Translations under genes and position numbers: made by a program
Assembly: GCA_963774955.1 (NCBI GenBank)
Contig: CAVZGV010000006.1
Location: 223,224 to 287,223 of the forward strand
Direction: 5' to 3'
DNA length: 64,000 nt
Source: Candidatus Falkowbacteria bacterium
GTDB taxonomy: Bacteria; Patescibacteriota; Patescibacteriia; CAIXNZ01
The notes under the pieces: model-generated
What the model was told of the DNA's origin: nothing
Databases searched by the model: none
What the model saw: the letters and a program-made list of their open reading frames with translations, nothing else
In this document: one piece after another, positions 1-64,000 of the stretch
Layout: each line of letters starts with the position of its first letter
Position numbering within the stretch: position 1 is the first letter of the stretch

Positions 1-1023
1 TCTTATTTTAATAACCAAATCTTCTTGATTCAAAACCTCAAAACTTAAACCCGACATATTATTAATGAAGACACTGCGTACACCCGCTAAATCAGCGGCG
101 ATTACCGGCTTAGCGCAGGCCATGGCTTCAATTAAAACTATGCCGAAAGCTTCAGATTGGTCAATTGATGGCAAAATAACCGCGTCAGCCAGATTATAAT
201 ATCTGGGTAAATCTGCATCTGAAACAGGGCCGGTAAAAAGAATCTGATCTAATAAAGCCAGATCCAGGACCTGCTTTTGATATTTGGCTTTCAAGTCGCC
301 GTCACCGACAATCAAAATTTTAATCTTATCTGAATCTAAATTTTTATAACTACTGATCAAAAATTCCAAACCTTTGAAATAATGCGCGCGGTCTAAACCG
401 CCAATAAAAAGCAAAATTTTATCATCCGGTTTAATTTTAAATTTACTCAATAAGTCCGGGTCCTTCGCGGTTGGGGAAAATTTATTCAAATCCACACCGG
501 GTGGAATAACCTCAAATTTTTGGGAATGGGTGTCAAATAAAGCCTTGATATCTGAATTTTGAGCATAATCCAGACTGGAAACAATTATTTTATCGGCACT
601 GGAAATTATCTTGGGCATTAAAAATCTGTTATATAGCCTGAAAACTATTTTTTTTAATCCCGTACCCAAAACATCCATCTGATAATTTATTACTAATTTC
701 AGCCGTTCTTTTTCCTGCCTTTTTAAACCCCAAATAACTTCCGCGCCGCCAAAAAAAGGATAATGCAAATTAACAATATCAAAATCCTTAATTAACTTAC
801 CTAATTGGGGTAAAAATCCCGCATTCCCGAATTTAAACCAAGGCTTTAGGCGTACGACCTCAAACTCATCAAAACGCACATCATTATCTGATTTGTGATA
901 TAAAGGTGTAAAAACAGTCACCTGATGACCTAATTTTGACAAACCCAAGGCATAGTCATAAGCAACATTGCTGATACCGCCTTTATAGGGTTTAAATCTG
1001 CAGACGACCTGGGCTATCTTCAT
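1..1023 (-). CDS. Glycosyltransferase family 4 (GT1 group), 3'-truncated by window edge
   Basis: Own translation from ATG at 1023 going leftward: MKIAQVVCRFKPYKGGISNVAYDYALGLSKLGHQVTVF...LFTGPVSDADLPRYYNLADAVILPSIDQSEAFGIVLIEAMACAKPVIAADLAGVR, typical GT4 N-terminal glycine-rich and C-terminal E-x7-E region. ORF continues past position 1. Confidence 0.7.
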   Translation of the reverse strand, partial: MKIAQVVCRFKPYKGGISNVAYDYALGLSKLGHQVTVFTPLYHKSDNDVRFDEFEVVRLKPWFKFGNAGFLPQLGKLIKDFDIVNLHYPFFGGAEVIWGLKRQEKERLKLVINYQMDVLGTGLKKIVFRLYNRFLMPKIISSADKIIVSSLDYAQNSDIKALFDTHSQKFEVIPPGVDLNKFSPTAKDPDLLSKFKIKPDDKILLFIGGLDRAHYFKGLEFLISSYKNLDSDKIKILIVGDGDLKAKYQKQVLDLALLDQILFTGPVSDADLPRYYNLADAVILPSIDQSEAFGIVLIEAMACAKPVIAADLAGVRSVFINNMSGLSFEVLNQEDLVIKIR

Positions 1024-1165
1024 AAAATATTAAATACGAATTAATTACGAATATACTAATAAAATAAAAATTCGTATATTTGTAACGGATTCGTAATTTC
1101 GTAATATTATCAGATTATCAAATGCTTAATTATTTGCCAATAGGCTTTAAATTTAGCCTGATATC

Positions 1166-1194
1166 TTGCCAATTTAAATCAGCTCTGCTATAAT
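1166..1194 (+). promoter_or_regulatory. Sigma-70-like promoter (-35 TTGCCA, 17-bp spacer, -10 TATAAT) for ORF 1230..1439
   Basis: ttgccaatttaaatcagctctgctataat read directly. AAGGAGGG RBS at 1215-1222, 7 nt before ATG 1230. Confidence 0.4.
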
Positions 1195-1229
1195 TTGAAA
1201 TAAATTCGAAATTAAGGAGGGTAATAAAA

Positions 1230-1439
1230 ATGGGTAAAGTTCATGAGGCGGTACAGGCAATCCTTCAAATTCCTGGAGTCAATGAAAAGTTACAAGATCC
1301 CAAATGGACTTTTGAAGATTTATTGCTGGTACCTGGCGTTGCCGAAGAGCTGGAGAAACGCAAAACAAGAAAATTCTCCTTGGAAGTGCCGTCTCAGTTA
1401 ATTCTCAGACGAACAAATCAAAAAGCGCTGCCAAGATAG
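1230..1439 (+). CDS. Small hypothetical protein (69 aa)
   Basis: ORF with strong RBS and upstream promoter-like hexamers. No recognisable family. Confidence 0.4.
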   Translation: MGKVHEAVQAILQIPGVNEKLQDPKWTFEDLLLVPGVAEELEKRKTRKFSLEVPSQLILRRTNQKALPR

Positions 1440-1449
1440 TGGGAAATTA

Positions 1450-2496
1450 CTACCAAAAAATCAGTCGTCTGATTAATCGCCAATACAGGTCAAAAACCGG
1501 ATTGGCGATTTTTTTTAAGAGCCAGTTATCAATTTCCTGATTTTCAATTTTCCCGGAAAACATCTTGACCACTTCTTTATCCTTTTTTAGCCTGACGCTG
1601 TCCTTTCTCCGTCTGCCCAGTCTGATTCTTTTCCAATTAAACATATTCAAAAACCAAAAATATACTTTTAATTTTTCTTTCCAAAATCCCGATTTAATGG
1701 CGAATAAAAATAAGCCCAGTTCCATAACAATTAAAGCCGGTAAAATCAAAAGCAAAGTAACCAATTTGTAATTTTCCAATAAACAGATAAAACGGTTACG
1801 TTCCATCCAAAAATATTGTTTAATGCTTTTGGCAAACTGATATTTGTGATAAACCACGGCTTCGGGCACAACCAAGATTTTATAGCCGGCCAAGCGAGCT
1901 CGCCAGCCAAAATCCAAATCCTCGTGATACATAAAAAAATCCGGCGCAAATAAGCCGAGTTTAACAATCACTTCTTTTTTAATCAGCAAAGCCGCGCCCG
2001 AACCATAAGTTATTTCCGCAGGTGTTAAAACACCGTTAAACTCTTTGTTAGCGCCCAGAGAATAGCCAAAGCCCAGATAATGGATCTGATTGCCTAAGGA
2101 ATTAATCTTTGTTTTATCGCTCCAAAGCATAAGCCGCGCCTGCACTGCGCCTATTTGCGGATCAGCTTCGGCTACGGCAACCAGTTTTGACAAAAAATCC
2201 GGCTGACTAACAGTATCATCATTGATTAAAAGCAAATATTCATAGCCTAATTTAAAAACATAATCAGCGGCTTTGTTATTGCCGGCGGCAAAACCCAGAT
2301 TCTGATTATTAACAATGACCTTAACTTGAGGAAATTTATTTTTGACATAATTGACTGAATCATCCGCAGAAGCATTATCAAAGAAAAAAATCTGATAGTC
2401 AGCCCTAGGATAATCAAGAGATAATAAACTGCCCAGGCAATCATCCAGATGTCTGGTGCTGTTATACCCGAGAATTATAATAGCGACCTTTGGCAT
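1450..2496 (-). CDS. Glycosyltransferase family 2 with C-terminal transmembrane region
   Basis: N-terminus MPKVAIIILGYNSTRHLDDCLGSLL...FFFDNASADDS (GT2 DxD-type fold signature). C-terminal hydrophobic helices. Confidence 0.8.
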   Translation of the reverse strand: MPKVAIIILGYNSTRHLDDCLGSLLSLDYPRADYQIFFFDNASADDSVNYVKNKFPQVKVIVNNQNLGFAAGNNKAADYVFKLGYEYLLLINDDTVSQPDFLSKLVAVAEADPQIGAVQARLMLWSDKTKINSLGNQIHYLGFGYSLGANKEFNGVLTPAEITYGSGAALLIKKEVIVKLGLFAPDFFMYHEDLDFGWRARLAGYKILVVPEAVVYHKYQFAKSIKQYFWMERNRFICLLENYKLVTLLLILPALIVMELGLFLFAIKSGFWKEKLKVYFWFLNMFNWKRIRLGRRRKDSVRLKKDKEVVKMFSGKIENQEIDNWLLKKIANPVFDLYWRLIRRLIFW

Positions 2497-2552
2497 ATTA
2501 ATTATTTTTAAATCTCCTCCCCGCGATCTGTGGGGAGGAGAAAAGAAATGTC

Positions 2553-3584
2553 TTAATCTTTTATATTTCCGACATTATTCCAATTGACCATCACCCGATG
2601 AGCTTTGCCGTAAAGCACTGTTTCTTCCAGACCTTTTTGCAGAGTCATGATTGGAAACCATAACAGTCTATCCTTGGCCTGGGTAATATCCGGAATGCCT
2701 AATTTGGTCATGAACAAGAGTGAATCAGCATAATGTATTTCCGACTTGGAATTGGTCATTTTAATTATTTTCTGAGCAATTTCTGAAACTTTATGTTCCT
2801 CGGGACTGCCGACATTGTAAGGCCCTGCTTCAGCCGAAGCCATCATTTTAATGCTAGCATCAATAACATCGCTAATATAACATAACGTGGTGGTAAAATT
2901 TTCATCTCCGTAAATAATCAAAGGCTGACTATCTAAAGCCGCCACAATAAAATCAGGAATCATATGTCCGACAAAAAGAGGCATCCGCGGACCATAAGTG
3001 GTAAATATTCTTAAAATTTTGGCGTCCAGATTATAATATTGGCGATAAGTATAAACTAAAGTCTCGGCAAATCTTTTACCTTCATCATAACAAGCCCGGG
3101 GAGTCAGCGGTGATAACGGATAATACTTGCCTTCTGTCATGGTCGGCTCCTGATCATTACGCGGGCCATAAACAACCGAAGATGAATAATGCAGAATTTT
3201 TGCCTTATATTTTAAAGCCAGCTCTAAGGCTCTAATTGTGCCGATTGAATTTGTCTGGGCTGACAGAATGACATTTTTATTAAAATCTTTGGGCGCGGTG
3301 GGACAGGCTAAATTATAAATTTCCTGAATGCCCTGAAATTTTACCTGGAATCTTTCCAATTCATTATATTTCTCTAAATCAACAAGATTATTTACATCAT
3401 CATTAATAAAGATAAAATTTTCGTTTTGCAATAAATGATCAATATTTTCCCGCCTGCCTGAAATAAAGTTATCAATGCAGATAACCTGATTGTCCTTAAC
3501 TAATTTATCGCAAAGATGTGAACCAATAAATCCGGCCCCACCCAAGATTAAAATGTTTTTCTTTTCAAATGCGCTTTTAGCCAT
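2553..3584 (-). CDS. NAD-dependent epimerase/dehydratase, UDP-glucuronate decarboxylase (UXS)-like
   Basis: GGAGFIGSHLCDKL Rossmann motif. YDEGKRFAETL matches the UXS/ArnA-type catalytic YxxxK context. Confidence 0.7.
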   Translation of the reverse strand: MAKSAFEKKNILILGGAGFIGSHLCDKLVKDNQVICIDNFISGRRENIDHLLQNENFIFINDDVNNLVDLEKYNELERFQVKFQGIQEIYNLACPTAPKDFNKNVILSAQTNSIGTIRALELALKYKAKILHYSSSVVYGPRNDQEPTMTEGKYYPLSPLTPRACYDEGKRFAETLVYTYRQYYNLDAKILRIFTTYGPRMPLFVGHMIPDFIVAALDSQPLIIYGDENFTTTLCYISDVIDASIKMMASAEAGPYNVGSPEEHKVSEIAQKIIKMTNSKSEIHYADSLLFMTKLGIPDITQAKDRLLWFPIMTLQKGLEETVLYGKAHRVMVNWNNVGNIKD

Positions 3585-3723
3585 ATTAATATAATTTATT
3601 TGTAAAAATAGCGAAAATAATACTAATCGCTTAATGTAATTTTATCAAAATGTTACACAAAAAGAAAGCCCTATTTATTTGGCTAACTTTAAACAAAACA
3701 AGACTATGAATAATGTCCAATAC

Positions 3724-4128
3724 TCATGGCTGACGGAAAGTCCAGAACTTATTAGCGCCAAAGTTCCAAAACATCCCGACTGCCACGGCTACAACCTTGG
3801 CCGGCAAATCATCTACCTTGGCAAGATGAACCAGGCCAAAAACAATGCCATTATTCAGGAAAAAATAGACGAAATTGACCAGGGTAAATTTTACGAGCTG
3901 AACTTTATGGTTGGTGTCCTTATTTTTAAAGGTCCAGTATTTATTAAAAATATAACTGCTGGACATGGCCGTAAAAACAGAAATAACATTGGCCGCTAAA
4001 TAGTATAAGCCGATTATTCTGGTAAAAAACAGATAGATCAAAAAATCAATCAAAGTATTGGCCACGCCGACCAGACAGAATTTCACAAACTGCCGCGTTG
4101 TTTGATGTTTATAAATTTTATTTAACAT
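3724..4128 (-). CDS. GtrA-family polysaccharide synthesis membrane protein
   Basis: 134 aa, 4 predicted TM helices, FVKFCLVGVANTLIDFLIY...NFGANKFWTF pattern typical of GtrA. Confidence 0.6.
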   Translation of the reverse strand: MLNKIYKHQTTRQFVKFCLVGVANTLIDFLIYLFFTRIIGLYYLAANVISVFTAMSSSYIFNKYWTFKNKDTNHKVQLVKFTLVNFVYFFLNNGIVFGLVHLAKVDDLPAKVVAVAVGMFWNFGANKFWTFRQP

Positions 4129-4193
4129 ATTTTTACTACTTACAGTTCCCCCTTTTCAAAGGGTAATTATTGAAAAGGTTACTTAGAGGAAAA

Positions 4194-5765
4194 TCAAATT
4201 CCCTTGTCAAAATCGATTGAAGTTACCGCGTTTTTTTCTGCCAGAGGATCGTAAGTTCCCAAAGCTAAAATAGGATCACCGAATTTATAATTAGCCAGCA
4301 AGCTGTCACTGATATCAATAATCTCTGTTTGCCAGTTTACGCCATAAATGGCCAGCGCCAGGTCCTGGGTACTTAACCAACGTAAAGTACCGCCTCTGGA
4401 GACGGCATAGACCTTGGGATCAGTGGTAATTTTCACCAAACTCCCGGGACGATAAGTAACAATTCCGCCTAAAACATATGAGGCCAAGACACTATCTGAA
4501 ACTGGTTTAACACTGCTAAAATTGCCATACCAACTCAAAAAAGTGGCGGTATCCATAAAAGCATAACGTTTGTTATTAGCACCCAGGTAATAAATTGTGG
4601 TAGACGAGCCTTTGACCAGCTTATTAGCCGCCAGACTCATATTCTGAAAAATTTTAGTAGGATCAATAAGGCCGCTGCCTAATTTACCGACAAAACCAGG
4701 ATTTATAGAATCAATATTATCAGCATTATTTAAAATAATATCTTTAATCTGCGTATTAGTCAGGCTGCTATTGGCTGATTTTATCAAAGCGGCTATGCCC
4801 GAAACTACAGGGGTAGATAAAGAAGTTCCGGAAAAACCACCATCATAATATAAATCGAATTCTGACACATTTTCGCTTTTAACTATAGTACCGAAAAACT
4901 CCTTGCCCGGAGCAATAATATCCACACAATCTGACCCGTAATTGGAAAAAGGCGCCAATTTATTTAGTTGATCGCTGGCGCCGACACCGATTATTATATC
5001 AGTACCATCTTCAGCCCGATGACAAACCGGATACATCGGCGTCAGGTCAAGATTAGTAGAATGTCCTTCAAAATCTTCGTTACCGGCGGCAGCCACCAAA
5101 ACTAAACCGGCTTTATAAGCTCTTTCCAAGGCTAATTCCAAATCAGAATCATAGGTATCGCCCACAAAACTGAAATTTATAATATCAGCTCCGTTATCTA
5201 CGGCATAATCGATGGCCCGGATAACATCAATCGTATTACCGCTGCCATTTTCATTCAGAACTCGTAACGGCATTATTTTACTGCGCCAGGAAATGCCTGT
5301 AATCCCCAAATTATTATTGCCGACAGCCGCGGCTACGCCGCTGATCATGGTCCCATGAAAAACCGCTTCAGCCACACAGGTTTTACGTTCAACGCAATTT
5401 TTGTCAAATTTTGGTGAGGGATCATTGTTATTTTCCACAAAATCCCAGCCACTGATATCATCAATATAGCCGTTTTTATCATTATCTATGCCGTCGCCCA
5501 GAATTTCAGCCTGATTAACCCAAATATTATCATGTAAATCTGGATGGGAAACGTCAATGCCCGAATCAATTATAGCAATCACTGTTTCTGATTTACCGCT
5601 TTCCAAAACCCAGATATTGGGCATTTGTAAATCATCTAAATACCACTGTCTACTGAAAAACGGATCATTAGGCACTAAGCCGGCGGCCAAACAAAAATTA
5701 GCCGTCACCAAAAGGCCGGCCATGATAAATACAGTTAATATTTTGCTAAAAAAACTTCTCGTCAT
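4194..5765 (-). CDS. Secreted subtilisin-like serine protease (peptidase S8) with C-terminal shared surface domain
   Basis: Signal/TM N-terminus. Catalytic triad contexts DSGIDVSHPDL (Asp), HGTMISGVAAA (His), GTSLSTPVVSGIAALI (Ser). C-terminal ~110 aa (YYLGANNKRYAF...LVKITTDPKVYAV...GTLRWL) shared with four other ORFs. Confidence 0.85.
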   Translation of the reverse strand: MTRSFFSKILTVFIMAGLLVTANFCLAAGLVPNDPFFSRQWYLDDLQMPNIWVLESGKSETVIAIIDSGIDVSHPDLHDNIWVNQAEILGDGIDNDKNGYIDDISGWDFVENNNDPSPKFDKNCVERKTCVAEAVFHGTMISGVAAAVGNNNLGITGISWRSKIMPLRVLNENGSGNTIDVIRAIDYAVDNGADIINFSFVGDTYDSDLELALERAYKAGLVLVAAAGNEDFEGHSTNLDLTPMYPVCHRAEDGTDIIIGVGASDQLNKLAPFSNYGSDCVDIIAPGKEFFGTIVKSENVSEFDLYYDGGFSGTSLSTPVVSGIAALIKSANSSLTNTQIKDIILNNADNIDSINPGFVGKLGSGLIDPTKIFQNMSLAANKLVKGSSTTIYYLGANNKRYAFMDTATFLSWYGNFSSVKPVSDSVLASYVLGGIVTYRPGSLVKITTDPKVYAVSRGGTLRWLSTQDLALAIYGVNWQTEIIDISDSLLANYKFGDPILALGTYDPLAEKNAVTSIDFDKGI

Positions 5766-5816
5766 ATTCTATCCCCCTCCTAGAATTAGGAGGGGTCTAA
5801 GAGGTAAAATTTTCAT

Positions 5817-7472
5817 TTAGTGATTGACACAAATCCCTTTATCCACATCAATTCTTGTGGCCGCAGCAGATACAGTCTGAACATTATAATCGCTTAAAGA
5901 ATTTATCGGACTGCCCATTTTGTAATTGACGAAAAAAGAATCAGCTACGTCATTGATCTTTGTTGTCCAATTGCTGCCGTATAAGCTAACCGCTAAACTT
6001 TCAGTTGAAATCCATCTTAAAGTACCGCTGTTATCAACGGCATAAACCTTGGGATCTGTGGTGATTTTCACCAGTTTGACGCCGGGCTTAAAAGTAACAT
6101 TGCCGCCGATCATAATGGAGGCCAAATCAGCATCAGTAATGATCTTGACGTCTTTAAAATCACTGTACCAGCTTAAATAAACATCCTGATTGGGAAAAAC
6201 ATAACGTTTACCGTTACAGGCATAAAAATAAATCGCCGGAGTGGAGGCTTTGATCAGATCGCCGGCATTAATGCCTAAATTTTTTGACTCCGCAGTAACC
6301 GCGCTAATGAGCAAAGTTTGGATTATTTGGTCATCAACCTTAATCGCAATTGTATTGGAACCGATTGATGTTGCTCTGGCTTCAAAAGTAATTTTACCGG
6401 TACTATCAGATTTATCATTAGGCAAGGAAATAATCATATCTTTCGTATCAATTTTTTCAACTGTAATCTGACGATTTACAATCGGCTCATTGCTAGTGTC
6501 CTTTAATATGACAGTAATCGTCGCTTTATCAAGGCCGTCATTTATAATACTGGTTTTATCGCTACTGACCGTAGAATTGGTCAGGGACAACATCTGCAGG
6601 CTGACAGATACTGTAATATTCTCTGTCTGACCATAATTACCATTACCATCCCGACTTTGGATGTTGACAGTATGCTCCCCTTCGGTAATATCCGGCCAGT
6701 TATAATTCCAGGAATAATTAGTAGTATCCAAATTATCTATTATGTTTACGGGTTGATTATCAATATATATATTCAATTCTTTGATATAGGTATTACCCTG
6801 GTCGCGGGTCATGCCTTCAATTGTAAAATGACTGTTATTAATAACTGCGCCGTCAGCCAAATTAGTAATTACCGATTTTGGAGCTAAAGCATCAACGCTA
6901 TAAGTGGAAATCACCTGGGAATTAGTATTAACGATATTTGCATCGGTTGGACCGTTATTACCTGAATCCATAAAAATGCCCAGATCGCCGATGTCAAAGC
7001 TGCCATTACTGTTATTATCGGTCAAATAAGGAATCTGCATCTGAATTGTCGCACCAAGAGTGAGCGTGCTGTAAGTTTCAACTGAAATAAAAAACTCCTC
7101 GTGATCAGTAATCTTTTCCGATAAATTTTCAATATACCAACTCTGAGAACCTGTGGCATAAAGTAATTTGCCGATTTTACGGTCAACGCCCATACCTTGA
7201 AATCCCACCGGACCAGCATCTGACCATAAAATCATATTGCTGATCTGTTTAATATAATCAGCCGTACCCATATTTTTTAAACCCAAAGCTTTGAGCGTAT
7301 CAGTATTGGTGGTCAGAATACTAAAATCCAGGACCAGATTATCAAAAGTTCCCCGGTAAAAAGTGGTATAAGGCGCTTCAGAATTAACCACTGATTTAGA
7401 ATCAAAGGCAGAAACACTTGAACCTAAAAACAGGGTCATTAAAATTAAACTCAAAATAAAAATCTTACGCAT
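5817..7472 (-). CDS. Secreted Ig-like (Big) domain protein with C-terminal shared surface domain
   Basis: Signal peptide MRKIFILSLILMTLFLGSSVSA. Central beta-rich Big-like segments. C-terminus AIYFYACNGKRYVFPNQDVYLSWYSDF...LVKITTDPKVYAVDNSGTLRWIS = shared domain. Confidence 0.6.
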   Translation of the reverse strand: MRKIFILSLILMTLFLGSSVSAFDSKSVVNSEAPYTTFYRGTFDNLVLDFSILTTNTDTLKALGLKNMGTADYIKQISNMILWSDAGPVGFQGMGVDRKIGKLLYATGSQSWYIENLSEKITDHEEFFISVETYSTLTLGATIQMQIPYLTDNNSNGSFDIGDLGIFMDSGNNGPTDANIVNTNSQVISTYSVDALAPKSVITNLADGAVINNSHFTIEGMTRDQGNTYIKELNIYIDNQPVNIIDNLDTTNYSWNYNWPDITEGEHTVNIQSRDGNGNYGQTENITVSVSLQMLSLTNSTVSSDKTSIINDGLDKATITVILKDTSNEPIVNRQITVEKIDTKDMIISLPNDKSDSTGKITFEARATSIGSNTIAIKVDDQIIQTLLISAVTAESKNLGINAGDLIKASTPAIYFYACNGKRYVFPNQDVYLSWYSDFKDVKIITDADLASIMIGGNVTFKPGVKLVKITTDPKVYAVDNSGTLRWISTESLAVSLYGSNWTTKINDVADSFFVNYKMGSPINSLSDYNVQTVSAAATRIDVDKGICVNH

Positions 7473-7503
7473 AGTTTTTTTGTTATGTTATAAATTTATA
7501 TAA

Positions 7504-7827
7504 TTAAACTTGATATTTAAGATTGATCGGATTATTCCTGTCTTCAGCCCATTTACCAGGGTTACAAAATATATATTCACGCTTGATAGATAATTCATTT
7601 TCGTCCCGGATGACTCGGTCGTGGAACGATTTTTGCCAAGAAAAATGAAAATTATTTTGTATCTTATTTATACCTCGCGACGAAAACGTCTTTAAGGCTC
7701 TTACAATCTCGGACAACCCATGCGTCGTAGGGAACGGTTTTAAACCGTTCCCTACGTCGGTCGGGTCAAAATAATTTTCATTCTCGAATATTTCAATAAT
7801 ACCATGGAAATGATTGGGCATTACCAC
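7504..7827 (-). pseudogene. 5'-truncated IS200/IS605-family (RAYT-like) HUH tyrosine transposase remnant
   Basis: Begins at the HUH motif (MPNHFHGII) and keeps the C-terminal SFHDRVIRDENEL...YIFCNPGKW. Lacks the ~75 N-terminal residues present in paralog 10494..11126. Contains an in-frame GTAG...CTAC palindrome. Confidence 0.6.
7727..7755. repeat. Palindrome GTAGGGAACGGTTTTAAACCGTTCCCTAC embedded in the RAYT remnant coding sequence
   Basis: Read directly. Arms GTAGGGAACGG / CCGTTCCCTAC are reverse complements. The same arms occur in the intact RAYT gene at 10727..10754. Confidence 0.8.
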
Positions 7828-7853
7828 CCATAAATCGGCAATCCCCGCAATCT

Positions 7854-7874
7854 CCCCTCCTTACAAAGGAGGGG
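7854..7874. repeat. REP-like hairpin CCCCTCC-TTACAAA-GGAGGGG
   Basis: Perfect 7-bp stem. One of at least five similar C/G-run hairpins with TTNNNCAA loops in this window. Confidence 0.5.
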
Positions 7875-8067
7875 TTCGGGGGAGGTTCTCGGAGACGTGT
7901 TCAACTCCCTCTCTTTATCCCTCTTATCTAAAAGGGAGATTATAGAAAACAAACATTTAAAATTTTTATCCCTGCCAACGGTTTAATTTACGGTCTATTT
8001 CTCTCCCCATTTTATATATTTTGCTTATCTATATTTTACCACAAAATCCCACTTTTCGCACTAATAT

Positions 8068-8100
8068 CCTCGGGACAAAAAAAGAACCCCATTTCTGGGA
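8068..8100 (-). terminator. Rho-independent terminator for ORF 8130..8387
   Basis: Minus strand reads gaaTCCCAgaaaTGGGgttc followed by TTTTTTT. Confidence 0.4.
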
Positions 8101-8129
8101 TTCTTTTATATTCTAATCGGTAAAATTTA

Positions 8130-8387
8130 TTATGACTGCACAGTCTGCAGTCGCTTTACTTTTATCTGAATAATCCTACTCAAAGTAATCTTTATCCCGA
8201 TTAAGTCATCTTCAATTTTGCCTAATCTCTCCTCAATACTAACCAAACTCCGATCATTTGGATCTAATTTTTGATGCAATTTCGAATCTAAGACCTTATT
8301 AAATATTATTTTAATTTGTTTTAAATCCTCTTTTTCCAACATATTATAAGGTTTAATTATTGTGTTCACATTATACCCAATTCTCAA
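8130..8387 (-). CDS. Hypothetical protein (85 aa)
   Basis: ORF with a terminator downstream. No recognisable family. Confidence 0.3.
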   Translation of the reverse strand: MRIGYNVNTIIKPYNMLEKEDLKQIKIIFNKVLDSKLHQKLDPNDRSLVSIEERLGKIEDDLIGIKITLSRIIQIKVKRLQTVQS

Positions 8388-8419
8388 ATATGATTCAAGG
8401 TCCTACTTGAAAGCAGTTT

Positions 8420-10390
8420 TTAGCGTGCCAAGACATTGGCATAAATTCCTGGCTGAAAAACATACTGAGCAAAAGCATAATTACCGCTGCCGTCAATACT
8501 AAAATCCAAATTGGCCGCATTGGAATTGTCCAAAGACAGCTGAATTGAATTACCGTTGGTATTGGCGCCGGTTGTATCCGCGTATATATATAATTTCTTA
8601 GTCGCGCCCGGACCGATTTGCAGACTGCCGGGGTTACCAAAGGTAAAAGTTACACTGTTGGCGGCGCAGACATCAACTGCCTGGGTGTCTAAGACCGTAC
8701 CATTTTCATCCTGAAGCACCAGACTATTGCCTAGACCTGCAGTACAACTGCTGCCAATATTTACAGTTAATTTATTGGCAATAGCCGTAGTATTATTGAT
8801 GGCGCTTAGGAAATCAACTTCTTTAGCCGTATCAGCAGTTACGTCAAAAATTGCCAGTAAGGTTTTAGTACCTGGCACTAAAACCTGCTTTGGAGAAGAG
8901 TCATCCAGGCTGAAATAAGGATATGAAGCTAAAACATAATAGGTTTTGGAATCAGTAACTGCGCTACCCGTGATTTTCTGGCCTGAAGCTTTGCCCGTGG
9001 CTTCAATATCGGTTCCTGCGGCAACAACGGCTTTCAAGGCATCACCGTTTTGGACTGTAACTCCGTCAACTCCCACAGCATCAACGGCCACGGTCACGGT
9101 CACGCTCTGGCTATAGGTAATAATTACTGTACCTGCAGTTATCTGAAATCTGACTTTTTTAGTTACCGGATCCATAATCCCGCTGGCCACCGGTTCATTC
9201 AGTGATTTCCCATCGCTTCTTTTGGCAGAATATAAATACCAGGTAGTCGCTACTTTGCCAGTGCCTGTATCTGTTATAGTCACGCTATTTAACTCCATAT
9301 CTTCAGCCTGGCCGGCTGTAATTTTAAATGAAGCCACGCCTTGTTTGGCGCGACCGCCGATTAAAACCCCTTCCGGCGGTATCATAAGATTAGTATCTAA
9401 ACCGGAATAAGTCCCGCCCATATAATTCCCCACCAATGGGAAATTACCGTTAACTGTTCCGGCTGCCAGGACCAGATCATTGACCGACTCAATACCCAGG
9501 GCAATGGTCCGACCGCTAGAAGCGGTCGGATTGAGACTGGCTTCAATCGTTAAGACTGTGGGATTACTGGGGACCACAATCAAACTGGGGCTGAAATTAA
9601 TCACCGCTTTATTATTAGCGCCCAAACCCGCAGAATTGCCCAGCTGAGTGCCTGTCGAGGTCACGATTTTAATATTATTAACATCACTATTGGAGCTTAA
9701 GCCGTAACGCATAACCTGAATTGATTTAACCTCCGTGGTTTCAGTCGCCTGTAAAACTATTTTGGTAAAATCAGCGATTACTCCGGTCGCCAGATTAGCG
9801 GCAGCCGGTGTATCAGAGGCTAAAGACACGTTCAAAGTACCGCCCGTAGGTACAGCAATCAGTCTGTCAGCTGAAATTGAGGTGGCCGTGCTGGTAGAGG
9901 TAGTTGGATTATAATCTAAATTATTATTTATCGGTGCACCCACAGTGTAATTGATAAAAAAGGCGTCAGAGACGTCTGTAACCAGGCTCCCCCAATTACT
10001 GCCATACAATGTTTCAGCAACAATTGAAGTTGTCAGCCAGCGCAAAGTCCCGCCCTTATCAACCGCATAAACCTTCGGATCCGTGGTAATTTTGACCAAT
10101 TTAACACCCGGCCGAAAAGTCACATTACCGCCGATGGTAATGGCCGCCAATTCCCCGTCGGTTATTTTTTTAACATTGGAAAAATCAGAATACCAGGTTT
10201 TATAGGTATCTTCATTGGGAAAAACATAGCGTTTGCCGTCAGCGCCATAATAATAAACCGAAGGGTTGCTGGCTTTAATCAGATTACCGGAAACCAAAGT
10301 GGCCGCCTGCGCTGTCTGAACCATCGAACCCAGTCCGATTGACCAAATTACGGTCAGGATTAAAACGAAAAAATTTAATTTTTTGGGCAT
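8420..10390 (-). CDS. Secreted surface protein (656 aa) with N-terminal shared domain, paralog of 11495..14995
   Basis: Signal peptide MPKKLNFFVLILTVIWSIGLGSMVQTAQA. Residues ~30-145 = shared domain. About 300 aa N-terminal similarity to the 1166-aa protein. Thr/Ser/Gly/Asn-rich beta-type repeats. Confidence 0.7.
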   Translation of the reverse strand: MPKKLNFFVLILTVIWSIGLGSMVQTAQAATLVSGNLIKASNPSVYYYGADGKRYVFPNEDTYKTWYSDFSNVKKITDGELAAITIGGNVTFRPGVKLVKITTDPKVYAVDKGGTLRWLTTSIVAETLYGSNWGSLVTDVSDAFFINYTVGAPINNNLDYNPTTSTSTATSISADRLIAVPTGGTLNVSLASDTPAAANLATGVIADFTKIVLQATETTEVKSIQVMRYGLSSNSDVNNIKIVTSTGTQLGNSAGLGANNKAVINFSPSLIVVPSNPTVLTIEASLNPTASSGRTIALGIESVNDLVLAAGTVNGNFPLVGNYMGGTYSGLDTNLMIPPEGVLIGGRAKQGVASFKITAGQAEDMELNSVTITDTGTGKVATTWYLYSAKRSDGKSLNEPVASGIMDPVTKKVRFQITAGTVIITYSQSVTVTVAVDAVGVDGVTVQNGDALKAVVAAGTDIEATGKASGQKITGSAVTDSKTYYVLASYPYFSLDDSSPKQVLVPGTKTLLAIFDVTADTAKEVDFLSAINNTTAIANKLTVNIGSSCTAGLGNSLVLQDENGTVLDTQAVDVCAANSVTFTFGNPGSLQIGPGATKKLYIYADTTGANTNGNSIQLSLDNSNAANLDFSIDGSGNYAFAQYVFQPGIYANVLAR

Positions 10391-10418
10391 AGAATTGTTT
10401 ATTTATTTAAATTTTGCC

Positions 10419-10448
10419 TGCCCGCCGTAGCCTTGGCGTAGGCGGGTT
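10419..10448. repeat. Hairpin GCCCGCC-GTAGCCTTGGCGTA-GGCGGGT (GTAG-loop hairpin family)
   Basis: Read directly. 14-nt loop related to loops at 17255, 32277, 32396 and 45961 (consensus RTAGCYTYRGCGWA), with different but complementary stems. Confidence 0.6.
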
Positions 10449-10493
10449 ATTTGGTATTTTAATATTTGTTATTCTTTTGATATTTGAGATTTG

Positions 10494-11126
10494 TTATTTG
10501 TCATTATTTACAGGGTTATTCCTATCCTCCGCCCATTTGCCGGGATTGCAGAAAATGTATTCCCGGATACGAGATAATTCATTTTCGTCCCGGATGACAC
10601 GGTCATGGAATGATTTTTGCCATTTGAATTCATCATGCCCAATCCGGTGGATTAATTTTGACGATGTGGTTTTGAACGCGCCAATGATATCAAATAAAGG
10701 TTTAATTTTTACGACTCCCGTTGTTGGTAGGGAACGGTCGCGACCGTTCCCTACGGTGACAATATTTTCAAAAATTAAACCTTTATTTGCGTTCCCTACG
10801 AGATGAATATCCTTACCCAAAATTTTACCATTATCGGCATATCCCGTTTTATCATCATTAAAATTATAATTTATTTCAATAATTACATGGACATGATTGG
10901 GCATAACCACCCATTCATCCACCCGCACATACGCAAAATTATCCTGCAACCATAATAATTGCTGTGTCACAATTCCCCCCAATTCATTCAATCTCATTTC
11001 ATTATCCACAATCTCGCCAAACATGGATTGCCGGCCTTGGGTACAAATAGTAATAAAATAATATCCTGATTGATTATAATCATATCCCGGCCATCTATTT
11101 AATTTTCGATCCGGTCCTTTGTACAT
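10494..11126 (-). CDS. IS200/IS605-family Y1 HUH transposase, REP-associated (RAYT)-like, apparently intact
   Basis: MPNHVHVII HUH motif. C-terminal FKWQKSFHDRVIRDENELSRIREYIFCNPGKW with the catalytic Tyr region. An extra ~30-aa insertion after the HUH motif is encoded by a palindrome-containing segment. Confidence 0.75.
   Translation of the reverse strand: MYKGPDRKLNRWPGYDYNQSGYYFITICTQGRQSMFGEIVDNEMRLNELGGIVTQQLLWLQDNFAYVRVDEWVVMPNHVHVIIEINYNFNDDKTGYADNGKILGKDIHLVGNANKGLIFENIVTVGNGRDRSLPTTGVVKIKPLFDIIGAFKTTSSKLIHRIGHDEFKWQKSFHDRVIRDENELSRIREYIFCNPGKWAEDRNNPVNNDK
10693..10802. repeat. Inverted-repeat-bounded palindromic insert inside the RAYT coding sequence
   Basis: aaataaaggtttaattttt (10693-10711) and aaaaattaaacctttattt (10768-10786) are inverted repeats flanking the perfect palindrome GTAGGGAACGGTCGCGACCGTTCCCTAC (10727-10754). 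A partial extra right arm gcgttccctacg lies at 10789-10802. The ORF stays open through it. Confidence 0.75.
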
Positions 11127-11248
11127 GTCTTTTTTATTTTTATATTTTCCCTACCTCCATTTTACCACAAAAACCCATATATATAAATACAAAAAATATC
11201 AGATTTTTCTGTCATTTTTCCAATAATAAAACCTGTAACATCCACACT

Positions 11249-11284
11249 CTCCCCCTTAGACAAGGGGGAGACACAGAGGGGGTT
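11249..11284. repeat. REP-like hairpin CTCCCCC-TTAGACAA-GGGGGAG plus tail ACACAGAGGGGGTT
   Basis: Same hairpin plus tail recurs at 17976-18010. Related copies at 7854, 11369 and 17224. Confidence 0.6.
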
Positions 11285-11368
11285 GAAAAACGTCCCCCAA
11301 ACACAAACCCGCCCCGACTTGCGTCGGGGCGGGTCGCCATTCTATTTCCGCAGCACGCCACCTCACTT

Positions 11369-11392
11369 CCCCCTCCTTAGACAAGGAGGGGG
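11369..11392. repeat. REP-like hairpin CCCCCTCC-TTAGACAA-GGAGGGGG
   Basis: Read directly. Lies between the RAYT gene and the 1166-aa surface protein gene. Confidence 0.55.
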
Positions 11393-11424
11393 CTAGGGGG
11401 AGGTTGACCGAATCGCCCCCTCCC

Positions 11425-11470
11425 CCCGCCCCAAAACAAAACGACCCCGCGAGCGCGGGGCCGTTTTTAG
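11425..11470 (-). terminator. Rho-independent terminator downstream of 11495..14995
   Basis: Minus strand: GGCCCCGCGCTCGCGGGGTCGTTTTGTTTTG (GC stem, T-rich tail). A second GC hairpin CCCGCCCCGAC-TTGC-GTCGGGGCGGG lies at ~11306-11334. Confidence 0.5.
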
Positions 11471-11494
11471 AACTGTATTTCAGTGAATCAACGA

Positions 11495-14400
11495 TTAACC
11501 TTTGACTAAAGCATTACCATACAGGTTGCCTCTGAAAATGATAGCACCTGCATCGTATCCGCCTCCATCATAGTTAATGCTCCAGTTCTGGGTATCAGTT
11601 TCATCAAAGTAGACCTGAAGTGTATCACCAGAAGTTGTACATCCAGTGGCATCGCCATAAACATACAATTTCTTGGTTGTGCCCTTAGAAACAACTAGGT
11701 CGTTGGTAGCAAATACAAAGGTATTTACACCATCCGCACCACCAATAACATCTAAGGTAGTACCGCCTTCATCTTTAAGGGTCAGATTGCCAATGCAGGC
11801 TGAACCATCAGATAATTCAATATCCATGGTATCAGTACCAACAATTGGAGCAGCTGTACCATCCCAAGTAATATCATCAGTAGCATCAGCCTGGACATTA
11901 AACACAGCCAACAAAGTAACTAAGCTTGGTACCAAAGCTCCAGATGGAGAAGCAGCATTCAAGCTAAAGTATGGCCTGGAAGCATATGCATCATGAGTAG
12001 CACCAGCTACAACTGCAAGTGCAGGAATAATAGCGCCAGATGATTTACCTGTTGCCTGAATATCACCAGCCAAAGCAGTAGTGACTTGTAATGTATCGGT
12101 GTTAACGACAGTTACGCCGTCAACAGGTGCTACATCAGCCTTAACAGTCAAGGCTACACTACCATTGGCAGGAACAATAACAGTATTGTCAGCCAGTTGG
12201 AAGTTGGCAGTTGCAGCGCCAGCAGCAATAGCAACCGGATCAGCAATTGATCCGCCGTCATCACGCTTGCTTGCATACAAGTACCAGTTTCTAGCAACAA
12301 CGCCAGTACCACCGTCAGTAACAATTACCTGATCAAGATCCTGATTTTCAATATTGTTAGCTGCTAATTTAATAACAGCAACAGTTTGTTTGTCAGAACC
12401 GCTGACCAGAATCTGAGTTACAGGAGATGACGCATCAATGGTGGCAGTTAAAACACCAGCACCAGAGATGGTCATTAATTGACCTGCGCCAGCAATGACT
12501 GATGGAGGCCATGTAACTAAGTTACCAGTAGTTTTACCAGTAGCGTTGGTAGCAGTGAAATTCAAAGTGTGATCATCAACTGGATCAGCCAATGAAGACA
12601 AATCAGCAATAGCTGCAATGTTTACATAAGTACCCTTAGCTACAGTAATGGTTTGGCTTAAAGTAACAGCTGTGGCCTGAACATCAGCAGCACCTAAAGC
12701 AGCTGGGTTGTTTGCAGGCTGAACAGTATTAGAAACCTTAGTTTCATAAGCATCACCACGGCTGGAAGCAGCTGAAGTCAAGTCAGCCCAGATTTCCAAA
12801 TTAGTCAAATCATTTGAGTTGGCTAATTTATCCAAAGCCACGCCATCATCATTAAAGTTATCAGTAAGAGTTACAGCAGAAACTCTGACATCTTCACCTG
12901 AATTGGTAGCGCTTAAAGAAGCAGCTGCCCAGACAAAATCCTGAGAACCTGCAGCTACGTTTCTAGAAGCAGGAATAGTCAAAGTTGTAACATCCAAAGC
13001 GACAGCCAAGACAGTCTGAACATTGCCATTGGCAGCAGCAGTAGAAATAGTTACATTATCTCTGGTTGTTAAACCAGTAGCAACGATATCAGTATTTGGA
13101 GCAGTAATATCAGCTCTTAATGTACCTGCTGCAATAGCAGAACTCAAAACATCAATCTTGAAGGTGTATTTGTTAGTACCGGTTGGCACAATATTGGTTT
13201 CAGTAAAGACTGCGCAAACGCCAATAAAGCCGCAACCACCGGCAGCAACAGTAACACCAACAGTATCATTTCTTAATGCTCTTGGACCGCCAATAACATT
13301 GCCAGCTTCATCAACCAATTTAGCATTGGTCAAATTACCTACAAGCAAACCACCGCCCAAGGTCACAGTAACTAAAACCTGAGTAACCTTAGCTGATTCA
13401 CCGCGGACTTCAAAATCCCAAGTTGTTAAAGCCTGGTCAGAAGCCTGAGTGATATTGCCGGTTGCCGGAGAAGTTGATGATTTGGAAACATTCAAGATAC
13501 CAGCACCAACAGTCTGACCTAATGCGCCAGCCATACCTTGGCCATCCCAACCTGCAAAAATTGCAGGAGTCAGATAAAAGCCATAAGTATTGCCTTTGAC
13601 AACAACTAAAGCGTCAGAACCGTCGGTTGCATCAACGTCAATGACATTGCCTGAACCGCCTAAGACATCAACATAAACCTGGAAAATGTGTTTGCCGCCC
13701 TTAGGAATAACAATGCCTAAACTGCCCCAAGTAGCTCTGGAATTTGCATCCCATGCAGACACAGTACCCAATGTTCTGCTTTCTGTTAAACTATATAATT
13801 CAATATTAGCTGAATCAGAAGTATTAGCAGAACCAGATTCAATCACGCTTAATGATTCAACAGTCAGGTTATCGCTTGAACCGCCGACTGAGATACTGGA
13901 AACATAGAATTCAGAAACTAAAACTCTCTTGTCACCTGCATCTGGTTGGCTATCAACGCCAGCACCCTGAGGGCCGACTTCAGCGCCGCCTAAATCAGCC
14001 AAGACAACTATACTCATATAATTGCCCATGACTGGGAAAGCGCCGGTAACAGTTCCAGCTTCCAAGACAACATCAGTAGCAGCAGAAACGCCCAAAGCAA
14101 CAGTATTGCCTGCAGGAGCACCTGCGCCGATGCTACCTCTTAAGAAATAAGTTACAGAGGTGTTAGCAGGAATTTCTAATGTTGGGATGAAAGTGATCAA
14201 AGCTTTGCTATTTGCGCCTAAACTGCCGACATCGCCGACTGTAGCGCCAATAGAATTGATAACTTTGATATTATTGATATCATCATTTGAGCTTAAACCA
14301 GAACGGGTAATATACATCTGTTTGACTTTAACAGCTGCTGAGCCTGCAGCCAACATGATTTTAGCCATGTTAGCAGAAGCGCCTGCAGCAACTGAAGCAG

Positions 14401-14995
14401 ATGCTGGAGTATCAGATGCTAAAGACACATTCAAAGCACCGCCGGTTGTTGCGCCTGCCAAGCCTTTGTCAACGTTAATTGACTGAGCAGCAGCAGTTGC
14501 AGCAGCTGGATCATAATCAGCAACAGCATTGATTGGAGCGCCGATGGTGTAGTTTACAAAGAAAGCGTCAGAAACGTCAACGATCATTGCTCCCCAGTTT
14601 GCGCCGTATAAAGAAGCAGCAATTGAAGCGGTTGATAACCATCTCAAAGTGCCGTTTGCAGCTACTGCGTAAACTTTTGGATCAGTAGTGATCTTGACTA
14701 ATTTAACGCCCGGTCTGTCGGTTACATTGCCGCCAATTGTAATAGCAGCTAATTCGCCGTCAGTAATGGTTTTAACCATTGAAAAATCAGCATACCAAGT
14801 CTTGTATGTGGTCTCATTTGGGAACACATATCTTTTGCCGTCAGCACCATAGTAATATACTGCCGGTAAAGATGCTTTGATCAAATCGCCAGAGCTGATT
14901 GTAGCAGCTTGTGCGGTTGGAACAAATGCAGCCAAACCTACAGCCCAGAAAATGGTCATCACTACAACACTAACAGTAAAAATTTTCTTAATCAT
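11495..14995 (-). CDS. Giant secreted surface/adhesin-like protein (1166 aa) with N-terminal shared domain
   Basis: Signal peptide MIKKIFTVSVVVMTIFWAVGLAAFVPTAQA. Shared domain at residues ~30-145. Long Ala/Gly/Thr/Ser/Val-rich beta-repeat body. Intact 3.5-kb ORF. Confidence 0.75.
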   Translation of the reverse strand: MIKKIFTVSVVVMTIFWAVGLAAFVPTAQAATISSGDLIKASLPAVYYYGADGKRYVFPNETTYKTWYADFSMVKTITDGELAAITIGGNVTDRPGVKLVKITTDPKVYAVAANGTLRWLSTASIAASLYGANWGAMIVDVSDAFFVNYTIGAPINAVADYDPAAATAAAQSINVDKGLAGATTGGALNVSLASDTPASASVAAGASANMAKIMLAAGSAAVKVKQMYITRSGLSSNDDINNIKVINSIGATVGDVGSLGANSKALITFIPTLEIPANTSVTYFLRGSIGAGAPAGNTVALGVSAATDVVLEAGTVTGAFPVMGNYMSIVVLADLGGAEVGPQGAGVDSQPDAGDKRVLVSEFYVSSISVGGSSDNLTVESLSVIESGSANTSDSANIELYSLTESRTLGTVSAWDANSRATWGSLGIVIPKGGKHIFQVYVDVLGGSGNVIDVDATDGSDALVVVKGNTYGFYLTPAIFAGWDGQGMAGALGQTVGAGILNVSKSSTSPATGNITQASDQALTTWDFEVRGESAKVTQVLVTVTLGGGLLVGNLTNAKLVDEAGNVIGGPRALRNDTVGVTVAAGGCGFIGVCAVFTETNIVPTGTNKYTFKIDVLSSAIAAGTLRADITAPNTDIVATGLTTRDNVTISTAAANGNVQTVLAVALDVTTLTIPASRNVAAGSQDFVWAAASLSATNSGEDVRVSAVTLTDNFNDDGVALDKLANSNDLTNLEIWADLTSAASSRGDAYETKVSNTVQPANNPAALGAADVQATAVTLSQTITVAKGTYVNIAAIADLSSLADPVDDHTLNFTATNATGKTTGNLVTWPPSVIAGAGQLMTISGAGVLTATIDASSPVTQILVSGSDKQTVAVIKLAANNIENQDLDQVIVTDGGTGVVARNWYLYASKRDDGGSIADPVAIAAGAATANFQLADNTVIVPANGSVALTVKADVAPVDGVTVVNTDTLQVTTALAGDIQATGKSSGAIIPALAVVAGATHDAYASRPYFSLNAASPSGALVPSLVTLLAVFNVQADATDDITWDGTAAPIVGTDTMDIELSDGSACIGNLTLKDEGGTTLDVIGGADGVNTFVFATNDLVVSKGTTKKLYVYGDATGCTTSGDTLQVYFDETDTQNWSINYDGGGYDAGAIIFRGNLYGNALVKG

Positions 14996-15407
14996 ATTAA
15001 ACTTTTCCTTTCTTAAACTCTTTAACCAATCGCCGGATAAGAAGCTAAGCTGGCCTCACGAGCCCTTAATTTCTATCCCTTTTTAAAAGGAAGATACAAA
15101 GGGGGTTGTGAGGGGGTCGGTTGACCCTTCCTGTTCCCTCAAAAGTCGACTGGGATTTGACCCAAGAAGTCGACCTTTACTTTTGAAAATACAGGTACTT
15201 TATCTCCTTATTTTGCCCGGTTAATCAATCAAAGAGCATTAATTAGCTTGCCATGAACAATAAAGTCCATGTCAACCACATACCCCAAGGCATATGGAAT
15301 GTACCGTAAGGTACAAACTTTGGACTTCGAAGGATTCGAAGATTATGTTTAGACCCTAATGGTAAGTTATAAGTTAGAAGGCAAAAGTTAGAAATTAGGA
15401 AGAAATA

Positions 15408-15797
15408 TTATAATTTACTTTTTAACCTTAGAACTCCGGCGGCTAACATTTTGGTTAATTCCTCATTTTCTATTAATAACTTAGAAATTGCCTCTTTTTC
15501 AGCCAATCCTGTATCTCTCAAAAGATTTAGCCAATATATAGATTCATTACCGCTCTTTAATGCTATTTCAAAAAACTTTTTAAATTCCAGCCTCGAACTT
15601 GCCGCTCTCCCCTCTACTAAATTTGCACCAACTGAAGTAGCGGAACGAATTAATTGATCAGTTATTATCCAAGCGCTTTTCTTATTGGGCAATGTGTCAG
15701 TAAGAGCTATTATAGCCAAACTGAATTTATAACATCTATCAATTAAATCACTTTTAAATTTCGGATTGTAATTTTGCATTTTTATTTTTGATTTCAA
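15408..15797 (-). CDS. Four-helix-bundle protein (23S rRNA intervening-sequence protein family, TIGR02436-like)
   Basis: SVGANLVEGRAASSRLEFKKFFEIALKSGNESIYWLNL matches the conserved EG..R.S..DF..FL.IA.GS..E core of this family. Confidence 0.7.
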   Translation of the reverse strand: MKSKIKMQNYNPKFKSDLIDRCYKFSLAIIALTDTLPNKKSAWIITDQLIRSATSVGANLVEGRAASSRLEFKKFFEIALKSGNESIYWLNLLRDTGLAEKEAISKLLIENEELTKMLAAGVLRLKSKL

Positions 15798-15871
15798 TTT
15801 TTGCCTTTATACTTTAATTTTTGACTTTTAACTTTTGACTTTTGACTTATTCCCATTTGTCATTCAAACCA

Positions 15872-17212
15872 TTATTCCTTCACCGCCGGAACATCAGCAG
15901 GCTGAACTTCAGCCGGAGCAACCAGGAATTCTTCATTCGCCTTAATCACCTTATCAACCAAGGTCATAATGTCATCTGCTTGTTTGATCATATCAAAAGC
16001 CTGACTAATGGAATTACTGGCCAAAAACTCTCTGGCCTTGGCTAACAGTTTTTCAGCCGCTGCCGGTTTATCTTTTATTTCTTCAATAGTCGGTAAGACT
16101 TCTGCAGGTACAGTTTCCACCGGTTTTACTTCTGGTATAGGCTGTTCGATAACAATATTAGTATTGGTATTAAGATTAGTGTTGGTATTAGCTGGCTTAT
16201 TTTCTTCGGTGGTAACAGTATTAGTCTCAGTCTCAGATTCATTAGCAGCAGCAGCTTCAGCCGCAACAGTTTCCTTGGCCTCCAAAGCTTTAGCGGCGGA
16301 GGCCTCGGCAGCAGCCTTGTCAGCAGCTTCTTTGGCTGCCAAAGCTTTAGCGGCGGCAGCCTTATTGGTAATTACTTTTTCAATATTAGCCTTATCAGTT
16401 TCAATCTTGGTGACTAATTCATCGATCCTGCTGTTCATTTTTTGTTTCAAATCTTGCAGAGCAATTTCTTTATTACCGCCTTCAAATTCCTTGACAATCA
16501 CATCCAAAGCCTTGTCTGCAGTTGATTTGGACGCGGTAATGGCCTTGGCAGTTGCTGTGGCAGTTTCATCATTAGCAGCTACTTCAGGAGTTTTTGTCTG
16601 CTGATCTTTAAGTATATCCACATATTCTTTGGTTTTCTCATCTACTTTATTAGCCAGCTTGGCAGCAGTCTTGCTGTCCGCTTTTTCCAGTTTAGCCAGA
16701 CCGGTTTTGACATTATCCATGCTTTCCTGAAATTTTTTCAAAGAAACCTGAAGATTTTCATTTTTATCAGATTTATCGTTTTCGGTAAGCTTCTGCATTT
16801 CAGTCAGACGTCTGTCAGCAAAGACTATTTCCAAATCAACCTTTTTCTCATCGCTATTGGCCAAACCGACTTGCACTCTTTCAGTGGTCAATTTAAAACC
16901 GTATAAAAGATCACCCGGCAAACTATTTCTGGTGGCGCCTACTGTGGTAATATACGCGCCCAAACCAATGCCGATAATCAAAATCATGGCACCCAAAGGT
17001 TTATAGGCGGAAACCATAAATTGTTTAGCCAGCAAAGCATGCCAGCTGATTTTCTGATTTTTCAAATCAGAAGTCTGGGCTTTTATCTGGCTACACAAAA
17101 TCTCCCGATTGGTCTTTTTCCAGACCAAGTCAGGTTTAATTTCATGCTGTAAATTATTTAATTGTTTTAAGAGATCTTTTTTTTGCATGTATATATATGA
17201 AGATATAAACAT
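15872..17212 (-). CDS. Membrane-anchored coiled-coil protein, DUF5667-like, putative anti-sigma factor partner of the upstream ECF sigma
   Basis: Directly downstream (28-nt gap to a REP hairpin) of the sigma gene. One TM helix. LPGDLLYGFK motif as recalled for DUF5667. Ala/Lys/Glu-rich coiled-coil C-terminal half. Confidence 0.5.
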   Translation of the reverse strand: MFISSYIYMQKKDLLKQLNNLQHEIKPDLVWKKTNREILCSQIKAQTSDLKNQKISWHALLAKQFMVSAYKPLGAMILIIGIGLGAYITTVGATRNSLPGDLLYGFKLTTERVQVGLANSDEKKVDLEIVFADRRLTEMQKLTENDKSDKNENLQVSLKKFQESMDNVKTGLAKLEKADSKTAAKLANKVDEKTKEYVDILKDQQTKTPEVAANDETATATAKAITASKSTADKALDVIVKEFEGGNKEIALQDLKQKMNSRIDELVTKIETDKANIEKVITNKAAAAKALAAKEAADKAAAEASAAKALEAKETVAAEAAAANESETETNTVTTEENKPANTNTNLNTNTNIVIEQPIPEVKPVETVPAEVLPTIEEIKDKPAAAEKLLAKAREFLASNSISQAFDMIKQADDIMTLVDKVIKANEEFLVAPAEVQPADVPAVKE

Positions 17213-17223
17213 CGTACGTATTT

Positions 17224-17280
17224 CTCCCCCTTACCAAGGGGGAGACCAAGCCTGCCCTCCGAAGCTTCAGCGTAGGAGGG
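17224..17280. repeat. Two adjacent hairpins: CTCCCCC-TTACCAA-GGGGGAG and CCCTCC-GAAGCTTCAGCGTA-GGAGGG
   Basis: Read directly. The second belongs to the conserved-loop hairpin family (loop AGCTT.AGCG core). Confidence 0.6.
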
Positions 17281-17288
17281 AGGGGGTT

Positions 17289-17852
17289 CTATTCTCCCAT
17301 CAATTCCCTCAAAGCATTCAAAGCTCGAAAAAGTATAACTCTGACTGCTCCGTTTTTCTTCTCTACGATTTCCGCAATCTCATTAATTGATAAACCTTCT
17401 ACAAAGCGCAGGATAATAACTTCTCGATATTCTTCTTTCAGACCCAGAAGTTTGTCCTGGATCTTTTCCAGTTGTATTTTATTGTCCAGATTATCCAGAC
17501 TATTTTGAACCGGTTCTTTATCGAGTAGCAAACTATCACCTCCATTAACCAGATCTTCCAAAGAAACATCTTTCTGGCTGGCCTTGCGATAATAATCAAT
17601 TACCAGGTTGCGGGCGATTTTATAGAACAATGCGTTTAAATTTCTTATCTCTTTACCGTCAATAATATAATGCCAGGTTTTCAAAAACACTTCAGAAGTA
17701 ATATCTTGTGCTTCTTCCTGATTATTTATCTTAAAAAAAACAAAGCGATAAATCCTGTCTATATACAAATCATAAACTTGGCTGTAAGCCTCCGGATCCT
17801 TATTTCTCGCTTTGAATATTAAATATTTTGCTTGGATTGAATTTGGTTTCAT
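17289..17852 (-). CDS. ECF-type RNA polymerase sigma-70 family factor
   Basis: Region 2 (YDLYIDRIYRFVFFKINNQEEAQDITSEVFLKTW) and region 4 HTH (LSINEIAEIVEKKNGAVRVILFRALNALRE). Confidence 0.8.
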   Translation of the reverse strand: MKPNSIQAKYLIFKARNKDPEAYSQVYDLYIDRIYRFVFFKINNQEEAQDITSEVFLKTWHYIIDGKEIRNLNALFYKIARNLVIDYYRKASQKDVSLEDLVNGGDSLLLDKEPVQNSLDNLDNKIQLEKIQDKLLGLKEEYREVIILRFVEGLSINEIAEIVEKKNGAVRVILFRALNALRELMGE

Positions 17853-17975
17853 TTTATATGACGTCTGAATTAAAAAAATGTTACACCTCGGATAACATTT
17901 TTCACTTCAAACCTATTATAGCATGACGACAATTATTGTTCAATATCACTGTTTATCACTATTTACTAAACCAAT

Positions 17976-18010
17976 CTCCCCCTTTTCAAGGGGGAGACAC
18001 AGAGGGGGTT
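17976..18010. repeat. REP-like hairpin CTCCCCC-TTTTCAA-GGGGGAG plus ACACAGAGGGGGTT
   Basis: Near-identical to the element at 11249-11284. Confidence 0.6.
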
Positions 18011-18102
18011 ATGCCCGTGCCTTGCGTTATTTAATATTCTGTTGTACACTATTTTTGTCCACACTATCGTAGACAAATGACAACATAGTGATTAGTGAAC
18101 GG

Positions 18103-18557
18103 GTAAAGATGCTGGTTTGGTGAATGGTGATATGTGCATGGTGTTTTTAAACCTTACACCTAACACTTAACACCATACTAACCTCTTTACCTATTCACTA
18201 TTCACCAGTGCATGGTGAATGGGTTAGGATTCTGGTTTAGTGAATGGTGATTTGTGTATAGTGTTTAAATCTTAACACTTAGCACTTAGCTCCTTACTAG
18301 CTTCTTTACCGATTCACTATTCACCAGTGCATGGTGAATGGGTTAGGATGCTGGTTTGGTATATGGTGATTTGTGTAAGGTGTTTTCACCTTATCACCTG
18401 TCACTTAACACCATACTAGCATCTTTACCTATTCACCAGTACATGGTGAATAGGTTTGGATGCTGGTTTTGTGCAAGGTGTATAGTGTATTGTGATCAAA
18501 CCTTAGCACCCAACACTTAACACCATACTAGCCTCTTTACCTTTTCACCTTTCACCT
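18103..18557. repeat. Tandem array of four ~115-120-bp imperfect direct repeats, each junction carrying the 19-bp palindrome TTCACCAGTGCATGGTGAA
   Basis: Palindrome copies at 18211-18229, 18320-18338 and 18432-18450 (variant ...AGTACATGG...). Units about 80% identical. Ends 12 bp before the ATG of the HTH gene 18570. Confidence 0.8.
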
Positions 18558-18569
18558 TAATTTAAACAT

Positions 18570-18869
18570 ATGGAACAACCAAACCCCATAAGAATCTCCA
18601 TCTCCGAAGCTGCCCGCCTTTTTGGCGTTGACGCCAAGACTATCCGCCGAGCCATCAAAGCCCAGGATGTGCGCTATATTGTGGTCAGAGGCCGATACCG
18701 GCTCAACCTGGAAAGTCTGATCAAGTGGTCCCAGAAGAAAGTCACGGTCCGCAATAAAAGCGAAAAATACGGTCTGGGCCAGTATGTAGAAAAATGGAAA
18801 ATTAATAATAAACTCTTTTCCCCGAATCCAGGCTCTATCCCAACCAAGTCGGATCCTAACCAGAAGTAA
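18570..18869 (+). CDS. Small helix-turn-helix DNA-binding protein (excisionase/MerR-like HTH)
   Basis: ISISEAARLFGVDAKTIRRAIK is a canonical HTH (hydrophobic-turn-recognition helix) pattern. Basic C-terminus. Confidence 0.5.
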   Translation: MEQPNPIRISISEAARLFGVDAKTIRRAIKAQDVRYIVVRGRYRLNLESLIKWSQKKVTVRNKSEKYGLGQYVEKWKINNKLFSPNPGSIPTKSDPNQK

Positions 18870-18877
18870 TACACGAA

Positions 18878-18913
18878 CGGAGCTAAGCTCCGAAGCGTCG
18901 GAGCTTAGCTCCG
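18878..18913. repeat. Hairpin element CGGAGCTAAGCTCCG-AAGCGT-CGGAGCTTAGCTCCG
   Basis: Second copy in the opposite internal arrangement at 40714-40749. Confidence 0.6.
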
Positions 18914-18945
18914 TCTTTCCCCCACATGACTGTTTAACCCAAACA

Positions 18946-18980
18946 AAAAGTTCCGTACCAAATGGTGCGGAACTTTTTGT
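18946..18980. terminator. Bidirectional rho-independent terminator between convergent genes 18570(+) and 19000(-)
   Basis: AAAAAGTTCCG-taccaaatggtg-CGGAACTTTTTG. Confidence 0.55.
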
Positions 18981-18999
18981 TATCTTATTGAGTTCGAAT

Positions 19000-20736
19000 T
19001 TAGAACATTATGCTAACCAAGGTATCCTTAATTTTTAAGACCTTATGAGCTAATTTAGAATTGTAATAGTTTCTAAAAATAGCAAAGGGAGTATAGAGTA
19101 CAATCATTGAATCAAAGAATAAAGATCTCTTTTTCAAATACTGCATATCATATTCCATATGTTCATATATCTGATCAGCTTTAAACGGAGAAATTTGCCA
19201 CAAGCCTGATAAACCCGGAATGAGTCTGAATCTTTCCAGGGCATTGCCCATATATTTATCTTTTAAAATCCATTGCTCCGGTCTGGGGCCGACAATACTC
19301 ATTTCACCAATAATGATGTTCAATAATTGAGGCAATTCATCCAAACAAGATTTGCGTAAAATTTTGCCCAAACGAGTCACTCTTTTGTCAGAGGTATCGT
19401 CTTTCGGGGCAAAATCATCACGGCACTGATCATAATACATGGTTCTGAATTTATAGATATAAAACGGCTTAAAATCCTTACCAACCCTTTTTTGGATGTA
19501 GAAAATCGGGCCTCTGGAATCAAGTTTAATCAGACCGGCAATAATCAGCCATAAGGGCAAAGTCACAATAAAGCCGGCAATACCCAAAAAGAAATCCAAG
19601 GCTCTTTTGATCTTTTCATATACAATTTTATTAGTGTATTTCATTTGGTATAAATTAATAAATTTATTGGTAATTGTCTCCCAATTATAAGTTTCAACTA
19701 CATATTTCTGAGCAGCCAGACCTCTTTCATTGACCAAATCGTGATTGGCCAGCATGTATTTCAATTTAGATTCCAAATCTGCAACATCAGTACTTTTAAA
19801 GGTAAAACCATGATTTTGCACCATAACTAAATTTTCCGCAATATCACTGACCAAAACAGCCTTTTGGAAACTCATGGCCTCCAAGATTGAAAAAGAAGCC
19901 GCTTCAATTTCTGAAGGTTGCACAAATAAATATGCGCCAGACATTACTTTGGCCCAGATTTTGCCGGTAATATTGCCGGTAAATACCACCCGGCTGTCTT
20001 TAGCCGCTAATTGTTCTAATGATTTAACATACTGATCAGTATTGCTGGAAGCTCCGGCAATAACCAGTTTGAAATCCGTATTAATATTTTTAAAAGCTTC
20101 GATCAGATAATGGGCGCCTTTTTCCGGCACTAAGCGAGCCATAAATAAAATATATTTACCGGCCTGCAGATTAAATTCCTCAATTTTATCACCGGTCCAA
20201 ATTTCTGGTTGATTGACGCCGTTAGCGATATATTCAGCCTCAACATCATATTTTTCCTTATAATATTCTTTGGTCTGTTCCGAAACGCAAACAATCTTAT
20301 CAGCGGTATAAACAGAAACCCACTCAGCCAGTTTTAAGAATAACTTAGCTACAGGTCCCCATTTGGCTCTTTGCCAGTCAAGACCGTGGTTAGTGACTAT
20401 AATTTTAATATTAGGTCTGAAAATTTTCGGTATAATTGAAAAAATTGCCGGACCGATTGCCTGATAATTGACCACGTTAACCTTCTGAAACAGTAAATGC
20501 ATAGTCGCCAAAAAAGTATGGAGAGTGGCATCCAGATGCTTGGTTTTTATGGTTGGCAATGAAATCAGCTTAATGCCCTGATACTCCTTTAAACCCTTAT
20601 CAGAATAAAAAGGACGGGTATACGCAAAAACATCATGGCCTTGAGCCACTAATCTTTTGGCCAGTTCTTCGACGTGCCTTTCAGGGCCACCGCCTACAGC
20701 TGGAAGACCTTTTTGTCCGATAAAATAGATGTTCAT
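19000..20736 (-). CDS. Fusion protein: N-terminal GT4 glycosyltransferase plus C-terminal polyprenyl-phosphate sugar phosphotransferase (WbaP/WcaJ 'bacterial sugar transferase' domain)
   Basis: N-terminus MNIYFIGQKGLPAVGGGPERHVEELAKRL and EAASFSILEAMSFQKAVLVSD (GT4). C-terminus IVTLPLWLIIAGLIKLDSRGPIFYIQKRVGKDFKPFYIYKFRTM...LDELPQLLNIIIGEMSIVGPRP (PGPT core). Confidence 0.7.
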   Translation of the reverse strand: MNIYFIGQKGLPAVGGGPERHVEELAKRLVAQGHDVFAYTRPFYSDKGLKEYQGIKLISLPTIKTKHLDATLHTFLATMHLLFQKVNVVNYQAIGPAIFSIIPKIFRPNIKIIVTNHGLDWQRAKWGPVAKLFLKLAEWVSVYTADKIVCVSEQTKEYYKEKYDVEAEYIANGVNQPEIWTGDKIEEFNLQAGKYILFMARLVPEKGAHYLIEAFKNINTDFKLVIAGASSNTDQYVKSLEQLAAKDSRVVFTGNITGKIWAKVMSGAYLFVQPSEIEAASFSILEAMSFQKAVLVSDIAENLVMVQNHGFTFKSTDVADLESKLKYMLANHDLVNERGLAAQKYVVETYNWETITNKFINLYQMKYTNKIVYEKIKRALDFFLGIAGFIVTLPLWLIIAGLIKLDSRGPIFYIQKRVGKDFKPFYIYKFRTMYYDQCRDDFAPKDDTSDKRVTRLGKILRKSCLDELPQLLNIIIGEMSIVGPRPEQWILKDKYMGNALERFRLIPGLSGLWQISPFKADQIYEHMEYDMQYLKKRSLFFDSMIVLYTPFAIFRNYYNSKLAHKVLKIKDTLVSIMF

Positions 20737-20918
20737 ATTATTAATACTATATTTAGAGTTAATATAGTATCATAGCATAAATTTGCTAATCTGTCAATAA
20801 TATGACCGATTTGGCTTGCTATTTGGCTAAAATTAGACACTAAATCAATAAAAAAAGGCCTATTCCCCTTAGATAGACCTCTTACGTTAGTATATAATGC
20901 AAGATATGTCAAATTTTT

Positions 20919-22142
20919 TTAGCTCTCAATTATTTGCTGATAAGTAGCCTCAATTTTACTTAAATGGTCACTTGATTCACAGTACTTGCCAACAAAATCC
21001 CGGCCCTTCAACCCCATAGCTTTGACCTGATCAAGATTAGAATATAAAGCTTTAATTTTCAGTACCAAATCTTCGGCCTGGCCGACTTTAAATAAAGACC
21101 CGTTTTGCCCGTCTCTGACCAATTCAGGCAACCCGCCTAAATCTGAAGCAATAATCGGCTTGGCCATGGCCATAGCTTCCAAAACTGACAAAGGATTATT
21201 TTCATACCAAATAGAAGGTACAATCATAATCCTGGCCTGACTTAACAGTTTTTTAATCTCCTGGCAGTTTTTATAGCCCAGCAAAGTAACATTATTCAGA
21301 TTATAAGCCTGAATTAATTGCTCAATATTGTCCTTTTCCGGCCCCTGCCCAATAATCTGCAGCCTAATATCAGGCAAAGCTTTCATCGCCTCAATCAACG
21401 TCAAAATCCCCTTTTCTTTGGTTAGACGGCCGACATAGATCAAGCCTTCGCCTGAATTTTCCGATATTGGCCAGGCCTGTAAATCAATAAAATTATAAAG
21501 CTGCTTTACTTTTTTAGCCGGGACACCCCAGGCCGTAACTTTTTCTGCCAAAAATTTACTCGGTGCTATATATAAATCAACGACTCGATAACTATGCAGA
21601 ATCAACTTATGGACATACATTTCCAGCATGGCCAGAAAACTTGTGGCAGAAGACTCCTTTAAACAGCGGAATTTAAAGCAATTATAATATTTATGGACTT
21701 TACAGCGTTCACAAACCGCCCCCTGAGTAAATAAGCGGTAATTAGGACAAATCAGTTTATAATCATGCAAAGTCCAGACTACCGGTATTTTATATTTTTT
21801 TAAAACGCCTAAAATTGAAGGGCTGATCTGAAAACTAAAATTATGCAAATGGGCAATATCCGGCTTTTCTTTTTTTAATAAGGCTTCCAGCTTATGCCTG
21901 GCTTCACAGGAATAAATCAGATGAATGGCTTTTTTCAAATCCTTAAAAAGACCTTCGCGCTTATTAAAATTTATATTGTTCACAAAATACCCGCTATATT
22001 TCGAGGGCTGATTCTTTTCAGCCTGCATGGAAAATTCCAAAAGTTCATGGCCATTGGCTTTCAGCAATTTTGCCAATTCCAACATATAGATCTCCGATCC
22101 GCCATTGCGATAATAAAACTTGTTGATCATTAATATTTTCAT
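20919..22142 (-). CDS. Glycosyltransferase family 4
   Basis: MKILMINKFYYRNGGSEIY... and C-terminal GLPELVRDGQNGSLF motif region. Confidence 0.8.
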   Translation of the reverse strand: MKILMINKFYYRNGGSEIYMLELAKLLKANGHELLEFSMQAEKNQPSKYSGYFVNNINFNKREGLFKDLKKAIHLIYSCEARHKLEALLKKEKPDIAHLHNFSFQISPSILGVLKKYKIPVVWTLHDYKLICPNYRLFTQGAVCERCKVHKYYNCFKFRCLKESSATSFLAMLEMYVHKLILHSYRVVDLYIAPSKFLAEKVTAWGVPAKKVKQLYNFIDLQAWPISENSGEGLIYVGRLTKEKGILTLIEAMKALPDIRLQIIGQGPEKDNIEQLIQAYNLNNVTLLGYKNCQEIKKLLSQARIMIVPSIWYENNPLSVLEAMAMAKPIIASDLGGLPELVRDGQNGSLFKVGQAEDLVLKIKALYSNLDQVKAMGLKGRDFVGKYCESSDHLSKIEATYQQIIES

Positions 22143-22354
22143 AAAAAAACTACCTTTTTAAAAACACAATTAAACATTTATCAATGGTACCTGGGGGTTT
22201 GGGGGTGGCAACTAAGCGTCGCCATCAAAGCCACGAACGAACCATTAGCACTAGCGCATTTGCCACCCCCAAAACTTTTTTGCTTACTTTTTTAGTTATA
22301 AAAAAGTAAGAAGCCGACGGGCATGGCTATTTTTAAATTTATTACTCTAGTAAA

Positions 22355-23446
22355 TTATTTAGCCAATCTTTCATACACCGCCTCATATTTTTTCACCATC
22401 GTTTCCAGGCTGAACTTGGTCTGAACCTGAGTTAAGGCATTGGTAATTATCAGATTCCTTAATACAGAATCAGCCAAAATCTTATCAACTGCCTGGAAAA
22501 TAGCTTCTGGATCCTTGGGCTCAAATAAGAGCCCATTTTGCCCTGATTTGATGATTTCCTTAATACCCCCGACATTTGACGCCAAAACCGCTAAACCCAC
22601 GGCCTGGGCCTCTAAAATGACAATGCCAAGGCCTTCCCAGACTGACGGCAGAATAAACAGATCCATTTGCGGCAATATCTTGTCGATATCTTCTCTGGCG
22701 CCCCAAAAAGCAACTTTATCAGCAATGCCTAATTTTTGGGCCAGAACTTTTAAACTGGGAGCCATACTTCCGGTTCCGATTATATTCAGGCTAAAACCTG
22801 GATGTTTTTGTAAAATTTCAGGCACGGCTTGGAGCAAATAACGATGGCCCTTTTGTTCTTCAAGTCTGGCCACAACAATAGCCTTAAAACAATCCTGGTC
22901 AATTTCCTGTGCACCGCGATATTTAAACTTGTCTAAATCAACACCATTATAAATCACTTCAATTTTTTCCGCTTTAAGCCATTCGACTTTGATAGAATAA
23001 TCTTTTACTCCTGCAGAAACCGCAATTATCTTGACCGTAAACCAGGATAGAACCAGTTTAATAAATTTCATCAAACGGTTTTCCGCTAAACCGATATTAT
23101 GTTCAGTTGAGATAATAACCGGCACTCCGGCTAAAATAGCGGCCAGTCTGCCCCAGGTATCGCCCCCGAATAAATGAGTATGCACAATTTGGGGCTTAAT
23201 TTGTCTAAGTAATTTACACAGCTGCCAGATCAAACCCAGCCCCAGCTTTGATTTTTTTTGAAATACTTTAATCTGTATGGCTAACTTTTCAAACTCAGGC
23301 AAAAGCGGACCGTTACCAAGAATAGTAATGACTGTAATTTCAAATTTATTTTTATCCAGCCGGCGACAAATATCTAAAAGCAGCCTTTCAGCTCCGCCCA
23401 GGACAAAGTTATTAATAACGTAGACTATTTTAATTTTTTGATTCAT
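22355..23446 (-). CDS. Glycosyltransferase family 4. Start reassigned to internal Met (MNQKIKIVYVINNF)
   Basis: GT4 motifs (VLGGAERLLLDI, EGLGIVILEAQAVGLAVLASNVGG). ORF-track start 23623 overlaps the upstream gene by 180 nt. ATG 23446 gives an ATGA overlap with the stop of 23443..24843. Confidence 0.7.
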   Translation of the reverse strand: MNQKIKIVYVINNFVLGGAERLLLDICRRLDKNKFEITVITILGNGPLLPEFEKLAIQIKVFQKKSKLGLGLIWQLCKLLRQIKPQIVHTHLFGGDTWGRLAAILAGVPVIISTEHNIGLAENRLMKFIKLVLSWFTVKIIAVSAGVKDYSIKVEWLKAEKIEVIYNGVDLDKFKYRGAQEIDQDCFKAIVVARLEEQKGHRYLLQAVPEILQKHPGFSLNIIGTGSMAPSLKVLAQKLGIADKVAFWGAREDIDKILPQMDLFILPSVWEGLGIVILEAQAVGLAVLASNVGGIKEIIKSGQNGLLFEPKDPEAIFQAVDKILADSVLRNLIITNALTQVQTKFSLETMVKKYEAVYERLAK

Positions 23447-24843
23447 ATAGTTAATTCGTGTTTCGTTTTTCGGTTTCCTGCCTTTAAATTCTCCCGGCTT
23501 ATTTTTAAAGTTGCCATGGCCACGCCGATGGGAAACCAAACAGTCGCCAAATAATAGCTTGTGCCAAAAACCTGAAAAGTTAAAGAGCCGATAACTAAAG
23601 TCAGACTGCCTAATACCAGCCAAGAATACTGGGTATACGCGGCCGCTCGAAATCCTTGATATAAAGAATACACCAAGTAAAACAACAAAAAACCAAAGGC
23701 CAGCGTACCAATTAAACCAGTTTCCGCCAAGGTTTTAAAAACAAAGCCGTGGGCATCTAAGACCTCGCCATATTCGATTAAATACCATTTGACCTGAGAC
23801 ATGATTTTGGTAAAAACTCCGATACCGCTACCCAAAAATGGATGTTGTTTGAACAACATCAGGGAAACATCAATAAGTTTCAGCCGATTTAAAGTCGAGC
23901 TCAGAGTCAAGCCGGTAACAGTCAATTTGTACATAAAATACACAGCCGGAATGATCAAAAGCGCGGATAAATAAATAACCAAGGGACTGATTAATTTTTT
24001 AAATTCTCGGCGATAGCGAAAAACAAAAAGCACTAAAAATTCCACAGCCAAAGCAATCCAGCCAGCACGTGATAAGGTCAGCAGCTGAATCGCGATCATC
24101 AAAAACAAGCCGCTTAAATATAAGTTCTTCATAAAGATATCTTTTTCTTTCCAGTATAAAATAAAACCTATGGGAATAATGGAGATTAAAATCTCTGCCA
24201 GCTGGTTATGATTGCTACCAAGGGGATAAATTCCGGCCAGACTAATGGGCATCGCCTGACGAAAACCGACAACTGGCGGAAAAACCAAGGCCCAGGCACC
24301 CATAGCCACTAAACCAAGGCCCAACACGTACATAATCTTATAGATAATATCCAATTGTTTTAAATTCTTAATCAAATTGTAAGGCAATACCAAATACATC
24401 AAGTAGAAAAAAATTATTGGCCGGGCAATATATTTAAGGGAAAAATCCAGAATATCCCGGTCAACATTCAATAACGACAAGACACAAATAACCACGAATA
24501 ATAGCATCCATTGCCAGCCGGGAAAATCAGCAGAGCTTAAAAACTTATTTTTCGTTATGGCCAGATAAATTGTCTTGATGACCCAGGCGCTGAATAAAAC
24601 TAAAGCCAGCAGATCGACATAGGGTACATTTATATCCTGATAAATAAATTGCAGGTAAGTAAAAGGAAATAAAAAAGCCATGATATAAATGGCAATCATG
24701 GGGTAATAACTAAAAAGCCAAACCAAAATCAAAAAAATCAGCCCGATCAAGGCATACCAGCTATTATTCAAAGTAAAACCTGAGCAAATAAAACAAGCAA
24801 CCAGCAAAACAGTGAGCCAAATTTTATTATTAAACATTGGCAT
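23443..24843 (-). CDS. O-antigen ligase / Wzy-like polytopic membrane protein
   Basis: About 12 TM helices. LSRAGWIALAVEFLVLF region typical of the O-antigen ligase (Wzy_C) family. Sits inside the glycan locus. Confidence 0.55.
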   Translation of the reverse strand: MPMFNNKIWLTVLLVACFICSGFTLNNSWYALIGLIFLILVWLFSYYPMIAIYIMAFLFPFTYLQFIYQDINVPYVDLLALVLFSAWVIKTIYLAITKNKFLSSADFPGWQWMLLFVVICVLSLLNVDRDILDFSLKYIARPIIFFYLMYLVLPYNLIKNLKQLDIIYKIMYVLGLGLVAMGAWALVFPPVVGFRQAMPISLAGIYPLGSNHNQLAEILISIIPIGFILYWKEKDIFMKNLYLSGLFLMIAIQLLTLSRAGWIALAVEFLVLFVFRYRREFKKLISPLVIYLSALLIIPAVYFMYKLTVTGLTLSSTLNRLKLIDVSLMLFKQHPFLGSGIGVFTKIMSQVKWYLIEYGEVLDAHGFVFKTLAETGLIGTLAFGFLLFYLVYSLYQGFRAAAYTQYSWLVLGSLTLVIGSLTFQVFGTSYYLATVWFPIGVAMATLKISRENLKAGNRKTKHELTI

Positions 24844-24870
24844 AATTAGGCATAATTAGGCATAATTATA
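24838..24870. repeat. Three tandem copies of 10-bp unit GGCATAATTA (minus strand TAATTATGCC) spanning the start codon region
   Basis: Read directly. The last unit supplies the ATG of the Wzy-like gene. The array fills the 20-bp gap to the stop of the radical SAM gene. Confidence 0.8.
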
Positions 24871-25903
24871 ATTTAACACCGAAAATTTTACTCTTAAGCA
24901 TCCAGAAAATCACCTGAAAAACATGCCTTTTCATCGCACTGCGCGCAGTACACATCATCCAATTATGCATATTTTTCTCTAAACTAATTGCTTCCTGGGC
25001 CTTAGGGCTTTGATATAACTCGGCGAAACTTTCAAAATCCTTAAGATTACCCATTTGATGGCCGGAAACATCAGAAGGATAGACTTGGCCAAGCGGATCA
25101 ATAAAGACATTATCCCGGCCGGAATAATTGGGTAAAAGTCGCTTATGGCTGACCAAAAAACGATATAAGGCAAAAACAAAATACGCCCGAGACCAATTCT
25201 TGGGCTGCCAACCGGCTAGTTCCCTGCTGATTAAACTGGCAAATTCTTTTTTAAACTCCGGCAATTTAGTTATTTTATTATCCGAGATATTAAAATAATT
25301 TTCCGCGTTATGCACCGCTGCCATAGTAAATTCTGCGCCTAATTCTTGAGACAGGTTATAGACCAGGGTCATTTGATCAATATTATAATCTCCAGCCGTA
25401 TAAGCAAGGCGCAAGTCTTTAACTCCGAGGGCTTTAACAGCCTTAATAGACGCCATTACTTTGTCAAAACCGCCGGGTATACCCCTTATCTGGTCATGTA
25501 GCTCGCCAAGACCGTCAAGGGAAAACCCTAAAATTATATCAGGCTTAATTTTTATAATTTCTTTAACTTTGGCCGTGATTAATTCAGTCGCAAAACCATT
25601 GGAATTAATAATGATTCTAACCTGAGGATTTTGTTTGACCAGTAACGCGACCAAAGCCACCAAATCTGACCTTAAAAACGGTTCGCCGCCGCTTAGATTT
25701 ACCTCCTTCATGTTGGCTGGTAATTTTTGATATTCTGACAACGCTAAAACAGACTGAACTTCGCTTTTCCAGATATTGCACATGCGACAACGTGAGTTAC
25801 AACTATAAGTCACAGCTAAAACAAAATCATTCGGCAACTCATTACGTGCCGTCAAATAGGACCAGGCCCATTTTAAATCTTGAAACAACTTACTTTTTGA
25901 CAT
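24866..25903 (-). CDS. Radical SAM domain protein
   Basis: VTYSCNSRCRMCNIW (CxxxCxxC), SGGEPFL glycine-rich SAM motif. Located within the polysaccharide gene cluster. Confidence 0.7.
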   Translation of the reverse strand: MSKSKLFQDLKWAWSYLTARNELPNDFVLAVTYSCNSRCRMCNIWKSEVQSVLALSEYQKLPANMKEVNLSGGEPFLRSDLVALVALLVKQNPQVRIIINSNGFATELITAKVKEIIKIKPDIILGFSLDGLGELHDQIRGIPGGFDKVMASIKAVKALGVKDLRLAYTAGDYNIDQMTLVYNLSQELGAEFTMAAVHNAENYFNISDNKITKLPEFKKEFASLISRELAGWQPKNWSRAYFVFALYRFLVSHKRLLPNYSGRDNVFIDPLGQVYPSDVSGHQMGNLKDFESFAELYQSPKAQEAISLEKNMHNWMMCTARSAMKRHVFQVIFWMLKSKIFGVKL

Positions 25904-26059
25904 TATTTTTCAAGTGAATATTTATTGTTTGTTATTAAAAATTTTGGGAATTATTTAAAATCTGATTGCCAAGCAACAAAGTCCCGATTTTCTATCACTT
26001 ACTATTATTTTATCATATTTAAGCCGATTTTCACACTAAAATACTATCTAAACAAATCA

Positions 26060-26100
26060 ACCCCATACCATGCGCTTGCGCTTAGGTACGGGGTCGATTT
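26060..26100 (-). terminator. Putative terminator downstream of 26183..26977
   Basis: CCCCATACC / GGTACGGGG imperfect stem followed by a T-rich tract on the minus strand. Confidence 0.3.
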
Positions 26101-26182
26101 TATCTTGAGTTACTTATATATAATAAATATCACGTTTGACGATAACCGAAACGGGCATCGAAACCGGACAACGCCTAATGAT

Positions 26183-26977
26183 TTACTTCAAATGATCATG
26201 CATCGTAATTATGCGGGTCTTTCTGGATTCATTATCTGGCAAATCAGTAGAGAAACCAAAACCTTCCGCATTGGGACTATATTCTGCTTCATACTTAATA
26301 AAATCATTGTCAATATCATTATTTAGTCTTTGGCCGGAAAAATAACGGTTTGACTGAAAAGTTTTTACTTTTTTAGCTTCTTTTAAAATCACATAGTAAC
26401 CGCCGATAATTAAACCGCAGATTAAAGCAATAACCAAATTAATGGCGATATTCGGTCTCATCGGATATTTACTGATAAAAACATCGTCAACTACTTTAAT
26501 TTCCACATCAGTACCGCCGCCATGATATTCAGAGCCCTTATTTACCAAAACATAAGCAATGCTTCTGACTAATTGAGCCGCAAAAGTCCTATCTACATCA
26601 TAGACCGCAATTTCTAAAATACCTGATTCCGGCAGGACATTGGCTTCAATATTTTTTTGCCAAGCCTTTCTCCTTTCAGTCGCATCCGGAGAAAACTTAG
26701 TGCTAATCCCATTATTGGATTCAATTACTTCGTTATAAAAAGATGAAGTAAAAATAATACTGGCCAAATTTTTACCGATTTTTTCCGCTGATTTAGTGGC
26801 TGTATACGCATCTAAATTTTGAGCTTGCTTTTGAATAATCAGGATTTTGGTGGCAGCAGAATACTGAAACGGTGTAACCAAACTGATAATTAAAGCCAAA
26901 ATCACGGCTAACCCGGTAATCAACGCGATAAGCTCCCAATTTTTTCTTAAAATTTTTGAGTATTGTAAATTTTCCAT
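26183..26977 (-). CDS. Wzz-like polysaccharide chain-length determinant family protein
   Basis: Two TM helices (N-terminal LIALITGLAVILALIISLV and C-terminal INLVIALICGLIIGGYYVIL) flanking a soluble domain, as in the Wzz/PCP topology. Confidence 0.45.
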   Translation of the reverse strand: MENLQYSKILRKNWELIALITGLAVILALIISLVTPFQYSAATKILIIQKQAQNLDAYTATKSAEKIGKNLASIIFTSSFYNEVIESNNGISTKFSPDATERRKAWQKNIEANVLPESGILEIAVYDVDRTFAAQLVRSIAYVLVNKGSEYHGGGTDVEIKVVDDVFISKYPMRPNIAINLVIALICGLIIGGYYVILKEAKKVKTFQSNRYFSGQRLNNDIDNDFIKYEAEYSPNAEGFGFSTDLPDNESRKTRIITMHDHLK

Positions 26978-27110
26978 ATGATTTTATTTAAATAAGGTTA
27001 ACTTAATAATATCTAGATAATATCACAAATATATGTATTTGTCAAGGCTAAAACCAAAAACTCCGCTTCCACGGAGTTTTTTCTCTAATCTTGGCCTATT
27101 TATAACGAAA

Positions 27111-28268
27111 TTATTTAATGATTATACTAATTTCCGTCTCCTGATTGTCTCTTAAGTATTTAATGCGTATTTCTTGTCCGGTTTTATAACCCAAAAGTAA
27201 TAATGATAAATCATTTTCCGCATCGATCTGCTGATTTTCCAGACTTAAAATAATATCACCTTTGACCAATTGCCCAACTAGAGGGCTATCCTCAGCAATT
27301 GCTACCCCGTTAATATTTGACCAAACCAAGGCGCCTTTAGGTGTGTCCTGAGCTTGAGATTCCTTTAAATTGAAAGTTTTGCTTAAATTAATATAATTAA
27401 TTCCCAAATATGGCCGGCTGATTTTTTCTTCTTTTAATACCTGGCTAAATATCGGGGTAATATAATTTATGGGAATTATCTGATTATAACCCAGATTGTC
27501 AGCCATCAAAAAACCCAAAGCCTCTCCCTGCAAATTAAAGACCGGAGCACCCTTCAAATCGCTGGAAAAATTTTTATTAATTAGCACTCTGGAAATCAAA
27601 CTTTCGCTGGAATTTACAAAGTCATATTTATCAGAAATCTGCTGATAATTTTTACTGACAATATTCGCCAAATAAAGCTGACCGCTGTAAATCTGAAGAC
27701 TGAAAAGTTGTTCCCCCAAAGTAGCTTTTTGCACGTCAGCCAATTTAACAACCGGCAAATTCTGGACATTTATTTTCAAAAAAACCATACCGGTTCGGTC
27801 ATCCCTGATAATTTTTTCCAAATCATAAGCCTTATTTTTATAATAAACAACCAAATCTTCCTTGGCTCTCGTGATTGCTTCTTGAGTGGCTAAAAGCCAG
27901 CCATCAGTAGTCAAGGCTAATGCCTGACCCTGAAAATCACTGGGCGCGAAAAAATTATCCAGATAGCTCTGGCTGATTTTCCTTTTCTTAAAAATACCCA
28001 AAACTGCAGGCTGAAGCTCATTTTTTAGCTGAGCCACACGCAAATTCTGTTCGACTACGACTTTACGAGGTTCTTGGATAATCAGATTATTTTGGCCTAA
28101 ATTGCTAGAATCGGTAAAATACAGATCACTGAAGAATTGAGTATTGGCTAAATAAGTCCTGGTGAATACTTCCCCGAAAATACCGGCAGCAAAGCCAATC
28201 AGTATTATTAGGGCTAAAGCACCGACATATTTTAAATTGTTTTTAGGCTTTTTAACAGTTTGTTCCAT
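27111..28268 (-). CDS. Membrane-anchored HtrA-like trypsin-fold plus PDZ protein, probably catalytically inactive
   Basis: N-terminal TM. PDZ-like GQLVKGDIILSLENQQI. The position of the S1C GNSGGP serine motif reads DLKGAPVFNLQGEALGF (Ser absent). Confidence 0.4.
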   Translation of the reverse strand: MEQTVKKPKNNLKYVGALALIILIGFAAGIFGEVFTRTYLANTQFFSDLYFTDSSNLGQNNLIIQEPRKVVVEQNLRVAQLKNELQPAVLGIFKKRKISQSYLDNFFAPSDFQGQALALTTDGWLLATQEAITRAKEDLVVYYKNKAYDLEKIIRDDRTGMVFLKINVQNLPVVKLADVQKATLGEQLFSLQIYSGQLYLANIVSKNYQQISDKYDFVNSSESLISRVLINKNFSSDLKGAPVFNLQGEALGFLMADNLGYNQIIPINYITPIFSQVLKEEKISRPYLGINYINLSKTFNLKESQAQDTPKGALVWSNINGVAIAEDSPLVGQLVKGDIILSLENQQIDAENDLSLLLLGYKTGQEIRIKYLRDNQETEISIIIK

Positions 28269-28283
28269 AAAAATTAAATATAA

Positions 28284-29054
28284 TTAACCCCAGGGCGAGG
28301 TAATTATTATGATTAATAATAAAACCGTACTAATAACTAAATAACGCCAAAACCATTTTTTGTCAAATGTCTCAGTCAGGCGCATTTTTAAAACAGTATA
28401 AATAAAATAATAAATTATAGTTAAAATAATACTATGGGCGTATAAAGTTGACGGCAGAAACGAAAGGGCCAGAAAAAATTCCAGAATTATAAGCGAGATA
28501 ATCAGAATATAAACAATTTTCAAACGATTCCGTTGTTTGGTGACCCAGAAAAATTGGCCTAAAATCAAAATCACGACCATAACTAAAATCAGGCTCAAGA
28601 TCCAAAAAGGCGGATTAAGAAAAATATTGATGGCGTTAAGATCCACAACCAATAAAAAGAAAATTAAAATATTAAGAAAAATTGAGGAATTGCCCAAAGA
28701 ATCTTTGTGATAGCCTTGCTGATAATAATAATACAAAAAAATACTTTCCAAGTATGCGGCCAAAATTAAAGCCAGCATAATTATAACGATATGTTGTAAA
28801 AATCCCCAGCCTAAGATCAGCAGAAAGCAAGTAGTCAATAAATATAGAAGCAACGGCAGGATAGCCAGCCCCCAGAAATTAAGGCTGAAAAATCTTTCCT
28901 TGATTAAATATTTCAAAATCCCGAGCAAAATGATGAACAAAAAAATCAAAATCAAGGCAATCAGCTGGAGATTTTGCATAAAATAAAATATAGATTCCAA
29001 GCCCAACAGAATCAAAACAGGACCGATTATAACGGAAAAACGTTTAAATAGCAT
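28284..29054 (-). CDS. Polytopic integral membrane protein, hypothetical
   Basis: At least 8 hydrophobic helices. No recognisable family. Confidence 0.4.
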   Translation of the reverse strand: MLFKRFSVIIGPVLILLGLESIFYFMQNLQLIALILIFLFIILLGILKYLIKERFFSLNFWGLAILPLLLYLLTTCFLLILGWGFLQHIVIIMLALILAAYLESIFLYYYYQQGYHKDSLGNSSIFLNILIFFLLVVDLNAINIFLNPPFWILSLILVMVVILILGQFFWVTKQRNRLKIVYILIISLIILEFFLALSFLPSTLYAHSIILTIIYYFIYTVLKMRLTETFDKKWFWRYLVISTVLLLIIIITSPWG

Positions 29055-29811
29055 CTTTAAAATTAATTAAATTCTTTATTAATAACTTTATTATCACCTT
29101 ACCCTGGGCTAAATTAATTTCCTGAATTTGCCCAAGCAGGCTGACTGAATTTAAAAGACTGTTAAGCGCATTTGTGCCCAGATTTTCAATCAAAATAGAC
29201 CCGATAAAGCCCGGCAGTCTCAAGTCGCCTAACTTAAAATCAATTACCTTGAATTTTAATTTACCGTCATCAACTTCGGGTTTAGCATGAAGGGTTATAA
29301 TTACGTTCTTAGGGTTTTTACTTTTCATAAAAAATTCAACCAGATCAGACTTCACCGCAATTTGCCAAAATTCTATATCAGACTTAAACTGATCATTTTT
29401 GACCAGTTGATTATTCAATAAGCCCGTGAGCTCAGCTTCGCTAAGATCAAAATCGACCGCAATATTATCAGTCTTTTTCTGTTTTAATGCTTCGTTGGAA
29501 ACCAAAGAGGCCAGCCGTTTAATTATACTATTTTCATCGGCTTTCTGCGCAGTAACAAGATACAAGGGCTTGGGCTCATGATAAAAATAAGCGGTGAAAA
29601 CCGGAACTTGTCTCAAACCGCTTTTGGCCAGGACATATGAACCAAAACCTAAAAGAACTAAAAGTAAAAACAAAATAATCAGCAGACAGGTTCCGCAATT
29701 AAAAATCTTCTTGCTTTGCTTATGTTTAAGATCTTTTTTCAAACGGGAAATTTCAGCCTGCATCTGGTTCAAACTGCTATCGCCCACATTTCCTGGGTCT
29801 AATCTTGTCAT
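29044..29811 (-). CDS. Membrane-anchored hypothetical protein
   Basis: N-terminal coiled coil, single TM (LLIILFLLLVLLGFGSYVLA), extracytoplasmic domain. Confidence 0.4.
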   Translation of the reverse strand: MTRLDPGNVGDSSLNQMQAEISRLKKDLKHKQSKKIFNCGTCLLIILFLLLVLLGFGSYVLAKSGLRQVPVFTAYFYHEPKPLYLVTAQKADENSIIKRLASLVSNEALKQKKTDNIAVDFDLSEAELTGLLNNQLVKNDQFKSDIEFWQIAVKSDLVEFFMKSKNPKNVIITLHAKPEVDDGKLKFKVIDFKLGDLRLPGFIGSILIENLGTNALNSLLNSVSLLGQIQEINLAQGKVIIKLLIKNLINFKDAI

Positions 29812-29884
29812 AATTAAAAATAAAGACTAATTTTAAATATTATATACGGACCGACAAATTATATTTCTTCTAAAATCAACAACC

Positions 29885-30964
29885 TTATTCGAGTCTGACC
29901 TCATCGGAATGTTTCTTTTCCAAAAAATCTTCAAAAAAGACAGACAACGCGGTCGCTAAAGGAATAGCCAAGATAACACCGGCAAAACCACCGAGCCTGA
30001 CACCGATCAAAAGAGCGCAAATACTAATTACCGGATTTAAACCCACAGCTTTGCGCATGACATTTGGCACTAAAATATTATTTTCAAAAATTTGAATAAG
30101 GATATAACAAATTAAAACCAGCAAAGCCTGAATTGGTGAATGCAGCAAAGTTAAAGACACGGCAATAAAGCCTGAAAATGCAGGGCCTAAATAAGGGATG
30201 AATTCCAAGAGTCCAGCGATAATTGCCAAAATCAAGGCGTATTTTACGCCCAAAGCCAATAAGACCAGGTACACGAGAATAAAAATACTAAAACATAAAA
30301 TTAATTGACCGCGCAGCCAAAGTCCTAATTGCTTTTCAATGCGATTGAAAAGCTGATAAGCATAAGGCAAGGAATCCGCCGGCAGGACAGAGCGCAAAAT
30401 CTTTTTCGGAGCGTTTTCTTCAACCAACAAATAAAAGGTAATGACTAAAATGACAAAAAACGCAAAAATATTGCCGATAAAATTTCCGATTCTGGAAAAG
30501 ATATCCGAGGTCGCCACAGGCAAGGTGGTCGTTAATGTATCCAGGTATGATTTGATTTGCTGAGAAACGCCGTAATTATTAAGAATCTGGCTAAAACTAG
30601 AAAATCTGGTGGCGATGGTTTCCCAGTATTGAGGGAAACTAATCCGCAACTGATCTGTCTGGTCAATTATAGGCGAAACCAGCAAGCTGACAATAACCGC
30701 CAAGAATGCCAGCATGCCCAGATAAATCATGAGTACCGCCACAATTTTGGGGATTTTCTTCTGTTTCAGCCAGGCAACCATTGGCTCCAAAATTGAAACC
30801 AAAATAAAGGCAAAAAATAAAATAGCGATCACTTCCCTGATCAGATAGGCCAGCCAAATTAAAAGCCCGGCAAACAATATTTTAATAATTGTTCCCGGAG
30901 TAATTTCAAAAAATATTTTCCTATTTATGCTGTCCATAAATAACAGAAACCGCTTCTCGATCAA
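29885..30964 (-). CDS. AI-2E family transporter (PerM/UPF0118-like)
   Basis: 8-TM protein with the characteristic architecture and sequence pattern (LIREVIAILFFAFILVSILEP...). Confidence 0.65.
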   Translation of the reverse strand: MIEKRFLLFMDSINRKIFFEITPGTIIKILFAGLLIWLAYLIREVIAILFFAFILVSILEPMVAWLKQKKIPKIVAVLMIYLGMLAFLAVIVSLLVSPIIDQTDQLRISFPQYWETIATRFSSFSQILNNYGVSQQIKSYLDTLTTTLPVATSDIFSRIGNFIGNIFAFFVILVITFYLLVEENAPKKILRSVLPADSLPYAYQLFNRIEKQLGLWLRGQLILCFSIFILVYLVLLALGVKYALILAIIAGLLEFIPYLGPAFSGFIAVSLTLLHSPIQALLVLICYILIQIFENNILVPNVMRKAVGLNPVISICALLIGVRLGGFAGVILAIPLATALSVFFEDFLEKKHSDEVRLE

Positions 30965-31110
30965 ACTTGGAAAGTTTATTAGAAAGCGGTATTTTTTAGC
31001 CTTAAATTAGCATAAGTAATTATAATACTACTTATATTATAAGAAACTTGGGCTAATCGGTCAACCCTTGACAATCCAGGACTAATTATGCTAATTTAAC
31101 ATATTGGGCA

Positions 31111-31201
31111 GCAGATTAATACCCACAGGACCTGAAGTTAATAAAAAAATCTATTACCCCTTTCTTTCTTAATTTTCACGGTTCTGTGGGTATTAATCTG
31201 C
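31111..31201. repeat. Long inverted repeat GCAGATTAATACCCACAG ... CTGTGGGTATTAATCTGC (18-bp arms, ~55-bp spacer)
   Basis: Read directly. Followed by hairpin GAAGAAGGC-TGGC-GCCTTCTTTC. Upstream of smpB. Confidence 0.7.
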
Positions 31202-31354
31202 GATTCAATTGAAGAAGGCTGGCGCCTTCTTTCTTTATTTCCATAAATACAAATGATATAGTGTAAAGTGAATAGTGAATAATTTTCAACCCCCTATACA
31301 TAACACCATTCACCAAACCAACCTCCTAGCCCTTACACATTACCCTAATAGACT

Positions 31355-31807
31355 ATGCCAACATTAGCCACCAATAAAAAAGCCAGATTTGACTATGAGA
31401 TACTGGAAACCTTTGAAGCCGGCATTGTTTTGTCTGGCCAAGAAGTCAAATCAGCCAAGGCCGGCCACATCAACCTAAACGGCGCCTATGTGTTTATAGA
31501 CAAAAAACGCAACGTGTTTTTAATCAATGCCAGCATAACCCTTTACAAGCCAGCCGGCCCCCAGCCAAATTACGATCCCAATCACTCCAGAAAGCTACTT
31601 TTACATCAGCAAGAAATTGATAATTTGGCGGGAAAAATCCAACAAGCAGGATTGACTTTAACCCCTCTTTCATTGTATACTAAACATAACAAAATTAAGG
31701 TAGAAATAGGCTTGGCCCGCGGCAAAAAAAAGTATGATAAACGCGAAACCATACGTAAAAGAGACGACCAACGCCAAATACAGCGCCTTTTAAAAACAAA
31801 AAGATAA
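31355..31807 (+). CDS. smpB: SsrA-binding protein SmpB
   Basis: KKARFDYEILETFEAGIVLSGQEVKS...GAYVFIDKKRNVFLINASIT, near-canonical SmpB. Immediately followed by tmRNA. Confidence 0.9.
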   Translation: MPTLATNKKARFDYEILETFEAGIVLSGQEVKSAKAGHINLNGAYVFIDKKRNVFLINASITLYKPAGPQPNYDPNHSRKLLLHQQEIDNLAGKIQQAGLTLTPLSLYTKHNKIKVEIGLARGKKKYDKRETIRKRDDQRQIQRLLKTKR

Positions 31808-31856
31808 AATAATTCCTAAGTTCTTAGTTATAAGTTCTTAGTTCTGATTTATTAAA

Positions 31857-32243
31857 GGGGATGACCGGTTTCGATAGATTGATCTTTGAACAAAACGGCA
31901 AGCCGAGCTGCTACCATGCTCGTTAAACTGATAGCCACTTTATAAGTGCAAACACATTTTTAAGCAGGGTTAACGCAGCTTTTGCGTTCAACTTTGCTCC
32001 TGTTGCCGCGTAATTGCCGCAACCATTCGGATCTTTGACGCCTAATAGAAGACTCCGGGTGTCAAACTTATTAGGCTCTGTTAAGCAAGGCTCGCCTCTG
32101 CCAACTTAGCAAGAAAACTGGGGCAAGGTATAAGAATTTGGTTAGGATTACTATCTTATATTTTCAACCTAATCCTAAACAAGCTTGTAGATGTTTTGCC
32201 GAAGGCTTTCTAGACGCGGGTTCAATTCCCGCCATCTCCACCC
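31857..32243 (+). ncRNA. ssrA: tmRNA (ssrA)
   Basis: 5' GGGGATGACCGGTTTCGA... and 3' ...GGACGCGGGTTCAATTCCCGCCATCTCCACC form a tRNA-Ala-like acceptor/T-arm with a G3:U70 pair. Directly downstream of smpB. A candidate tag ORF ends ...FAPVAA-TAA at 32011-32013. Confidence 0.8.
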
Positions 32244-32245
32244 CT

Positions 32246-32422
32246 ACACTCCTGTCGTTACAAGGGGTGGTACTCCGTAGCTTTAGCGAAGGAGTACCCG
32301 ATCGCTACTATTTCTTAAACCCGCTTCAGAATATATTCGCTCCTCCGGAGCTTCGGGGTGTAAACACTCCTGTCGTTACAAGGGGTGGTACTCCGTAGCT
32401 TTAGCGAAGGAGTACCCGATCT
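32246..32422. repeat. Two identical 58-bp direct repeats (32246-32303 and 32365-32422), 3 bp after the tmRNA 3' end
   Basis: ACACTCCTGTCGTTACAAGGGGTGGTACTCCGTAGCTTTAGCGAAGGAGTACCCGATC occurs twice. Each contains hairpin GGTACTCC-GTAGCTTTAGCGAA-GGAGTACC. Confidence 0.85.
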
Positions 32423-32471
32423 TTACTACCGCGTCTTAGGGTGTATACACTTATAAAACCAAAACAAAAAA

Positions 32472-32738
32472 ATGGAATACATTGTTTACATTTTACAAAG
32501 TGAAAAAGACGGAAGTCATTATACAGGGCTCACTACTGACTTAAGGCTAAGAATCAAAAGTCATAATGAAGGAACTTCAATATATTCTTCGTCCAAAAAG
32601 CCTTTTATCCTTGTATGGCACTGCTCATTCCCTGATAAAAAATTAGCCGCTAAGTTTGAACATTATTTAAAAACAGGCTCCGGCATAGCCTTTCGCAACA
32701 AAAGATTAATAAATTACCATAAAAATATAAAACATTAA
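32472..32738 (+). CDS. GIY-YIG nuclease family small protein
   Basis: YIVYILQSEKDGSHYTGLTTDLRLRIKSHNEG matches the GIY...YIG motif with conserved R and N. Confidence 0.7.
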   Translation: MEYIVYILQSEKDGSHYTGLTTDLRLRIKSHNEGTSIYSSSKKPFILVWHCSFPDKKLAAKFEHYLKTGSGIAFRNKRLINYHKNIKH

Positions 32739-32771
32739 TTAGTAAAAATTTCGTGATAATTCGTTCAACTT

Positions 32772-33335
32772 ATGAAACGTATCAAATTCGGCCGCAGGCC
32801 GTTAATAAAACTTCTTCCCCAGGAAATTTATCCGGTTAATGAAAAAATCCGCGAACCAGAACTTCGGGTCATTGATGAAAACAACCAGATGGTCGGTGTT
32901 ATTCCAACAGCTCAGGCCTTGCAAATGGCTAAAGAACGAGAATTAGACCTGGTTGTAGTTTCCCCTAAAGCCCAGCCACCTGTAGCTAAATTTTTAAGTT
33001 ATAGCAGTTATAAATACCAAAAAGAGAAAGAAGCACGCAAACAAAAAGCTTTGCAAAAATCAGCGGAAATGAAAGAAATCAGACTTTCTCCAAGAATTGG
33101 GCGACATGACTTGGATATTAGACTAAAACAAGCCGAAAAATTCATCCAACGCGGAGATAAAGTAGTTATCATTGTCATGATGAAAGGTCGCGAGAAGCAG
33201 CATGCTGATTTGGGCCGACAAATACTGGAAACCTTTATTAAGGACCTGAGTTTGATTATTAAAATAAAATTAGAACAAGAAATTAAGCGCCAAGGCGGTA
33301 ACTTCTCAGCCATTATTCTGGCAGACAAGGCCTAA
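32772..33335 (+). CDS. infC: Translation initiation factor IF-3
   Basis: INEKIREPELRVIDENNQMVGV N-domain. C-domain IRLSPRIGRHDLDIRLKQAEKFIQRGDKVVIIVMMKGRE. Operon with rpmI-rplT. Confidence 0.9.
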   Translation: MKRIKFGRRPLIKLLPQEIYPVNEKIREPELRVIDENNQMVGVIPTAQALQMAKERELDLVVVSPKAQPPVAKFLSYSSYKYQKEKEARKQKALQKSAEMKEIRLSPRIGRHDLDIRLKQAEKFIQRGDKVVIIVMMKGREKQHADLGRQILETFIKDLSLIIKIKLEQEIKRQGGNFSAIILADKA

Positions 33336-33487
33336 ACTTGACTAATTTTAATTAAAAAGCTACAATATGCTTAAATTAGCTTAAAGAGCTAATTTTATAT
33401 TTACAGAATAAACAGTTACTAAAAGCTGTGCCGCAAAGCGGCATCCCGCTGCGCGGGGTAATCTTAAATCTTAAAATAGTTACAAAT

Positions 33488-33688
33488 ATGCCAAAAATGA
33501 AAACCCACAAAAGTATTGCCAAACGCTTCAAAATATCCAAGACCGGCAAATTGATTAAAAGAAAAGCTGGCCAGGGACATTTTAATGCTCGTGAAAAAGG
33601 CAGTGTTACCCGGGCCAAAAGACTCAATAAAAGCACGGCTGAAGCAGTAGCCAAACCATTAAAACAGTTAATTCCCTATTCAAATTAA
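33488..33688 (+). CDS. rpmI: 50S ribosomal protein L35. Start moved to MPKMKTHK
   Basis: MPKMKTHKSIAKRFKISKTGKLIKRKAGQGH is the canonical L35 N-terminus. The ORF-track N-terminal extension (from 33428) is not supported. Confidence 0.85.
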   Translation: MPKMKTHKSIAKRFKISKTGKLIKRKAGQGHFNAREKGSVTRAKRLNKSTAEAVAKPLKQLIPYSN

Positions 33689-33737
33689 AACTAACCCAAT
33701 TTTATTTTTTATATTTAATTTTTGATTTTCTAAAGAT

Positions 33738-34082
33738 ATGCCAAGAGTAAAACGAGCCGTTATCCATTTGAAAAAAAGACGCACCATCAGAAAAGCCACC
33801 AAAGGCTATATGTGGGGCCGTAAAAAAACTATCAGACTGGGCCACACAGCTATGCTTAAGGCCGGTGTTTATGCGTTTGCCCATCGTCGCGATAAAAAAG
33901 GCGATTTTCGCAAGCTCTGGAATACCAGAATCAATGCAGCTGTGAGAGAACATGGTCTGAGCTATTCCAAATTTATTAATTTGCTGGCTAAGAAAAAAAT
34001 CGAACTTGATCGCAAAGTCCTGGCTGACCTGGCCATGAATTACCCGGAAGTATTTATAAAAATCATTGACGCAGTAAAATAA
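33738..34082 (+). CDS. rplT: 50S ribosomal protein L20
   Basis: MPRVKRAVIHLKKRRTIRKATKGYMWGRKK...GVYAFAHRRDKKGDFRKLW, canonical L20. Confidence 0.9.
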   Translation: MPRVKRAVIHLKKRRTIRKATKGYMWGRKKTIRLGHTAMLKAGVYAFAHRRDKKGDFRKLWNTRINAAVREHGLSYSKFINLLAKKKIELDRKVLADLAMNYPEVFIKIIDAVK

Positions 34083-34085
34083 GAA

Positions 34086-34118
34086 AAACCCCCGATAAAC
34101 CGGGGTTTTTCTATTTTT
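34086..34118 (+). terminator. Rho-independent terminator after rplT
   Basis: AAAAACCCCCGATAAACCGGGGTTTTTCTATTTTT. Confidence 0.6.
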
Positions 34119-34230
34119 CCCAGGAGGTTAAAGTCAACGGACCTTGACAACTTAATAAAATCATGTTATGATGATTTGTTGTGTTTTTTTTAATGTGAAA
34201 ATTGTTTTAATCAAGGTAACTACAAAAACT

Positions 34231-34761
34231 ATGGAACAGACAGAAAGAGAACGAGTGTTTCTGGTGAAAAAATTGCCTGCTGATCTAAATCAGTATCAGC
34301 CCATCACGATTCAAGTCGGCGATTTTTTCGACTCCAATTCCCCTGACGCCTTAAAAATCAGACGCAAAGGCGATCATTGTCATCTGATCAAAAAGCTTAC
34401 CAACTCTGCCCTGGAAAGAATCGAACACGTAATCGACATCAAACCGGGAGAATTCGATGCGCTGATCAAAGCCACAGTCCAATCACACAAAAAGTTAAGA
34501 TACTTCTACCCGTACGGCCAATACACCTGTGAACTGGACTGTTATCAAGACAGCTTAAACGGCTATGTCCGGGTGGAAGTGGAATTTGAAACCGAACAGG
34601 AAGCAAAGGACTTTGTACCGCCGGAGTGGTTTGGCGACGAAATCACGGAAATCAACCATGAAATTCATGAAGATCTGGGTCTAGTGACCTTTGATGAGAT
34701 GAAAGAACGCTACGCCAAAAAAGGAATCAACTTATTTCCAGTCTTTTTATCAGCTAATTAA
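34231..34761 (+). CDS. CYTH-like (triphosphate tunnel metalloenzyme) domain protein. Start at MEQTERE
   Basis: ERVFLVKKLP resembles the CYTH N-terminal E.E.KFLV signature. Later YVRVEVEFETEQE resembles the acidic beta-strand. Weak assignment. First of four co-oriented genes. Confidence 0.4.
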   Translation: MEQTERERVFLVKKLPADLNQYQPITIQVGDFFDSNSPDALKIRRKGDHCHLIKKLTNSALERIEHVIDIKPGEFDALIKATVQSHKKLRYFYPYGQYTCELDCYQDSLNGYVRVEVEFETEQEAKDFVPPEWFGDEITEINHEIHEDLGLVTFDEMKERYAKKGINLFPVFLSAN

Positions 34762-34871
34762 CAGCTGCCCTTATCGGGGCCGCTGTTTTTTTTACATATT
34801 GGTTAGCATTTTGACAACTTACAAACAACTTTTTAAAACAAACATCAACTAATAAAACACGGGGGTGTGCG

Positions 34872-36653
34872 ATGAAACCGAAAGTCGTTCTTGTCAATTT
34901 GATTTCTATGGATTATCTGACCCGCTATCAGGCGCCGCTAGCTGTGAATGTCCTGGCCGGATATTTGCATGCCAAAATTCCGAACATTCCGATCGAAATT
35001 CTCGATATGCAGAAAATTTTCAAAACGCATAATAACGACGGGCAAACCGTGGCTGAAAATTTTCAACGCACCATTGACCAGGTCATTACTGAAATCCTGG
35101 ACAATTGCCAAAAAGGCCCGACACTTGTCGGCCTTTCAATCAAATGGACGACCCAAAAAATCGCCCAGGAGATTATTGAACGGGTTCACGAGCAGTCTCC
35201 CCTTGCCAAGCCGCTTTTTATCATCGGCAACATCGGAGCCACCCATGGCTACCACGAACTTCTGCTGCAGCCGTCATTTCAGGATGTGCTGGCAGTCGTT
35301 GGCGAAGGCGAAGAAGCTCTGACCCAAATCGGACATCAGGCCAGGACGCACCTGACTTCTTTCTGCACCAAGCAGCATTATCAAGACATTGCCGGTGTCG
35401 CTGTGAACCTTGACGGCAATATTCACCTCTGTCCTCCGCAACAAATCGATTTGGCCAATTATCCTCGGCTTGAGATTGTTAACCCTGCCGATATCTACGA
35501 TGAAGAATGGGACGTGCATGCGCTGGAGACCAGTCGCGGCTGTCCCTGGGGCAGATGCAAATTCTGTTCCATCAGAAAACAGTTTGACAACGGGCAGCCA
35601 AATAACCGGGACAACAACAATTGGCGCTGGCGCGGCTTTGCCGTGGACAAGGTCCTCGACGATATTAGAAAATACGCGGCCTTGGGTGTCAGAAAATTCG
35701 ATTTCAAAGATTCTGAATTTTTTGGCCCCATGAAAACCAAGGCCGATTTTGAGACGTCGATTATCAGAGCCGAAATGATTGCCAAAGGTATTTTAACCAT
35801 CAACGAGGAACTTAAGGAAAACAACGACAACGTGCCTGACAAAACTATTTCCATTACCCATGTCTCTGCCCGCGTGGACACTATTTATAGTTCCCGCACG
35901 GGTGAAGAAGAAAGAAATGTCAGGCGTAAAAACGTCTATGCCCTGCTCAAATCCTGCGGTCTGCGCCGAGTTTATCTGGGCATTGAATCGGGCAGTCCGA
36001 CTCAGCTCAAACGCTTCTGCAAAGGAGTGCCGGTCTCGGACAACCTGAAAGCGATCACTATTTTGCGTGAACTCGGTCTGGAAATCGAAGTTGGCTTTAT
36101 CTTCTTCGACTATCTGGCTACTCTCGATGACTTGCACGCCAATATCGCCTTCATCGAGAAAAGCCGGATTCACCAGACTGATTCCCGCATCTTGGGCAGC
36201 CTGCGCATCCAAAAAGGCTCACCCTATGTTGATCTGGCCAGAAAGGAAAATATTCTCGGACAGGAAGATCCCGGTCAGCTCAGCTATCAAGCCAAGTTTT
36301 TGGATTCTAACGTTGAGTCCATTGAGAAAATCTTCACTACCTGGGAAAAAGCCACCCGAGCGCTGGTCAAAATCCTGCCCCGCTATCTGCGCATTGCCAG
36401 CTATCAACTTGATTTCTACTTTCTCAAAGCGCTGATCGCCTGCTTCCGCCACAAAAAAACCGCCAAACTGGCTGACTTGATTGACGACTTTGTCAGCCAG
36501 CGTGAAGAGCTGCTGCTGCTAATCGGCCAGGAAGCCGAAAACGGACGCTTTGGCAAACACAACCAGAAACTGCTGCGCGAATACCTGGCCTTGGCGCAAG
36601 ATAAAAATAATAGGCTGATCAGTCAAACCAAAAACCAAAACTTGGCCGCTTAA
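34872..36653 (+). CDS. B12-binding-domain radical SAM protein with atypical Cx4Cx2C cluster motif
   Basis: N-terminal Rossmann-like B12-binding-type region (KVVLVNLISMDY...LFIIGNIGATHGYHELL) followed by ETSRGCPWGRCKFCS and a glycine-rich GIESGSPTQLKRF segment. Confidence 0.5.
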   Translation: MKPKVVLVNLISMDYLTRYQAPLAVNVLAGYLHAKIPNIPIEILDMQKIFKTHNNDGQTVAENFQRTIDQVITEILDNCQKGPTLVGLSIKWTTQKIAQEIIERVHEQSPLAKPLFIIGNIGATHGYHELLLQPSFQDVLAVVGEGEEALTQIGHQARTHLTSFCTKQHYQDIAGVAVNLDGNIHLCPPQQIDLANYPRLEIVNPADIYDEEWDVHALETSRGCPWGRCKFCSIRKQFDNGQPNNRDNNNWRWRGFAVDKVLDDIRKYAALGVRKFDFKDSEFFGPMKTKADFETSIIRAEMIAKGILTINEELKENNDNVPDKTISITHVSARVDTIYSSRTGEEERNVRRKNVYALLKSCGLRRVYLGIESGSPTQLKRFCKGVPVSDNLKAITILRELGLEIEVGFIFFDYLATLDDLHANIAFIEKSRIHQTDSRILGSLRIQKGSPYVDLARKENILGQEDPGQLSYQAKFLDSNVESIEKIFTTWEKATRALVKILPRYLRIASYQLDFYFLKALIACFRHKKTAKLADLIDDFVSQREELLLLIGQEAENGRFGKHNQKLLREYLALAQDKNNRLISQTKNQNLAA

Positions 36654-36667
36654 CCCGGGGGTGTGTC

Positions 36668-37255
36668 ATGTCTGGAAAACTGGCAGTCTTTGAGGGCTTG
36701 GACGTTTCTGGCAAATCGACAATTGCCAAGACGATCGGCAAACAGGAAGGCTGGGTTTATTACAAGACTCCACCGCCTGCCTTTTTCGACCGCTGCCTGC
36801 AAATGAACACTGACGGCAAACCGTCTTATTCGGAACAGCGGATGCAGCTATTCATGGAATCACTGCAGTTCGCTTCCCGAAAAATTAAAGCCCTGCTGGC
36901 CAAAGACATTTCCGTGGCCTGCGACCGCTGGGTCTGGACCACCCTGTCTTACCATCTGGCTTTCAATGACAATCTGCGCTCTCAGGCTCTGAATAACTGG
37001 CAGAGCTATATCCCCCAAAATATGGTCCGACCTGATTTCAGCTTTCTGATTACGGTCAAAGACCAGGCGGAATGGCAAAAACGTGTCTGCGCCAGACCCA
37101 TACTGACTGCTCATGACCGGATGATAACCAACAACCGGAAAAAACGAGAGCTGGTCATGCATTTGTACCAGCGCTTTAATCCCGGGTTTATTGTTCTGGA
37201 CAATTCCGGAACACTTGCCGACACTCTGAATCTGGTGTCGAATTCTCTCAACTAA
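36668..37255 (+). CDS. P-loop kinase of the thymidylate (dNMP) kinase fold
   Basis: LAVFEGLDVSGKSTIAKTI (Walker A in dTMP-kinase context) and ACDRWVWTTLSYHLA (DRY..S..AYQ-like region). 14-nt gap from the preceding radical SAM gene. Confidence 0.45.
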   Translation: MSGKLAVFEGLDVSGKSTIAKTIGKQEGWVYYKTPPPAFFDRCLQMNTDGKPSYSEQRMQLFMESLQFASRKIKALLAKDISVACDRWVWTTLSYHLAFNDNLRSQALNNWQSYIPQNMVRPDFSFLITVKDQAEWQKRVCARPILTAHDRMITNNRKKRELVMHLYQRFNPGFIVLDNSGTLADTLNLVSNSLN

Positions 37256-37363
37256 TTTTATATTAAAGCCCTTCCTGCAACTCAGGAAGGGCTTTTTAGT
37301 ATTGATATTGACATTTTGCCATAATTAAGCTAAGTTAAATTATCAGAAACAAGGAGGATCAAA

Positions 37364-38137
37364 ATGAACAAGAACGTTCCTTTCATTAGTATCACTGACT
37401 TTATGAATCGAGTCCAGGCATATCAGATGTTAACTATTGCCAAAGAATACAACAGACAGGACAAACCAGTCAGGAAACTAGGCGTGGGTGTTATGATGAG
37501 CTATAAGACACTCCACGAGATACCGTCCAAATGGTCCCAAGCTTTTCCTCGAAATCAGGAAATATCCTCTATCTTTATTGATGATCCGCTGGCTTTCAAT
37601 GTTTTGCACTATGCAGACTATGAGGAAACTGATTTTTTTGCCAGCCTGCAATTTGCCCGCTACTGGGCCGGCTATAATCTGCACGCCATTCAGATGGACA
37701 TGATCTGGCCTGATCCCCGGGTAATTAAGGATTTTCGGGCTAAAAATCCGCATATCCAAATCATCCTGCAAGTCGGCGCCAAGGCCATTGAGCAAATCGG
37801 CACTAATCCCGAAAAACTCATTCAAAAGCTAAAAACTTATGGCCCCTGCCTGGATTATGTGCTTCTGGACAAAAGCATGGGCCAAGGCCATCCCATGGAT
37901 GCTCAAGGTCTAATTCCCTTTCTGGAAATTCTCGCTAACGAGCGACCGGATCTGGGATTAGTTGTTGCCGGTGGCTTAGGTCCGAATACATTGGACCTGG
38001 TCCAGCCCATCATTGCCAAATTTCCGCAAGTCAGTCTGGATGCCCAAGGCAAACTGCGTCCCAGCGGCAGTGCCCTGGATCCGGTTGACTGGGACATGGC
38101 AGGTACTTATTTGGAAAAAGCTTTCCAACTGTTTTAA
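37364..38137 (+). CDS. TIM-barrel protein resembling phosphoribosylanthranilate isomerase (TrpF-like)
   Basis: VLLDKSMGQGHPMDAQGL ... LVVAGGLGPNTL ... VSLDAQGKLRPSGSALDPV follows the order of TrpF motifs (LLD..GGTG..FDW / ILAGGL.P.NV / GVDVSSGVE...G.KD). No other trp genes in the window. Confidence 0.35.
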   Translation: MNKNVPFISITDFMNRVQAYQMLTIAKEYNRQDKPVRKLGVGVMMSYKTLHEIPSKWSQAFPRNQEISSIFIDDPLAFNVLHYADYEETDFFASLQFARYWAGYNLHAIQMDMIWPDPRVIKDFRAKNPHIQIILQVGAKAIEQIGTNPEKLIQKLKTYGPCLDYVLLDKSMGQGHPMDAQGLIPFLEILANERPDLGLVVAGGLGPNTLDLVQPIIAKFPQVSLDAQGKLRPSGSALDPVDWDMAGTYLEKAFQLF

Positions 38138-38139
38138 AC

Positions 38140-38178
38140 TCAAAGACCCTCGCAATGCGGGGGTCTTTTTTATTATTT
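38140..38178 (+). terminator. Rho-independent terminator ending the 34231-38137 operon
   Basis: AAAGACCCTCGCAATGCGGGGGTCTTTTTTATT. Confidence 0.6.
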
Positions 38179-38192
38179 TCAACTTTATATTT

Positions 38193-39787
38193 TTAGGCTT
38201 CCTTTAACTTTTCCAGTCTGGCCAGCGCTTCGGCTGTATTTTTTGAGCCCGAAATGACCTCGATAATTTTCTCCTGAGTATATTCATGGTCATCGCGCAA
38301 ATCATTGGCCAAATGTATAATTTTACCGAAAACAGGTCCGGGTTCAAGACCTAAAAACAAAAGATCACGACCCAGCAACAAATCAGCCGGCTTGCTTTGT
38401 TCTACATTTAAATCCTGCGCCCGTTGTAATAACCACTCGCCGGCTGGAAATTCAGAGGGGAAAATCTTTTGACTCCGAATCTTGCTCGCCAGGGAAAGGA
38501 CCACGGCCCAAATGATCAGCTTCAGCTACCAAAACCAATTCTTTAATGGTTGCCGGAGAGATCTTCTTGGCTAAACGACGGATAGCGCCGTCAGAAACTT
38601 TTGCTCCTTTTTTGACTTCCTCTTCATATAAAAAAGTCGGAAATAAATGATTGGCTACACAGGCAATTACTTTATCAGTTGTGGCCGTATCCATTTTTAT
38701 TTCTTTTAAAAATTTCTTGGTCGGATTTTTACCCTCAGGTTCATGGCCATGGGAAATAACCCTAATATTGCCCTCTTCGTCAGCCCTAAATTTAGTAGTC
38801 GTAGCTTTGCCCAGATCATGGCACAATGAAGCTAATAATATCACCAATGCTTCATCAGACGATAAATTCTCCCGCTTGGCGATTATTGCCGCCTGATCGA
38901 CTGACATCAAAGTATGATTCCAAACATTACCTTCAGGATGCCATTCCCGATCCTGAGGCATTTTAGCCAAGGGCGGAAAACTCGGATGGATTTCTTTCAA
39001 TATACCCAAGGCCATGCCTGCTGATAAACCAACAGAGGGCTTTTCCGATTTCAAAAGTAACTTTTTCCATTCCTCTAAAATTCTTTCTTCAGGCAATTCT
39101 TTTAATTGCGGGATCATATCAACAATCACCTTGGCGCTTTTACGATCCAAGTGATAAACCAAAACGGCCAATAAACTGCAAAGCCCGCATCATTCTCAAA
39201 GGATCATCACGAAAACGTTCAGCGTCGGTTATTCTTAAAACTCTGTTTTCAATATCTTCCAGTCCGTTATAAGGATCATGTAATTGTCCGGTCAGCGGAT
39301 CAGCAGCCATGGAATTTATGGTAAAATCACGTCTTTTAGCCGCTTCAGCCACACTCATGGTCGGATCAGCTTTAACTTCAAAGCCCTTATGCCCGCTGCT
39401 GACTTTAGAATCCTTGCGCGGCAAGGAAACATCAATATCAATGCCCTGGCCAAAGGAAATTTTTAAAATGCCAAAAGCCTTGCCCACATCCGAGACTTTA
39501 CCCAAGTCGCTGACCTGGTCTTCTATTTGTTTGGGTGTTAAACCATAAATTTCAATATCAAAATCCTTGGAAATTTTATTAAAGAATATATCCCGGACAC
39601 AGCCACCCACCAATAAAGCCTGGCCCCCGGCTGCTTTGATTTTTTCAGCAATTAAAATAACCTTTTCATACGTCTGAGCCAAATCCTCGTGACCCAAGTC
39701 GCGTAATTTCCTTAAATAGTCCTCGGGAGTCGGAATTTTGGCTTCAGGCTTCTTTTTGCCTTCATAAATAGCTAATTCATTTTTCAT
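38193..39787 (-). pseudogene. cca: CCA-adding tRNA nucleotidyltransferase / HD-domain polymerase split by two frameshifts
   Basis: 39140..39787 = nucleotidyltransferase head (GGCVRDIFF, RRDFTINSMA). 38452..39171 = HD domain (LCHDLGKATT). 38193..38504 = tail. Consecutive ORFs overlap by 32 and 53 nt in different frames. Confidence 0.6.
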
Positions 39788-39887
39788 ATAAATTTATTAG
39801 GAATTATTATTTTAAGTATAGCAAAAACCGAGCAAAAATGTCACTAAAATAAAAACACCCCTCATCGAGGGGCGTTTTATACTATAG

Positions 39888-40560
39888 TTAATCAATTTTT
39901 ATCAGTTCAATACTCTTGATCCTTATATCGGTTAGCGGATGATCATTCTGATCGATTTTAGCTGCTTCAATTTTACTGACAACATCCATACCTGCAACAA
40001 CCTCGCCGAAATTTGTATGTTTGCCGTCTAACCAAGGTGGTCGCCTCAACGGTTACAATGAAAAATTGCGAACCATTGGTATTGGGACCGGAATTAGCCA
40101 TGGCCAGACTGCCCTTGACTAATTTATGCGAGTTAAACTCATCAGCAAATTTATAAGCCGGACCGCCCATGCCGTCATTGGACCGGTCATCATCTTTACT
40201 ATTGGGATCACCGCCCTGAATCATGAAATCAGCAATGACACGGTGAAAAGTAGTTTTGTCATAAAAACCCTTTTTAGCCAGATTCATAAAGTTATTCACG
40301 GTCAGCGGAGAATCCTGGCCATAAAACTTAACTTTAATATCGCCCAAAGAAGTTTTTAAAATTGCACCATTATACTGGTCTAATAAATCTTCCAAGCCCA
40401 ATTTGGCATAAGCCTGCTGTAATTTATCAGCCTGGTTGTTGACGTTGGCGTTTGCGTTGGTGTTGGTGTTCATATTGGTGTTTGTTACGGTTGTTGTTGG
40501 CTTGGCCTGACAGCCGGATAAAAGGGCTGCGAGTGCCAGAATGATTAATGTTTTTTTCAT
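39888..40560 (-). pseudogene. Cyclophilin-type peptidyl-prolyl isomerase lipoprotein with one frameshift near 40045
   Basis: Lipobox LLSGC. HRVIADFMIQGGDP and SQFFIVT in frame A. The conserved C-terminus PWLDGKHTNFGEVVAGMDVVSKIEAA...IELIKID* continues in another frame to TAA at 39888-39890. Confidence 0.6.
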
Positions 40561-40648
40561 GGGTTTTTAGGTTATATAAAGTTTTATGAAGTTGTATTAA
40601 GTTATATTAGGTTGCTTTTGATTGTAAGGTAAAAAACAGTTGCGGTAA

Positions 40649-40668
40649 CCTGCCTGCCGGCAGGCAGG
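40649..40668. repeat. Perfect 20-bp palindrome CCTGCCTGCCGGCAGGCAGG
   Basis: Read directly, in the intergenic region. Second copy of the GGAGCTTAGCTCC hairpin element follows at 40714-40749. Confidence 0.8.
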
Positions 40669-40790
40669 CGAAGCCCGAATGGTTTGGCATTGAAAAGGGA
40701 CGAGAGTCGTTAACGGAGCTTAGCTCCGAAGCGTCGGAGCTAAGCTCCGCACGTTCAGTCCTCTCCGCCCGTACGTTTAACAGTTAACGA

Positions 40791-41765
40791 TTATTCAACA
40801 TCTGCCTCCAGCTTAAAAGTATCCAACCACTCGGCAGTTACCACATTAACAGCAGCCCAGGTCCAGCCTTTGGCCTTAAAAACTGATTCACTGGGTATAT
40901 ATTGGATAATACTGTCATGGATGTAAAAAACTTTCGGACTTTCCGTCAATTTCACCAGTTTAGGATAGGTGAAAATAGCTCTGGCCGGCCCATCGGCCTG
41001 TTTAGTAACGAAGCTATAATCATGAATGGCATTCATAAATAAATCATAGCCATAGCGGTGGGCTGGACCAGCTTTGGTATCGCCGGTATCATTGGTAATA
41101 AATTCCTTAGTCGAATCATCATAACCGATCACAACCAACATATGATAAGATGTGCCTCTAGGCGCCGGCACAAACGGAATATTAGGATTATGCAGGTCAA
41201 AACCATACAAAGGTGTAATTACCGGGCGTTTGCCCTGTAATTCTTTTTTTATCTGCTCAATAGTGGGCTGCTCAATAATTATGGCGTTAGCAACCGTATT
41301 CTCATTAATTAACCTGGCTGTCCTGGCAGCGTCAGAATTGGCATTACCGCCCCAAAGTTTATTCTGAACATCAAAAAGCATGGACATTTCTTTTTTTGCC
41401 GCCTCAATGGAAACAGAACTTAGGCCGGAAAAATACTTATCCACCATAGTTATACTCGCCTCTTCACAGGCATTTTTCCAGGGACCGGTCCAGGAATTAT
41501 CAGGTGATTCGTTAATGTAGGGAACGGATAAAACAACTTTAACTAAATTTTCTGTTGCTACTGCCGGCTTATTAATATTTGCAGGAGAAACCACTAAGGC
41601 CACCTGGTTACTATCATTAATATTTGATTGGGGCACAGGCAGGACCACTGAATTTGTCTCGGAATTTACAACCATTTGAAAACCGGCAAAAATCATAGCC
41701 ACTGAAAAACAACCTGCTGCTAAAACAGCCGCCAAGACCAAGCCATATTTAATTATTTTAATCAT
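40791..41765 (-). CDS. Membrane-anchored papain-like (peptidase C39-like) family protein
   Basis: N-terminal TM. Candidate catalytic Cys in GPWKNACEEASITMV and His in GTSYHMLVVIGYDD. Tandem paralog of 41805..42794. Confidence 0.45.
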   Translation of the reverse strand: MIKIIKYGLVLAAVLAAGCFSVAMIFAGFQMVVNSETNSVVLPVPQSNINDSNQVALVVSPANINKPAVATENLVKVVLSVPYINESPDNSWTGPWKNACEEASITMVDKYFSGLSSVSIEAAKKEMSMLFDVQNKLWGGNANSDAARTARLINENTVANAIIIEQPTIEQIKKELQGKRPVITPLYGFDLHNPNIPFVPAPRGTSYHMLVVIGYDDSTKEFITNDTGDTKAGPAHRYGYDLFMNAIHDYSFVTKQADGPARAIFTYPKLVKLTESPKVFYIHDSIIQYIPSESVFKAKGWTWAAVNVVTAEWLDTFKLEADVE

Positions 41766-41804
41766 ATTTTAAATTTTAACCAATATTAAACAGAGGGCAA
41801 AAGT

Positions 41805-42794
41805 TTATTTAATATCATCACCATTTACAAACGTATCCAGCCACTCCAAAGTCACCAAATTTACAGCATCCCAGCGCCATTTCTTTCTGGTAAAAACCGC
41901 TGGCTGAGTTACATATTGTTTAATATTGTCATGCAAATAATAAATACGGGGGGAATCAATGGTTTTAACCAGTTTAGGATATGTAAAAATCACCCGCGCC
42001 GGACCATTGGCCTTATACGAGCCGAAATCAAAATCATGCAAAGAATTCATAAATAAATCATATTTATACCTATAACCGTCACCGTCCTTACGATCACCCG
42101 TATCATTAACAATAAATTCCTGATTTTCGTCATTATAACCGGTTATAACCACCATATGGTATGAAGTACCGCCCCTGGATGCAGGTACAAAAGGTATATT
42201 AGGATTTTTTAAATCAAAACCATAATGCATGGAAATCACCGGGCGCTTCTGCTGCAGCTCTTTTTTAATGTCTTCAACAGCTGGATTATCAATTATTTGG
42301 GCATTGGCAACGGTATAATCGTTAATCAAACGAACTGTGCGTTTGGCATCAGAATCAGCATTTGAGCCCCAAATGGCATTTTGATTGATAAACATAGCGT
42401 ACATAAAATTTTTAGCCTGAGCAATGGAAACGTTTAAATTGCCCAGATAATAATTCTCCACCATAGCCATGCTCGCCTCTTCACAGGCATTTTTCCAGGG
42501 ACCGATCCATTTATTATCAGGGGCTTCATATATATAGGGGACTTCCAAATTAAGCCGGGTCAGCTTGACATTCGGGCCAGCCACAGGAGAATATCCGTGA
42601 AAAACTTCTAATGCATCCTGATAAGAGTCCCTATCCGTATCGGGATTTTTGGGATCAGTCCCAAAAACTGTTTGTTCTTCATAATCAAAAAGTCCGTCTT
42701 TATCAGTATCATTATCTATTTTGGCAAAGACAAAACCAGCGGCAGAAATTAAGCCGATAGTAACTATTAAAAATAGAATAAATTTTCTACTCAT
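41805..42794 (-). CDS. Peptidase C39-like paralog with N-terminal thrombospondin-type-3-like Asp-rich calcium-binding repeats
   Basis: DNDTDKDGLFDYEE...DPKNPDTDRDSYQD repeats. Same Cys/His contexts (GPWKNACEEASMAMV, GTSYHMVVITGYND). Confidence 0.45.
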   Translation of the reverse strand: MSRKFILFLIVTIGLISAAGFVFAKIDNDTDKDGLFDYEEQTVFGTDPKNPDTDRDSYQDALEVFHGYSPVAGPNVKLTRLNLEVPYIYEAPDNKWIGPWKNACEEASMAMVENYYLGNLNVSIAQAKNFMYAMFINQNAIWGSNADSDAKRTVRLINDYTVANAQIIDNPAVEDIKKELQQKRPVISMHYGFDLKNPNIPFVPASRGGTSYHMVVITGYNDENQEFIVNDTGDRKDGDGYRYKYDLFMNSLHDFDFGSYKANGPARVIFTYPKLVKTIDSPRIYYLHDNIKQYVTQPAVFTRKKWRWDAVNLVTLEWLDTFVNGDDIK

Positions 42795-42928
42795 GTTAAT
42801 ATTTTAGCAAAAATGGACAAAGATGACAACCGCAATCTTGACATAATTTTAATATACTGATAAGCTAATATGTCGTACATTTAATCTCAAATTCAAAAAA
42901 TCAACAAGCCCAAAAAAAGGAGCTTAAA

Positions 42929-43330
42929 ATGAAATGTGAAGTCTGCGGTTATGAAAAAGATACCAAAGCGGCTGAATATCGTTACCTTTTCAATATAGAA
43001 CCTTTAACCGCCCAAACTTTTGGCGTAGTCCTGTTTGAACAAGGTAAACCGACCAAATTTGTCATCCAGTTCATTTGGCATGAAAAACCAGTGACCTTTG
43101 TTCTGCCCGCAGATATTACCCACCTCATTTATGCCGGCTGGGGTAGCAATTTTGACCTCAACTTTATTTTGCTGACCCAAGCCCAGGCGCAAATATTGCC
43201 GGTTACCTGCTGTGAACCATGTTTTAAAAAAATTCTGGCCCAGCAAACCGTCAGTCTTGCTCCCTACATGAACACTAATGAAGACGGCTACGATGACCCG
43301 GAAATTAAACAAATCACCCTCGGTAAGTAG
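42929..43330 (+). CDS. Hypothetical protein (133 aa)
   Basis: ORF with RBS AAAGGAG. N-terminal CxxC (MKCEVCG). No family assignment. Confidence 0.35.
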   Translation: MKCEVCGYEKDTKAAEYRYLFNIEPLTAQTFGVVLFEQGKPTKFVIQFIWHEKPVTFVLPADITHLIYAGWGSNFDLNFILLTQAQAQILPVTCCEPCFKKILAQQTVSLAPYMNTNEDGYDDPEIKQITLGK

Positions 43331-43495
43331 CCGAATTCAAGCGATTAACCGTAGGCCCCGGAAAACTTTCCGGAGCCTTTTTTTAAAAAAATTACCACTC
43401 GGTACCTCCCCTCTTTCTGCGTCGGCTTCCATTTGACTAAATAATAAATTACTGCTAAATTTATTTAAACCAAACCAAACAGGAGGGTCTTTAAA

Positions 43496-44077
43496 ATGGT
43501 AAAAATTCTGGGCATGCGTCACGGACAAAAAGACGGTGATAAAATCACTGTCTTGGGAGCCAAGCAGGTCTTTGCCGCCGGACTAAATTTGTCCGAGCGG
43601 GGCTTTCGCTTTGAACGGATTATTCATTCCGGAGCCATCAGGACCAAACAATCTTTATACGTTATGGCAGCAGCTCTCAAACTCTTTAAGCTGCCACTGG
43701 AAGAAAACAAGAGTTTTTCGTATACAACGGTCATTAAATACCATAAAGATTATGCTGAGTTTAAAGCTGAAATGATGAAGATCAAAAAAGCTGGCGGTAC
43801 CCTGGATGTAGCCCTTGAACTTAGTAACTATGCCCGGGCAATCCGAGAGTTTATGACCAAGTCATTGCTTGATCTTGCTGAGGACATGGAAAGACGCAAA
43901 CAAATCTACGCGCTAGCAATCAGCCATTCGCCCTTGATTATCAGTGCCTCACCAGAACCATGGCAAACGCCATATGGACTTTTTGAATGCGACGGCATTC
44001 TCTACACCATTAAAAAAGGCCAGATCACGGACTTTGATATCATCAGAGCCCCTATACAAGGCAAGACTACCTGGTAA
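43496..44077 (+). CDS. Histidine phosphatase superfamily (phosphoglycerate-mutase-like/SixA-like) protein
   Basis: ILGMRHGQKDG contains the RHG catalytic motif at the expected N-terminal position. A later H in LAISHSPLI. RBS GGAGGG upstream. Confidence 0.45.
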   Translation: MVKILGMRHGQKDGDKITVLGAKQVFAAGLNLSERGFRFERIIHSGAIRTKQSLYVMAAALKLFKLPLEENKSFSYTTVIKYHKDYAEFKAEMMKIKKAGGTLDVALELSNYARAIREFMTKSLLDLAEDMERRKQIYALAISHSPLIISASPEPWQTPYGLFECDGILYTIKKGQITDFDIIRAPIQGKTTW

Positions 44078-44131
44078 AACTCAAAAGGCCTACCCTATTC
44101 GGGCAGGCCTTTTTTTATTTAAGAGGAAGAT

Positions 44132-44827
44132 TTATTTTAAAATTTTCGCGACCAGATTATCAATATCCTTATTTTTATCCCAAATTTTTTTCATCTTTAG
44201 ATATAACTTTTTACAATCAGGATAAGGGTCGGGATATATTCCCCTGCTAAATTCTTGCCAAAAATTACTATTCTCAATTAAAACATTGAGGTTCTCGGTA
44301 AATTGCCAAAACTTATTATCAGGAGAATTACATTCACTGGGCAACAGCCCAAATTTTTTTGACAAATAGTCATATTCTATAAAATGCAACATTTCATGGG
44401 CTACAACACGTAAATCCATATTTTCCCGGCCCGGTTTATATGTCCGCAGCGGGAAGGCAAAGGTTTTTTCCTTGATAAAGCGTGGAAATGAACGGCCAAT
44501 AGAAACATAGGCACGGTAGTTACCTTTGGGCCAGGGCCAATCATGAAACAACCGGTCAACTTTTTTAAAAAATATTTTTTCCACTTTTTGCCATTTGGTT
44601 TGAGTGTTTCTGACACTATCGGCCAAATAGTCCTTTTGGGCCAAATAGTATTCATCCAAGTATGCATTCAAAATTTCATTTTTATTTTTTATAAATTCCT
44701 GGCGCAAAACAAAACCAATACCCACAGGCAAAAATCGCTCAGCATTTCTTTCTCTGGCCAGAAAAACCTTTTTTTCCCGATTCAAATCAACACAAAATTT
44801 AATTTTAGGATAATATTTTTTAGACAT
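44132..44827 (-). CDS. Hypothetical protein with HExxH motif (possible zinc-dependent hydrolase)
   Basis: VVAHEMLHFIEY. Otherwise unassigned. Confidence 0.35.
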   Translation of the reverse strand: MSKKYYPKIKFCVDLNREKKVFLARERNAERFLPVGIGFVLRQEFIKNKNEILNAYLDEYYLAQKDYLADSVRNTQTKWQKVEKIFFKKVDRLFHDWPWPKGNYRAYVSIGRSFPRFIKEKTFAFPLRTYKPGRENMDLRVVAHEMLHFIEYDYLSKKFGLLPSECNSPDNKFWQFTENLNVLIENSNFWQEFSRGIYPDPYPDCKKLYLKMKKIWDKNKDIDNLVAKILK

Positions 44828-44866
44828 ATATTTATTATCTCTAAGTATAACAAAAAATCGCCTCTA

Positions 44867-44915
44867 ATAAAAACAACACCCACTACATCGGATGTTGTTT
44901 TGTTCTGGTTCGGGG
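44867..44915. repeat. 48-bp direct repeat copy 1 (AAAAACAACACCCACTACATCGGATGTTGTTTTGTTCTGGTTCGGGGG)
   Basis: About 85% identical to 45801-45846, same orientation. Internal hairpin AACAACACCC...GGATGTTGTT. Confidence 0.75.
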
Positions 44916-44984
44916 GCTAGTTGACTATGTTGGAACTATTTGTTAAGGTAAAAAAAACAATTCCTATAGAAAAAGGAGGAAATA

Positions 44985-45359
44985 ATGAAAGTGTTGTTTT
45001 TTAAGGAGGATTATGACATTGATTTACATTATGGTCAAGGTCATACTGGTTATGGTGTTATTGTGGAGGGAAGTAATTTAGTAATATTTTTCAACAAAAG
45101 TACCTCCAAAATAACTGTTACTGAAAGCCCTGATTTTATTAAAAAAATTAATCCATTGTTTACACAGGAACAAATAAAAGAAGAAGAAGATCTGCTTGAG
45201 CAATCGATAACTCATACGAGAATAAAAATCACTAATACAGATGATGACACTTCAATAGAAGAATTGATTGCAGAAACAAAAAAATTCGCAGAACAAGAAA
45301 AAGCAATACTTGAAAAACTCCTATCACACTTTCCCGAAGAAGAGGAAAAGGAAGATTAG
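44985..45359 (+). CDS. Acidic hypothetical protein (124 aa)
   Basis: RBS AAGGAGGA. Glu-rich C-terminus. No family. Confidence 0.35.
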   Translation: MKVLFFKEDYDIDLHYGQGHTGYGVIVEGSNLVIFFNKSTSKITVTESPDFIKKINPLFTQEQIKEEEDLLEQSITHTRIKITNTDDDTSIEELIAETKKFAEQEKAILEKLLSHFPEEEEKED

Positions 45360-45407
45360 GGAAAAAAGTAATAAAGCTTGCCCCCTGAGGAAACTCTTGG
45401 GGCATTT

Positions 45408-45722
45408 TTATTTTACAATTGAAAATCTTAACATTAACTTTAATCCTTTGCGCCCCTTTGTTGTTTTAAGATACTTTTCGCGCCTTTTGGCGTCTCTTTT
45501 ATCTTTATAGGCTTCATAAAAAATTAAATCCCAAGGCAGGTAGGGTTTTGTTGCTGCCGATAGACCATTATTATGCTCATTTAATCGTCTATCAAGATGT
45601 ATAGTATAGCCGACGTAAAATTGAGTAGGTTTGATTTTACTTTGTAAATAATAAACGAAGTACATAAATTTATAAATTATTATATCAATATTATAGCAAG
45701 TGGCCGCGAGAAATGTAACCAC
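45408..45722 (-). CDS. GIY-YIG nuclease family small protein (likely true start at internal Met 45665, MYFVYYLQS)
   Basis: FYVGYTIHLDRRLNEHNNG matches the YIG plus R/N core. Second GIY-YIG gene in the window, again beside a stable RNA gene. Confidence 0.65.
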   Translation of the reverse strand: MVTFLAATCYNIDIIIYKFMYFVYYLQSKIKPTQFYVGYTIHLDRRLNEHNNGLSAATKPYLPWDLIFYEAYKDKRDAKRREKYLKTTKGRKGLKLMLRFSIVK

Positions 45723-45800
45723 CGAGAGCGGCCAGAACCAGAACTCGCTCTGCTTGTTCGGTACTGGCCAGCCCCGAACCGAACAAAATCGTCGGTAACT

Positions 45801-45846
45801 AAAACAACACCCATTTTATCGGGTGCTGTTTTGTTCTGGTTCGGGG
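45801..45846. repeat. 48-bp direct repeat copy 2, abutting the tRNA-Asp 3' end
   Basis: AAAACAACACCCATTTTATCGGGTGCTGTTTTGTTCTGGTTCGGGG. Ends 1 nt before the tRNA. Confidence 0.75.
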
Positions 45847-45847
45847 C

Positions 45848-45920
45848 GGAGCGGACGAGACTCGGACTCGCGACCTCTGCCGTGACAGGGCAGCGCTCTA
45901 ACCAACTGAGCTACCGCTCC
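45848..45920 (-). tRNA. tRNA-Asp (anticodon GTC)
   Basis: Reverse complement GGAGCGGTAGCTCAGTTGGTTAGAGCGCTGCCCTGTCACGGCAGAGGTCGCGAGTCCGAGTCTCGTCCGCTCC folds as a cloverleaf with anticodon loop CUGUCAC. CCA not encoded. Confidence 0.85.
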
Positions 45921-45954
45921 AATTTTGAAGTTCTTTTTACCAACTGCTTGCCCG

Positions 45955-45986
45955 CCATAGCTTTAGCGAAGGCGGGAGCTACCGCT
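45955..45986. repeat. Hairpin CCCGCC-ATAGCTTTAGCGAA-GGCGGG followed by a 13-nt duplicate of the tRNA-Asp 5' end (GAGCTACCGCTCC)
   Basis: Read directly. Loop nearly identical to the loops in the tmRNA-adjacent direct repeats. Confidence 0.7.
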
Positions 45987-46185
45987 CCAAAATAAAAATA
46001 AGGTTTTCAAGCCTTGTGAAGCTATTATAGCATTTAATTTTTACCTTGGCAAGAGTTAATCCCCTGAAATTTACCCCTTCTTCAATCGCCTAAAATAATC
46101 TTATATATCCGCATTTTGAGTGTCTGGACAAATTTTACAAAATAGCATAAGGTTGTAATGTATTATAATTAATAACCTTAAAAAA

Positions 46186-47505
46186 ATGCTGACCACAATT
46201 TCCATTACTTTCGTGATTATAGCCCTGCTTTTCCTGTTTATTCTCTTTTTCATGGCTACATATAAGGTCGTCGACCCCAATGTCGCCCATGTCGTAGTCT
46301 TTATGAGCCGGGGCAGAAAAATATACGCGCCTCAATTATCAGGCGAAGGCAAAGCCAAAACAGCGTACTTTTATATCCCCCTTTTAATGAAACGCTTTAT
46401 CCTGCCGTTGACTAATGTAAAAATGGACATTCCTGATATTCATTTAAACGATATCCAGGTTGCTCCTTTTGTCTGTGATGTGATTACCTGGATACATATC
46501 CAGGATCCGATTAAAGCGGCTGAAAGATTATCATTAAATGAAAAAGATACTTTCAGCTCATTACGGGAAGACTTAGTAAATATTGTACAGGCAGTTGCCC
46601 GTGCCGTGGCCATGAAACAGGAAGTTTTGGATATTATGCGCGACCGCAAAACATTTTCCCAATCAGTCAGCGCTGAAGTTGACGGGGTCTTGGGTTCCTG
46701 GGGCATTGAATTGATAAATCTGGAAGTTAATGATATCCGTGATGATGCGACTAAAGAATCAAATGTCATTTCCGACTATGAAAGCATCCGAAAAGCCCAG
46801 ATCAATTCCAAAGCCAGACAAGAAGTCTCTATTCGCGATCGAGAAGCCGTGGAAATTGAGCAGGAAAACAGGCAAAAGGCGGAAATCGCCACTGCCATTG
46901 CTGAAGAAAATTTTACCAAAAGACAAATTGAAAAAGATAAAAATATCGGTATTATGGGACAGGATAAAGAAAGAGAAATTGCCCAAAAATCCGAAGAAGC
47001 CAATAAACAAAAAGTTGAAGCCTTGCGGACTAAAGATGTTGGTGAAGCCAATGTCATCAAACAGGCGACAATTGAAAGAGCGACCGGTGAAGCCGAAGCG
47101 ATCAGAGTTACCGGAGAAAAAGAAGCCAATGTTATCCAGCTTAAAGGTGAAGCCGAAGGCCGGGCCATTCAGGCCAAAGGTGAAGCTGAAGCTATTGCCA
47201 AGGAGAAAATGGCCGAAGCCATGCAAAAATTTAATGATGCCGCCACTAATATTGAAAAAATCAGAGCCTGGATAGACGTACAAAAAGCCATGTGGGAAGC
47301 TTATGGCAAAGTCGCCAGCAACGCTGATATTAAAATTGTCAGTTCAGGCAAAGGCGCCAGTTTATTGGGTGTGCCTTTAAATGCGGAAACCGGTGCTGAT
47401 TTTTCACAGATGATTGAAAGTATCGGCGATATTGATAAATTAAAACAAGTCATCAAAGTTGCTTCTGATAAACTTAACAAAAAAAGTAATTCTCAAGAAT
47501 CATAA
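46186..47505 (+). CDS. SPFH/band-7 (flotillin-like) membrane scaffold protein
   Basis: N-terminal TM plus PHB-like domain (VVDPNVAHVVVF...). Long EA-rich coiled-coil repeats (GEAEAIRVTGEKEANVIQLKGEAEGRAIQAKGEAEAIA) typical of flotillin/YqiK. Confidence 0.65.
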   Translation: MLTTISITFVIIALLFLFILFFMATYKVVDPNVAHVVVFMSRGRKIYAPQLSGEGKAKTAYFYIPLLMKRFILPLTNVKMDIPDIHLNDIQVAPFVCDVITWIHIQDPIKAAERLSLNEKDTFSSLREDLVNIVQAVARAVAMKQEVLDIMRDRKTFSQSVSAEVDGVLGSWGIELINLEVNDIRDDATKESNVISDYESIRKAQINSKARQEVSIRDREAVEIEQENRQKAEIATAIAEENFTKRQIEKDKNIGIMGQDKEREIAQKSEEANKQKVEALRTKDVGEANVIKQATIERATGEAEAIRVTGEKEANVIQLKGEAEGRAIQAKGEAEAIAKEKMAEAMQKFNDAATNIEKIRAWIDVQKAMWEAYGKVASNADIKIVSSGKGASLLGVPLNAETGADFSQMIESIGDIDKLKQVIKVASDKLNKKSNSQES

Positions 47506-47615
47506 GAAATAAATTCCATATCGATATAGTCCCCCAAAAACCGCTGTCCTGGCGGTTTTTTGGCGGAAAATAAAAAAGACCCGCAAGTTTCCTTGGGGTC
47601 TTAAACTTCAAATTA

Positions 47616-48062
47616 TTACAGGCGATTTTTTCGGACTGACAGCTTTCCATCAGCTTCCGCCTGATGATCCTGATAAGAATCAGACGATTTCGGGATGGCA
47701 TGAAAAAATCCATACACCGAAATAAAAAATGCCAGAATAAAACCAAATTTCATCCAGTCTGATTCGACAAAAGGAATGGCCAAAAAGGAACCAACTACCA
47801 GCAAAATATAAGCCAGCGTCAGAAGCATATTCACTCCCGAATACGTATGCTCTGATTGTTCCACCGACTTGTCCCAGCATTTTTCCGAGCAAACCCAACG
47901 GCCGTCAGAAAGTTCACAGCCGTCAGCATGGACAGGACAAGTGAAATCACATCCGTCAGGTCCGTCAACAGGCTCATCACTGCTGCAGGTTTTGACCATG
48001 TTGCCGCAAATGCAGCAAGGAACTTCGGGTGCCGAAGGATCAACGCATACTTTTTCAGACAT
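47616..48062 (-). CDS. Cys-rich N-terminal domain plus 2-TM hypothetical protein
   Basis: Multiple CxxC/CC pairs (PCCICGNMVKTC, CDFTCPVHADGC), then two hydrophobic helices. Confidence 0.35.
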   Translation of the reverse strand: MSEKVCVDPSAPEVPCCICGNMVKTCSSDEPVDGPDGCDFTCPVHADGCELSDGRWVCSEKCWDKSVEQSEHTYSGVNMLLTLAYILLVVGSFLAIPFVESDWMKFGFILAFFISVYGFFHAIPKSSDSYQDHQAEADGKLSVRKNRL

Positions 48063-48074
48063 AAATTCCTCCTC

Positions 48075-48320
48075 TTAGTTGGCGGACACGGTTTTGGTGA
48101 TGTCAAAATCAGGATCATTTTTCAGTTCAACCCACCGTTTGTCAGAGGTCATTTCCTGCCCCTGCCGAAAGGTTTTACCTGAACTTTCCAGACAAACCGC
48201 AGGTTTACCTTTCCAGGTGCCGATTTTGACAACCCGCCAAGTTGAACCATGCTGATGCAAGCGGTCCTTGCCGTGCTTGGACTTGGCTCGCAAAGTGACC
48301 ATATCGTTAGGATTAATCAT
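48075..48320 (-). CDS. Hypothetical protein (81 aa), co-transcribed with 47616..48062
   Basis: ORF with RBS GGAGG. No family. Confidence 0.3.
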   Translation of the reverse strand: MINPNDMVTLRAKSKHGKDRLHQHGSTWRVVKIGTWKGKPAVCLESSGKTFRQGQEMTSDKRWVELKNDPDFDITKTVSAN

Positions 48321-48455
48321 GACAACCTCCTATTTAATTAATTTTCAAGGAATATACTATATTAACAAAATATTAAGATTTTGTCAATACAAAAAAGCCC
48401 CCAATCCCTCAGGCGCTTCTGATATAATTCTTAGTTCTTAGCTCTTAGTTTTGAG

Positions 48456-49755
48456 TTATTTTAGCATCTTCATCATTTGTTTTTTCGAATCCTCTACCCC
48501 GGGCTGGTTGAAAACATCCACGCCCAAAAGTTCGCCCAGATAAGCGACAGTCATTTCAAAGAAATATAGTAATTGACCCAAATAATATTCGCTAAGCTCC
48601 GGCAAAATAATCGTAGCATTGGCGCGCTGATTTTTCATCAAAGACCAGGCCACAGCCTGCTGTTCAATATTTAAAATTTGAGTCAGGCTTTTACCGGCCA
48701 AAAATTCCAAACCTGAATTTTTATATAAGGGCAATTTAAAATCAACACTCAGTTTTTCCACCCTTATAAATGTGAAAATTTTATCATTAGCCCCTTCATT
48801 ATAAAGCTGCAACTGTGAATGCTGATCCTTGGGCCCGCTGGCGGCAATCGGAGTCAAGCCCAATACTGACTACCTTGCCCTGATTATCATATTTTTTACC
48901 CAGACTTTCAGCCCAGAGCTGGCGATACCAAAATGAAAAATAGTTCAGAGCTTCCAAATAAGGCATTAAAACCGCAATATTTTGATGACTTTTTTTATAA
49001 CCTAAATAATGGTAAGCCGCCATGATAAAAGGCAAATTTTGCGGCCAAGCAGCTTGCTTACATAATTTATCAATTGCCTGTGCGCCCTTGAGTAACTGTT
49101 TGATGTCTAAACCGGCCCAGGCAGCCGGTAAAAGACCGTTAACAGACAAAACTGAGAACCTGCCGCCGCCCGGATAATGGGCTAAAATAGGATAGCCTTC
49201 ATTTTGAGCAATTTGCAGCATTTTACCTTTCTGTGGGTTGGTAGTAATTAAAAAGTGCTCTCTATGCTTTTTAGGCCCCACAGCTTTAATTACCCGGTCA
49301 CGCCAGAATAAAAAATTTGCCGCCGTTTCCAGTGTTTCCCCTGACTTAGAGACAACATAGAACAATGTTTTTTTAATATTAATTTTATCAAGTAAGCCTT
49401 GCAAAGCCTGAGGATCAGTGGTGTCACCCGTAAAAAAAATATTTTTTGCGTTTTTATGCAAAATATTTACCAAGGCCTTGGCCCCCAAATCTGAACCGCC
49501 AATGCCGACTACAACCAGAGTGTCAAATTTTCTCTTTACTTGTCTGACCACACTTTGAATTATATCAGCCCCAGCCAAATCATACGGCAACTTTCTAAAA
49601 CTCATCTCCGGCATATCTGATTTCTTTTCTAAAACGTTATTAATTCTTGGCAGTTTCTTGCCGAGATTGGCTAATTCTGAATTTTTAAACCCAAAACTGC
49701 CCACCTTAGCTGCGGACATATTTCGACAATCGTATTGTAGAAGCTTAGCTTTCAT
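48456..49755 (-). pseudogene. pgi: Glucose-6-phosphate isomerase split by one frameshift near 48800-48863
   Basis: 49755..48799: TLVVVGIGGSDLGAKAL, VVSKSGETLET (SIS/PGI motifs). 48863..48456 carries the C-terminal DQHSQLQLYNEGAND. The two ORFs overlap by 65 nt in different frames. Confidence 0.6.
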
Positions 49756-49922
49756 ATATCTAATTATATCACAATTTTCCTGCTAACTAAACCTTTAACC
49801 CCAAAAATGCTATAATTAAAGAGGATAGAAAGGATTGAAAGGAAGTATAGGAATATAGGATCCTATTCTCCTTCTCTCCGCTACTCCTTATCTTCATATT
49901 CATCCTCTAATTCCTTTATTTT

Positions 49923-50651
49923 ATGCGCAATTTCACTTTAATTTTATTCAGCTTTTTTATTGTAATTCTCCTGGTCAGTTTTAATTATACCGAACCGATG
50001 TATGGTTTCATCGCTATCTTTCTGGCCTTCATCCTGTCCTTAATCTGCTTACTTGCCTATTTGGGCTTTTCCAGAGGCGTAATCACAGCTTTAACTTTTT
50101 CACTCTTACCCTTTCTTTTGGAATATCTATTTTTTAAATACAATTTTCTAAAATTACCATTTTTCAAAACAACAATTTTTACGTCATTAACCAAGGCTGA
50201 CCTGACAAACACGCTTAATCTAAAAAATCTTATTACGATTTTTCTGATTCCGACTTTCTTAACCTGTTGTCTGATCTTTGCCCAAAAAATCAGGCTTTAC
50301 AGCCTGATAAAAAATTACTATAAGACCTTTATAGTAATTGCCGCTTCCCTGCTCTTTGCCTTAAATCTCCTGGTTATTTCTCCCAGTGAATTCAGCTACC
50401 TTGAAGGTATAAAATGGCTGGTTATTAGCCTGATCATTAATCTGTTACTGCTCAAATTATATAAATTCAAAGTTAAGGCCAATGATATATATAAGGAATT
50501 ACCGATTATTATGTTCCTGCTTCTTTACGGTTTTAACTTAATGAAAAATAATAACAGCTATTCTATTTTAATTGCTATTTGCCTGACGATTTACTATTTA
50601 ATCATGCTCCTTAATGAGCATAAATTAAAAAAACTCAACCCCCAGATTTAG
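49923..50651 (+). CDS. Polytopic membrane protein, hypothetical
   Basis: At least 7 hydrophobic helices. No family. Confidence 0.35.
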   Translation: MRNFTLILFSFFIVILLVSFNYTEPMYGFIAIFLAFILSLICLLAYLGFSRGVITALTFSLLPFLLEYLFFKYNFLKLPFFKTTIFTSLTKADLTNTLNLKNLITIFLIPTFLTCCLIFAQKIRLYSLIKNYYKTFIVIAASLLFALNLLVISPSEFSYLEGIKWLVISLIINLLLLKLYKFKVKANDIYKELPIIMFLLLYGFNLMKNNNSYSILIAICLTIYYLIMLLNEHKLKKLNPQI

Positions 50652-51504
50652 AGCCTAATTTTAGTTTCCGCACAATTTTATAGCCGATTAGGCCTAAACA
50701 AATAAAAATGATAACCAGGCTGGTAAATTGGGCCCAACGTAAACCCAAGAAATATGGGCTGTAATCCAAACGCAGAAACTCAGAACCTACTCGGCCGAGA
50801 GAATATAAGATAAAATAAACTAAAGCAATATTACCGATTCCCCGAATTTGTTCGGGGATTTTGTTTTTAGCCAGGCGGATAAGATGCCAGCCAAAAAGGC
50901 TAAAGAAAATAATCAGATTCCAAAGGCTTTCATATAAAAAAGTCGGGTGAAAATATTGGGAGTACTCAAAGCCGACAGGACGATTGGCCGGTAAAATAGG
51001 TATGCCCCAGGCCAAATCAGTCGGCCGGCCAAAAAGCTCCATATTGAAATAATTACCCCAACGGCCAAAAGCCATAGCCAAAGCTAAAGCCACAACTCCT
51101 AAATCCAAAAGCAACCAGGGATTAATCTTATGTCGCCGGCCAAAAAAATAAATCACCGCTAAACCGGCAATCATGGCGCCATGAATAGCCAGACCGCCCT
51201 CCCAGACTTTAAAAACATCCAGCAAATTTTTAGAATAATAAGGCCAGGCATAAATTACATAATATAACCGGTCGCCGATTAATCCGAAAATAACAACGTA
51301 AAAAGTCAGGTCATAAACATCATCTTTTTTCAGACCATACCGTTTGGCCAGATATAAAAATACCAAAAAGCCAAGCAACGCGCCTAAAGCAATTAAAAAA
51401 CCGTACCAGTGGATTTTTAGCCAGGCCAATTGCCACAAGATCGGATTGGGATAGAAAGTGTGTAAAAAATTAAACATAGTTTTATTTGAATTGATAAATT
51501 TCAA
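50635..51504 (-). CDS. lgt: Prolipoprotein diacylglyceryl transferase
   Basis: IHWYGFLIALGALLG, GDRLYYVIY, FGRWGNYFNMELFG match the Lgt signature (G..GR.GN..N.E). Confidence 0.85.
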   Translation of the reverse strand: MKFINSNKTMFNFLHTFYPNPILWQLAWLKIHWYGFLIALGALLGFLVFLYLAKRYGLKKDDVYDLTFYVVIFGLIGDRLYYVIYAWPYYSKNLLDVFKVWEGGLAIHGAMIAGLAVIYFFGRRHKINPWLLLDLGVVALALAMAFGRWGNYFNMELFGRPTDLAWGIPILPANRPVGFEYSQYFHPTFLYESLWNLIIFFSLFGWHLIRLAKNKIPEQIRGIGNIALVYFILYSLGRVGSEFLRLDYSPYFLGLRWAQFTSLVIIFICLGLIGYKIVRKLKLGSKSGG

Positions 51505-52027
51505 TCTGTCCCTGCTGCCAGACCTTTTCCAGATAATCTTTGCCTACCGGTGAATACGGATAATAATTGCGTTCGATATCAGCATAAAACAAGTAAGTCA
51601 GATTATTATCCTTAAAAAATTTAGCAGCTTCTTCATCGCTTAAACTGTCAGCAAAAAAAGCCTCGACTTTCCGGCCTTTATCCTTGGCATAGATTGTTTC
51701 ATGTTCATGACCCATGTAAATAGTCAGGTTGGCTAAACCCGGGAGCAACCAGCTATTAAAACTTTGACCGAAGATCACTCCGGGCCTGGCCGTACTTAAC
51801 CAGGCGGCGGCCTCTTTGTATTCATTGGGCAAATAGAATTTATAATACCGATTTTTAAAATAATCGACATCCCGAACCAGATTAAATATCGTTGAAAAAC
51901 CGAAAAATATTAAAAACATCAGGGTCAGAAAATAGTAATTTCCGTCTAACAGCCGGTAAATACGGGCGGATTTTCGCTTTAAATACTCGGCTAAACGCAA
52001 TAAGGCAATAACTGTAAAAATTATCAT
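51482..52027 (-). CDS. Hypothetical protein (181 aa). Possibly the soluble C-terminal domain of the upstream membrane gene
   Basis: Lies 97 nt downstream of 52125..53132 in a different frame. N-terminal TM then soluble domain. Unassigned. Confidence 0.3.
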   Translation of the reverse strand: MIIFTVIALLRLAEYLKRKSARIYRLLDGNYYFLTLMFLIFFGFSTIFNLVRDVDYFKNRYYKFYLPNEYKEAAAWLSTARPGVIFGQSFNSWLLPGLANLTIYMGHEHETIYAKDKGRKVEAFFADSLSDEEAAKFFKDNNLTYLFYADIERNYYPYSPVGKDYLEKVWQQGQIEIYQFK

Positions 52028-52124
52028 CGGTATTTGCAGCCCCTCGAGAAATCTCCGCTGAAAAGCAATCGGCGCATAAATTAAAATTCCGCCGCAAATC
52101 AGCCAGGTGACTAAAAATAAATAT

Positions 52125-53132
52125 TTATCGTTGTAAAGCTCTTTGCTTTTTTGTCAAATAATAAATACCAACCGCGGCAAATATAAGCAAACAGCCAAAA
52201 CCCCAAAAATTAAAAATGAAGGGCGAAGTCATGGTAACATTTTGGGACGCTCTGACGCCAATAACTAAGTCAGTTTTAATTTTATAATAATGATATAAAA
52301 CCGAGGGCAGGCATAAAGCCAATGCGACCAAATAATGATAAACATAAAAAATCTGTCTTTGTTTAACTAACCTGATCAAGCCATAAACAAATAAAATGGC
52401 GAAAACGTAAGGAAAATAATAGGGATGGAAATTAAACCAAAATAGACCGACTAGGCCCGCGCCCAGACTATATTTGTACTTATTATTTTGCCAGGCCAAA
52501 AGCATGAGTAAAAAAAAGGCCAGCATGCATATCCAGGAAAATATAAAATGGGCATTATGATATAAAGTCAAAAAAACATTGGTTTCGGGCATCCAGAGAT
52601 CTATTGGCCACAGATACAAATCCCCTTGCAAACTGTTTAAAAAAACTTTTTCATAATAAAGGGCGAAATATGCGCCAACTCCCGAAGAAAAACACAAAAA
52701 TATCATGGCTAATTTTCTTTGGATTTTTTCAGCCAAAAAATAAGCCAGAAAAATGTAAGCTAGTGATAAAAGTATCGGAATTGATAAAACCCTGGCTAAT
52801 TGAAAGGCAATCAGGGGTGAAAGATTAAAAATTCTGGCCATTAAACCGACACTTAGCCAAAAAACATTCAAGATGCCATTAGCCTGAGGCTCGGAAGTAA
52901 AATAATCTTTAAGCAGCCAATTCCCTGCTTTGACCTGATTAATGTAAGAAAAATAAACCAGAGTATCACCAGGAGTTAACGAATGCAACCCATCATAAAA
53001 ATAACCTGGTGGCGCGTTAAAATATGCATACACATAGGGGACTGTAGTTATGATAATAACCACAATAATCAATAGAATAACCAGGCGCCATTCTTTTTTT
53101 GTAATTGTCTGTAATAACTGCTTAAAAGTCAT
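52125..53132 (-). CDS. Polytopic membrane protein (glycosyltransferase-39/ArnT-like topology, unassigned)
   Basis: About 10 TM helices with aromatic-rich loops. No confident motif. Confidence 0.35.
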   Translation of the reverse strand: MTFKQLLQTITKKEWRLVILLIIVVIIITTVPYVYAYFNAPPGYFYDGLHSLTPGDTLVYFSYINQVKAGNWLLKDYFTSEPQANGILNVFWLSVGLMARIFNLSPLIAFQLARVLSIPILLSLAYIFLAYFLAEKIQRKLAMIFLCFSSGVGAYFALYYEKVFLNSLQGDLYLWPIDLWMPETNVFLTLYHNAHFIFSWICMLAFFLLMLLAWQNNKYKYSLGAGLVGLFWFNFHPYYFPYVFAILFVYGLIRLVKQRQIFYVYHYLVALALCLPSVLYHYYKIKTDLVIGVRASQNVTMTSPFIFNFWGFGCLLIFAAVGIYYLTKKQRALQR

Positions 53133-53335
53133 AGTATGCTACATATACAAATAAATATAAATGATTACAAATTTGTAATAATTTGTAGCTGATTTGTATA
53201 TTTGTATCTTAACACCATAATCGGTGCACAAAACTTAGATATTATGTGAACATAATTATATAACAATTATACTTGTTTTTAATCGCAAAAAGAAGAGGGC
53301 CCGCATGGAGCCCTCTGGTTGAGATGAACGGTTCT

Positions 53336-53611
53336 TTAGAAGAATATCCGTCCTTGTTTGTTTTTAATTGTCTGGAGCGTGCTAGCTCCGCGATTCGCTT
53401 GGCGTGAATGCCTGAATGAGTTGAAGACCGAAAGAATTGTCAGTCCCGTAAAGAGACCGAGTACCCAACAGGGTAAAATGGTCGGGATCAACTCATCAAC
53501 AGCTGGTGGTACCAGCTGATTGAAGAACAAAAACACGCAAATCACGAATAAAACGAACGAAATCGAACTCCAAAGTTCCGCTTTGGCCGCATGATCCAGC
53601 ATCCGCATCAT
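53336..53611 (-). CDS. Small membrane protein, hypothetical
   Basis: Two hydrophobic helices. Unassigned. Confidence 0.3.
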   Translation of the reverse strand: MMRMLDHAAKAELWSSISFVLFVICVFLFFNQLVPPAVDELIPTILPCWVLGLFTGLTILSVFNSFRHSRQANRGASTLQTIKNKQGRIFF

Positions 53612-53784
53612 AATCCCCCTTTTCAGCTATCAGCTTCTGGTAAACCAACTTTCCCACTTTGGATATACATCCATTATAGCATATATTTTATAAAAAGTCA
53701 AGCTTTTTTTACTCAAATATTAGCTAAATTTTATCATGTATCAAGTAAAAAAGCCTGCCTTTGAGGGGCAGACTTTATATAAAG

Positions 53785-54048
53785 TCAGGTTTGTGCCTGT
53801 GGTGGCAGTAACTGGGTTTTGAGAGGCAATTTGGTAAAAGTAGGACTCAAATCCCCGTCTTGTGAATCATTATTCCAAACCACTTCGGATTCCTGATGGC
53901 AATTGGTGCAGGTTACCCGATAAGGGACATTGGTCCCGGTTATTTGAACCATGGCAGTATGCGAAAAAGGCTGATCACAATGAGGACAATGCTTCTTCAA
54001 TTCAACCTTAAGCGCAATCGGCTCTTCAGCTTCCCACCAGTTGGACAT
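53785..54048 (-). CDS. Zinc-ribbon hypothetical protein
   Basis: CPHCDQ...CTNCHQ four-Cys ribbon. Confidence 0.35.
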   Translation of the reverse strand: MSNWWEAEEPIALKVELKKHCPHCDQPFSHTAMVQITGTNVPYRVTCTNCHQESEVVWNNDSQDGDLSPTFTKLPLKTQLLPPQAQT

Positions 54049-54092
54049 GGTTGCTTCCCTCCTTTGGCTACGATATCTTCGTTTGACCTTAT

Positions 54093-56452
54093 CATTTTGC
54101 TTGATTTAAGTCAAGCATGGTTTTAATGACTGTATCAGGATTTAAAGACATACTGTCAATGCCCTCCTTTTGTAAAAATCTGGCATAAATCCGGAAAATC
54201 ACTGGGTGCCTGACCGCAAATGCCGATTTTAATTTTCTTTTGTTTGGCTATTTTAATGGCTTGTTTAATTAATTTGATTACTGCCTCATTTCTTTCATCG
54301 GCAATATTGGAAATTAATTCTGAATCACGATCCAAACCCAAAGTTAACTGAGTTAAATCATTGGAACCGATGGAAAAACCGTCAAAAATTTCGGCAAATT
54401 TATCAGCCAAAATAACATTGGCCGGTATTTCCACCATGATATAAACTTCCAAACCGTTTTTACCCTGGACTAAGGCAGTTTTGCTTTAAAATTTGAATAA
54501 CCTTTGTAGCCTTCTTCAAGGGTACGGCAAAACGGTATCATGACTTTGACATTGGTCAACCCCATTTCATCTCTGACTTTTTTAATGGCCTGACATTCCA
54601 GCTCAAAAGCCGGCCTGAATTTGGGATCATAATAACGGGAAGCTCCGCGCCAGCCAATCATGGGATTTGATTCTTGGGGTTCATACAATTCTCCGCCGAT
54701 TAAGATTGGCATATTCATTGGTTTTAAAATCAGAAAAACGGACAATTACATCCTTGGGATAAAAAGCAGCGGCAATCTGAGCAATGCCATAAGCCAGCTG
54801 ATCAACATAAAAATCTGTCTTATTTTTATAAGCCGAAGTTAAGATCCTCAATTCTGCTTTTTTAAATTAGGCGGTAATTTTTGATAATTCGTAAGCGCCA
54901 AGGGATGAATTTTTATATAGTGAAGTAATAATAAATTCCAAACGCGCCAAACCAACACCCTGATTGGGTAAAAAAGAATATTTAAAAGCCTGAGTCGGAT
55001 CGCCTAAATTCATCATAATATCCACTTTGGTCTTTTTGATGCTTTGTAAATTTGTTTTTTTAATTTTATAAGGCAAAATCCCCTGATAAACTTTACCGAT
55101 TTTCACCTTCAGCGCAACTGACTGTGACTGACTGCCCTGTTTTAAGTATTTGGCTGGCGTTTTTAGTGCCGACAATGGCCGGAACACCCAATTCCCGGGA
55201 AACAATGGCTGCATGGCAGGTTCGACCGCCAGAATCAGTAATAATAGCCGCGGCTTTTTTCATAACCGGTTCCCAGTCAGGATCAGTCATTTCCGTAACC
55301 AAAACTTCACCGGGCTTAAATTTACTTAATTCTTTTACATTTTTAATGACTTGAACTTTGCCGGCGGAAATTTTCTGACCAATACTTTCACCGCTGATTA
55401 AAAGTTTGCCTTTTCTTCTTAAGTAAATATTGCTCCAAAATATTAGCATCATCGCCTGATTTAACGGTTTCCGGCCGCGCCTGAACAATATAAAGCTTGC
55501 CTGTCCGGCCATCTTTAGCCCATTCAATATCCATGGGCCGCTTATAATGCTTTTCAATTATCAGCGCCCATTTGGCCAATTGTAAAATTTCCTTGTCAGC
55601 TAAAGAAAATTGTTGCTGATCCTTATGACTAACCGAAATATTTTTAGTCGGACTGGCTAAATTACTGGTATAAATCAATTTTTGCTTTTTAGAGCCCAGC
55701 TCTTTTTTAATAATCGCCATTTTTGGCTTATAGACAAAAAATTCATCGGGAGTTACCCTGCCTTTAACCACATTTTCACCCAAGCCATAAGAAGAATTGA
55801 TAATAACTAAATCTTTAAATCCGGATTCTGTATCAATGGTAAACATTACTCCGGCCGTGGCCAAATCAGACCGAATCATTTTTTGAATGCCGGCTGAAAG
55901 ATAGACTTTATCATGTTTTATCTTTTTATCAAGGCGATAAGAAATCGACCGGTCAGTATATAATGAAGCCATACAGCGCTTAATCGCCAAAAGTAATTCT
56001 TTAGAACTCTTGATATTTAAATATGATTCCTGCTGGCCGGCAAATGAGGCTGTCGGCATATCTTCAGCCGTGGCACTGGACCTCACGGCCACATCGACAC
56101 CAGCTGAACGATATTGCCTGGACAATTCTTGATAGGCCTTAACAATCTGAGTTTCTAAATCGGCCGGGAATTTGCCATGTAAAACCATTTGCCTGATTTT
56201 TTGCCCGGCTACTTCCAATTCTCGTCCTTTATTTTTACCTAATTTTCGCAAAATTTTACTGATTTCCTTATTAAGCTGATTATACCTTAAAAAGTACTTA
56301 AAGGCTTCGGCCGTAGTACAAAAACCATCAGGAATACTAATTCCTTTGGAAGTCAATTTCCGAATCATCTCGCCAAGAGAGGCATTTTTACCGCCGACTT
56401 TGGCAACGTCTTTAATGGAAACTTGGGGAAATTTTAAAATGTATTGGTTCAT
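54093..56452 (-). pseudogene. ppsA: Phosphoenolpyruvate synthase / PEP-utilizing dikinase broken by at least 5 frameshifts
   Basis: Domain order is preserved across 5 ORFs in different frames: N-terminal nucleotide-binding (55388..56452, GGKNASLGEM), phospho-His domain (GGRTCHAAIVSRELGVPAIVG), PEP-utilizing TIM barrel ([29 protein letters not shown]). The true C-terminus [15 protein letters not shown]...* is only found by a further frame switch to the stop at 54093. Confidence 0.7.
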
Positions 56453-56641
56453 AAACTTAGATTTTAGATTTTAGATTTTGGATTATGGATTCTAAAACAA
56501 AATATTTCATTAATTAAACTAAAATCTATAATCTAAAATCCATAATCTAATACCATTATACCAAAAAACCCCGCTTCTGACGAAGCAGGGTCTTTTATCT
56601 CAGCTATCAAATTTTTTCTATTTTCTATTTACTCTTTAATA

Positions 56642-57322
56642 TTATTTGATATCCCGTTTTACATCTTCAATCATTTCCTTAGCAGCTTCACGACCGCCCA
56701 AGCCAAAGGCTAGGCCAAAAGCCAAAGCCAACATAAAAATAAGTCCTGTAAACAACATCTGGATCAAAGAAACAGCGACTTTAAGCTGAATCAAAGCAGC
56801 TAAAACAGCAAAAACAATTATTGACCATTTAGCCACTGCGCCGACCAGATTGCCTAATTTTTCTCTGGTGCTCCTCATAACTCTGACAATCAAATCATCT
56901 ACAAAATACCCCAGGACAAAACCAACGACTAAAATTAAAACAGCGATGATGACATTTGGTAAATACCAAGCAATGTCTTTCAAAAAAGTGGTGAATTGAC
57001 CGAGTTTTAAAATGTCAGAGACTGCAATCAATAAAACGACATACAAAAACCATTTGACCAACCAGCCAAAAATCTGTGAAAAAACTACTTTAGTACCGCC
57101 TTCTTCGATTTTTTTAACTACATTGATCTTGCTGATTAAATCATCAATTTTGGCAGCGGCAATAATTTTCTCCACCAGCTTTTCAATGGCTTTGGCTAGA
57201 AAAATACCGACAATTAAAATGATAATGCCGGCGATCAAACTTGGCAAATACATTACCAAACCCTGCCACAGCGAGGTCAAGGCCTCTAAAATCGCTTCTC
57301 CGATTGAGTTGATAAACTCCAT
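56642..57322 (-). CDS. Membrane protein with repeated conserved TM-helix units (MscS-associated TM_helix-like)
   Basis: Three similar about 60-aa units, each TM plus amphipathic segment. Unassigned beyond topology. Confidence 0.4.
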   Translation of the reverse strand: MEFINSIGEAILEALTSLWQGLVMYLPSLIAGIIILIVGIFLAKAIEKLVEKIIAAAKIDDLISKINVVKKIEEGGTKVVFSQIFGWLVKWFLYVVLLIAVSDILKLGQFTTFLKDIAWYLPNVIIAVLILVVGFVLGYFVDDLIVRVMRSTREKLGNLVGAVAKWSIIVFAVLAALIQLKVAVSLIQMLFTGLIFMLALAFGLAFGLGGREAAKEMIEDVKRDIK

Positions 57323-57356
57323 AGGATTTTAAGTTAATTTTTAAGTTATTTTAAAT

Positions 57357-58064
57357 CTATTGTTTTCCGATTATTACCAATACCGCCACACCCTCGGGCT
57401 TTTTTTCACCAATCGGCAGACCGCTTAATTTAGCGCCCAAGGCATCGGCAATTTTCTGCATATCAGGGGTATTACCTGCAATATCGACCACCAGAGTATT
57501 TGGATAATCGATCTTTGTAGAATTTGCCTTGACTGTAACCACGGCATTGTTGAAAGCTGTTTTTATTTTAGCTTCCATTTCAGCTGTTTTAGTATTACTT
57601 GGGTCGCTGGTCAGACTGTTATATACAGCAAAATTAACAGGAGTTGCCGCCGGAGTATTGCTAATATTAACCGGTCCGACTTTCATGATTTTATTGGCAT
57701 TTTCATCAAATAAAATGGCCATATCCGGATAAATAATTAGACGATCACCATTTTTCGCATTAGACAAAAATGGCTGGGCTTCTTTAAGTTTATCAGCATC
57801 AGTAACTACAGCCATAGTCGGGGTAACATCTTTTGGCAAATCTAAGATTTTACCTAATTTTTGCAGGACTTTTTCATCAGCCATTTGCTGACTTTGCATC
57901 TGCCAGGCCAATTGCACTGTCTTAATAACTCCATACTGATTCAGCAAATAATAAATCCCCACGCCCAAGGTCACAATAATGACCACGATAATCATGATTT
58001 TTAAAAGTTTAGGCATTTTTTTACCACCCATTTTGTCTTTTGGTTTCATGGTTTTGATTTCCAT
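57357..58064 (-). CDS. Membrane-anchored extracytoplasmic protein (LytR_C-like C-terminal domain, tentative)
   Basis: Single N-terminal TM. C-terminal VDIAGNTPDMQKIADALGAKLSGLP resembles LytR C-terminal domains. Confidence 0.3.
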   Translation of the reverse strand: MEIKTMKPKDKMGGKKMPKLLKIMIIVVIIVTLGVGIYYLLNQYGVIKTVQLAWQMQSQQMADEKVLQKLGKILDLPKDVTPTMAVVTDADKLKEAQPFLSNAKNGDRLIIYPDMAILFDENANKIMKVGPVNISNTPAATPVNFAVYNSLTSDPSNTKTAEMEAKIKTAFNNAVVTVKANSTKIDYPNTLVVDIAGNTPDMQKIADALGAKLSGLPIGEKKPEGVAVLVIIGKQ

Positions 58065-58093
58065 AGTTTTTTTATATTTAAATTATTAGAAAC

Positions 58094-61000
58094 TTAATAT
58101 TTATTTAGAAGCGCCCGAGTGCGTGGCCCTACGGAACCGATCGAGTCAAGGTTATTGTCCGTCTGAAACTTTATTACCGCTACTTCTGTTGCGGAATCGT
58201 AATGACCATTAGACAGCATATCAGCTGGTAAATAATCCAAACATTGCAATAACTCCTGCAAATCTTTTACTTCAAGACTATTATTGCCAACCTTGAGCAA
58301 TGAAGTAAAGGTCAGGGTCTTATGGCAGGCTGCTACGGAGTCCCCTGTCGGCTGGGTTGCCGGCGCAGGAGTTTGGAAATTTGTTACCAGAGCCGCGCTT
58401 AAGGCAACTGCTGTCAAATTCAAATCATAATTAATACTGCTGGCGGCAATTATAACCCGAACCGGATTGAAGTCCGCAGTACTATTAATGGGGTCGCCGA
58501 CTTTATAATCCACGAAGAAAGCATCTGACAAATCATCGATCAAAACTTCCCAGCTAGACCCGTATACAGCCTGGGCAATTTCTTCATTGGCAATCCATCT
58601 CAAAGTCCCGTGCAAATCAACAGCATAAACCTTGGGATCAGTAAGCAATTTAATCAGCCTGACACCCGGTTTGGAAGTGACATTTTTACCCAGGGGAATC
58701 TGGGATAATTGCTCATTGGACATAAATTTAACCGCGCCAAAGTCATTATACCAACTATTATATATATTTTCATTCGGGAAGGTATGGCGCTTACCGTCAA
58801 TGCCATAATAATAGACGGTGTCTTCAGAATTCTTTAATAAATCACCTGGTCTTACAATTATTTGCTCACTGCTAGAAATTCTAATTGAAGAAACTATATT
58901 ACTGCCGATAAAATTATCAGCTAAATCGCCGTCATCTGCGGTAAAAACCTCTGAACGACCCTGATAATTTATATGCTGGAATAAAGTCGCAATCGCACCG
59001 CCAACGACTCTGATTGAAGAAGCAAAATCTTGACCCAAAGTATTATTTCTTAAGTCCGGGTCATCAGCCGTAAAAGATTCTGATCTGCCCTGATAATCAG
59101 TGAGCTCATATAGAATTACCATCGGGTTTATACCGAAAGTAAGATCACCTGACTGAACCGGTGGTGTCGGTGGTTCTGTTGGTGTTACTGGCGGTTCTAC
59201 TGGCGGTTCAACAGGAGGAGGAAAGATTGCCGTATAAAATTCTATAGAATCATTTATTATTGGGGAATTCGTGCCATCACTGCTCTTGTAAATCACATAA
59301 ACTGTTTTAATGCCATCACCTGATTCCAGAGTCCAATTCATGGTAGTCGGCGTGGTAAATGGCTGCCAAATGGCCCCGATAAAATTAGGATCATTGCTGA
59401 CAACTACTTGGGCTGCATTTTGCGATTGCAAGTTTAAAGTAACGCCGGTTGAATTAGTAGTGGTTGCGCCATTATTTATTGAGACAGAGTAAGCAGACGG
59501 GTAAATAAAGGTATGACCTCCGCCGCCGACAGGTGCGGTATAAGTAATTGAATTATCGGTTGAGGTTGAGACATTATTGGTATTTCCAGCCAGGTCTGAA
59601 ACATTACTTGCTCCAATATCAGCGATGACAGTTCCGTCAGCGGTAACTACGACTAAAATTTCAAACGTAGTACCGTCATTTGGTGCAACTTCGGTAACCG
59701 TAACCAAACCTGTTGTTGCAGTACCTGTAATAGCCACATCGACGCTGGTAAATGTTGTAATATCAATCGACTCATCAAATACAACCGTAAACCTTACCGG
59801 TGAACTGCTTGCTGGATCTGGCTGGCCGGCCTTTTGCTCAACAGTTACATTAGGGGCAATACTATCGATGGTGTAATTCAAGGTAAATGAAGACGGAGAT
59901 TTATTTCCGGTTGTATCAATGCAGCGCAAATAAACTGTTTTGGATCCTTCACCTGCCAGATTCAAAGTACAGCTGGTAGCGCTACCGCAGCTATTAGCCA
60001 TTAAATCATAAGTTGTATCAACAATATCCCATTTACAATTTACCGTATCACCGCTTGAAGTAAAGACAATGGCTGTTGAATTGTCATTAGTGGTGTCATA
60101 ATATGGCGCGGTTATATCCCCGGCTACGCTGGTGATACTGCCAACTGACGGTGGTAAAGAATCAGTAGTAATTGTGTTATCCGTTGAAGTTGAAACATTA
60201 TTAGTATTTCCGGCCAAGTCAGAAACTCCGCCAGCTGGAATATCTGCGATCACTGTTCCATCCATAGTAACTATAACCGATACATTAAAGGTTGTACCAT
60301 CATTTGGCGCTACTTCGGTTATTGTTACCAAACCGGTTGTGGCTGTGCCGCTTATGGATACATCAACACTGGTAAATGTGCCTGTATTTATCGGCTCGTC
60401 AAATACTGCTGTAAATTCTACTGGCGAAACATTAGTTGGATCTGTCTGTCCTAATTTCTGATCTATGGTAACTGATGGTGAGACTGTATCTTTAGTAAAA
60501 CTGCGGCTGTCAGAGCCGATATTCCCAGCGGCATCAGTATCCCTGACATTCAATGTAAAGGCTACCTGGCCCAGGCCGGCAAAATCTGTAAGCGTTGAAA
60601 ATGCATCGCCGCTGGCACAGCTTTCCCAGCTGCCGCCGTCAATATTGCATTCCTGTGTGCCTGGTTCTGAACTTGTAAAGGTAAATGTGGCTGAGCCGTT
60701 AACTGTACTGGTTGCTGACGGTGCTGTGATAGCCACGGTTGAAGCCACTGTATCAATTACAATCGCATGGACTGCCGCAAAGGTCCCTACTGCCGGCAAA
60801 GTATTATCCGCATCATTTAAACCCGCATCTTTTATTGTTGCGCCATTCAACGATAAATCACTGGTATTGGAGTAATCCAAATCAACGCTGTTTTCCCCGC
60901 CTCCGACTGTGTATCTAAACGTTAATGTATTTGAACCAGTACCGCTATTGTATGTTGCTGTTCCTCCGGAATTTAAAGCCAAGCTCGGCGTACCGCCAGC

Positions 61001-63991
61001 CACATCTACAACGGCTGAATAAGTTACAGTTATATCTATTACTTCGCTGATTGTATAGCTGCCGTCGCCCTTAGCAGTATTTACGGCAGTTATGCTCGGC
61101 GAAGATGTATTAATAACAATAGCATGCGCTGTCGCAAAGGTCCCTACTGCCAGCAAAGTATTATCCGCATTATTTCCTGCCGCATCCTGAATAGTACCTC
61201 CGTTTAAGGTTAAGTCGCCGGTAGTGGAATAGTCCAAGTCTGCGCTGCTATCACCGCCTCCGACTGTATATCTGAACGTCAGAGCATTTGAACCTGTGCC
61301 GCTATTGTATGCTGCTGTTCCTCCTGAATTTAAAGCCAAACTCGGTGTACCGCCGCCAGTATTCACTGTAATCACTTCATCATAAGTCACTGTAATATCT
61401 ATTATTACTCCTGTACTATATGTGCCGTCTGATTTAGCGGTTGTAACTGTTGTGACTGTTGGCGCGGTGGCATCAATTGTGTAATTCAATGTATATGAAG
61501 TTACTGCTTTGTTACCGGCTGTATCTACGCATCTTAAGTAAACTGTCTTAGCTGCTTCACCTGATTCTGTTAATGTACAGTTGGTTGTGCTGGTACAAGT
61601 ATTTGCCATTAAATCATAGGTTGTATCTGAAGTATCCCATTTACAGGTTGCTGCATCGGCATCTGTTGTATAGACAACCAAAGTTGAACTATCATCTGTT
61701 AAATCATAATATGGCGCAGATGTATCTCCGGCTACGCTGGTGATGGCGGTAATTGATGGCGGAGTTGTATCTAAGATAAAATTACCCATACTGGTCCAGG
61801 AAGAAGTTAAGACCCCATCATCATTTTGCGCGCACCAATAATAGGTAGCATCACTGCCGATTGATGAACCGGGTGTCCAGGTTGTACTTTCGTTATTAGT
61901 TGCTGTTGCCGCAGATGTGCCAGAATCAACTATATTACTATTATTATTACAGTCAACTAACGACGTAGATGAAATCCGATAATTCGTTGTGCCGGTATCT
62001 CCGCTGTCAGGATCTGAATAATTGGCTGATAATGTCGGAGTATCATCGTTTGTTGTTGAGCCATTTGAGGGTGATACTAATGTCGGTGCATTCGGTGCCG
62101 TATTACCGGCAGCCGTGGTAATAGCTATTTCTGTGGCATTAGCTTTTTGGCCGGCAAGATCATAAGCCCAGATATTAAAAACATACTGCGTGCTGGCTGA
62201 AAGGCTGCCGACTGTTGTGCTTGTTGTACTATTGTAATCAATAAATCCCAAATCAGAATCAGTGTGCGGTGTATCAGCTTCTGTTACCCCGGACGCTGCC
62301 TGTTTGTAAAATATTTTGTAAGTATCGAAGTTTGTTTCTGTTGTGGCTGCTCCGAAATTTAAGGTTATTGAGTTTATTGTTGTTCCCCCATTAGTTAAAT
62401 TGCCGGGTGCTGTCGGCGCGGTGGCATCAATTGTATAGTCTAACTGCCATGAACTGGTGGCTTTGTTACCGGCTGTATCTACGCATCTTAAGTAAACTGT
62501 CTTAGCAGCTTCACCTGATTCAGTTAATGTACAGTTGGTTGTGCTGGTACAGGTATTTGCCATTAAATCATAGGTTGTATCTGAAGTATCCCATTTACAG
62601 GTTGCTGCGTCTGCATCTGTTGTATAGACAACCAAAGTTGAACTGTCATCTGTTAAATCATAATATGGCGCAGATGTATCTCCGGCTACGCTGGTTATTG
62701 CTGTCACGCTCGGCGCGGTGGCATCAATAGTGTAATCCAATTGATATGAAGTTAAGGCTTTGTTACCGGCTGTATCTACGCATCTTAAGTAAACTGTCTT
62801 AGCAGCTTCGCCTGATTCAGTTAATGTACAGTTGGTTGTGCTGGTACAGGTATTTGCCATTAAATCATAGGTTGTATCTGAAGTATCCCATTTACAGGTT
62901 GCTGCATCGGCATCTGTTGTATAGACAACCAAAGTTGAACTATCATCTGTTAAATCATAATATGGCGCAGATGTATCTCCGGCTACGCTGGTGATGGCGG
63001 TAATTGATGGCGGAGTTGTATCTAAAATAAAATTACCCATACTGGTCCAGGAAGAAGTTAAGACCCCATCATCATTTTGCGCGCACCAATAATAGGTAGC
63101 ATCACTGCCGATTGATGAACCGGGTGTCCAGGTTGTACTTTCGTTATTAGTTGCTGTTGCCGCAGATGTGCCAGAATCAACTATATTACTATTATTATTA
63201 CAGTCAACTAACGACGTAGATGAAATCCGATAATTCGTTGTGCCGGTATCTCCGCTGTCAGGATCTGAATAATTGGCTGATAATGTCGGAGTATCATCGT
63301 TTGTTGTTGAGCCATTTGAGGGTGATACTAATGTCGGTGCATTCGGTGCCGTATTACCGGCAGCCGTGGTAATAGCTATTTCTGTGGCATTAGCTTTTTG
63401 GCCGGCAAGATCATAAGCCCAGATATTAAAAACATACTGCGTGCTGGCTGAAAGGCTGCCGACTGTTGTGCTTGTTGTACTATTGTAATCAATAAATCCC
63501 AAATCAGAATCAGTGTGCGGTGTATCAGCTTCTGTTACCCCGGACGCTGCCTGTTTGTAAAATATTTTGTAAGTATCGAAGTTTGTTTCTGTTGTGGCTG
63601 CTCCGAAATTTAAGGTTATTGAGTTTATTGTTGTTCCCCCATTAGTTAAATTGCCGGGTGCTGTCGGCGCGGTGGCATCAATTGTATAGTCTAACTGCCA
63701 TGAACTGGTGGCTTTGTTACCGGCTGTATCTACGCATCTTAAGTAAACTGTCTTAGCAGCTTCGCCTGATTCTGTTAATGTACAGTTGGTTGTGCTGGTA
63801 CAGGTATTTGCCATTAAATCATAGGTTGTATCTGAAGTATCCCATTTACAGGTTGCTGCATCGGCATCTGTTGTATAGACAACCAAGGTTGAACTGTCAT
63901 CTGTTAAATCATAATATGGCGCAGATGTATCTCCGGCTACGCTGGTTATTGCTGTCACGCTCGGCGCGGTGGCATCAATTGTGTAATCCAA
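58094..63991 (-). CDS. Giant cell-surface protein (more than 1965 aa, N-terminus beyond window): Ig-like/FN3 repeats, beta/gamma-crystallin pair, shared domain, C-terminal PG_binding_1 peptidoglycan-binding domain
   Basis: FN3-like (TYKIFYKQAA...STQYVFNIWAYDLAGQ). Pro-rich linker PPVEPPVEPPVTPTEPPTPP. Crystallin-type YELTDYQGRSESFTADDPDL...SSIRV twice. Shared domain YYYGIDGKRHTFPNE...LIKLLTDPKVYAVDLHGTLRWI. C-terminus LQELLQCLDYL...GPRTRALLNKY. Uninterrupted 5.9-kb ORF. Confidence 0.8.
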   Translation of the reverse strand: MDYTIDATAPSVTAITSVAGDTSAPYYDLTDDSSTLVVYTTDADAATCKWDTSDTTYDLMANTCTSTTNCTLTESGEAAKTVYLRCVDTAGNKATSSWQLDYTIDATAPTAPGNLTNGGTTINSITLNFGAATTETNFDTYKIFYKQAASGVTEADTPHTDSDLGFIDYNSTTSTTVGSLSASTQYVFNIWAYDLAGQKANATEIAITTAAGNTAPNAPTLVSPSNGSTTNDDTPTLSANYSDPDSGDTGTTNYRISSTSLVDCNNNSNIVDSGTSAATATNNESTTWTPGSSIGSDATYYWCAQNDDGVLTSSWTSMGNFILDTTPPSITAITSVAGDTSAPYYDLTDDSSTLVVYTTDADAATCKWDTSDTTYDLMANTCTSTTNCTLTESGEAAKTVYLRCVDTAGNKALTSYQLDYTIDATAPSVTAITSVAGDTSAPYYDLTDDSSTLVVYTTDADAATCKWDTSDTTYDLMANTCTSTTNCTLTESGEAAKTVYLRCVDTAGNKATSSWQLDYTIDATAPTAPGNLTNGGTTINSITLNFGAATTETNFDTYKIFYKQAASGVTEADTPHTDSDLGFIDYNSTTSTTVGSLSASTQYVFNIWAYDLAGQKANATEIAITTAAGNTAPNAPTLVSPSNGSTTNDDTPTLSANYSDPDSGDTGTTNYRISSTSLVDCNNNSNIVDSGTSAATATNNESTTWTPGSSIGSDATYYWCAQNDDGVLTSSWTSMGNFILDTTPPSITAITSVAGDTSAPYYDLTDDSSTLVVYTTDADAATCKWDTSDTTYDLMANTCTSTTNCTLTESGEAAKTVYLRCVDTAGNKAVTSYTLNYTIDATAPTVTTVTTAKSDGTYSTGVIIDITVTYDEVITVNTGGGTPSLALNSGGTAAYNSGTGSNALTFRYTVGGGDSSADLDYSTTGDLTLNGGTIQDAAGNNADNTLLAVGTFATAHAIVINTSSPSITAVNTAKGDGSYTISEVIDITVTYSAVVDVAGGTPSLALNSGGTATYNSGTGSNTLTFRYTVGGGENSVDLDYSNTSDLSLNGATIKDAGLNDADNTLPAVGTFAAVHAIVIDTVASTVAITAPSATSTVNGSATFTFTSSEPGTQECNIDGGSWESCASGDAFSTLTDFAGLGQVAFTLNVRDTDAAGNIGSDSRSFTKDTVSPSVTIDQKLGQTDPTNVSPVEFTAVFDEPINTGTFTSVDVSISGTATTGLVTITEVAPNDGTTFNVSVIVTMDGTVIADIPAGGVSDLAGNTNNVSTSTDNTITTDSLPPSVGSITSVAGDITAPYYDTTNDNSTAIVFTSSGDTVNCKWDIVDTTYDLMANSCGSATSCTLNLAGEGSKTVYLRCIDTTGNKSPSSFTLNYTIDSIAPNVTVEQKAGQPDPASSSPVRFTVVFDESIDITTFTSVDVAITGTATTGLVTVTEVAPNDGTTFEILVVVTADGTVIADIGASNVSDLAGNTNNVSTSTDNSITYTAPVGGGGHTFIYPSAYSVSINNGATTTNSTGVTLNLQSQNAAQVVVSNDPNFIGAIWQPFTTPTTMNWTLESGDGIKTVYVIYKSSDGTNSPIINDSIEFYTAIFPPPVEPPVEPPVTPTEPPTPPVQSGDLTFGINPMVILYELTDYQGRSESFTADDPDLRNNTLGQDFASSIRVVGGAIATLFQHINYQGRSEVFTADDGDLADNFIGSNIVSSIRISSSEQIIVRPGDLLKNSEDTVYYYGIDGKRHTFPNENIYNSWYNDFGAVKFMSNEQLSQIPLGKNVTSKPGVRLIKLLTDPKVYAVDLHGTLRWIANEEIAQAVYGSSWEVLIDDLSDAFFVDYKVGDPINSTADFNPVRVIIAASSINYDLNLTAVALSAALVTNFQTPAPATQPTGDSVAACHKTLTFTSLLKVGNNSLEVKDLQELLQCLDYLPADMLSNGHYDSATEVAVIKFQTDNNLDSIGSVGPRTRALLNKY
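61470..63991. repeat. Near-identical ~1.25-kb tandem DNA repeats inside the giant gene (at least 2 copies, continuing past window end)
   Basis: For example tcggcgcggtggcatcaat at 62710 and 63961 (period 1251 bp). Blocks 61780-62740 and 63040-63991 are almost base-identical. Protein repeats DATAPSVTAITSVAGDTS... five times. Confidence 0.85.
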
Positions 63992-64000
63992 TTGATATGA

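Follow-up and report, generated by a model that had tools for sequence, protein, structure and literature searches.

The window analysed here, the whole 64-kb stretch of DNA, most probably (about 80%) contains two RAYT/TnpA-REP genes of subclass 2.4, each with its own REP hairpin in frame, in a Parcubacteria-like genome, with the hairpin DNA conserved and the encoded peptide a passenger. One of the two genes is intact and the other is dead. Subclass 2.4, in which REPs are intragenic, was described by Quentin, Siguier, Chandler and Fichant (2018, BMC Genomics 19:475, PMC6006769) and corresponds to group 4 in the RAYT classification of Bertels et al. 2017. The initial annotation, made from the sequence alone, had described RAYT genes with a GTAG-footed palindrome in frame inside their own coding sequence, which fits the description of this subclass.

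The intact gene (10494–11126, minus strand) encodes a 210-residue protein that is subclass 2.4-like by profile matches, AF2 modelling and Foldseek. Specifically, the HUH motif is at H78 and H80 (NHVH), the WQ motif is at residues 169–170, and the catalytic tyrosine is Y190 in a YIFCNP motif. The ORF matches Pfam Y1_Tnp with 24.9 bits (cut-off 23). The NCBIfam REP_Tyr_transpos score is 60 bits, under the curated cut-off of 80 because the insert in this copy splits the match; the low score counts against the main reading. In the AF2 model, the core has pLDDT above 90, and the top PDB match in Foldseek is 4ER8, the structure of E. coli TnpA-REP bound to REP. The residues that contact GTAG in 4ER8 (W94, Q95, E100, H101 and R104) align with W169, Q170, D175, R176 and R179. 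The gene is thus an intact Y1 HUH transposase of the RAYT type, as first annotated.

The public gene call for this locus (P0001, 176 aa) begins at M35, and the conserved N-terminus is missing from it. Upstream of the gene, repeat and promoter scans define a region common to both copies (TTTTGTGGTAAAAT; 11137–11187, minus strand) with an extended −10-like match (TG + TAAAAT, 11187–11159), although promoter-like matches in the region are overall not above chance. The upstream regions of the two copies, 8011–8051 and 11137–11177, are 83% identical.

The second copy spans 7504–8010 on the minus strand and is internally disrupted. It had been taken for a 5'-truncated gene, but its start persists and its middle has been exchanged. 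The C-terminal two thirds (7504–7836, minus strand; VGNGLKPFPT/KTFSS type), identified by profile searches and comparison with relatives, have an open reading frame from the HUH strand to the stop codon, and are 91.5% identical to the gene of genome L202 (P0022) and 89% identical to that of L003. In place of codons ~17–70, repeat analysis finds unrelated DNA (7837–7961, minus strand), including a G-rich hairpin repeat at 7845–7887 whose family has other members in the window at 11242–11286, 11361–11407, 17223–17245 and 17975–17997. Repeats and comparison with relatives place the remnant of the gene start at 7962–8051 (minus strand), comprising the upstream region (8011–8051), the start codon (ATG, 8010) and ~16 initial codons in all (MGREIDRKLNRWQG...); over 31 nt it matches the N-terminus of L003 with 93.5% identity. 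Recent duplication does not account for the two copies, which represent two separate RAYT lineages.

Just past the HUH motif, both copies contain the perfect palindrome GTAGGGAACGG...CCGTTCCCTAC in frame, with coordinates and frames that confirm the initial annotation. Repeat and palindrome scans define the REP of the intact copy as a perfect palindrome of 14+14 nt, GTAGGGAACGGTCG|CGACCGTTCCCTAC (10727–10754), translated as V125–L133 and the first base of P134. The REP of the second copy is GTAGGGAACGG TTTTAAA CCGTTCCCTAC (7727–7755), and this palindrome grows to 18-nt arms at 7723–7759. Its odd centre puts the 3' arm into a different reading frame (VGNGLKPFPT). Both REPs are double-foot, with GTAG as the 5' foot and CTAC as the 3' foot, both are read as V-G-N-G..., and both lie in the loop between strand β3 (HUH) and helix αC. 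The REP of the intact copy falls in residues 101–135, which have pLDDT below 50 beside the core; in the predicted structure the encoded peptide (VGNGRDRSL, or VGNGLKPFPT in the second copy) is a passenger in a disordered surface loop. The pattern GTAGGG-N8-30-CCCTAC occurs twice in 64 kb, while shuffles expect 0.02. No GTAGGG-type REP was found outside the two RAYT genes in the 64-kb window, including the 1 kb around either gene. This speaks weakly against the main reading, since metagenome stretches have a further copy of the 28-mer at 10727–10754 only every 115 kb or so.

Each palindrome is nested in a longer perfect inverted repeat. In the intact copy, the outer repeat is 20 nt (10691–10710 / 10770–10789) and the module is 99 bp; flanking repeats had been noted before, as 19 nt in a module of about 95 bp, so that their presence holds and the lengths are corrected. 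In 100 shuffles of the flanks, no repeat reached this length. The left, gene-upstream arm codes for A113–F119 (ANKGLIF), and directly 5' of it the repeat search found a solitary half REP arm, GTAGGGAACGC (10789–10799, minus strand; V110–A113). The right arm codes for V139–F145 (VKIKPLF) at the start of the αC region. In the second copy, repeat search and folding identify a 16-nt outer repeat (7644–7659 / 7767–7782). Its upstream arm (AATGAAAATTATTTTG; NENYF) is identical in L202 and L003, and its downstream arm (CAAAATAATTTTCATT; QNNFH) is just ahead of the WQ motif. The two arms enclose 139 nt with the REP and the αC coding sequence.

To compare DNA with peptide, 80 homologous loci from many phyla, picked by protein similarity, were scanned between HUH and WQ. 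A palindrome without mismatches and with 9 nt or more per arm is present in 59 of the 80 loci (upstream control, 9/80; shuffles, 0/80), and 33 of these 59 are double-footed. The homologues have at least 15 different inner stems, with 11 of 14 pairs changed on both sides, a covariation statistic that is partly circular because the sequences were pre-chosen for at least 10 perfect inner pairs. Two reading frames are in use across the palindrome, which yields VGNGRDRSL, RRDRSRPVPT or VGNGLKPFPT, and the frame ratio within RAYTs is 48:6. In about 10 Flavobacteriia/Pontibacter homologues the palindrome is absent or decayed and the protein is otherwise normal. Had the palindrome been coincidental to a conserved peptide, as considered in the initial annotation, unrelated homologues should keep the peptide without it; instead, palindromic DNA is retained and the peptide varies. 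Judged by these comparisons, the conserved thing is the palindromic DNA, not the encoded peptide.

The exact 28-mer of 10727–10754 occurs at least 127 times in at least 120 metagenome stretches, mostly at non-RAYT sites. Among the 127 matches listed, RAYTs account for 12, other ORFs of at least 250 aa for 26, and intergenic DNA or short ORFs for 89, with about 90% of the listed matches outside RAYT genes. Genes that host it in frame encode NAD-dependent DNA ligase, PheT, HsdR, GlnE and a ketosynthase. The frames are distributed 12:0 in RAYTs versus 15:11 in other genes. The same arm is found just beyond the RAYT gene in 15 of 48 loci, and the identical 28-mer is shared by five protein-selected lineages with just 44–53% protein identity. 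By its distribution, the 28-mer is a real dispersed REP in its own right.

A second, less likely reading would leave the identification unchanged and add a function, with the in-gene hairpin being a DNA-level cis element under selection. Possible roles are a site of RAYT binding or cleavage for autoregulation, a master copy travelling with the gene or, together with the αC coding sequence, a specificity unit of substrate plus recognition helix. Although the proteins have diverged deeply, most of the family keeps a perfect palindrome, and the identical 28-mer occurs in RAYTs only ~45–53% identical in protein. When the window is compared with L202 and L003, not one of the 61 positions in the second copy's REP and two outer arms is substituted (REP 7727–7755 alone, 0/29), whereas the flanking coding DNA differs by 11–22%; the 139-nt segment from outer arm to outer arm is 96% identical versus 78–89% for flanking coding DNA in the three genomes (Fisher p ≤ 8e-4). 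Against the main reading, a purely tolerated passenger leaves unexplained both the absence of substitutions and the perfection of the palindrome down to ~45% protein identity. The REP centre type is always paired with the αC type (TCGCGA with KTTSSK, TTTNAAA with KTFSS, GCAGATCTGC with KSSVTR). [quoted passage not shown] Co-resident paralogues are 87–92% identical in their C-termini but only 31–34% in the REP and αC part. However, about 10 homologues do without the palindrome, and the mosaic is seen in two genomes only. The pairing of REP and αC types may be mere phylogeny, and the low divergence extends to the unpaired αC coding part, perhaps reflecting recent gene transfer or flank gene conversion by the co-resident paralogue.

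It is rather improbable that the nested hairpin acts in the mRNA, limiting translation or marking the transcript for cleavage and so keeping transposase levels low. Translation of IS200 is repressed by structure, which provides a precedent. Structure prediction also bears out stable folding, with predicted RNA folds of −45.9 and −59.7 kcal/mol (z of −5.9 and −6.2; −7.3 for single-stranded DNA, all relative to shuffles), and the outer repeats make the stem longer. On the other hand, the palindromes contain Watson-Crick pairs only and show the same symmetry on the two strands, as a DNA element should. Copies of the 28-mer lie mostly between genes and in either orientation, no Rfam family was found in the region of the hairpins, and the outer repeats are lineage-specific and therefore cannot be a family-wide regulator.

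The initial annotation also suggested a MITE-like inserted module. It is very unlikely that the intact gene received a ~99-bp MITE with a REP between terminal inverted repeats, even though the 20-nt perfect repeat brackets the REP symmetrically, with gaps of 15 and 16 nt. The right arm (10691–10710; KIKPLF) is ancestral coding sequence that nearly every homologue has, and it is exactly at 10691 that the nearest relatives (L201/P0003) become homologous again; taking the module out would delete this arm. Related RAYT genes excepted, a second copy of the module is absent from the window and the other fetched loci, and reading the sequence directly reveals no target duplication. The left arm (10770–10789) is missing from the nearest relatives P0003 and P0004. 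By comparison with homologues, only this arm of the 20-nt repeat is new. The right arm of outer repeats is always conserved KIKPLPE coding sequence, the outer-arm sequence varies by lineage (window and L002 versus L157/L159), and in L157/L159 the left arm follows those lineages' own KPLPE codon choice. Under the main reading, the 20-bp and 16-bp outer repeats would have arisen when inverted copies of adjoining coding sequence lengthened the hairpin in the window's lineage, most likely through template switching at the palindrome.

The neighbouring large genes share domains, and their products have hydrophobic, signal-peptide-like N-termini by eye. The 656-aa and 1166-aa proteins are 40–49% identical across most of the shorter one, and a ~150-aa module of these proteins is also present in 551-aa and 523-aa proteins. 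That a conserved peptide brings the palindrome about as a side effect, as the near-invariance of VG[NT]GRD[RL]SL in the closest 46 homologues might suggest, or that the RAYTs are there to shuffle the paralogous surface-protein genes between which they sit, can practically be set aside: the covariation of N/R and T/L matches exactly that of AAC/GTT and ACA/TGT in the DNA, other members vary stem, frame and odd or even centre and keep the palindrome, which refutes the peptide version, the same DNA is mostly non-coding elsewhere, and the related genome L202, at ~68–76% DNA identity, shares the gene order of the window with a RAYT at the same place.

Compared with known systems, the window genes are closest to subclass 2.4. 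They share the NH[IFV]H, WQ and YIxNNP-type Y motifs, a length of ~190–210 aa, the variable insert between β3 and αC, a long double-foot REP (5' GTAG, 3' CTAC) in frame between HuH and Y, and a patchy spread over many phyla. They differ in the YIFCNP form of the Y motif, in the lineage-specific 16–20-bp outer inverted repeats, and in having no flanking REPs within 1 kb, whereas most 2.4 members have flanking REPs (Quentin et al. 2018, PMC6006769). The host also differs, being a Patescibacteria/Parcubacteria-like genome, a group whose names do not occur in the supplements of Quentin et al.; Table S1 lists a near-identical REP, GTAGGGACAGGTCGTGACCTGTCC, but not the window variant (GTAGGGAACGG...). 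E. coli TnpA-REP with its REP/BIME (Ton-Hoang 2012; Messing 2012; PDB 4ER8) shares the Y1-HUH fold, the GTAG-binding residues and a REP hairpin with a 5' GTAG foot. However, the E. coli enzyme belongs to subclass 2.2 and has a C-terminal extension and the motif DHLH. Its REPs are imperfect, bulged, extragenic and single-footed, and the gene itself contains none. Intragenic REPs and Rickettsia palindromic elements (Di Nocera et al. 2013, BMC Genomics 14:522, and RPE work cited therein) are likewise short in-frame palindromic repeats that add 10–30 residues, with DNA ligase and tRNA synthetase genes among the hosts, as for the 28-mer. Those elements are scattered in unrelated genes, whereas here the REP lies in its own transposase, in the same loop, throughout a subfamily. 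The REPIN-RAYT systems of Pseudomonas and Escherichia (Bertels & Rainey 2011, 2017, 2022) also combine a RAYT stably inherited at a syntenic locus with a cognate population of palindromic repeats. In groups 2 and 3, however, abundant extragenic REPIN doublets flank a single-copy RAYT, while the repeat in the window is sparse and symmetric and lies within the gene, and RAYTs of two lineages occur together.

By analogy with the E. coli enzyme, the RAYT would bind the folded hairpin on single-stranded DNA, with helix αC in the minor groove and the W-Q...D-R..R cluster holding the GTAG foot, and would then cut and rejoin near the hairpin. On either strand, two of the three frames of a REP would be open, so a copy inside a gene would survive only at a site where the protein can accommodate about 10 additional residues; the RAYT's own such site would be the β3–αC loop. 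The internal copy, almost always in the same frame, is probably old and inherited with the gene, and its palindrome may stay perfect through turnover of the REP population by the enzyme or self-correction of the arms.

The phenomenon was published in 2018 as a hallmark of the subclass, and the present case is a new example, from a bacterium of the candidate phyla radiation. What is new here is the lineage-specific outer repeats, the 139-nt REP and αC segment with suppressed divergence, and the mosaic paralogues.

The gene at 10494-11126 (minus strand) encodes a 210-aa protein, with HUH residues H78 and H80 and catalytic residue Y190. The protein matches Pfam Y1_Tnp above the cut-off. Its best Foldseek match to a solved structure is 4er8_A, the E. 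coli TnpA-REP bound to REP (E = 6.6e-6, probability 1.00), indicating a Y1-HUH fold like that of TnpA-REP. On these grounds, the initial annotation of the window genes as REP-associated tyrosine transposases (RAYTs) holds. Specifically, the HuH motif is N77-H78-V79-H80 in this intact copy and NHFH in a second, disrupted copy (7504-8010, minus strand). The W motif WQ is present in the intact copy as W169 and Q170, and the Y motif YIFCNP (Y190-P195) agrees with five of the six consensus positions of YIxNNP. Across the alignment of RAYT homologues, P76, N77, H78 and H80 are invariant, and Y190, N194 and P195 vary little or not at all. W169, Q170, D175, R176 and R179 align with the positions of 4ER8 that bind the GTAG foot, namely W94, Q95, E100/D, H101/R and R104 in E. 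coli (PMC6006769). NCBIfam NF047646 (REP_Tyr_transpos), an equivalog model with a curated cut-off of 80 bits, scores both copies below that cut-off, the intact one at 60 bits and the disrupted one at 55 bits. The match in each copy consists of two stretches split by an insert, which explains why the intact copy falls short.

The public call of the intact gene (P0001, 176 aa) begins at M35. Because the 210-aa ORF takes in an N-terminus (DRKLNRW.GYDY...YFITICT) that is seen in all homologues, the annotation probably sets the start too far downstream. The ORF at 7504-7827 (minus strand) is indeed the C-terminal part of a second RAYT copy, but this copy is not merely 5'-truncated as first described. 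Its upstream region, its ATG (8010) and its first ~16 codons survive, while unrelated DNA, which contains a G-rich hairpin repeat, stands in place of codons ~17-70.

Both copies carry a 'double-foot' REP palindrome in frame between HuH and Y, at the positions initially annotated. In the intact copy it is a perfect 14+14 palindrome (10727-10754, GTAGGGAACGGTCG followed by CGACCGTTCCCTAC), hereinafter the 28-mer. In the disrupted copy it reads GTAGGGAACGG-TTTTAAA-CCGTTCCCTAC (7727-7755) and is extendable to 18-nt arms. The window has two matches to the pattern GTAGGG-N8-30-CCCTAC, where 0.02 are expected, and no GTAGGG...CCCTAC palindrome other than the two in-gene copies was found in the 64 kb. 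Inverted repeats surround the palindrome of the intact copy, as initially reported, with a length of 20 nt rather than 19 bp and no mismatch (10691-10710 / 10770-10789). A perfect 16-nt outer repeat around the palindrome of the disrupted copy (7644-7659 / 7767-7782) was missing from that report. Compared with shuffled sequences, the nested structures are much more stable when folded (z-scores of -5.9 to -7.3). In the AlphaFold model of the intact copy the core is confident, and segment 101-135, between E78-85 and H144-161, is disordered with pLDDT below 50. Within this segment lie a separate half REP, the REP peptide and the left outer arm, and residues 144-161 form αC, the helix that follows HUH strand β3. 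The REP DNA thus immediately precedes the part of the gene that encodes its presumed recognition helix.

Quentin, Siguier, Chandler and Fichant (2018; PMC6006769) defined TnpA-REP subclass 2.4, equivalent to Bertels group 4, by NH[IFV]H, WQ and YIxNNP motifs, a median length of 194 aa, a variable β3-αC insertion, and a long double-foot REP (5' GT[AG]G, 3' C[TC]AC) in frame between HuH and Y. The window genes share the HuH motif (NHVH and NHFH both fit NH[IFV]H), WQ, the β3-αC insertion, the in-frame double-foot REP and the Y1-HUH fold, and we assign them to subclass 2.4 / RAYT group 4, from whose features they differ by having no flanking cognate REP and at one Y-motif position. Cognate REPs within +/-1000 nt of the gene are reported for the 'large majority' of the subclass and are not strictly defining (PMC6006769). 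The reading that the transposase gene houses its own REP is thus right and already published; the same authors call the predominance of in-frame in-gene REPs a 'remarkable and unique feature' and read the in-gene REP as tolerated in a peripheral loop (PMC6006769). The literature searched contained no later paper on in-frame REPs in subclass 2.4 genes. Table S1 of Quentin et al. 2018 lists GTAGGGACAGGTCGTGACCTGTCC for Paludibacter; the GTAGGGAACGG variant is absent from that table, and Patescibacteria are not named in the supplements.

The initial annotation had allowed that the palindrome might be coincidental to a conserved peptide, and the segment VG[NT]GRD[RL]SL is almost universal in the alignment. 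A protein search returned 1,646 relatives, mostly from Patescibacteria and also from Omnitrophota and Smithella. These homologues show the opposite, namely that the DNA is kept and the peptide varies. Within the segment, N pairs with R and T with L, as AAC/GTT versus ACA/TGT in the DNA palindrome predict, and the same place reads RDRSRPVPT, VGNVLERSL or VGNGLKPFPT in other members. Eighty loci were chosen by protein similarity from a one-genome-per-species collection, spanning Patescibacteria, Bacteroidota, Leptospiraceae, Calditrichia, Latescibacterota, Chloroflexi, Planctomycetia, Acidobacteriota, Nitrospinota, Francisella and others. A perfect palindrome (arms of at least 9 nt) lies between HUH and WQ in 59/80 loci, compared with 9/80 in equally long upstream DNA and 0/80 in shuffles, and 33 of the 59 have double feet (GT[AG]G and C[TC]AC). 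The inner stems are diverse among lineages (AACGGTCG, ACAGGTCG, ACAGGTCT, ACAATCCT, ACAATTCA, AACGCAGA, AACAGGCA, GCAAGGCA, GACAGACA and more). Eleven of 14 stem pairs are changed on both sides, a count that is partly circular, as the inner ten pairs are perfect by selection; an argument for DNA over RNA from the lack of G-U pairs was dropped because the selection demanded perfect inner pairs. The linker from HUH to αC ranges from ~10 to >60 aa among homologues, consistent with a variable, peripheral insertion, and about ten Flavobacteriia/Pontibacter loci have a short linker and an absent or decayed palindrome. Since the stems co-vary, and frame and centre vary among members, a peptide-driven palindrome is rejected. 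This is clean evidence that the DNA palindrome, and not the peptide, is the conserved entity.

The palindrome is a genuine dispersed REP, with copies counted in metagenomes and two in-gene ones only in the window itself. A metagenome scan with the exact 28-mer returned at least 120 stretches, with 127 occurrences among the matches listed: 12 at the usual place within RAYT ORFs, 26 within different ORFs that are 250 aa or longer, and 89 between genes or within short ORFs. The 115/127 listed copies outside RAYT genes fit a REP, which is short, GTAG-footed, dispersed and mostly extragenic. Three copies on one contig (L140; 819, 3145 and 5471), exactly 2,326 nt apart, are probably a tandem or circular assembly repeat and not three REPs. 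At 15 of 48 genome loci, a further copy of the same REP arm lies close by, outside the RAYT gene. The lack of extragenic REPs in the window is uninformative as a sign of an 'in-gene only' hairpin, because extra copies occur only about once per 115 kb in the metagenome stretches listed. Hosts of the in-frame 28-mer on unrelated metagenome contigs include genes for NAD-dependent DNA ligase (L120 6883-9042), PheT (L126 1859-3907), type I restriction HsdR (L181 4600-7971), GlnE (L166 3820-7053, minus strand) and a ketosynthase/acyltransferase protein (L168 9401-12202), and resemble the intragenic REPs described by Di Nocera et al. (2013, BMC Genomics 14:522). One reading frame of the REP is closed by the TAG in GTAG and two are open. 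RAYT genes use the V-G frame over the other open frame 48:6, and copies of the exact 28-mer among the matches listed split 12:0 in RAYTs versus 15:11 in other genes. Because of this bias, an old insertion inherited with the gene fits better than many independent insertions.

The two RAYT copies of the window are of different lineages. Identity of the disrupted copy is 91.5% with the RAYT (P0022) of L202, a contig from Logan SRR13958299, and 89% with that of locus L003, far above the background of 68-76%. In L202, this type sits where the window has the other, intact type. Within the disrupted-copy lineage (window, L202 and L003), the 139-nt stretch spanned by the outer arms, comprising REP and αC coding sequence, is 96% identical in all three pairs, versus 78-89% for flanking coding DNA (Fisher p <= 8e-4), and the REP with both outer arms has 0/61 changes. 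The C-termini of co-resident paralogues are almost the same (92% identity in the window, 87% in L201, from a related Parcubacteria MAG), while their REP+αC parts are only 31-34% identical; same-type genes from different genomes have less similar C-termini (74%). The two L201 RAYTs (6001-6558 and 8141-8677) are 1.6 kb apart and have different in-gene REPs (VGTGRDLSLQ versus VGNADLRSLR types) and different αC helices. This mosaic, like that of the window, suggests gene conversion between co-resident paralogues. The patterns suggest that recombination homogenises RAYT gene ends and spares the REP+αC part; alternatively, selection may act on the REP+αC part. The reading of the window copies as recent duplicates with a swapped cassette is rejected, because the disrupted copy is so close to the L202 and L003 genes and shares just ~80-88% identity with the intact copy over short conserved stretches; what remains is C-terminal mosaicism. 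A chimeric origin of the L202 gene from both window copies was dropped, its N-terminus being simply of L003 type.

At L202 9180-9300, which corresponds to window 8070-7460 (minus strand), the RAYT is absent from the site of the window's disrupted copy. A conserved upstream motif, GGGATTTTGTGGTAAAATATAGATA, is kept there, followed by TTGAATGACAAATGA, which resembles a RAYT 3' end (..NNDK*). This is possibly a deletion footprint, with the second locus once occupied in both lineages.

The proposed ~95-bp MITE-like module is rejected as a MITE. Inverted repeats are present, but there is no target-site duplication, and neither the window nor the other loci compared have a further copy, apart from related RAYT genes. 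The right arm of the 99-bp module is ancestral coding sequence for VKIKPLF, the conserved start of the αC region in nearly all homologues, and homology with the nearest relative (P0003, from L201) resumes exactly at 10691. Comparable outer repeats occur in close relatives only (the window and L002 versus L157/L159). In each of them, the right outer arm is KIKPLPE coding sequence written in the codons of that lineage, and the left arm repeats it in inverted form. The module is thus no inserted MITE; we infer that the palindrome was extended by inverted copies of its flank, and template switching at the palindrome would make such repeats.

There is no sign of the transposase-mediated shuffling of surface paralogues that was also initially suggested. 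L202 is syntenic with window 17500-5843, its genes following in the same order (1236 aa, RAYT, 655 aa, 137 aa, 544 aa); because this order is kept at 68-76% DNA identity, the RAYT site is old and stable. The large proteins encoded at 4194-5765, 5817-7472, 8420-10390 and 11495-14995 (all minus strand) share a ~150-aa module with 49-64% identity, C-terminal in the first two and N-terminal in the last two. As read by eye, their N-termini are hydrophobic and signal-peptide-like. Recognisable Big_1/Invasin-type Ig domains occur only in the 551-aa protein among the four.

An IS200/IS605 TnpA (subclass 1.1) is rejected, as it has DH[VI]H and Y[IV]ENQ where the window has NHVH and YIFCNP, and has subterminal hairpins at both ends and several near-identical copies, whereas the two window copies are of different lineages, 31% identical in their central part, with the gene syntenic in a genome of ~68-76% DNA identity. 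A known RNA family is likewise rejected as the identity of the hairpin, as the Rfam search gave no match at the RAYT/REP region and only a tmRNA gene (31857-32243, plus strand) and a tRNA gene (45847-45920, minus strand) elsewhere in the window.

The hairpins that flank the RAYT gene are unrelated to the GTAGGG-type REP. A second hairpin family, TCTCCCCCTT-N3/4-AAGGGGGAGA, often followed by GGGGGAGGTT, is intergenic and common to the window (7845-7887, 11242-11286, 11361-11407, 17223-17245, 17975-17997 and 2513-2541) and L202 (1676-1712). The DNA that took the place of the middle part of the disrupted RAYT includes one copy, and the intact RAYT has two copies upstream. A GGGGWSAS motif is mentioned for repeats next to certain tyrosine transposase genes (Di Nocera et al. 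2013), and a link to this family is conceivable. A third REP-like family (ACGGAGCTAAGCTCCGAAG followed by CGTCGGAGCTTAGCTCCGT) has two copies (18877-18914 and 40714-40749), each a long nested near-perfect palindrome with 18-19-nt arms, one mismatch, a loop of 0 and a central CGTC. G+C-rich hairpins also occupy the gaps between the RAYT and the neighbouring genes (10417-10448, 11306-11335 and 11438-11467), one of them with two internal GTAGs (CCCGCCGTAGCCTTGGCGTAGGCGGG). The hairpins at 11306-11335 and 11445-11460 have terminator-like scores; the other one is not among the terminator-like hits.

We consider it doubtful that the in-gene hairpin is also a cis element. In its most far-reaching form, to which we assign a probability of roughly 0.2, the in-gene REP would be no passive insertion: with the αC coding sequence it would make up a specificity unit ('substrate plus recognition helix') constrained at the DNA level. 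By homology with 4ER8, αC would read the REP stem. Such a unit, bracketed in one lineage by a perfectly conserved 16-bp inverted repeat, would stay distinct or be exchanged, while the ends of co-resident RAYTs would be homogenised by recombination. The suppressed divergence and mosaic ends seen in these sequences do not prove function. The choice between tolerated insertion and cis element becomes testable with the patterns seen here, which are suppressed divergence of the REP+αC segment, linkage of REP type with αC type, and homogenised gene ends.

The window extends a published oddity, a REP in frame in its own RAYT, to candidate-phyla-radiation bacteria. For annotation, it matters that many proteins contain translated REPs in the form of 'VGNGRDRSLQ'-like peptides. 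If the specificity unit is real, each RAYT gene would bring its own REP along as a master copy whenever it moves.

Follow-up and report, generated by a model that had tools for sequence, protein, structure and literature searches.

A tandem two-hairpin module between the tmRNA gene and a GIY-YIG nuclease gene of a Candidatus Falkowbacteria genome: a plausible part of the leader of a small mobile cassette

The window, by which we mean the whole 64,000-nucleotide stretch analysed here (contig CAVZGV010000006.1 of a Candidatus Falkowbacteria genome, positions 223,224 to 287,223), carries a one-piece tmRNA gene (ssrA) with smpB upstream and, downstream, a small GIY-YIG gene and infC (Table 1). The tmRNA was called by ARAGORN, with tag peptide ANTFLSRVNAAFAFNFAPVAA, and is matched over its full length by Rfam RF00023 (31857-32243, 133 bits); the gene ends in ...CTCCACC, and the terminal CCA is only partly encoded. 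The GIY-YIG open reading frame (ORF) starts at 32472, as the first-pass annotation had placed it, and PF01541 is the sole Pfam domain of its product (residues 3-68 of 88; E 5.7e-15; 55.8 bits, against a cut-off of 22.6). Between ssrA and infC no recombinase ORF was found. An Rfam scan of the whole window at the gathering threshold returned only tmRNA and tRNA families, and Rfam 15 gave zero matches up to E = 10 in 32230-32480. A promoter and terminator scan of 31700-32900 called neither a promoter nor an intrinsic terminator on the + strand; a promoter picked by eye at 32423-32450 (-35 TTTACT, -10 TATACA) finds no support in that scan.

Directly behind the tmRNA gene lies the first of two copies of a 58-nucleotide sequence, ACACTCCTG...CCCGATC, which occurs exactly twice in the 64 kb, with 0 mismatches; the chance expectation for such a match is 0 in 100 shuffles. 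The first-pass annotation had reported a perfect pair beginning within 3 bp of the tmRNA end. The pair is real, and the gap to copy 1 is indeed 3 nt, or 2 nt if the Rfam end is taken, but copy 2 had been given as 32365-32422 and lies 1 nt earlier. Similarity between the repeats reaches 65 nt at 97% identity with a period of 118 nt, and the two 58-nt copies are separated by only 60 bp, which hold no gene. An independent Logan assembly (ERR12035938) has the identical proteins on two contigs: the one with smpB stops at about the end of the tmRNA gene, and the one with the GIY-YIG gene starts approximately 80 nt upstream of that gene, inside copy 2. Such breaks are more in keeping with a genuine repeat than with an error of the window's assembly.

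Table 1. Positions in the window of the genes, repeats and hairpins discussed in the text
Feature	Positions	Strand	Remarks
RAYT-like ORF	7504-7827		NF047646, E 1e-12, 48 bits (cut-off 80)
Solo hpB	10419..10448	+	stem CCCGCC, core GTAGCCTTGGCGTA; model 40.2 bits, E 6e-10; 46 nt from stop of RAYT-like ORF
RAYT-like ORF	10494-11126		NF047646, E 2e-16, 60 bits (cut-off 80)
Solo hpB	17253..17282	+	stem CCCTCC, core GAAGCTTCAGCGTA; model 40.7 bits
smpB	31355..31807	+	conserved upstream neighbour; PF01668 SmpB, E 1.3e-53
ssrA (tmRNA), one-piece	31857..32242	+	ARAGORN; Rfam RF00023 full length
Reverse hpB, 5' half (CACCCC-TAC)	32239..32247	+	outer arm overlaps last 4 nt of tmRNA gene
Repeat copy 1	32246..32303	+	exact repeat; hpA 32247-32269, forward hpB 32269-32298
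Extra segment of ~90 nt relative to L001	32248..32338	+	copy 1 and 35-nt tail; borders ambiguous by a few nt
Reverse hpB, 3' part (GCTCC-TCC-GGAGC-TTC-GGGGTG)	32339..32360	+	aligns with reverse hpB of L001
Repeat copy 2	32364..32421	+	exact repeat; hpA 32365-32387, forward hpB 32387-32416
GIY-YIG gene 1, UPF0213/YhbQ type	32472..32738	+	single-domain, 88 aa; PF01541
infC	32772..33335	+	conserved downstream neighbour; IF3_N and IF3_C domains; bounds the cassette slot
GIY-YIG gene 2	45408..45665	-	85 aa from ATG; PF01541, E 7.7e-17, 61.8 bits
tRNA-Asp(GTC)	45844..45921	-	ARAGORN and Rfam
hpB in D-loop position of duplicated tRNA-Asp 5' fragment	45949..45978	+	model 38.2 bits

Each 58-nt copy consists of two hairpins, hpA followed by hpB. 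The first is CACTCC...GGGGTG in copy 1; the second has a conserved core, GWAGCYNNRGCGWA, and covarying stems, its core in copy 1 being GTAGCTTTAGCGAA (32277-32290). Both copies score 46.2 bits with our covariance model of hpB (E 7e-12 for copy 1), and the two-hairpin fold of copy 1 has z = -3.07 as RNA and z = -2.19 as DNA. The 58-nt copies are 100% identical and their tails, CCGATCGCTACT and CCGATCTTTACT after hpB, have diverged. The hpB core (G-TA-GCT..AGC-G) also resembles the U8-A9-D-stem region of tRNAs, a likeness on which we do not rely.

The order tmRNA-GIY-YIG-infC is common to four related loci (L001, L081, L082 and L083), and the ssrA cassette of the window is syntenic in relatives whose proteins are 70-89% identical. 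In the closest relative, L001, an intact hairpin (CACCCC TAC GCTCC TATC GGAGC TTC GGGGTG) stands directly 3' of the tmRNA. This is a reverse-oriented hpB (model match 4876-4911, minus strand, 26.3 bits; DNA fold z = -4.25), and it is accompanied by one unit of hpA and hpB equivalent to copy 2 of the window. Pairwise alignment of the two loci gives a single 90-column gap. Since L001 has a single unit, the window carries about 90 extra nucleotides, inside the reverse hpB that overlaps the tmRNA 3' end, and its reverse hpB is split in two by the additional unit. By eye, the tail of the extra segment (…ATTTCTTAA…) resembles the tails between units in L083 and L118.

Among relatives the number of units differs: one in L001 and L081, two in L082 and L083, and at least three in L118, where the units are 98-100% identical over 86 nt. 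An element like the 3' part of the window's split reverse hpB also lies between units in L118 and L083. The array is a head-to-tail tandem repeat of variable copy number, and as far as comparison of these sequences can tell, the hairpin module of the window is dynamic, with an extra unit of some 90 nt, tail included, within a reverse hpB, and with other numbers of units in relatives. One further locus, L002, which like L001 comes from Lac Pavin sediment metagenomes, has no GIY-YIG gene in its ssrA slot; the slot there holds an ORF that we read by eye as a four-helix bundle (23S_rRNA_IVP-like).

The 64 kb of the window contain five hpB copies in all. The two solo copies (10419 and 17253) run antisense to the genes that flank them; for the second, these are an ECF-sigma gene and a DUF5667 gene, separated by 76 intergenic nt. 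Model matches at 16276 and 16333 fall where the DUF5667 gene codes for an Ala/Lys-rich repeat (AAKALAA) and were regarded as coincidental. The fifth copy bears out an earlier remark that the hairpin core recurs beside tRNA-Asp: ATAGCTTTAGCGAA is found there at 45957-45970, on a different stem (CCCGCC/GGCGGG). A 15-nt direct repeat, GAGCTACCGCTCCAA, surrounds this hpB (45908-45922 and 45976-45990), and the pseudo-tRNA-Asp reads, on the minus strand, TTGGAGCGGTAGCTC, hpB, CAGTTGGT. GIY-YIG gene 2 lies 178 nt downstream of tRNA-Asp on the same strand, and its product is 39% identical to that of gene 1 (BLASTP). All five hpB copies are on the + strand, which is not significant with only four independent events.

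The product of gene 1 belongs to the same family as the UPF0213/YhbQ proteins of solved structure, 1ZG2 (UPF0213 BH0048; E 3.7e-10) and 1YWL (EF2693; E 6e-4), with which it shares a single GIY-YIG (URI) domain; a faint match links it to the structure-specific nuclease SLX1 of eukaryotes (7WME; E 0.6). Its 94 homologues are all single-domain proteins of 78-92 aa and retain the catalytic residues (Y6 98%, Y17 98%, R27 100%, H31 100%, E63 96%). No Asn column conserved at 85% or above was found near their C-terminus, and N76 of the window protein is not common to the three relatives in the alignment. Solved UPF0213/YhbQ-type structures have been deposited only as hypothetical proteins, PADLOC and NCBIfam returned no name for either GIY-YIG protein of the window, and to our knowledge UPF0213 proteins have neither an assigned function nor a genomic context rule. 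In the literature we found no paper combining two of UPF0213, YhbQ and GIY-YIG, and no description of an association of GIY-YIG genes with t(m)RNA genes and hairpins. When viral contigs were searched with the alignment of these proteins, one distant match was obtained, which makes a phage vector unlikely.

Hairpin and gene occur together in dozens of diverged loci behind t(m)RNA genes. A tRNA or tmRNA gene on the same strand precedes the GIY-YIG gene in 51 of 65 loci, or 55 of 69 (about 80%) after Rfam rescue, at a distance of 33-521 nt, and 12 tRNA species are represented besides tmRNA. Proteins 92% identical are found at different targets (tmRNA in L090, tRNA-Ala in L105), and a second pair, 86% identical, stands behind tmRNA and tRNA-Glu.

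In 978 kb the hpB core was found 45 times, where 1.9 would be expected, and 35 of the 45 have at least five flanking base pairs. Stems covary, with 89% of cells paired versus 73% in shuffles and 65 double-change cells versus 27, values reached by 0 of 500 shuffles (slid controls, 27-53% paired); the instances were picked for having at least five paired positions, so that part of the pairing statistic is inflated. The covariance model finds 112 matches in 332 kb of GIY-YIG-anchored loci and 9 in 582 kb of SmpB-anchored loci, an enrichment of about 20-fold, and five of those nine adjoin GIY-YIG genes of subfamily A. It is with this subfamily that hpB chiefly goes (57 of 72, versus 10 of 31 for other subfamilies, which have other hairpins instead).

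The placement of hpB is regular. It lies no more than 400 nt upstream of the GIY-YIG start in 82 of 105 cases, forward copies keep a constant place immediately 5' of a TATAAT box and the ATG, and in 26 of 26 cases where hpB adjoins the 3' end of a t(m)RNA it is reversed; hpB is also found downstream of the gene. Insertions nested in hairpin loops were seen in L091, L083 and L118, in addition to the D-loop of the window's pseudo-tRNA-Asp. Terminator-like hairpins directly after the t(m)RNA are enclosed by long-range inverted repeats of 10-12 bp, and one of these, unrelated in sequence, is present in the leader at the window's tRNA-Asp. Stem mismatches are symmetric (G.T and A.C, 32 vs 26), a pattern that fits a DNA palindrome better than a sense-RNA structure and that stops short of proving a role as DNA.

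Just beyond the cassette, an exact duplicate of 12-26 nt of the t(m)RNA 3' end is present in 11 of 55 loci (about 20%; p = 0/200 shuffles); a twelfth match, in L123, was left out as it is a second tRNA-Arg gene. All 11 have the geometry of an intact t(m)RNA, an insert and a partial 3'-end copy, 5 of them have the duplicate's left edge within the T-loop, and native terminators often follow the second 3'-end copy. Cassettes with duplicates measure about 330-1050 bp. That of L119, at 327 bp, has an 18-bp direct repeat and 21-nt hpB terminal inverted repeats. These loci are like integrase islands at t(m)RNA 3' ends in their class of target and in the intact gene, insert and 12-26-bp copy from the T-loop region; they are unlike them in having no recombinase and such small inserts, and the 58-bp repeat is not the duplication.

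On balance, we favour reading the 58-bp pair as a tandem two-hairpin DNA module that forms part of the leader of a small mobile cassette at the ssrA 3' end. hpB itself is best read as the element that acts in cis for a mobile GIY-YIG cassette of UPF0213 type whose targets are t(m)RNA genes, with a presumed link between nuclease and hairpin. The first-pass annotation had named a self-propagating module of GIY-YIG gene and hairpin as its second possibility, and this matches the family-level evidence well. Such a cassette would code solely for a UPF0213-type GIY-YIG nuclease of 80-90 aa. Its probable parts, in an order that is typical and with some loci lacking some of them, would be a reverse hpB with its outer arm covering the final 2-8 nt of a t(m)RNA gene; optionally, further hairpins and a terminator-like hairpin, often inside the long-range inverted repeat of 10-12 bp; forward hpB, as one copy or several, close before a TATAAT-like box and ATG; and the nuclease gene, followed in putatively younger copies by another forward hpB and the 12-26-bp 3'-end duplicate.

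We suggest that hpB could act in cis, its DNA folding into a hairpin or cruciform that the structure-specific GIY-YIG nuclease recognises. Breaks would then be made at loops, both those of hpB and, in the DNA of t(m)RNA genes, the T, D and anticodon loops, and their repair might copy in cassette or hairpin DNA. Break and copy repair of this kind would explain insertions at t(m)RNA 3' ends, hairpins nested in hairpins and a varying number of units, to which unequal recombination between units, or slippage, may be another route.

Several observations weigh against the mobile-cassette interpretation. The co-occurrence of gene and hairpin could be hitch-hiking in one inherited cassette, and about 80% of cassettes, including the one at the window's ssrA, have no detectable right-hand duplicate. 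Syntenic and without flanking duplicates, the latter looks locally like a vertically inherited gene; the missing right-hand duplicate and the ssrA/infC position common to relatives would make it an old cassette. Repeats from T-loop to 3' end are also products of tyrosine integrases, and the cassettes may have been mobilised in trans by an integrase.

It is unlikely, in our estimate, that the hairpins act instead as RNA, whether as trailer, processing or insulation signals that free the tmRNA in the manner of rRNA intervening sequences or as regulators of the GIY-YIG mRNA, the duplication supplying a second signal. The invariant orientation of hpB over the t(m)RNA 3' end and the enclosure of terminator-like hairpins by long-range inverted repeats, at the window's tRNA-Asp as elsewhere, could reflect needs of RNA processing and to that extent count against a mobile cassette; the fixed forward hpB before the TATAAT box and ATG would likewise suit a signal in RNA. 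A related case is found in rRNA genes of CPR bacteria, where non-intron, IVS-like insertions at stem-loops encode GIY-YIG or 23S_rRNA_IVP proteins (PMC11270868). These share with the present cassettes the host group, the two small ORF types (the IVP-like one by eye, in L002) and the stem-loops of stable-RNA genes; they lie inside rRNA genes rather than at t(m)RNA 3' ends, and neither an hpB motif, nor duplication of a target 3' end, nor an association with tRNAs was reported for them (PMC11270868). Against action as RNA stand the occurrence of both motif orientations on one transcript, the antisense solo copies, the A.C mismatches in sense-strand stems, which outnumber G.U pairs (35 to 23), and the hpB copies 3' of the gene beside the right-hand duplicate, together with the absence of Rfam matches up to E = 10 in 32230-32480 and of a + strand terminator in the scanned 31700-32900.

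We think it improbable that the pair is neutral, having arisen by local tandem duplication or by gene conversion within a spacer rich in hairpins, and itself serves no function in cis. Identity over 58 nt beside diverged tails would be expected of such an event, as would a unit number that varies among relatives, and short homologies at the unit borders (ACxCTCC, GGGGTG) would favour slippage or unequal exchange. Neutrality leaves unexplained the conserved core and covarying stems across very diverged lineages, as well as the fixed positions and orientations of hpB. As the proximate event, a duplication of this sort is compatible with the module being part of the leader of a mobile cassette.

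Very improbable, in our view, is that hpB is a REP-like element moved by the RAYT-like (IS200-type Y1) proteins of the window, its proximity to GIY-YIG genes being secondary. GTAG is the recognition motif of RAYTs in E. coli REPs, and in the hpB core a G(T/A)AG tetranucleotide occurs twice, at a spacing of about 11 nt; the window has two RAYT-like ORFs, one of them close to a solo hpB (Table 1). REP/REPIN systems also offer the likeness of a single-copy small nuclease gene with cognate inverted hairpins and solo copies, the hairpins having conserved unpaired bases and variable stems. Both ORFs fall under the curated cut-off, however, and the longer has no obvious catalytic Tyr in the usual place; they are flanked by a different hairpin family (CCCCCTTAGACAAGGGGG-type). 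RAYTs were present in 0 of 160 related loci, whereas 92 of 105 hpB have a GIY-YIG gene no more than about 500 nt away. The nuclease is GIY-YIG here and HUH in RAYTs, and hpB clusters at its gene and is strictly tied to t(m)RNA 3' ends, whereas REPs are dispersed in hundreds.

The 3' ends of t(m)RNA genes are classical integration sites, and this had led the first-pass annotation to propose the 58-bp pair as an att-like footprint (attL/attR, or the excision scar of an integrase element). We give that hardly any credence in spite of the integrase-like 3'-end duplicates of the 11 related cassettes, because the 58-mer shares no similarity with the tmRNA 3' end (...GGGTTCAATTCCCGCCATCTCCACC) and encloses a mere 60 bp, neither this interval nor the cassette holds a recombinase gene, the sequence downstream of the window's GIY-YIG gene does not repeat the tmRNA 3' end (the best local match scores 7, p = 0.585), and related ssrA loci, the comparison the annotation had called for, are polymorphic as tandem arrays of 1, 2 or at least 3 units, which site-specific recombination does not yield, rather than as occupied and empty att sites. 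Its premise that t(m)RNA 3' ends serve as insertion sites does apply to the cassettes of this family; the repeat chosen to illustrate it was the wrong one.

Returning to the interpretation as a mobile cassette, the nearest comparison among known systems is the Seg family of phage T4, free-standing GIY-YIG homing endonuclease genes of which SegB lies in a tRNA gene cluster (PMC2330249). In both cases GIY-YIG genes stand beside or among tRNA genes and outside introns, target neighbours are conserved, presence varies between relatives and one gene family is found at several target genes. A gene beside a conserved target, with near-identical genes at other targets and absent from L002, is what a homing endonuclease would show. 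The proteins differ in that Seg proteins exceed 200 aa and have a separate DNA-binding domain reading a long asymmetric site, whereas those described here, at 78-92 aa, consist of the catalytic domain only; the cassettes, unlike seg genes, come with a conserved structured hairpin and, at some loci, with a second copy of their target's 3' end, and their family is nearly absent from viral contigs.

A further-reaching proposal, which we put forward tentatively and consider possible rather than probable, is that these cassettes are a new class of minimal mobile element, in which a structure-specific nuclease of one domain would recognise both its own hpB and the T-arm DNA, able to form a hairpin, that all t(m)RNA genes share, insert a cassette of about 0.3-1 kb at 3' ends while regenerating the gene, and seed nested hairpins. 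If true, this would provide the first function for the widespread UPF0213/YhbQ family; that some 80% of one subfamily stand behind a t(m)RNA gene with a conserved hairpin offers a concrete and testable hypothesis for that function. We know of no described transposon that is moved by a lone GIY-YIG domain; if autonomous, the cassette would be a DNA element moved in this way and among the smallest mobile units known. On the practical side, the modules cause short-read assemblies of Patescibacteria to break at ssrA and tRNA loci and create pseudo-tRNA fragments, and they can mislead the annotation of tRNAs, tmRNAs and genomic islands.

The window organism belongs to the Patescibacteria (Parcubacteria), and its best SmpB matches, at 78-80% identity, come from two Lac Pavin MAGs. 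Downstream of its tmRNA gene a 58-mer, ACACTCCTGTCGTTACAAGGGGTGGTACTCCGTAGCTTTAGCGAAGGAGTACCCGATC, occurs exactly twice where chance predicts no match; 7 further nucleotides remain similar past it at lower identity. The first-pass annotation had reported this perfect pair, correctly except that its coordinate for the second copy was off by one, and had rightly placed a GIY-YIG gene after it; infC, rpmI, and rplT follow in that order. In an independent Logan assembly, the smpB contig stops approximately at the end of the tmRNA gene and the GIY-YIG contig begins within repeat copy 2, as expected from a real repeat longer than the assembler k-mer. The proposal that the pair is an att-like footprint fails, because the 58-mer has nothing in common with the 3' end of the tmRNA gene, only 60 bp and no genes separate the copies, and the sequence beyond the GIY-YIG gene of the window locus contains no tmRNA 3'-end copy (best local score 7, p = 0.585).

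Features of the window discussed in the text
Feature	Position	Strand	Remark
smpB	31355-31807
tmRNA gene	31857-32242		full-length, one-piece
58-mer, copy 1	32246-32303
58-mer, copy 2	32364-32421
88-aa ORF	32472-32738		GIY-YIG domain protein
Further hpB cores	10419-10448, 17253-17282, 45949-45978		stems differing yet complementary
tRNA-Asp/GIY-YIG locus	45408-45990	-
REP-associated tyrosine transposase (RAYT)-like ORF	10494-11126	-	NF047646, 60 bits, below 80-bit cut-off
REP-associated tyrosine transposase (RAYT)-like ORF	7504-7827	-	NF047646, 48 bits, below 80-bit cut-off
Second GC-rich hairpin family	11250-11275, 11360-11395, 7850-7885, 17225-17247

Each repeat copy folds into two neighbouring hairpins, hpA (CACTCC-loop-GGGGTG) and hpB (GGTACTCC-GTAGCTTTAGCGAA-GGAGTACC). 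The 14-nt hpB core consists of a mini-helix, GCY-NN-RGC, within a 3x3 internal loop (GWA/GWA), and it recurs near tRNA-Asp, as the first-pass annotation had noticed; the stem there is different but complementary. Across 978 kb of the window and related loci, there are 45 occurrences of the strict core where approximately 1.9 are expected, with at least five consecutive flanking pairs in 35 cases (expected, approximately 0.7%). Among 32 distinct copies, 89% of stem cells are paired versus 73% in shuffles, a statistic that holds partly by construction because copies were chosen at five or more pairs, and double-sided stem changes number 65 versus 27; 0/500 shuffles reached the observed values. 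Pairing falls to 27-53% when the partner is slid by 1-3 columns, the sixth stem pair, which lies outside the selection criterion, is formed in 30/32 copies, and the inner Y-R pair varies, being T-A in 27 copies and C-G in five. hpB is thus a conserved structured motif, and Rfam holds no family resembling it.

The core G-TA-GCT…AGC-G (32277-32290, and all other cores) resembles the U8-A9-D-stem of tRNA, GTAGCTC…GAGCG, and the outer stem, at 6-8 bp, has the length of an acceptor stem; the 5' portion of a tRNA may be the source of hpB or a model that it mimics. Two matches to the hpB model, at 16276-16305 (25 bits) and 16333-16362 (19 bits), are probably coincidental, as both fall within a DUF5667 gene where codons of an Ala/Lys-rich repeat (…AAKALAAKEAA…) imitate the core (AAAGCTTTAGCGGC).

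Comparison with the ssrA loci of relatives, as the first-pass annotation had suggested, revealed polymorphism of the sort it sought, but in unit number and not as an occupied or empty att site. One related metagenomic locus (L081) has a single unit and two (L082 and L083) have two units each, of 76-90% identity, all three sharing the order tmRNA-GIY-YIG-infC; another (L118), on a contig that stops short of tmRNA and infC, has three or more, including a pair with 98-100% identity across 86 nt. By eye, the inter-unit tails of relatives look like that of the window (…ATTTCTTAA…). Since relatives carry one, two, or at least three units, the 58-bp pair is a tandem module of variable copy number in its two-unit form. 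In locus L001, from the closest relative, which has a tmRNA near-identical to the window's and a GIY-YIG protein 89% identical, followed by infC, the spacer reads tmRNA-CTC(CACCCC TAC GCTCC TATC GGAGC TTC GGGGTG)TAA-(hpA)(hpB)-…ATG. The element in parentheses, CACCCC…GGGGTG, is a reverse-oriented hpB matched by the hpB model, and its outer arm starts with the final nucleotides of the tmRNA gene. The window is otherwise the same but has approximately 90 extra nucleotides (32248-32338; copy 1 plus a 35-nt tail), placed between TAC and GCTCC of the reverse hpB.

In L002 (4965-5350; SmpB 80% identical to that of the window), a putative four-helix-bundle ORF (23S-IVS-type, by eye) occupies the ssrA-infC slot in place of a GIY-YIG gene. 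Between this ORF and the tmRNA gene, directly after the latter, is a long-range inverted repeat of 15 bp without mismatches (ATAAATTTTTACTTC...GAAGTAAAAATTTAT); the architecture is that of the GIY-YIG cassette, with different cargo and sequence.

Placement behind stable-RNA genes recurs across the family. Our set comprised 80 metagenomic loci with genes for relatives of the window GIY-YIG protein; a same-strand tRNA or tmRNA ends 33-521 nt before the GIY-YIG start in 51 of the 65 with enough upstream sequence, and Rfam added four loci, giving 55/69. The targets are tmRNA and tRNA-Ala, Asp, Glu, Ser, His, Leu, Gly, Phe, Arg, Met, and Tyr, to which counting by HMM-called ORFs adds tRNA-Pro; in the window, a GIY-YIG gene follows each of the two stable-RNA genes, tmRNA and tRNA-Asp. 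The hpB model matches 112 times in 332 kb of GIY-YIG loci versus 9 times in 582 kb of SmpB-anchored loci, where 5/9 matches adjoin GIY-YIG genes of subfamily A, the subfamily of the ssrA-linked window protein. Position and orientation follow rules: 82/105 matches lie within 400 nt upstream of the GIY-YIG gene, nine just downstream, and one inside it; all 26 that begin within a few nucleotides of a t(m)RNA 3' end are reverse-oriented, and forward copies sit closer to the GIY-YIG gene. Many loci have a TATAAT-like box 6-12 nt upstream of the ATG. hpB accompanies subfamily A in 57/72 cases and other subfamilies in 10/31, some of which bear different hairpins (e.g., CCCGA…TCGGG in the tRNA-Asp type). 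In L021, L045, and L080 (approximately 4850-5050), other subfamilies behind tmRNA have a distinct conserved leader, TCGACTCG…CGCTCRTGGTAAACCA, immediately past the end of the tmRNA gene; leader motifs seem to be subfamily-specific.

Several lines of evidence indicate movement of the cassette, that is, the nuclease gene with its hairpin leader. Exact 12-26-nt duplicates of the t(m)RNA 3' end lie immediately past the cassette in 11/55 loci, often followed by a sequence resembling the gene's original terminator, and five of these duplicates have their left edge within the T-loop. In L119, a 327-bp cassette is bounded by inverted hpB copies (21 nt, 86% complementary) and lies between 18-bp direct repeats derived from the 3' end of tRNA-Gly. 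Targets have been switched: proteins 92% identical lie behind tmRNA (L090) and tRNA-Ala (L105), and others, 81-86% identical, behind tmRNA and tRNA-Glu. Decayed copies also occur (e.g., L106 and L116, with premature stops). Hairpins are nested, with a terminator within an hpB loop (L091) and hpB within an hpB loop (L118); insertions interrupt the reverse hpB in L083, L118, and the window, where another hpB occupies the position of the D-loop in a duplicated 5' fragment of tRNA-Asp.

In L130 (2835-3913), 26-nt tmRNA 3'-end repeats enclose the cassette and two small ORFs, by eye a DUF433-type antitoxin-like and a PIN-like toxin; the cassette may have grown by acquiring these putative toxin-antitoxin-like ORFs. 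L039 (4873-5315) has a tmRNA gene without a GIY-YIG gene downstream, and the 3' end of the tmRNA is partially copied there in both direct (17 nt) and inverted (GTGGAGATGG) orientation, with hairpins between the copies, which suggests repeated break and repair at this site.

The GIY-YIG protein is a single domain of 78-92 aa in 90/94 homologues and of the UPF0213/YhbQ type (1ZG2 matched at E 3.7e-10; the SLX1 match is faint), with the catalytic Tyr, Tyr, Arg, His, and Glu 96-100% conserved. Because it has no room for a sequence-reading DNA-binding domain, recognition of structure (hairpin or cruciform) is favoured over a classical long homing site. Stem mismatches under an orientation-neutral filter (G.T 32, A.C 26), the excess of A.C over G.U in the sense transcript (35 versus 23), the use of hpB in both orientations within one locus, and solo copies antisense to neighbouring genes favour a palindrome at the DNA level. 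An additional role in RNA processing is compatible with the strict overlap between t(m)RNA 3' ends and reverse hpB and with long-range inverted repeats around terminator-like hairpins, such as one of unrelated sequence in the window tRNA-Asp/GIY-YIG leader. Such a role would resemble that of intervening sequences in CPR rRNA genes, which encode GIY-YIG and 23S-IVS-type proteins, both ORF types found here (PMC11270868). We propose that both hpB and the hairpin-forming DNA of t(m)RNA genes would be acted on by the GIY-YIG protein, and that cassettes and hairpins would be copied into loops through break repair; such a nested insertion, or else unequal exchange between units, may have produced the extra unit of the window. 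Full-text literature searches found no description of this GIY-YIG/t(m)RNA/hairpin association. Each of its parts belongs to a known kind (selfish GIY-YIG gene, targeting of tRNA ends, mobile hairpins), and the novelty appears to lie in their combination and in the hpB motif.

The tRNA-Asp locus of the window follows the same logic as the ssrA locus. First comes a 15-nt copy of the 5' end of tRNA-Asp that carries an hpB inserted at the position of the D-loop; the intact tRNA-Asp follows, then a long-range inverted repeat (CCCCGAACCAGAAC/GTTCTGGTTC) around a terminator-like hairpin, and last a GIY-YIG gene from a subfamily other than the ssrA-linked one. Duplicates of tRNA 5' ends (22 nt) are also found in L014, L017, L127, L155, and L160; L155 looks like a tRNA-Asp/GIY-YIG unit inserted within a resident tRNA-Asp.

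The longer RAYT-like ORF has a GC-rich palindromic insert (GTAGGGAACGGTCGCGACCGTTCCCTAC) inside its coding sequence and no obvious catalytic Tyr. Hairpins of the second GC-rich family, in which a poly-C and a poly-G stem enclose the loop TTAGACAA/TTACAAAG/TTACCAAG, flank the RAYT-like ORFs, of which they may be the REP partner, and also adjoin the solo hpB at 17253.

Follow-up and report, generated by a model that had tools for sequence, protein, structure and literature searches.

A predicted three-gene operon built around an OxsB-like radical SAM protein in Candidatus Falkowbacteria, a candidate nucleotide-modifying module

Four co-oriented genes follow the infC-rpmI-rplT unit in the window, by which we mean the whole 64,000-nucleotide stretch of Candidatus Falkowbacteria DNA that was analysed (Table 1). 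On re-examination, the four open reading frames, the gaps between the genes, the terminators on the outer sides and the Cx4Cx2C motif of gene 2 were all confirmed as given in a preliminary description of this DNA, whose family and fold assignments for the four proteins were also right at the superfamily level. The start of gene 1 is placed at the ATG at 34231, since an earlier ATG, at 34168, falls inside the promoter-like site with 11 of 12 matches, which is also the best-scoring site of its kind within 33600-38600.

Table 1. Genes and transcription signals at the locus, in window coordinates.
Feature	Coordinates	Strand	Basis
Intrinsic terminator of the upstream unit (infC-rpmI-rplT), marking the 5′ boundary of the module	34090..34105	+	terminator scan and sequence
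Promoter-like site for genes 1-3, TTGACA-17-TATGAT with extended TG, 11/12 matches	34144..34172	+	promoter scan and sequence
Gene 1, 176-aa CYTH / triphosphate-tunnel metalloenzyme, NeuTTM-like	34231..34761	+	homology
Gene 2, 593-aa OxsB-like cobalamin-type radical SAM	34872..36653	+	profile, Foldseek and motif
Gene 3, 195-aa divergent thymidylate-kinase-fold nucleotide kinase	36668..37255	+	Pfam, PADLOC, PDB alignment
Intrinsic terminator at the end of genes 1-3, stem of 13 bp with 7 G·C pairs, T-tail	37265..37295	+	terminator scan and fold energy
Gene 4 promoter-like region, TTGACA box and downstream A/T-rich box, then AAGGAGG RBS	37307..37343	+	promoter scan
Gene 4, 257-aa TIM barrel, TrpF-like fold, outside the module	37364..38137	+	
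Intrinsic terminator 3′ of gene 4	38142..38168	+	terminator scan

The four genes had been taken for a single operon, a view that does not hold given that the hairpin behind gene 3 (-22.6 kcal/mol, z=-5.66 on folding) and the promoter-like element that follows it split gene 3 from gene 4. The sister genome L006 also has a hairpin in this place between the two genes, although its stem differs in sequence, shares the TTGACA box and the downstream A/T-rich box of gene 4, and carries an equivalent of the terminator that follows it. From these signals, genes 1-3 are predicted to form an operon with its own promoter-like site and terminator, and gene 4 to be a separate terminator-bounded transcription unit, an unrelated neighbour of the other three.

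The gene 4 product is a (βα)8 barrel closest to PRAI. It scores far below the cutoffs of the PRAI models (14.7 vs 181 bits for NF002304 and 13.8 vs 172 for NF002302), shows no Pfam PRAI match, and its family profile gives RPE (ribulose-phosphate epimerase, 0.014) and PRAI (0.03) as equally good hits. The catalytic residues of TrpF are a Cys on β1 and an Asp on β6. Gene 4 is 13-14% identical to TrpF, with Ile or Ser at the position of the catalytic Cys; in an alignment at the motif level only, β1 reads PFISITDF (family consensus PYIGITDF) and has no Cys, and the β6 LLD (D169) shows conservation of 90% or more. There are no trp genes around gene 4 in the window or at three sampled loci of its homologues (L156-L158), which also lack genes 1-3. 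More than 1000 homologues occur in Patescibacteria, in unrelated contexts, compared with about 60 for the radical SAM protein. At least 12 other loci with the module are devoid of gene 4, which adjoins it only in L006, and since L006 is a syntenic sister genome this adjacency counts as one observation. In sum, gene 4 encodes a TIM barrel of TrpF-like fold that is widespread in Patescibacteria and stands outside the module. A pathway of all four genes, in which a TrpF-like, Amadori-type isomerisation of an N-ribosyl-5-phosphate intermediate would precede a B12-dependent radical SAM methylation, has against it the conserved terminator and promoter between genes 3 and 4, the single adjacency, the module loci without gene 4, the disparity in homologue numbers and the PRAI scores; it is largely refuted and we regard it as highly improbable. 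The original idea of a nucleotide-tailoring pathway unrelated to tryptophan synthesis finds support for genes 1-3 but not for the TrpF-like gene.

Both its sequence and its predicted structure point to gene 2 as a clear homologue of OxsB, its closest characterised and solved relative. The family profile of gene 2 retrieves OxsB from the PDB with E=1.8e-48, the next solved structure being at 2.3e-11, and the single sequence alone gives E=5.7e-22. With the AF2 model (pLDDT 89.3), the top three Foldseek matches are OxsB entries (E~1e-29, TMq 0.70), and TsrM is found at 1e-17. The predicted fold consists of a Rossmann domain, a radical SAM barrel and a C-terminal helical bundle, and aligns with OxsB over all three. 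Residues 65-431 align to OxsB 163-496, the identity being only ~21-25%, and the GGE-equivalent acidic residue is conserved (OxsB E363, gene 2 E282). Domain I of OxsB was not found in gene 2, where ~60 residues precede the alignment vs ~160 in OxsB, and the Pfam B12-binding match (5.5e-4) is below GA.

The cluster motif CX4CX2C (C224/C229/C232) is invariant in 25 homologues and present in all the full-length homologues P0001-P0085, and across 120 homologues it tracks similarity to OxsB. The corresponding stretch reads ETSRGCDYSRCTFC in OxsB vs ETSRGCPWGRCKFC in gene 2, ETSRGC-x4-C-x2-C being common to both. What had been called an atypical spacing is in fact the signature of a characterised enzyme, and a review singles it out as a peculiarity of OxsB that is absent from TsrM and TokK (PMC9204698). 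A few close relatives carry Cx3, among them a Sphingobium protein with Cx3Cx2C, and Cx4Cx2C does not strictly define the clade.

Methylation had been assumed by default for gene 2, as for other B12-dependent radical SAM enzymes. This is hardly the best guide here, given that OxsB, a radical SAM enzyme that depends on cobalamin, ring-contracts the deoxyadenosine phosphates dAMP, dADP and dATP (PMC9204698). The same three genes could nevertheless handle a nucleotide with gene 2 methylating a carbon of the sugar or base in a cobalamin-dependent radical reaction, in place of ring contraction of the OxsB type, as would be suggested by the characterised B12-dependent radical SAM enzymes and the weak NCBIfam matches of gene 2, both of which are mostly methylases. 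OxsB alone is reportedly also able to methylate dAMP. C-methylation has against it that OxsB, the nearest relative to have been characterised, stands alone in its class in not being a methylase; no sequence or structural feature among those available for gene 2 separates the two reactions. We consider C-methylation possible, if rather unlikely, and it is a variant of our main explanation, that genes 1-3 would together modify a nucleotide, not its opposite.

The gene 1 protein matches NE1496/NeuTTM in the PDB (E=3.6e-13, residues 3-143) and phrog_6660 (7.6e-16), and its Pfam CYTH match (E 1e-3, 19.4 vs GA 23.2) is below the cutoff. It aligns with NeuTTM over the whole domain, with the acidic motifs ExE, ELD and VEVEF retained along with most of the basic tunnel residues. 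Across 15 sequences, E5 and E7 are invariant, as are K42, R44, K54, K55, R90, E101, D103, E116 and E118, and the N-terminal ExExK motif reads ExExV, its K being replaced by V9. With both an N-terminal acidic motif and acidic and basic tunnel residues present, gene 1 is predicted to encode a NeuTTM-like CYTH triphosphate-tunnel phosphohydrolase. It differs from NeuTTM by the substitutions K8->V and Y28->D and by a conserved C-terminal extension of ~30 aa (NHEIHE.LG.VTFDEMK), absent from NeuTTM. The specificity of NeuTTM is for inorganic triphosphate and not for nucleotides. CYTH proteins of the gene 1 type are also found alone (L163-L165).

For gene 3, the Pfam Thymidylate_kin match (7.8e-11, 42.4 vs GA 27) is above the cutoff, and the PADLOC models PDC-M51B and VakA are matched at 1.8e-16 and 1.3e-7. 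The P-loop GLDVSGKST and the DRW motif, of the P-loop and DR(Y/H) type, are invariant in the family. Equivalence to Tmk was considered and rejected on the score against the equivalog model TIGR00041 (42.1 bits vs a cutoff of 83.25). In the PDB alignment, SANRWE of the P. falciparum TMPK is placed over MESLQF of gene 3, with Leu at the position of an Arg that presumably contacts the thymine base. Gene 3 thus looks like a divergent thymidylate-kinase-fold nucleotide kinase and not a Tmk equivalog.

Of the four genes, only genes 1-3 keep together over some 40 related loci. The co-occurrence expected of all four genes is seen for these three, in 12 or more separate loci, found in Parcubacteria, Falkowbacteria, Saccharibacteria and metagenomes, and in at least five gene orders or orientations, and gene 4 is linked to them in the sister genome only. 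The distribution of the radical SAM gene is sporadic (~60 clusters), some close relatives being without genes 1 and 3 (L003, L004, L104). GC3 is 0.58-0.60 in genes 2 and 3 vs 0.39±0.05 across the window. Compared with L006, the module genes of the window are 68-77% identical (91% for gene 1) and the adjacent housekeeping genes 63-89%, the module genes diverging more than most of those neighbours. Genes 1-3 were probably acquired horizontally. The flanks of the module in CPR genomes are mostly housekeeping genes and not defence islands, and what look like 'pVip' neighbours are generic SPASM or KamA radical SAM proteins. Elsewhere, OxsB-like genes have as neighbours a YfbR-type HD hydrolase (L160), NUDIX hydrolases (L159, L086), a HAD phosphatase (L122) or an SDR (L161); one adjoins SurE and NUDIX genes on a conjugative plasmid (L166), and some relatives lie in defence-island or plasmid contexts.

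Genes 1-3 might instead serve housekeeping or salvage, as an alternative supply of (deoxy)pyrimidine nucleotides in a reduced CPR genome; in one version they would take part in ThyA-linked dTMP handling, with gene 3 as a Tmk substitute and the CYTH protein as an NTP pyrophosphatase. A ThyA-family gene does lie directly upstream of gene 2 in two module loci (L011 and L100, whose ThyA-like proteins are only 21% identical, the radical SAM proteins being 67% identical), and the Tmk fold of gene 3, with no second Tmk-like ORF in the 64-kb window, and the housekeeping flanks would also fit. Such a supply is harder to reconcile with the sporadic occurrence across CPR, the atypical base composition and the greater divergence of the module genes from L006. 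Gene 3 moreover falls below the Tmk equivalog cutoff with a Leu aligned to the thymine-contacting Arg, and canonical salvage offers no obvious place for a radical SAM/B12 enzyme. We judge a salvage role improbable.

A little less probable still is a non-nucleotide substrate for the radical SAM enzyme, such as a peptide, lipid, sugar phosphate or cofactor, the kinase and the CYTH protein being accessory or coincidental. The substrate range of B12-dependent radical SAM enzymes is very broad, and some relatives of gene 2 adjoin a phosphomutase/HAD pair, an epimerase or a second B12-dependent radical SAM gene, are embedded in giant multidomain proteins, or occur, as noted above, without genes 1 and 3. 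Yet genes 1-3 remain linked through at least five rearrangements, both partners of the radical SAM protein come from phosphate- or nucleotide-handling families, and the closest characterised enzyme uses nucleotides.

In regards to known systems, the preliminary description knew of none with this composition, but the OxsB/OxsA oxetanocin system is a close analogue. OxsB abstracts the 2′-hydrogen and turns deoxyribose into the oxetane ring of oxetanocin A, an antiviral nucleoside. The OxsB/OxsA system of a Bacillus megaterium plasmid, taken together with AlbB of the albucidin cluster, has a cobalamin-type radical SAM enzyme with the CX4CX2C motif of gene 2 and the Rossmann domain, radical SAM barrel and helical bundle predicted for it, and OxsB is, like gene 2, operon-paired with a phosphohydrolase. 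That partner is the HD-domain OxsA, whereas here it is a CYTH/TTM enzyme and no HD protein is encoded in the operon of genes 1-3; the module also differs by its extra Tmk-fold kinase and its CPR host. A second parallel, by analogy, is offered by viperin (pVip/RSAD2) and the NMP kinase CMPK2, where a radical SAM enzyme that alters a nucleotide sugar is linked to a substrate-supplying kinase of the Tmk superfamily; genetic links between viperins and NMP kinases recur, and fusions of some viperins with a 'triphosphatase or cyclase' domain are described (10.1101/2023.09.13.557418). However, gene 2 is of another radical SAM class (B12-type, Cx4Cx2C) and is not a viperin, and the CPR module loci lie outside defence islands. 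The two-gene PADLOC system PDC-M51 (A and B) likewise pairs a radical SAM-like protein with a kinase, as genes 2 and 3 do, although its component A matches gene 2 marginally (2e-4, N-terminal half only), it has no CYTH component, and PDC systems are unvalidated guilt-by-embedding candidates.

Observations that count against a nucleotide-modifying role are the low identity to OxsB, its missing domain I and the lack of an HD partner, the housekeeping flanks, the solitary CYTH proteins, the radical SAM relatives without genes 1 and 3, the inorganic-triphosphate specificity of NeuTTM together with the K8->V and Y28->D changes in gene 1, the unvalidated status of PDC-M51, and the relatives with Cx3 in the cluster motif. 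B12-dependent radical SAM enzymes switch substrate readily.

The reading that we favour, with moderate confidence, is that genes 1-3 are a self-contained operon, gained by horizontal transfer, whose products modify a nucleotide. Speaking for it are the homology of gene 2 to OxsB, the conservation of the three genes as a set, the promoter-like site and terminator of their own, the phosphohydrolase neighbours of OxsB-like genes and the ThyA-family gene upstream of gene 2 in L011 and L100, the viperin precedent with the PADLOC matches of genes 2 and 3, and, for an accessory and transferred character, the GC3 values and the sporadic distribution. The gene 3 kinase would phosphorylate a (deoxy)nucleoside monophosphate, perhaps that of a pyrimidine or 5-modified pyrimidine, and so supply the di- or triphosphate substrate of the radical SAM enzyme, as CMPK2 does for viperin. 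Gene 2 would then use a 5′-deoxyadenosyl radical and cobalamin for a sugar rearrangement or C-alkylation, and the CYTH protein, in the role of OxsA, may shorten the phosphate chain on either substrate or product, or else remove triphosphate. The outcome would be a nucleotide or nucleoside analogue with a modified sugar, and we infer that its likeliest use may be as an antiviral or antimetabolite molecule.

The four co-oriented genes g1 to g4, encoding respectively a CYTH-type protein, an OxsB-like radical SAM (rSAM) protein, a Tmk-fold kinase and a TrpF-like TIM barrel, follow infC-rpmI-rplT, are closed off by a terminator and have the coordinates given in the preliminary description, with intergenic gaps of 110, 14 and 108 nt. 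However, neither the single four-gene operon nor the TrpF-centred four-gene pathway proposed there is upheld, since an internal terminator and a promoter split g3 from g4, and g4 is not co-conserved with the other genes: g1-g3 (the module) form a three-gene operon and g4 is a separate gene. The terminator between g3 and g4 has a folding energy of -22.6 kcal/mol (z=-5.7 against shuffles), and the stretch from it to g4 holds a promoter-like sequence and a ribosome-binding site (AAGGAGG). In L006, the equivalent locus of a syntenic sister genome, a hairpin is found at the same position with a stem sequence that differs from that of the window, and the TTGACA box 3′ of the hairpin is invariant between the two. 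The start of g1 was placed at the ATG at 34231, because the sigma-70-like promoter precedes the gene.

Features of the window around the module and g4
Feature	Position	Size	Remarks
tmRNA	31857-32243		
ORF between tmRNA and infC	32472-32738	88 aa	plus strand
rplT terminator	34090-34105		5′ of g1, closes infC-rpmI-rplT
sigma-70-like promoter	34144-34172		5′ of g1; 11/12, extended -10 element
g1	34231-34761	176 aa	co-oriented with g2-g4
weak hairpin, then T-run	34767-34780		in the g1-g2 spacer
g2	34872-36653	593 aa	co-oriented with g1, g3 and g4
g3	36668-37255	195 aa	co-oriented with g1, g2 and g4
intrinsic terminator	37265-37295		between g3 and g4; 13-bp stem, 7 G·C pairs, T-tail
g4	37364-38137	257 aa	co-oriented with g1-g3
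terminator	38142-38168		3′ of g4
CCA-adding enzyme/HD-domain region	38193-39787		minus strand
CCA-adding enzyme/HD ORFs	39787-39140, 39171-38452, 38504-38193		minus strand

The weak hairpin in the g1-g2 spacer could be a partial terminator or attenuator inside the operon. An Rfam search of the window returned the tmRNA and one tRNA only, with neither a riboswitch nor any further known RNA in this region. The small ORF upstream of infC presumably encodes a GIY-YIG (UPF0213-type) protein, judging by eye. The CCA-adding enzyme/HD-domain region consists of three overlapping ORFs in three different frames; this split is also present in L006 and could reflect conserved frameshifts, truly separate genes or a shared assembly error.

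About 160 loci, each anchored on an rSAM homologue, were searched for the four proteins. At least 12 distinct loci contain g1, g2 and g3 together; they come from Falkowbacteria, Parcubacteria, Saccharibacteria and metagenomes and show five or more arrangements (g1>g2>g3; g2> <g3 <g1; <g3 g2> g1>; g3>g2>; g2> g1> <g3), a co-occurrence that local HMMs confirmed. Among the same loci, g4 directly follows g3 in L006 only, and because the synteny of L006 with the window extends well past the module (CCA-adding enzyme, PPIase and further neighbours, 63-89% identity), this adjacency counts as a single observation. Homologues of g4 number more than 1000 across Patescibacteria, against about 60 close relatives of the rSAM; on the three long contigs examined their neighbours are NusA, a NUDIX protein with an acyltransferase, and MazG with DHHA1, and no module gene is nearby. 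Close rSAM relatives without g1 and g3 exist (L003, L004 and L104), and an obligate g1-rSAM linkage is ruled out by stand-alone g1 homologues on three long contigs (L163-L165), which were picked for matching no rSAM contig and thus form a sample biased towards exceptions. The GC3 of g2 and g3 (0.58 and 0.60, respectively) compares with 0.39±0.05 for the long ORFs of the window, the distribution of the module over CPR genomes is sporadic, and identity between the window and L006 is 68-77% for g2, g3 and g4 and 91% for g1, with 63-89% for the neighbouring housekeeping genes. These three observations suggest that the module was acquired as an accessory element. The INPHARED phage collection gave no g2 homologues, and IMG/VR contained distant relatives only (identity up to 28%).

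The superfamilies assigned earlier to the module proteins (CYTH-like, B12-radical-SAM and Tmk-fold) agree with our profile searches, with the CYTH and B12-binding matches falling below the Pfam gathering cutoffs. In g2, Pfam recognized Radical_SAM (3e-11) and B12-binding (5.5e-4). When the g2 family profile was compared with the PDB, OxsB (5ul2) was matched at E=1.8e-48, the next solved structure at 2.3e-11 and TokK at 0.036; the single sequence matched OxsB at E=5.7e-22, with an identity of about 21-25%. A Foldseek search with the AlphaFold model of g2 (pLDDT 89.3) returned the three OxsB entries as its top three matches (E~1e-29, TMq 0.70), then TsrM (1e-17). By these comparisons g2 is an OxsB homologue, in which the N-terminal domain I of OxsB is missing. 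Common to both is the CX4CX2C motif, which sets OxsB apart from PFL-AE, TsrM and TokK (PMC9204698). The replacement of Cx3Cx2C by Cx4Cx2C noticed previously in g2 was borne out, GCPWGRCKFC being a true Cx4Cx2C (C224, C229 and C232) that does not vary among 25 aligned homologues; the aligned segment reads ETSRGCDYSRCTFC in OxsB and ETSRGCPWGRCKFC in g2. Among the 120 listed homologues, the full-length proteins P0001-P0085 all carry Cx4Cx2C and match OxsB at 1e-16 to 1e-44, and those from P0086 onward have Cx3Cx2C throughout. The motif was rejected as a strict clade marker, since Cx3Cx2C is carried by several top representatives and by a relative from Sphingobium (E=8e-40). One member of the g2 family, P0062 (558 aa, 30% identity, E 9.5e-57, Cx4Cx2C in the form CSWSGCNFC), comes from the anaerobic eukaryote Anaeramoeba flamelloides and could be explained by transfer or contamination.

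An exhaustive profile search yielded 783 representatives at E<=1e-30, and the clade is therefore large and essentially uncharacterised; to our knowledge, OxsB is essentially the sole characterised member of its B12-radical-SAM branch. OxsB acts in a complex with OxsA, and its product is an antiviral nucleoside, derivatives of which have been developed as drugs. The enzyme requires cobalamin and contracts the deoxyribose of dAMP, dADP and dATP via 2′-hydrogen abstraction, and it works with a cellular dehydrogenase and with OxsA, an HD phosphohydrolase (PMC9204698). For g2 the reaction may be ring contraction, methylation or another chemistry, which are not distinguishable in silico.

The g1 protein matched Pfam CYTH at 1e-3 and phage family phrog_6660 at 7.6e-16, and its residues 3-143 align to NE1496/NeuTTM (E=3.6e-13). 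Throughout the g1 family the acidic and basic residues of the tunnel do not vary, and two positions are changed relative to NeuTTM (K8 to V and Y28 to D); g1 is predicted to be a CYTH triphosphate-tunnel enzyme. The g3 protein (Pfam Thymidylate_kin, 7.8e-11) retains the P-loop and the DRW motif, falls below the Tmk equivalog cutoff (42 bits vs 83) and has a Leu where P. falciparum TMPK has an aligned Arg, which we take to be a base-contacting residue. It is a putative divergent Tmk-fold kinase. Against PADLOC, g3 matched the viperin-associated kinase model VakA (1.3e-7) and PDC-M51B (1.8e-16), one of the two components of a candidate defence system whose other component, PDC-M51A, was weakly matched by g2. 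For g4 there was no Pfam family and a faint NCBIfam PRAI match (14.7 bits against a cutoff of 181). Its model has a pLDDT of 94.2, and its family profile matched RPE and PRAI equally weakly, in the β6-β7 phosphate-binding segment only. The catalytic Cys of TrpF is located on β1, and at this position g4 β1 has Ile or Ser; g4 is a TIM barrel, TrpF-like in fold, and no demonstrable TrpF. The GC3 of g4 (0.50) is likewise above the window mean. The family (including P0121-P0240) is an orphan one of variable genomic context, and this large set of Patescibacteria TIM barrels is set apart here and deserves a separate study.

Across the OxsB-like genes, the partner position is held by phosphohydrolases of four folds (HD, NUDIX, SurE and CYTH), which fits g1 replacing OxsA. 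In locus L160, a YfbR/HD_3 phosphohydrolase of the same type as OxsA stands beside the rSAM gene, the two being an OxsB/OxsA-type pair. A NUDIX hydrolase is found beside the OxsB-like gene in L159, with Cas6 and a transposase near, and together with a STAND NTPase on the IMG/VR contig L086; a conjugative Sphingobium plasmid (L166) carries a GntR-SurE-rSAM-NUDIX operon, and L122 has a HAD phosphatase and a phosphomutase. In L161/L162 the neighbours are a cupin and a short-chain dehydrogenase, comparable to oxetanocin synthesis, which likewise needs a dehydrogenase, with recombinases and prophage genes alongside. In L143 (2282-5219), the second gene upstream of the rSAM encodes a PduO-type cobalamin adenosyltransferase (E 8e-51), in agreement with a cobalamin dependence of the clade. 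In two module-family loci, L011 and L100, the gene immediately 5′ of g2 belongs to the ThyA family and has the same orientation as g2; it is canonical in L011 (1e-90) and divergent in L100 (1e-21), where only 29 nt separate it from the rSAM. Identity between the two ThyA-like proteins is 21%, vs 67% for the adjacent rSAMs. These neighbours point to pyrimidine (deoxy)nucleotides.

Several of these loci have further features. L160 (1-13608) is defence-island-like, with two caspase-like proteases, a SIR2-nSTAND1-FGE protein, and transposase, SIR2, AAA and VWA genes. The plasmid in L166 is that of Sphingobium yanoikuyae (NZ_CP139981.1, record 12915-16795), where SurE is a 5′/3′-nucleotidase and the rSAM is Cx3Cx2C. 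A Daviesbacteria-type locus (L004/L005, 792-12185) has a g2-family rSAM without g1 and g3 in an apparent small biosynthetic cluster flanked by transposases (SAM methyltransferase, 262-aa protein, PfkB kinase, two HAD hydrolases, PLP decarboxylase and PRPP synthase). Gut Firmicutes (Ruminococcus, Clostridia) share a conserved five-gene operon (L015 6143-10901, also L016, L125, L127 and L128) coding for a weak ParB-CE-like protein, a Polβ-type nucleotidyltransferase, an OxsB-like rSAM (CPWNKCSFC) and proteins of about 440 and 212 aa. In Planctomycetia and other lineages, OxsB-like domains also form part of giant ORFs, whose length ranges from 3000 to over 7000 aa (L009 45-12995, L010 165-13958, L012 189-9742, L113 115-13329; P0360 with 7176 aa, P0361, P0365 and P0418). 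No Ns are present in these sequences. Of the 133 new top representatives, 37 are longer than 1000 aa, and in L012 the N-terminal rSAM domain is followed by an apparent FkbH/HAD-like segment.

A defence-island context was rejected for the CPR module: its flanks (73 ORFs from 16 loci) are mostly housekeeping (tRNA synthetases, BipA, DnaG, sigma factors, FBPase), and defence-like surroundings occur only in the distant relatives L160, L159 and L086. Viperin neighbours were likewise discarded, the PADLOC 'pVip' matches in the flanks being generic SPASM/NirJ-like and KamA-family rSAMs (viperin model score 72.8, cutoff 180). A recurrent genetic partner of viperins is an NMP kinase, the supplier of their NTP substrate, and certain viperins carry a fused 'triphosphatase or cyclase' domain (10.1101/2023.09.13.557418), which we take to be CYTH. 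The rSAM and Tmk-superfamily kinase pairing of viperin systems is a precedent for g2 and g3. The PDC systems are unvalidated candidates. In two Thermococcus MAGs (L048 1112-4835, L068 8001-11725), a distant B12-rSAM and a g3-like kinase (HMM E~1e-16) are separated by about 2-3 kb, and this may be an archaeal PDC-M51-type pairing. Our literature search found no paper on the module, on PDC-M51, on an rSAM+CYTH+Tmk set, on oxetanocin in anti-phage defence, or tying OxsB-like enzymes to CPR bacteria or defence.

Given homology and the recurring gene partners, g1-g3 most likely represent a conserved operon of the OxsB type that modifies nucleotides. Its partner genes (CYTH and Tmk-fold kinase) are a set not described before, and the product would most likely be a sugar-modified nucleotide analogue, which may plausibly act as an antiviral or antimetabolite. 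A broader proposal, which we regard as speculative and rather unlikely, is that OxsB-like (mostly Cx4Cx2C) enzymes with interchangeable phosphohydrolases (HD, NUDIX, SurE, CYTH) and sometimes kinases would be a second widespread, viperin-independent family of nucleotide-analogue synthases, serving in conflicts with viruses or between microbes; the CPR operon would be one case, making an oxetanocin-like chain-terminating nucleotide. The CPR operon with its new partners, and the hundreds of relatives with other nucleotide hydrolases (on plasmids, viral contigs and defence-island-like loci), suggest that sugar-rearranged nucleotides of the oxetanocin type may be far commoner than two natural-product clusters imply. 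If true, the module would offer a defined three-protein system to discover new nucleoside-analogue chemistry, a possible parallel to viperin immunity, and a rare accessory biosynthetic capability in ultra-small CPR bacteria.
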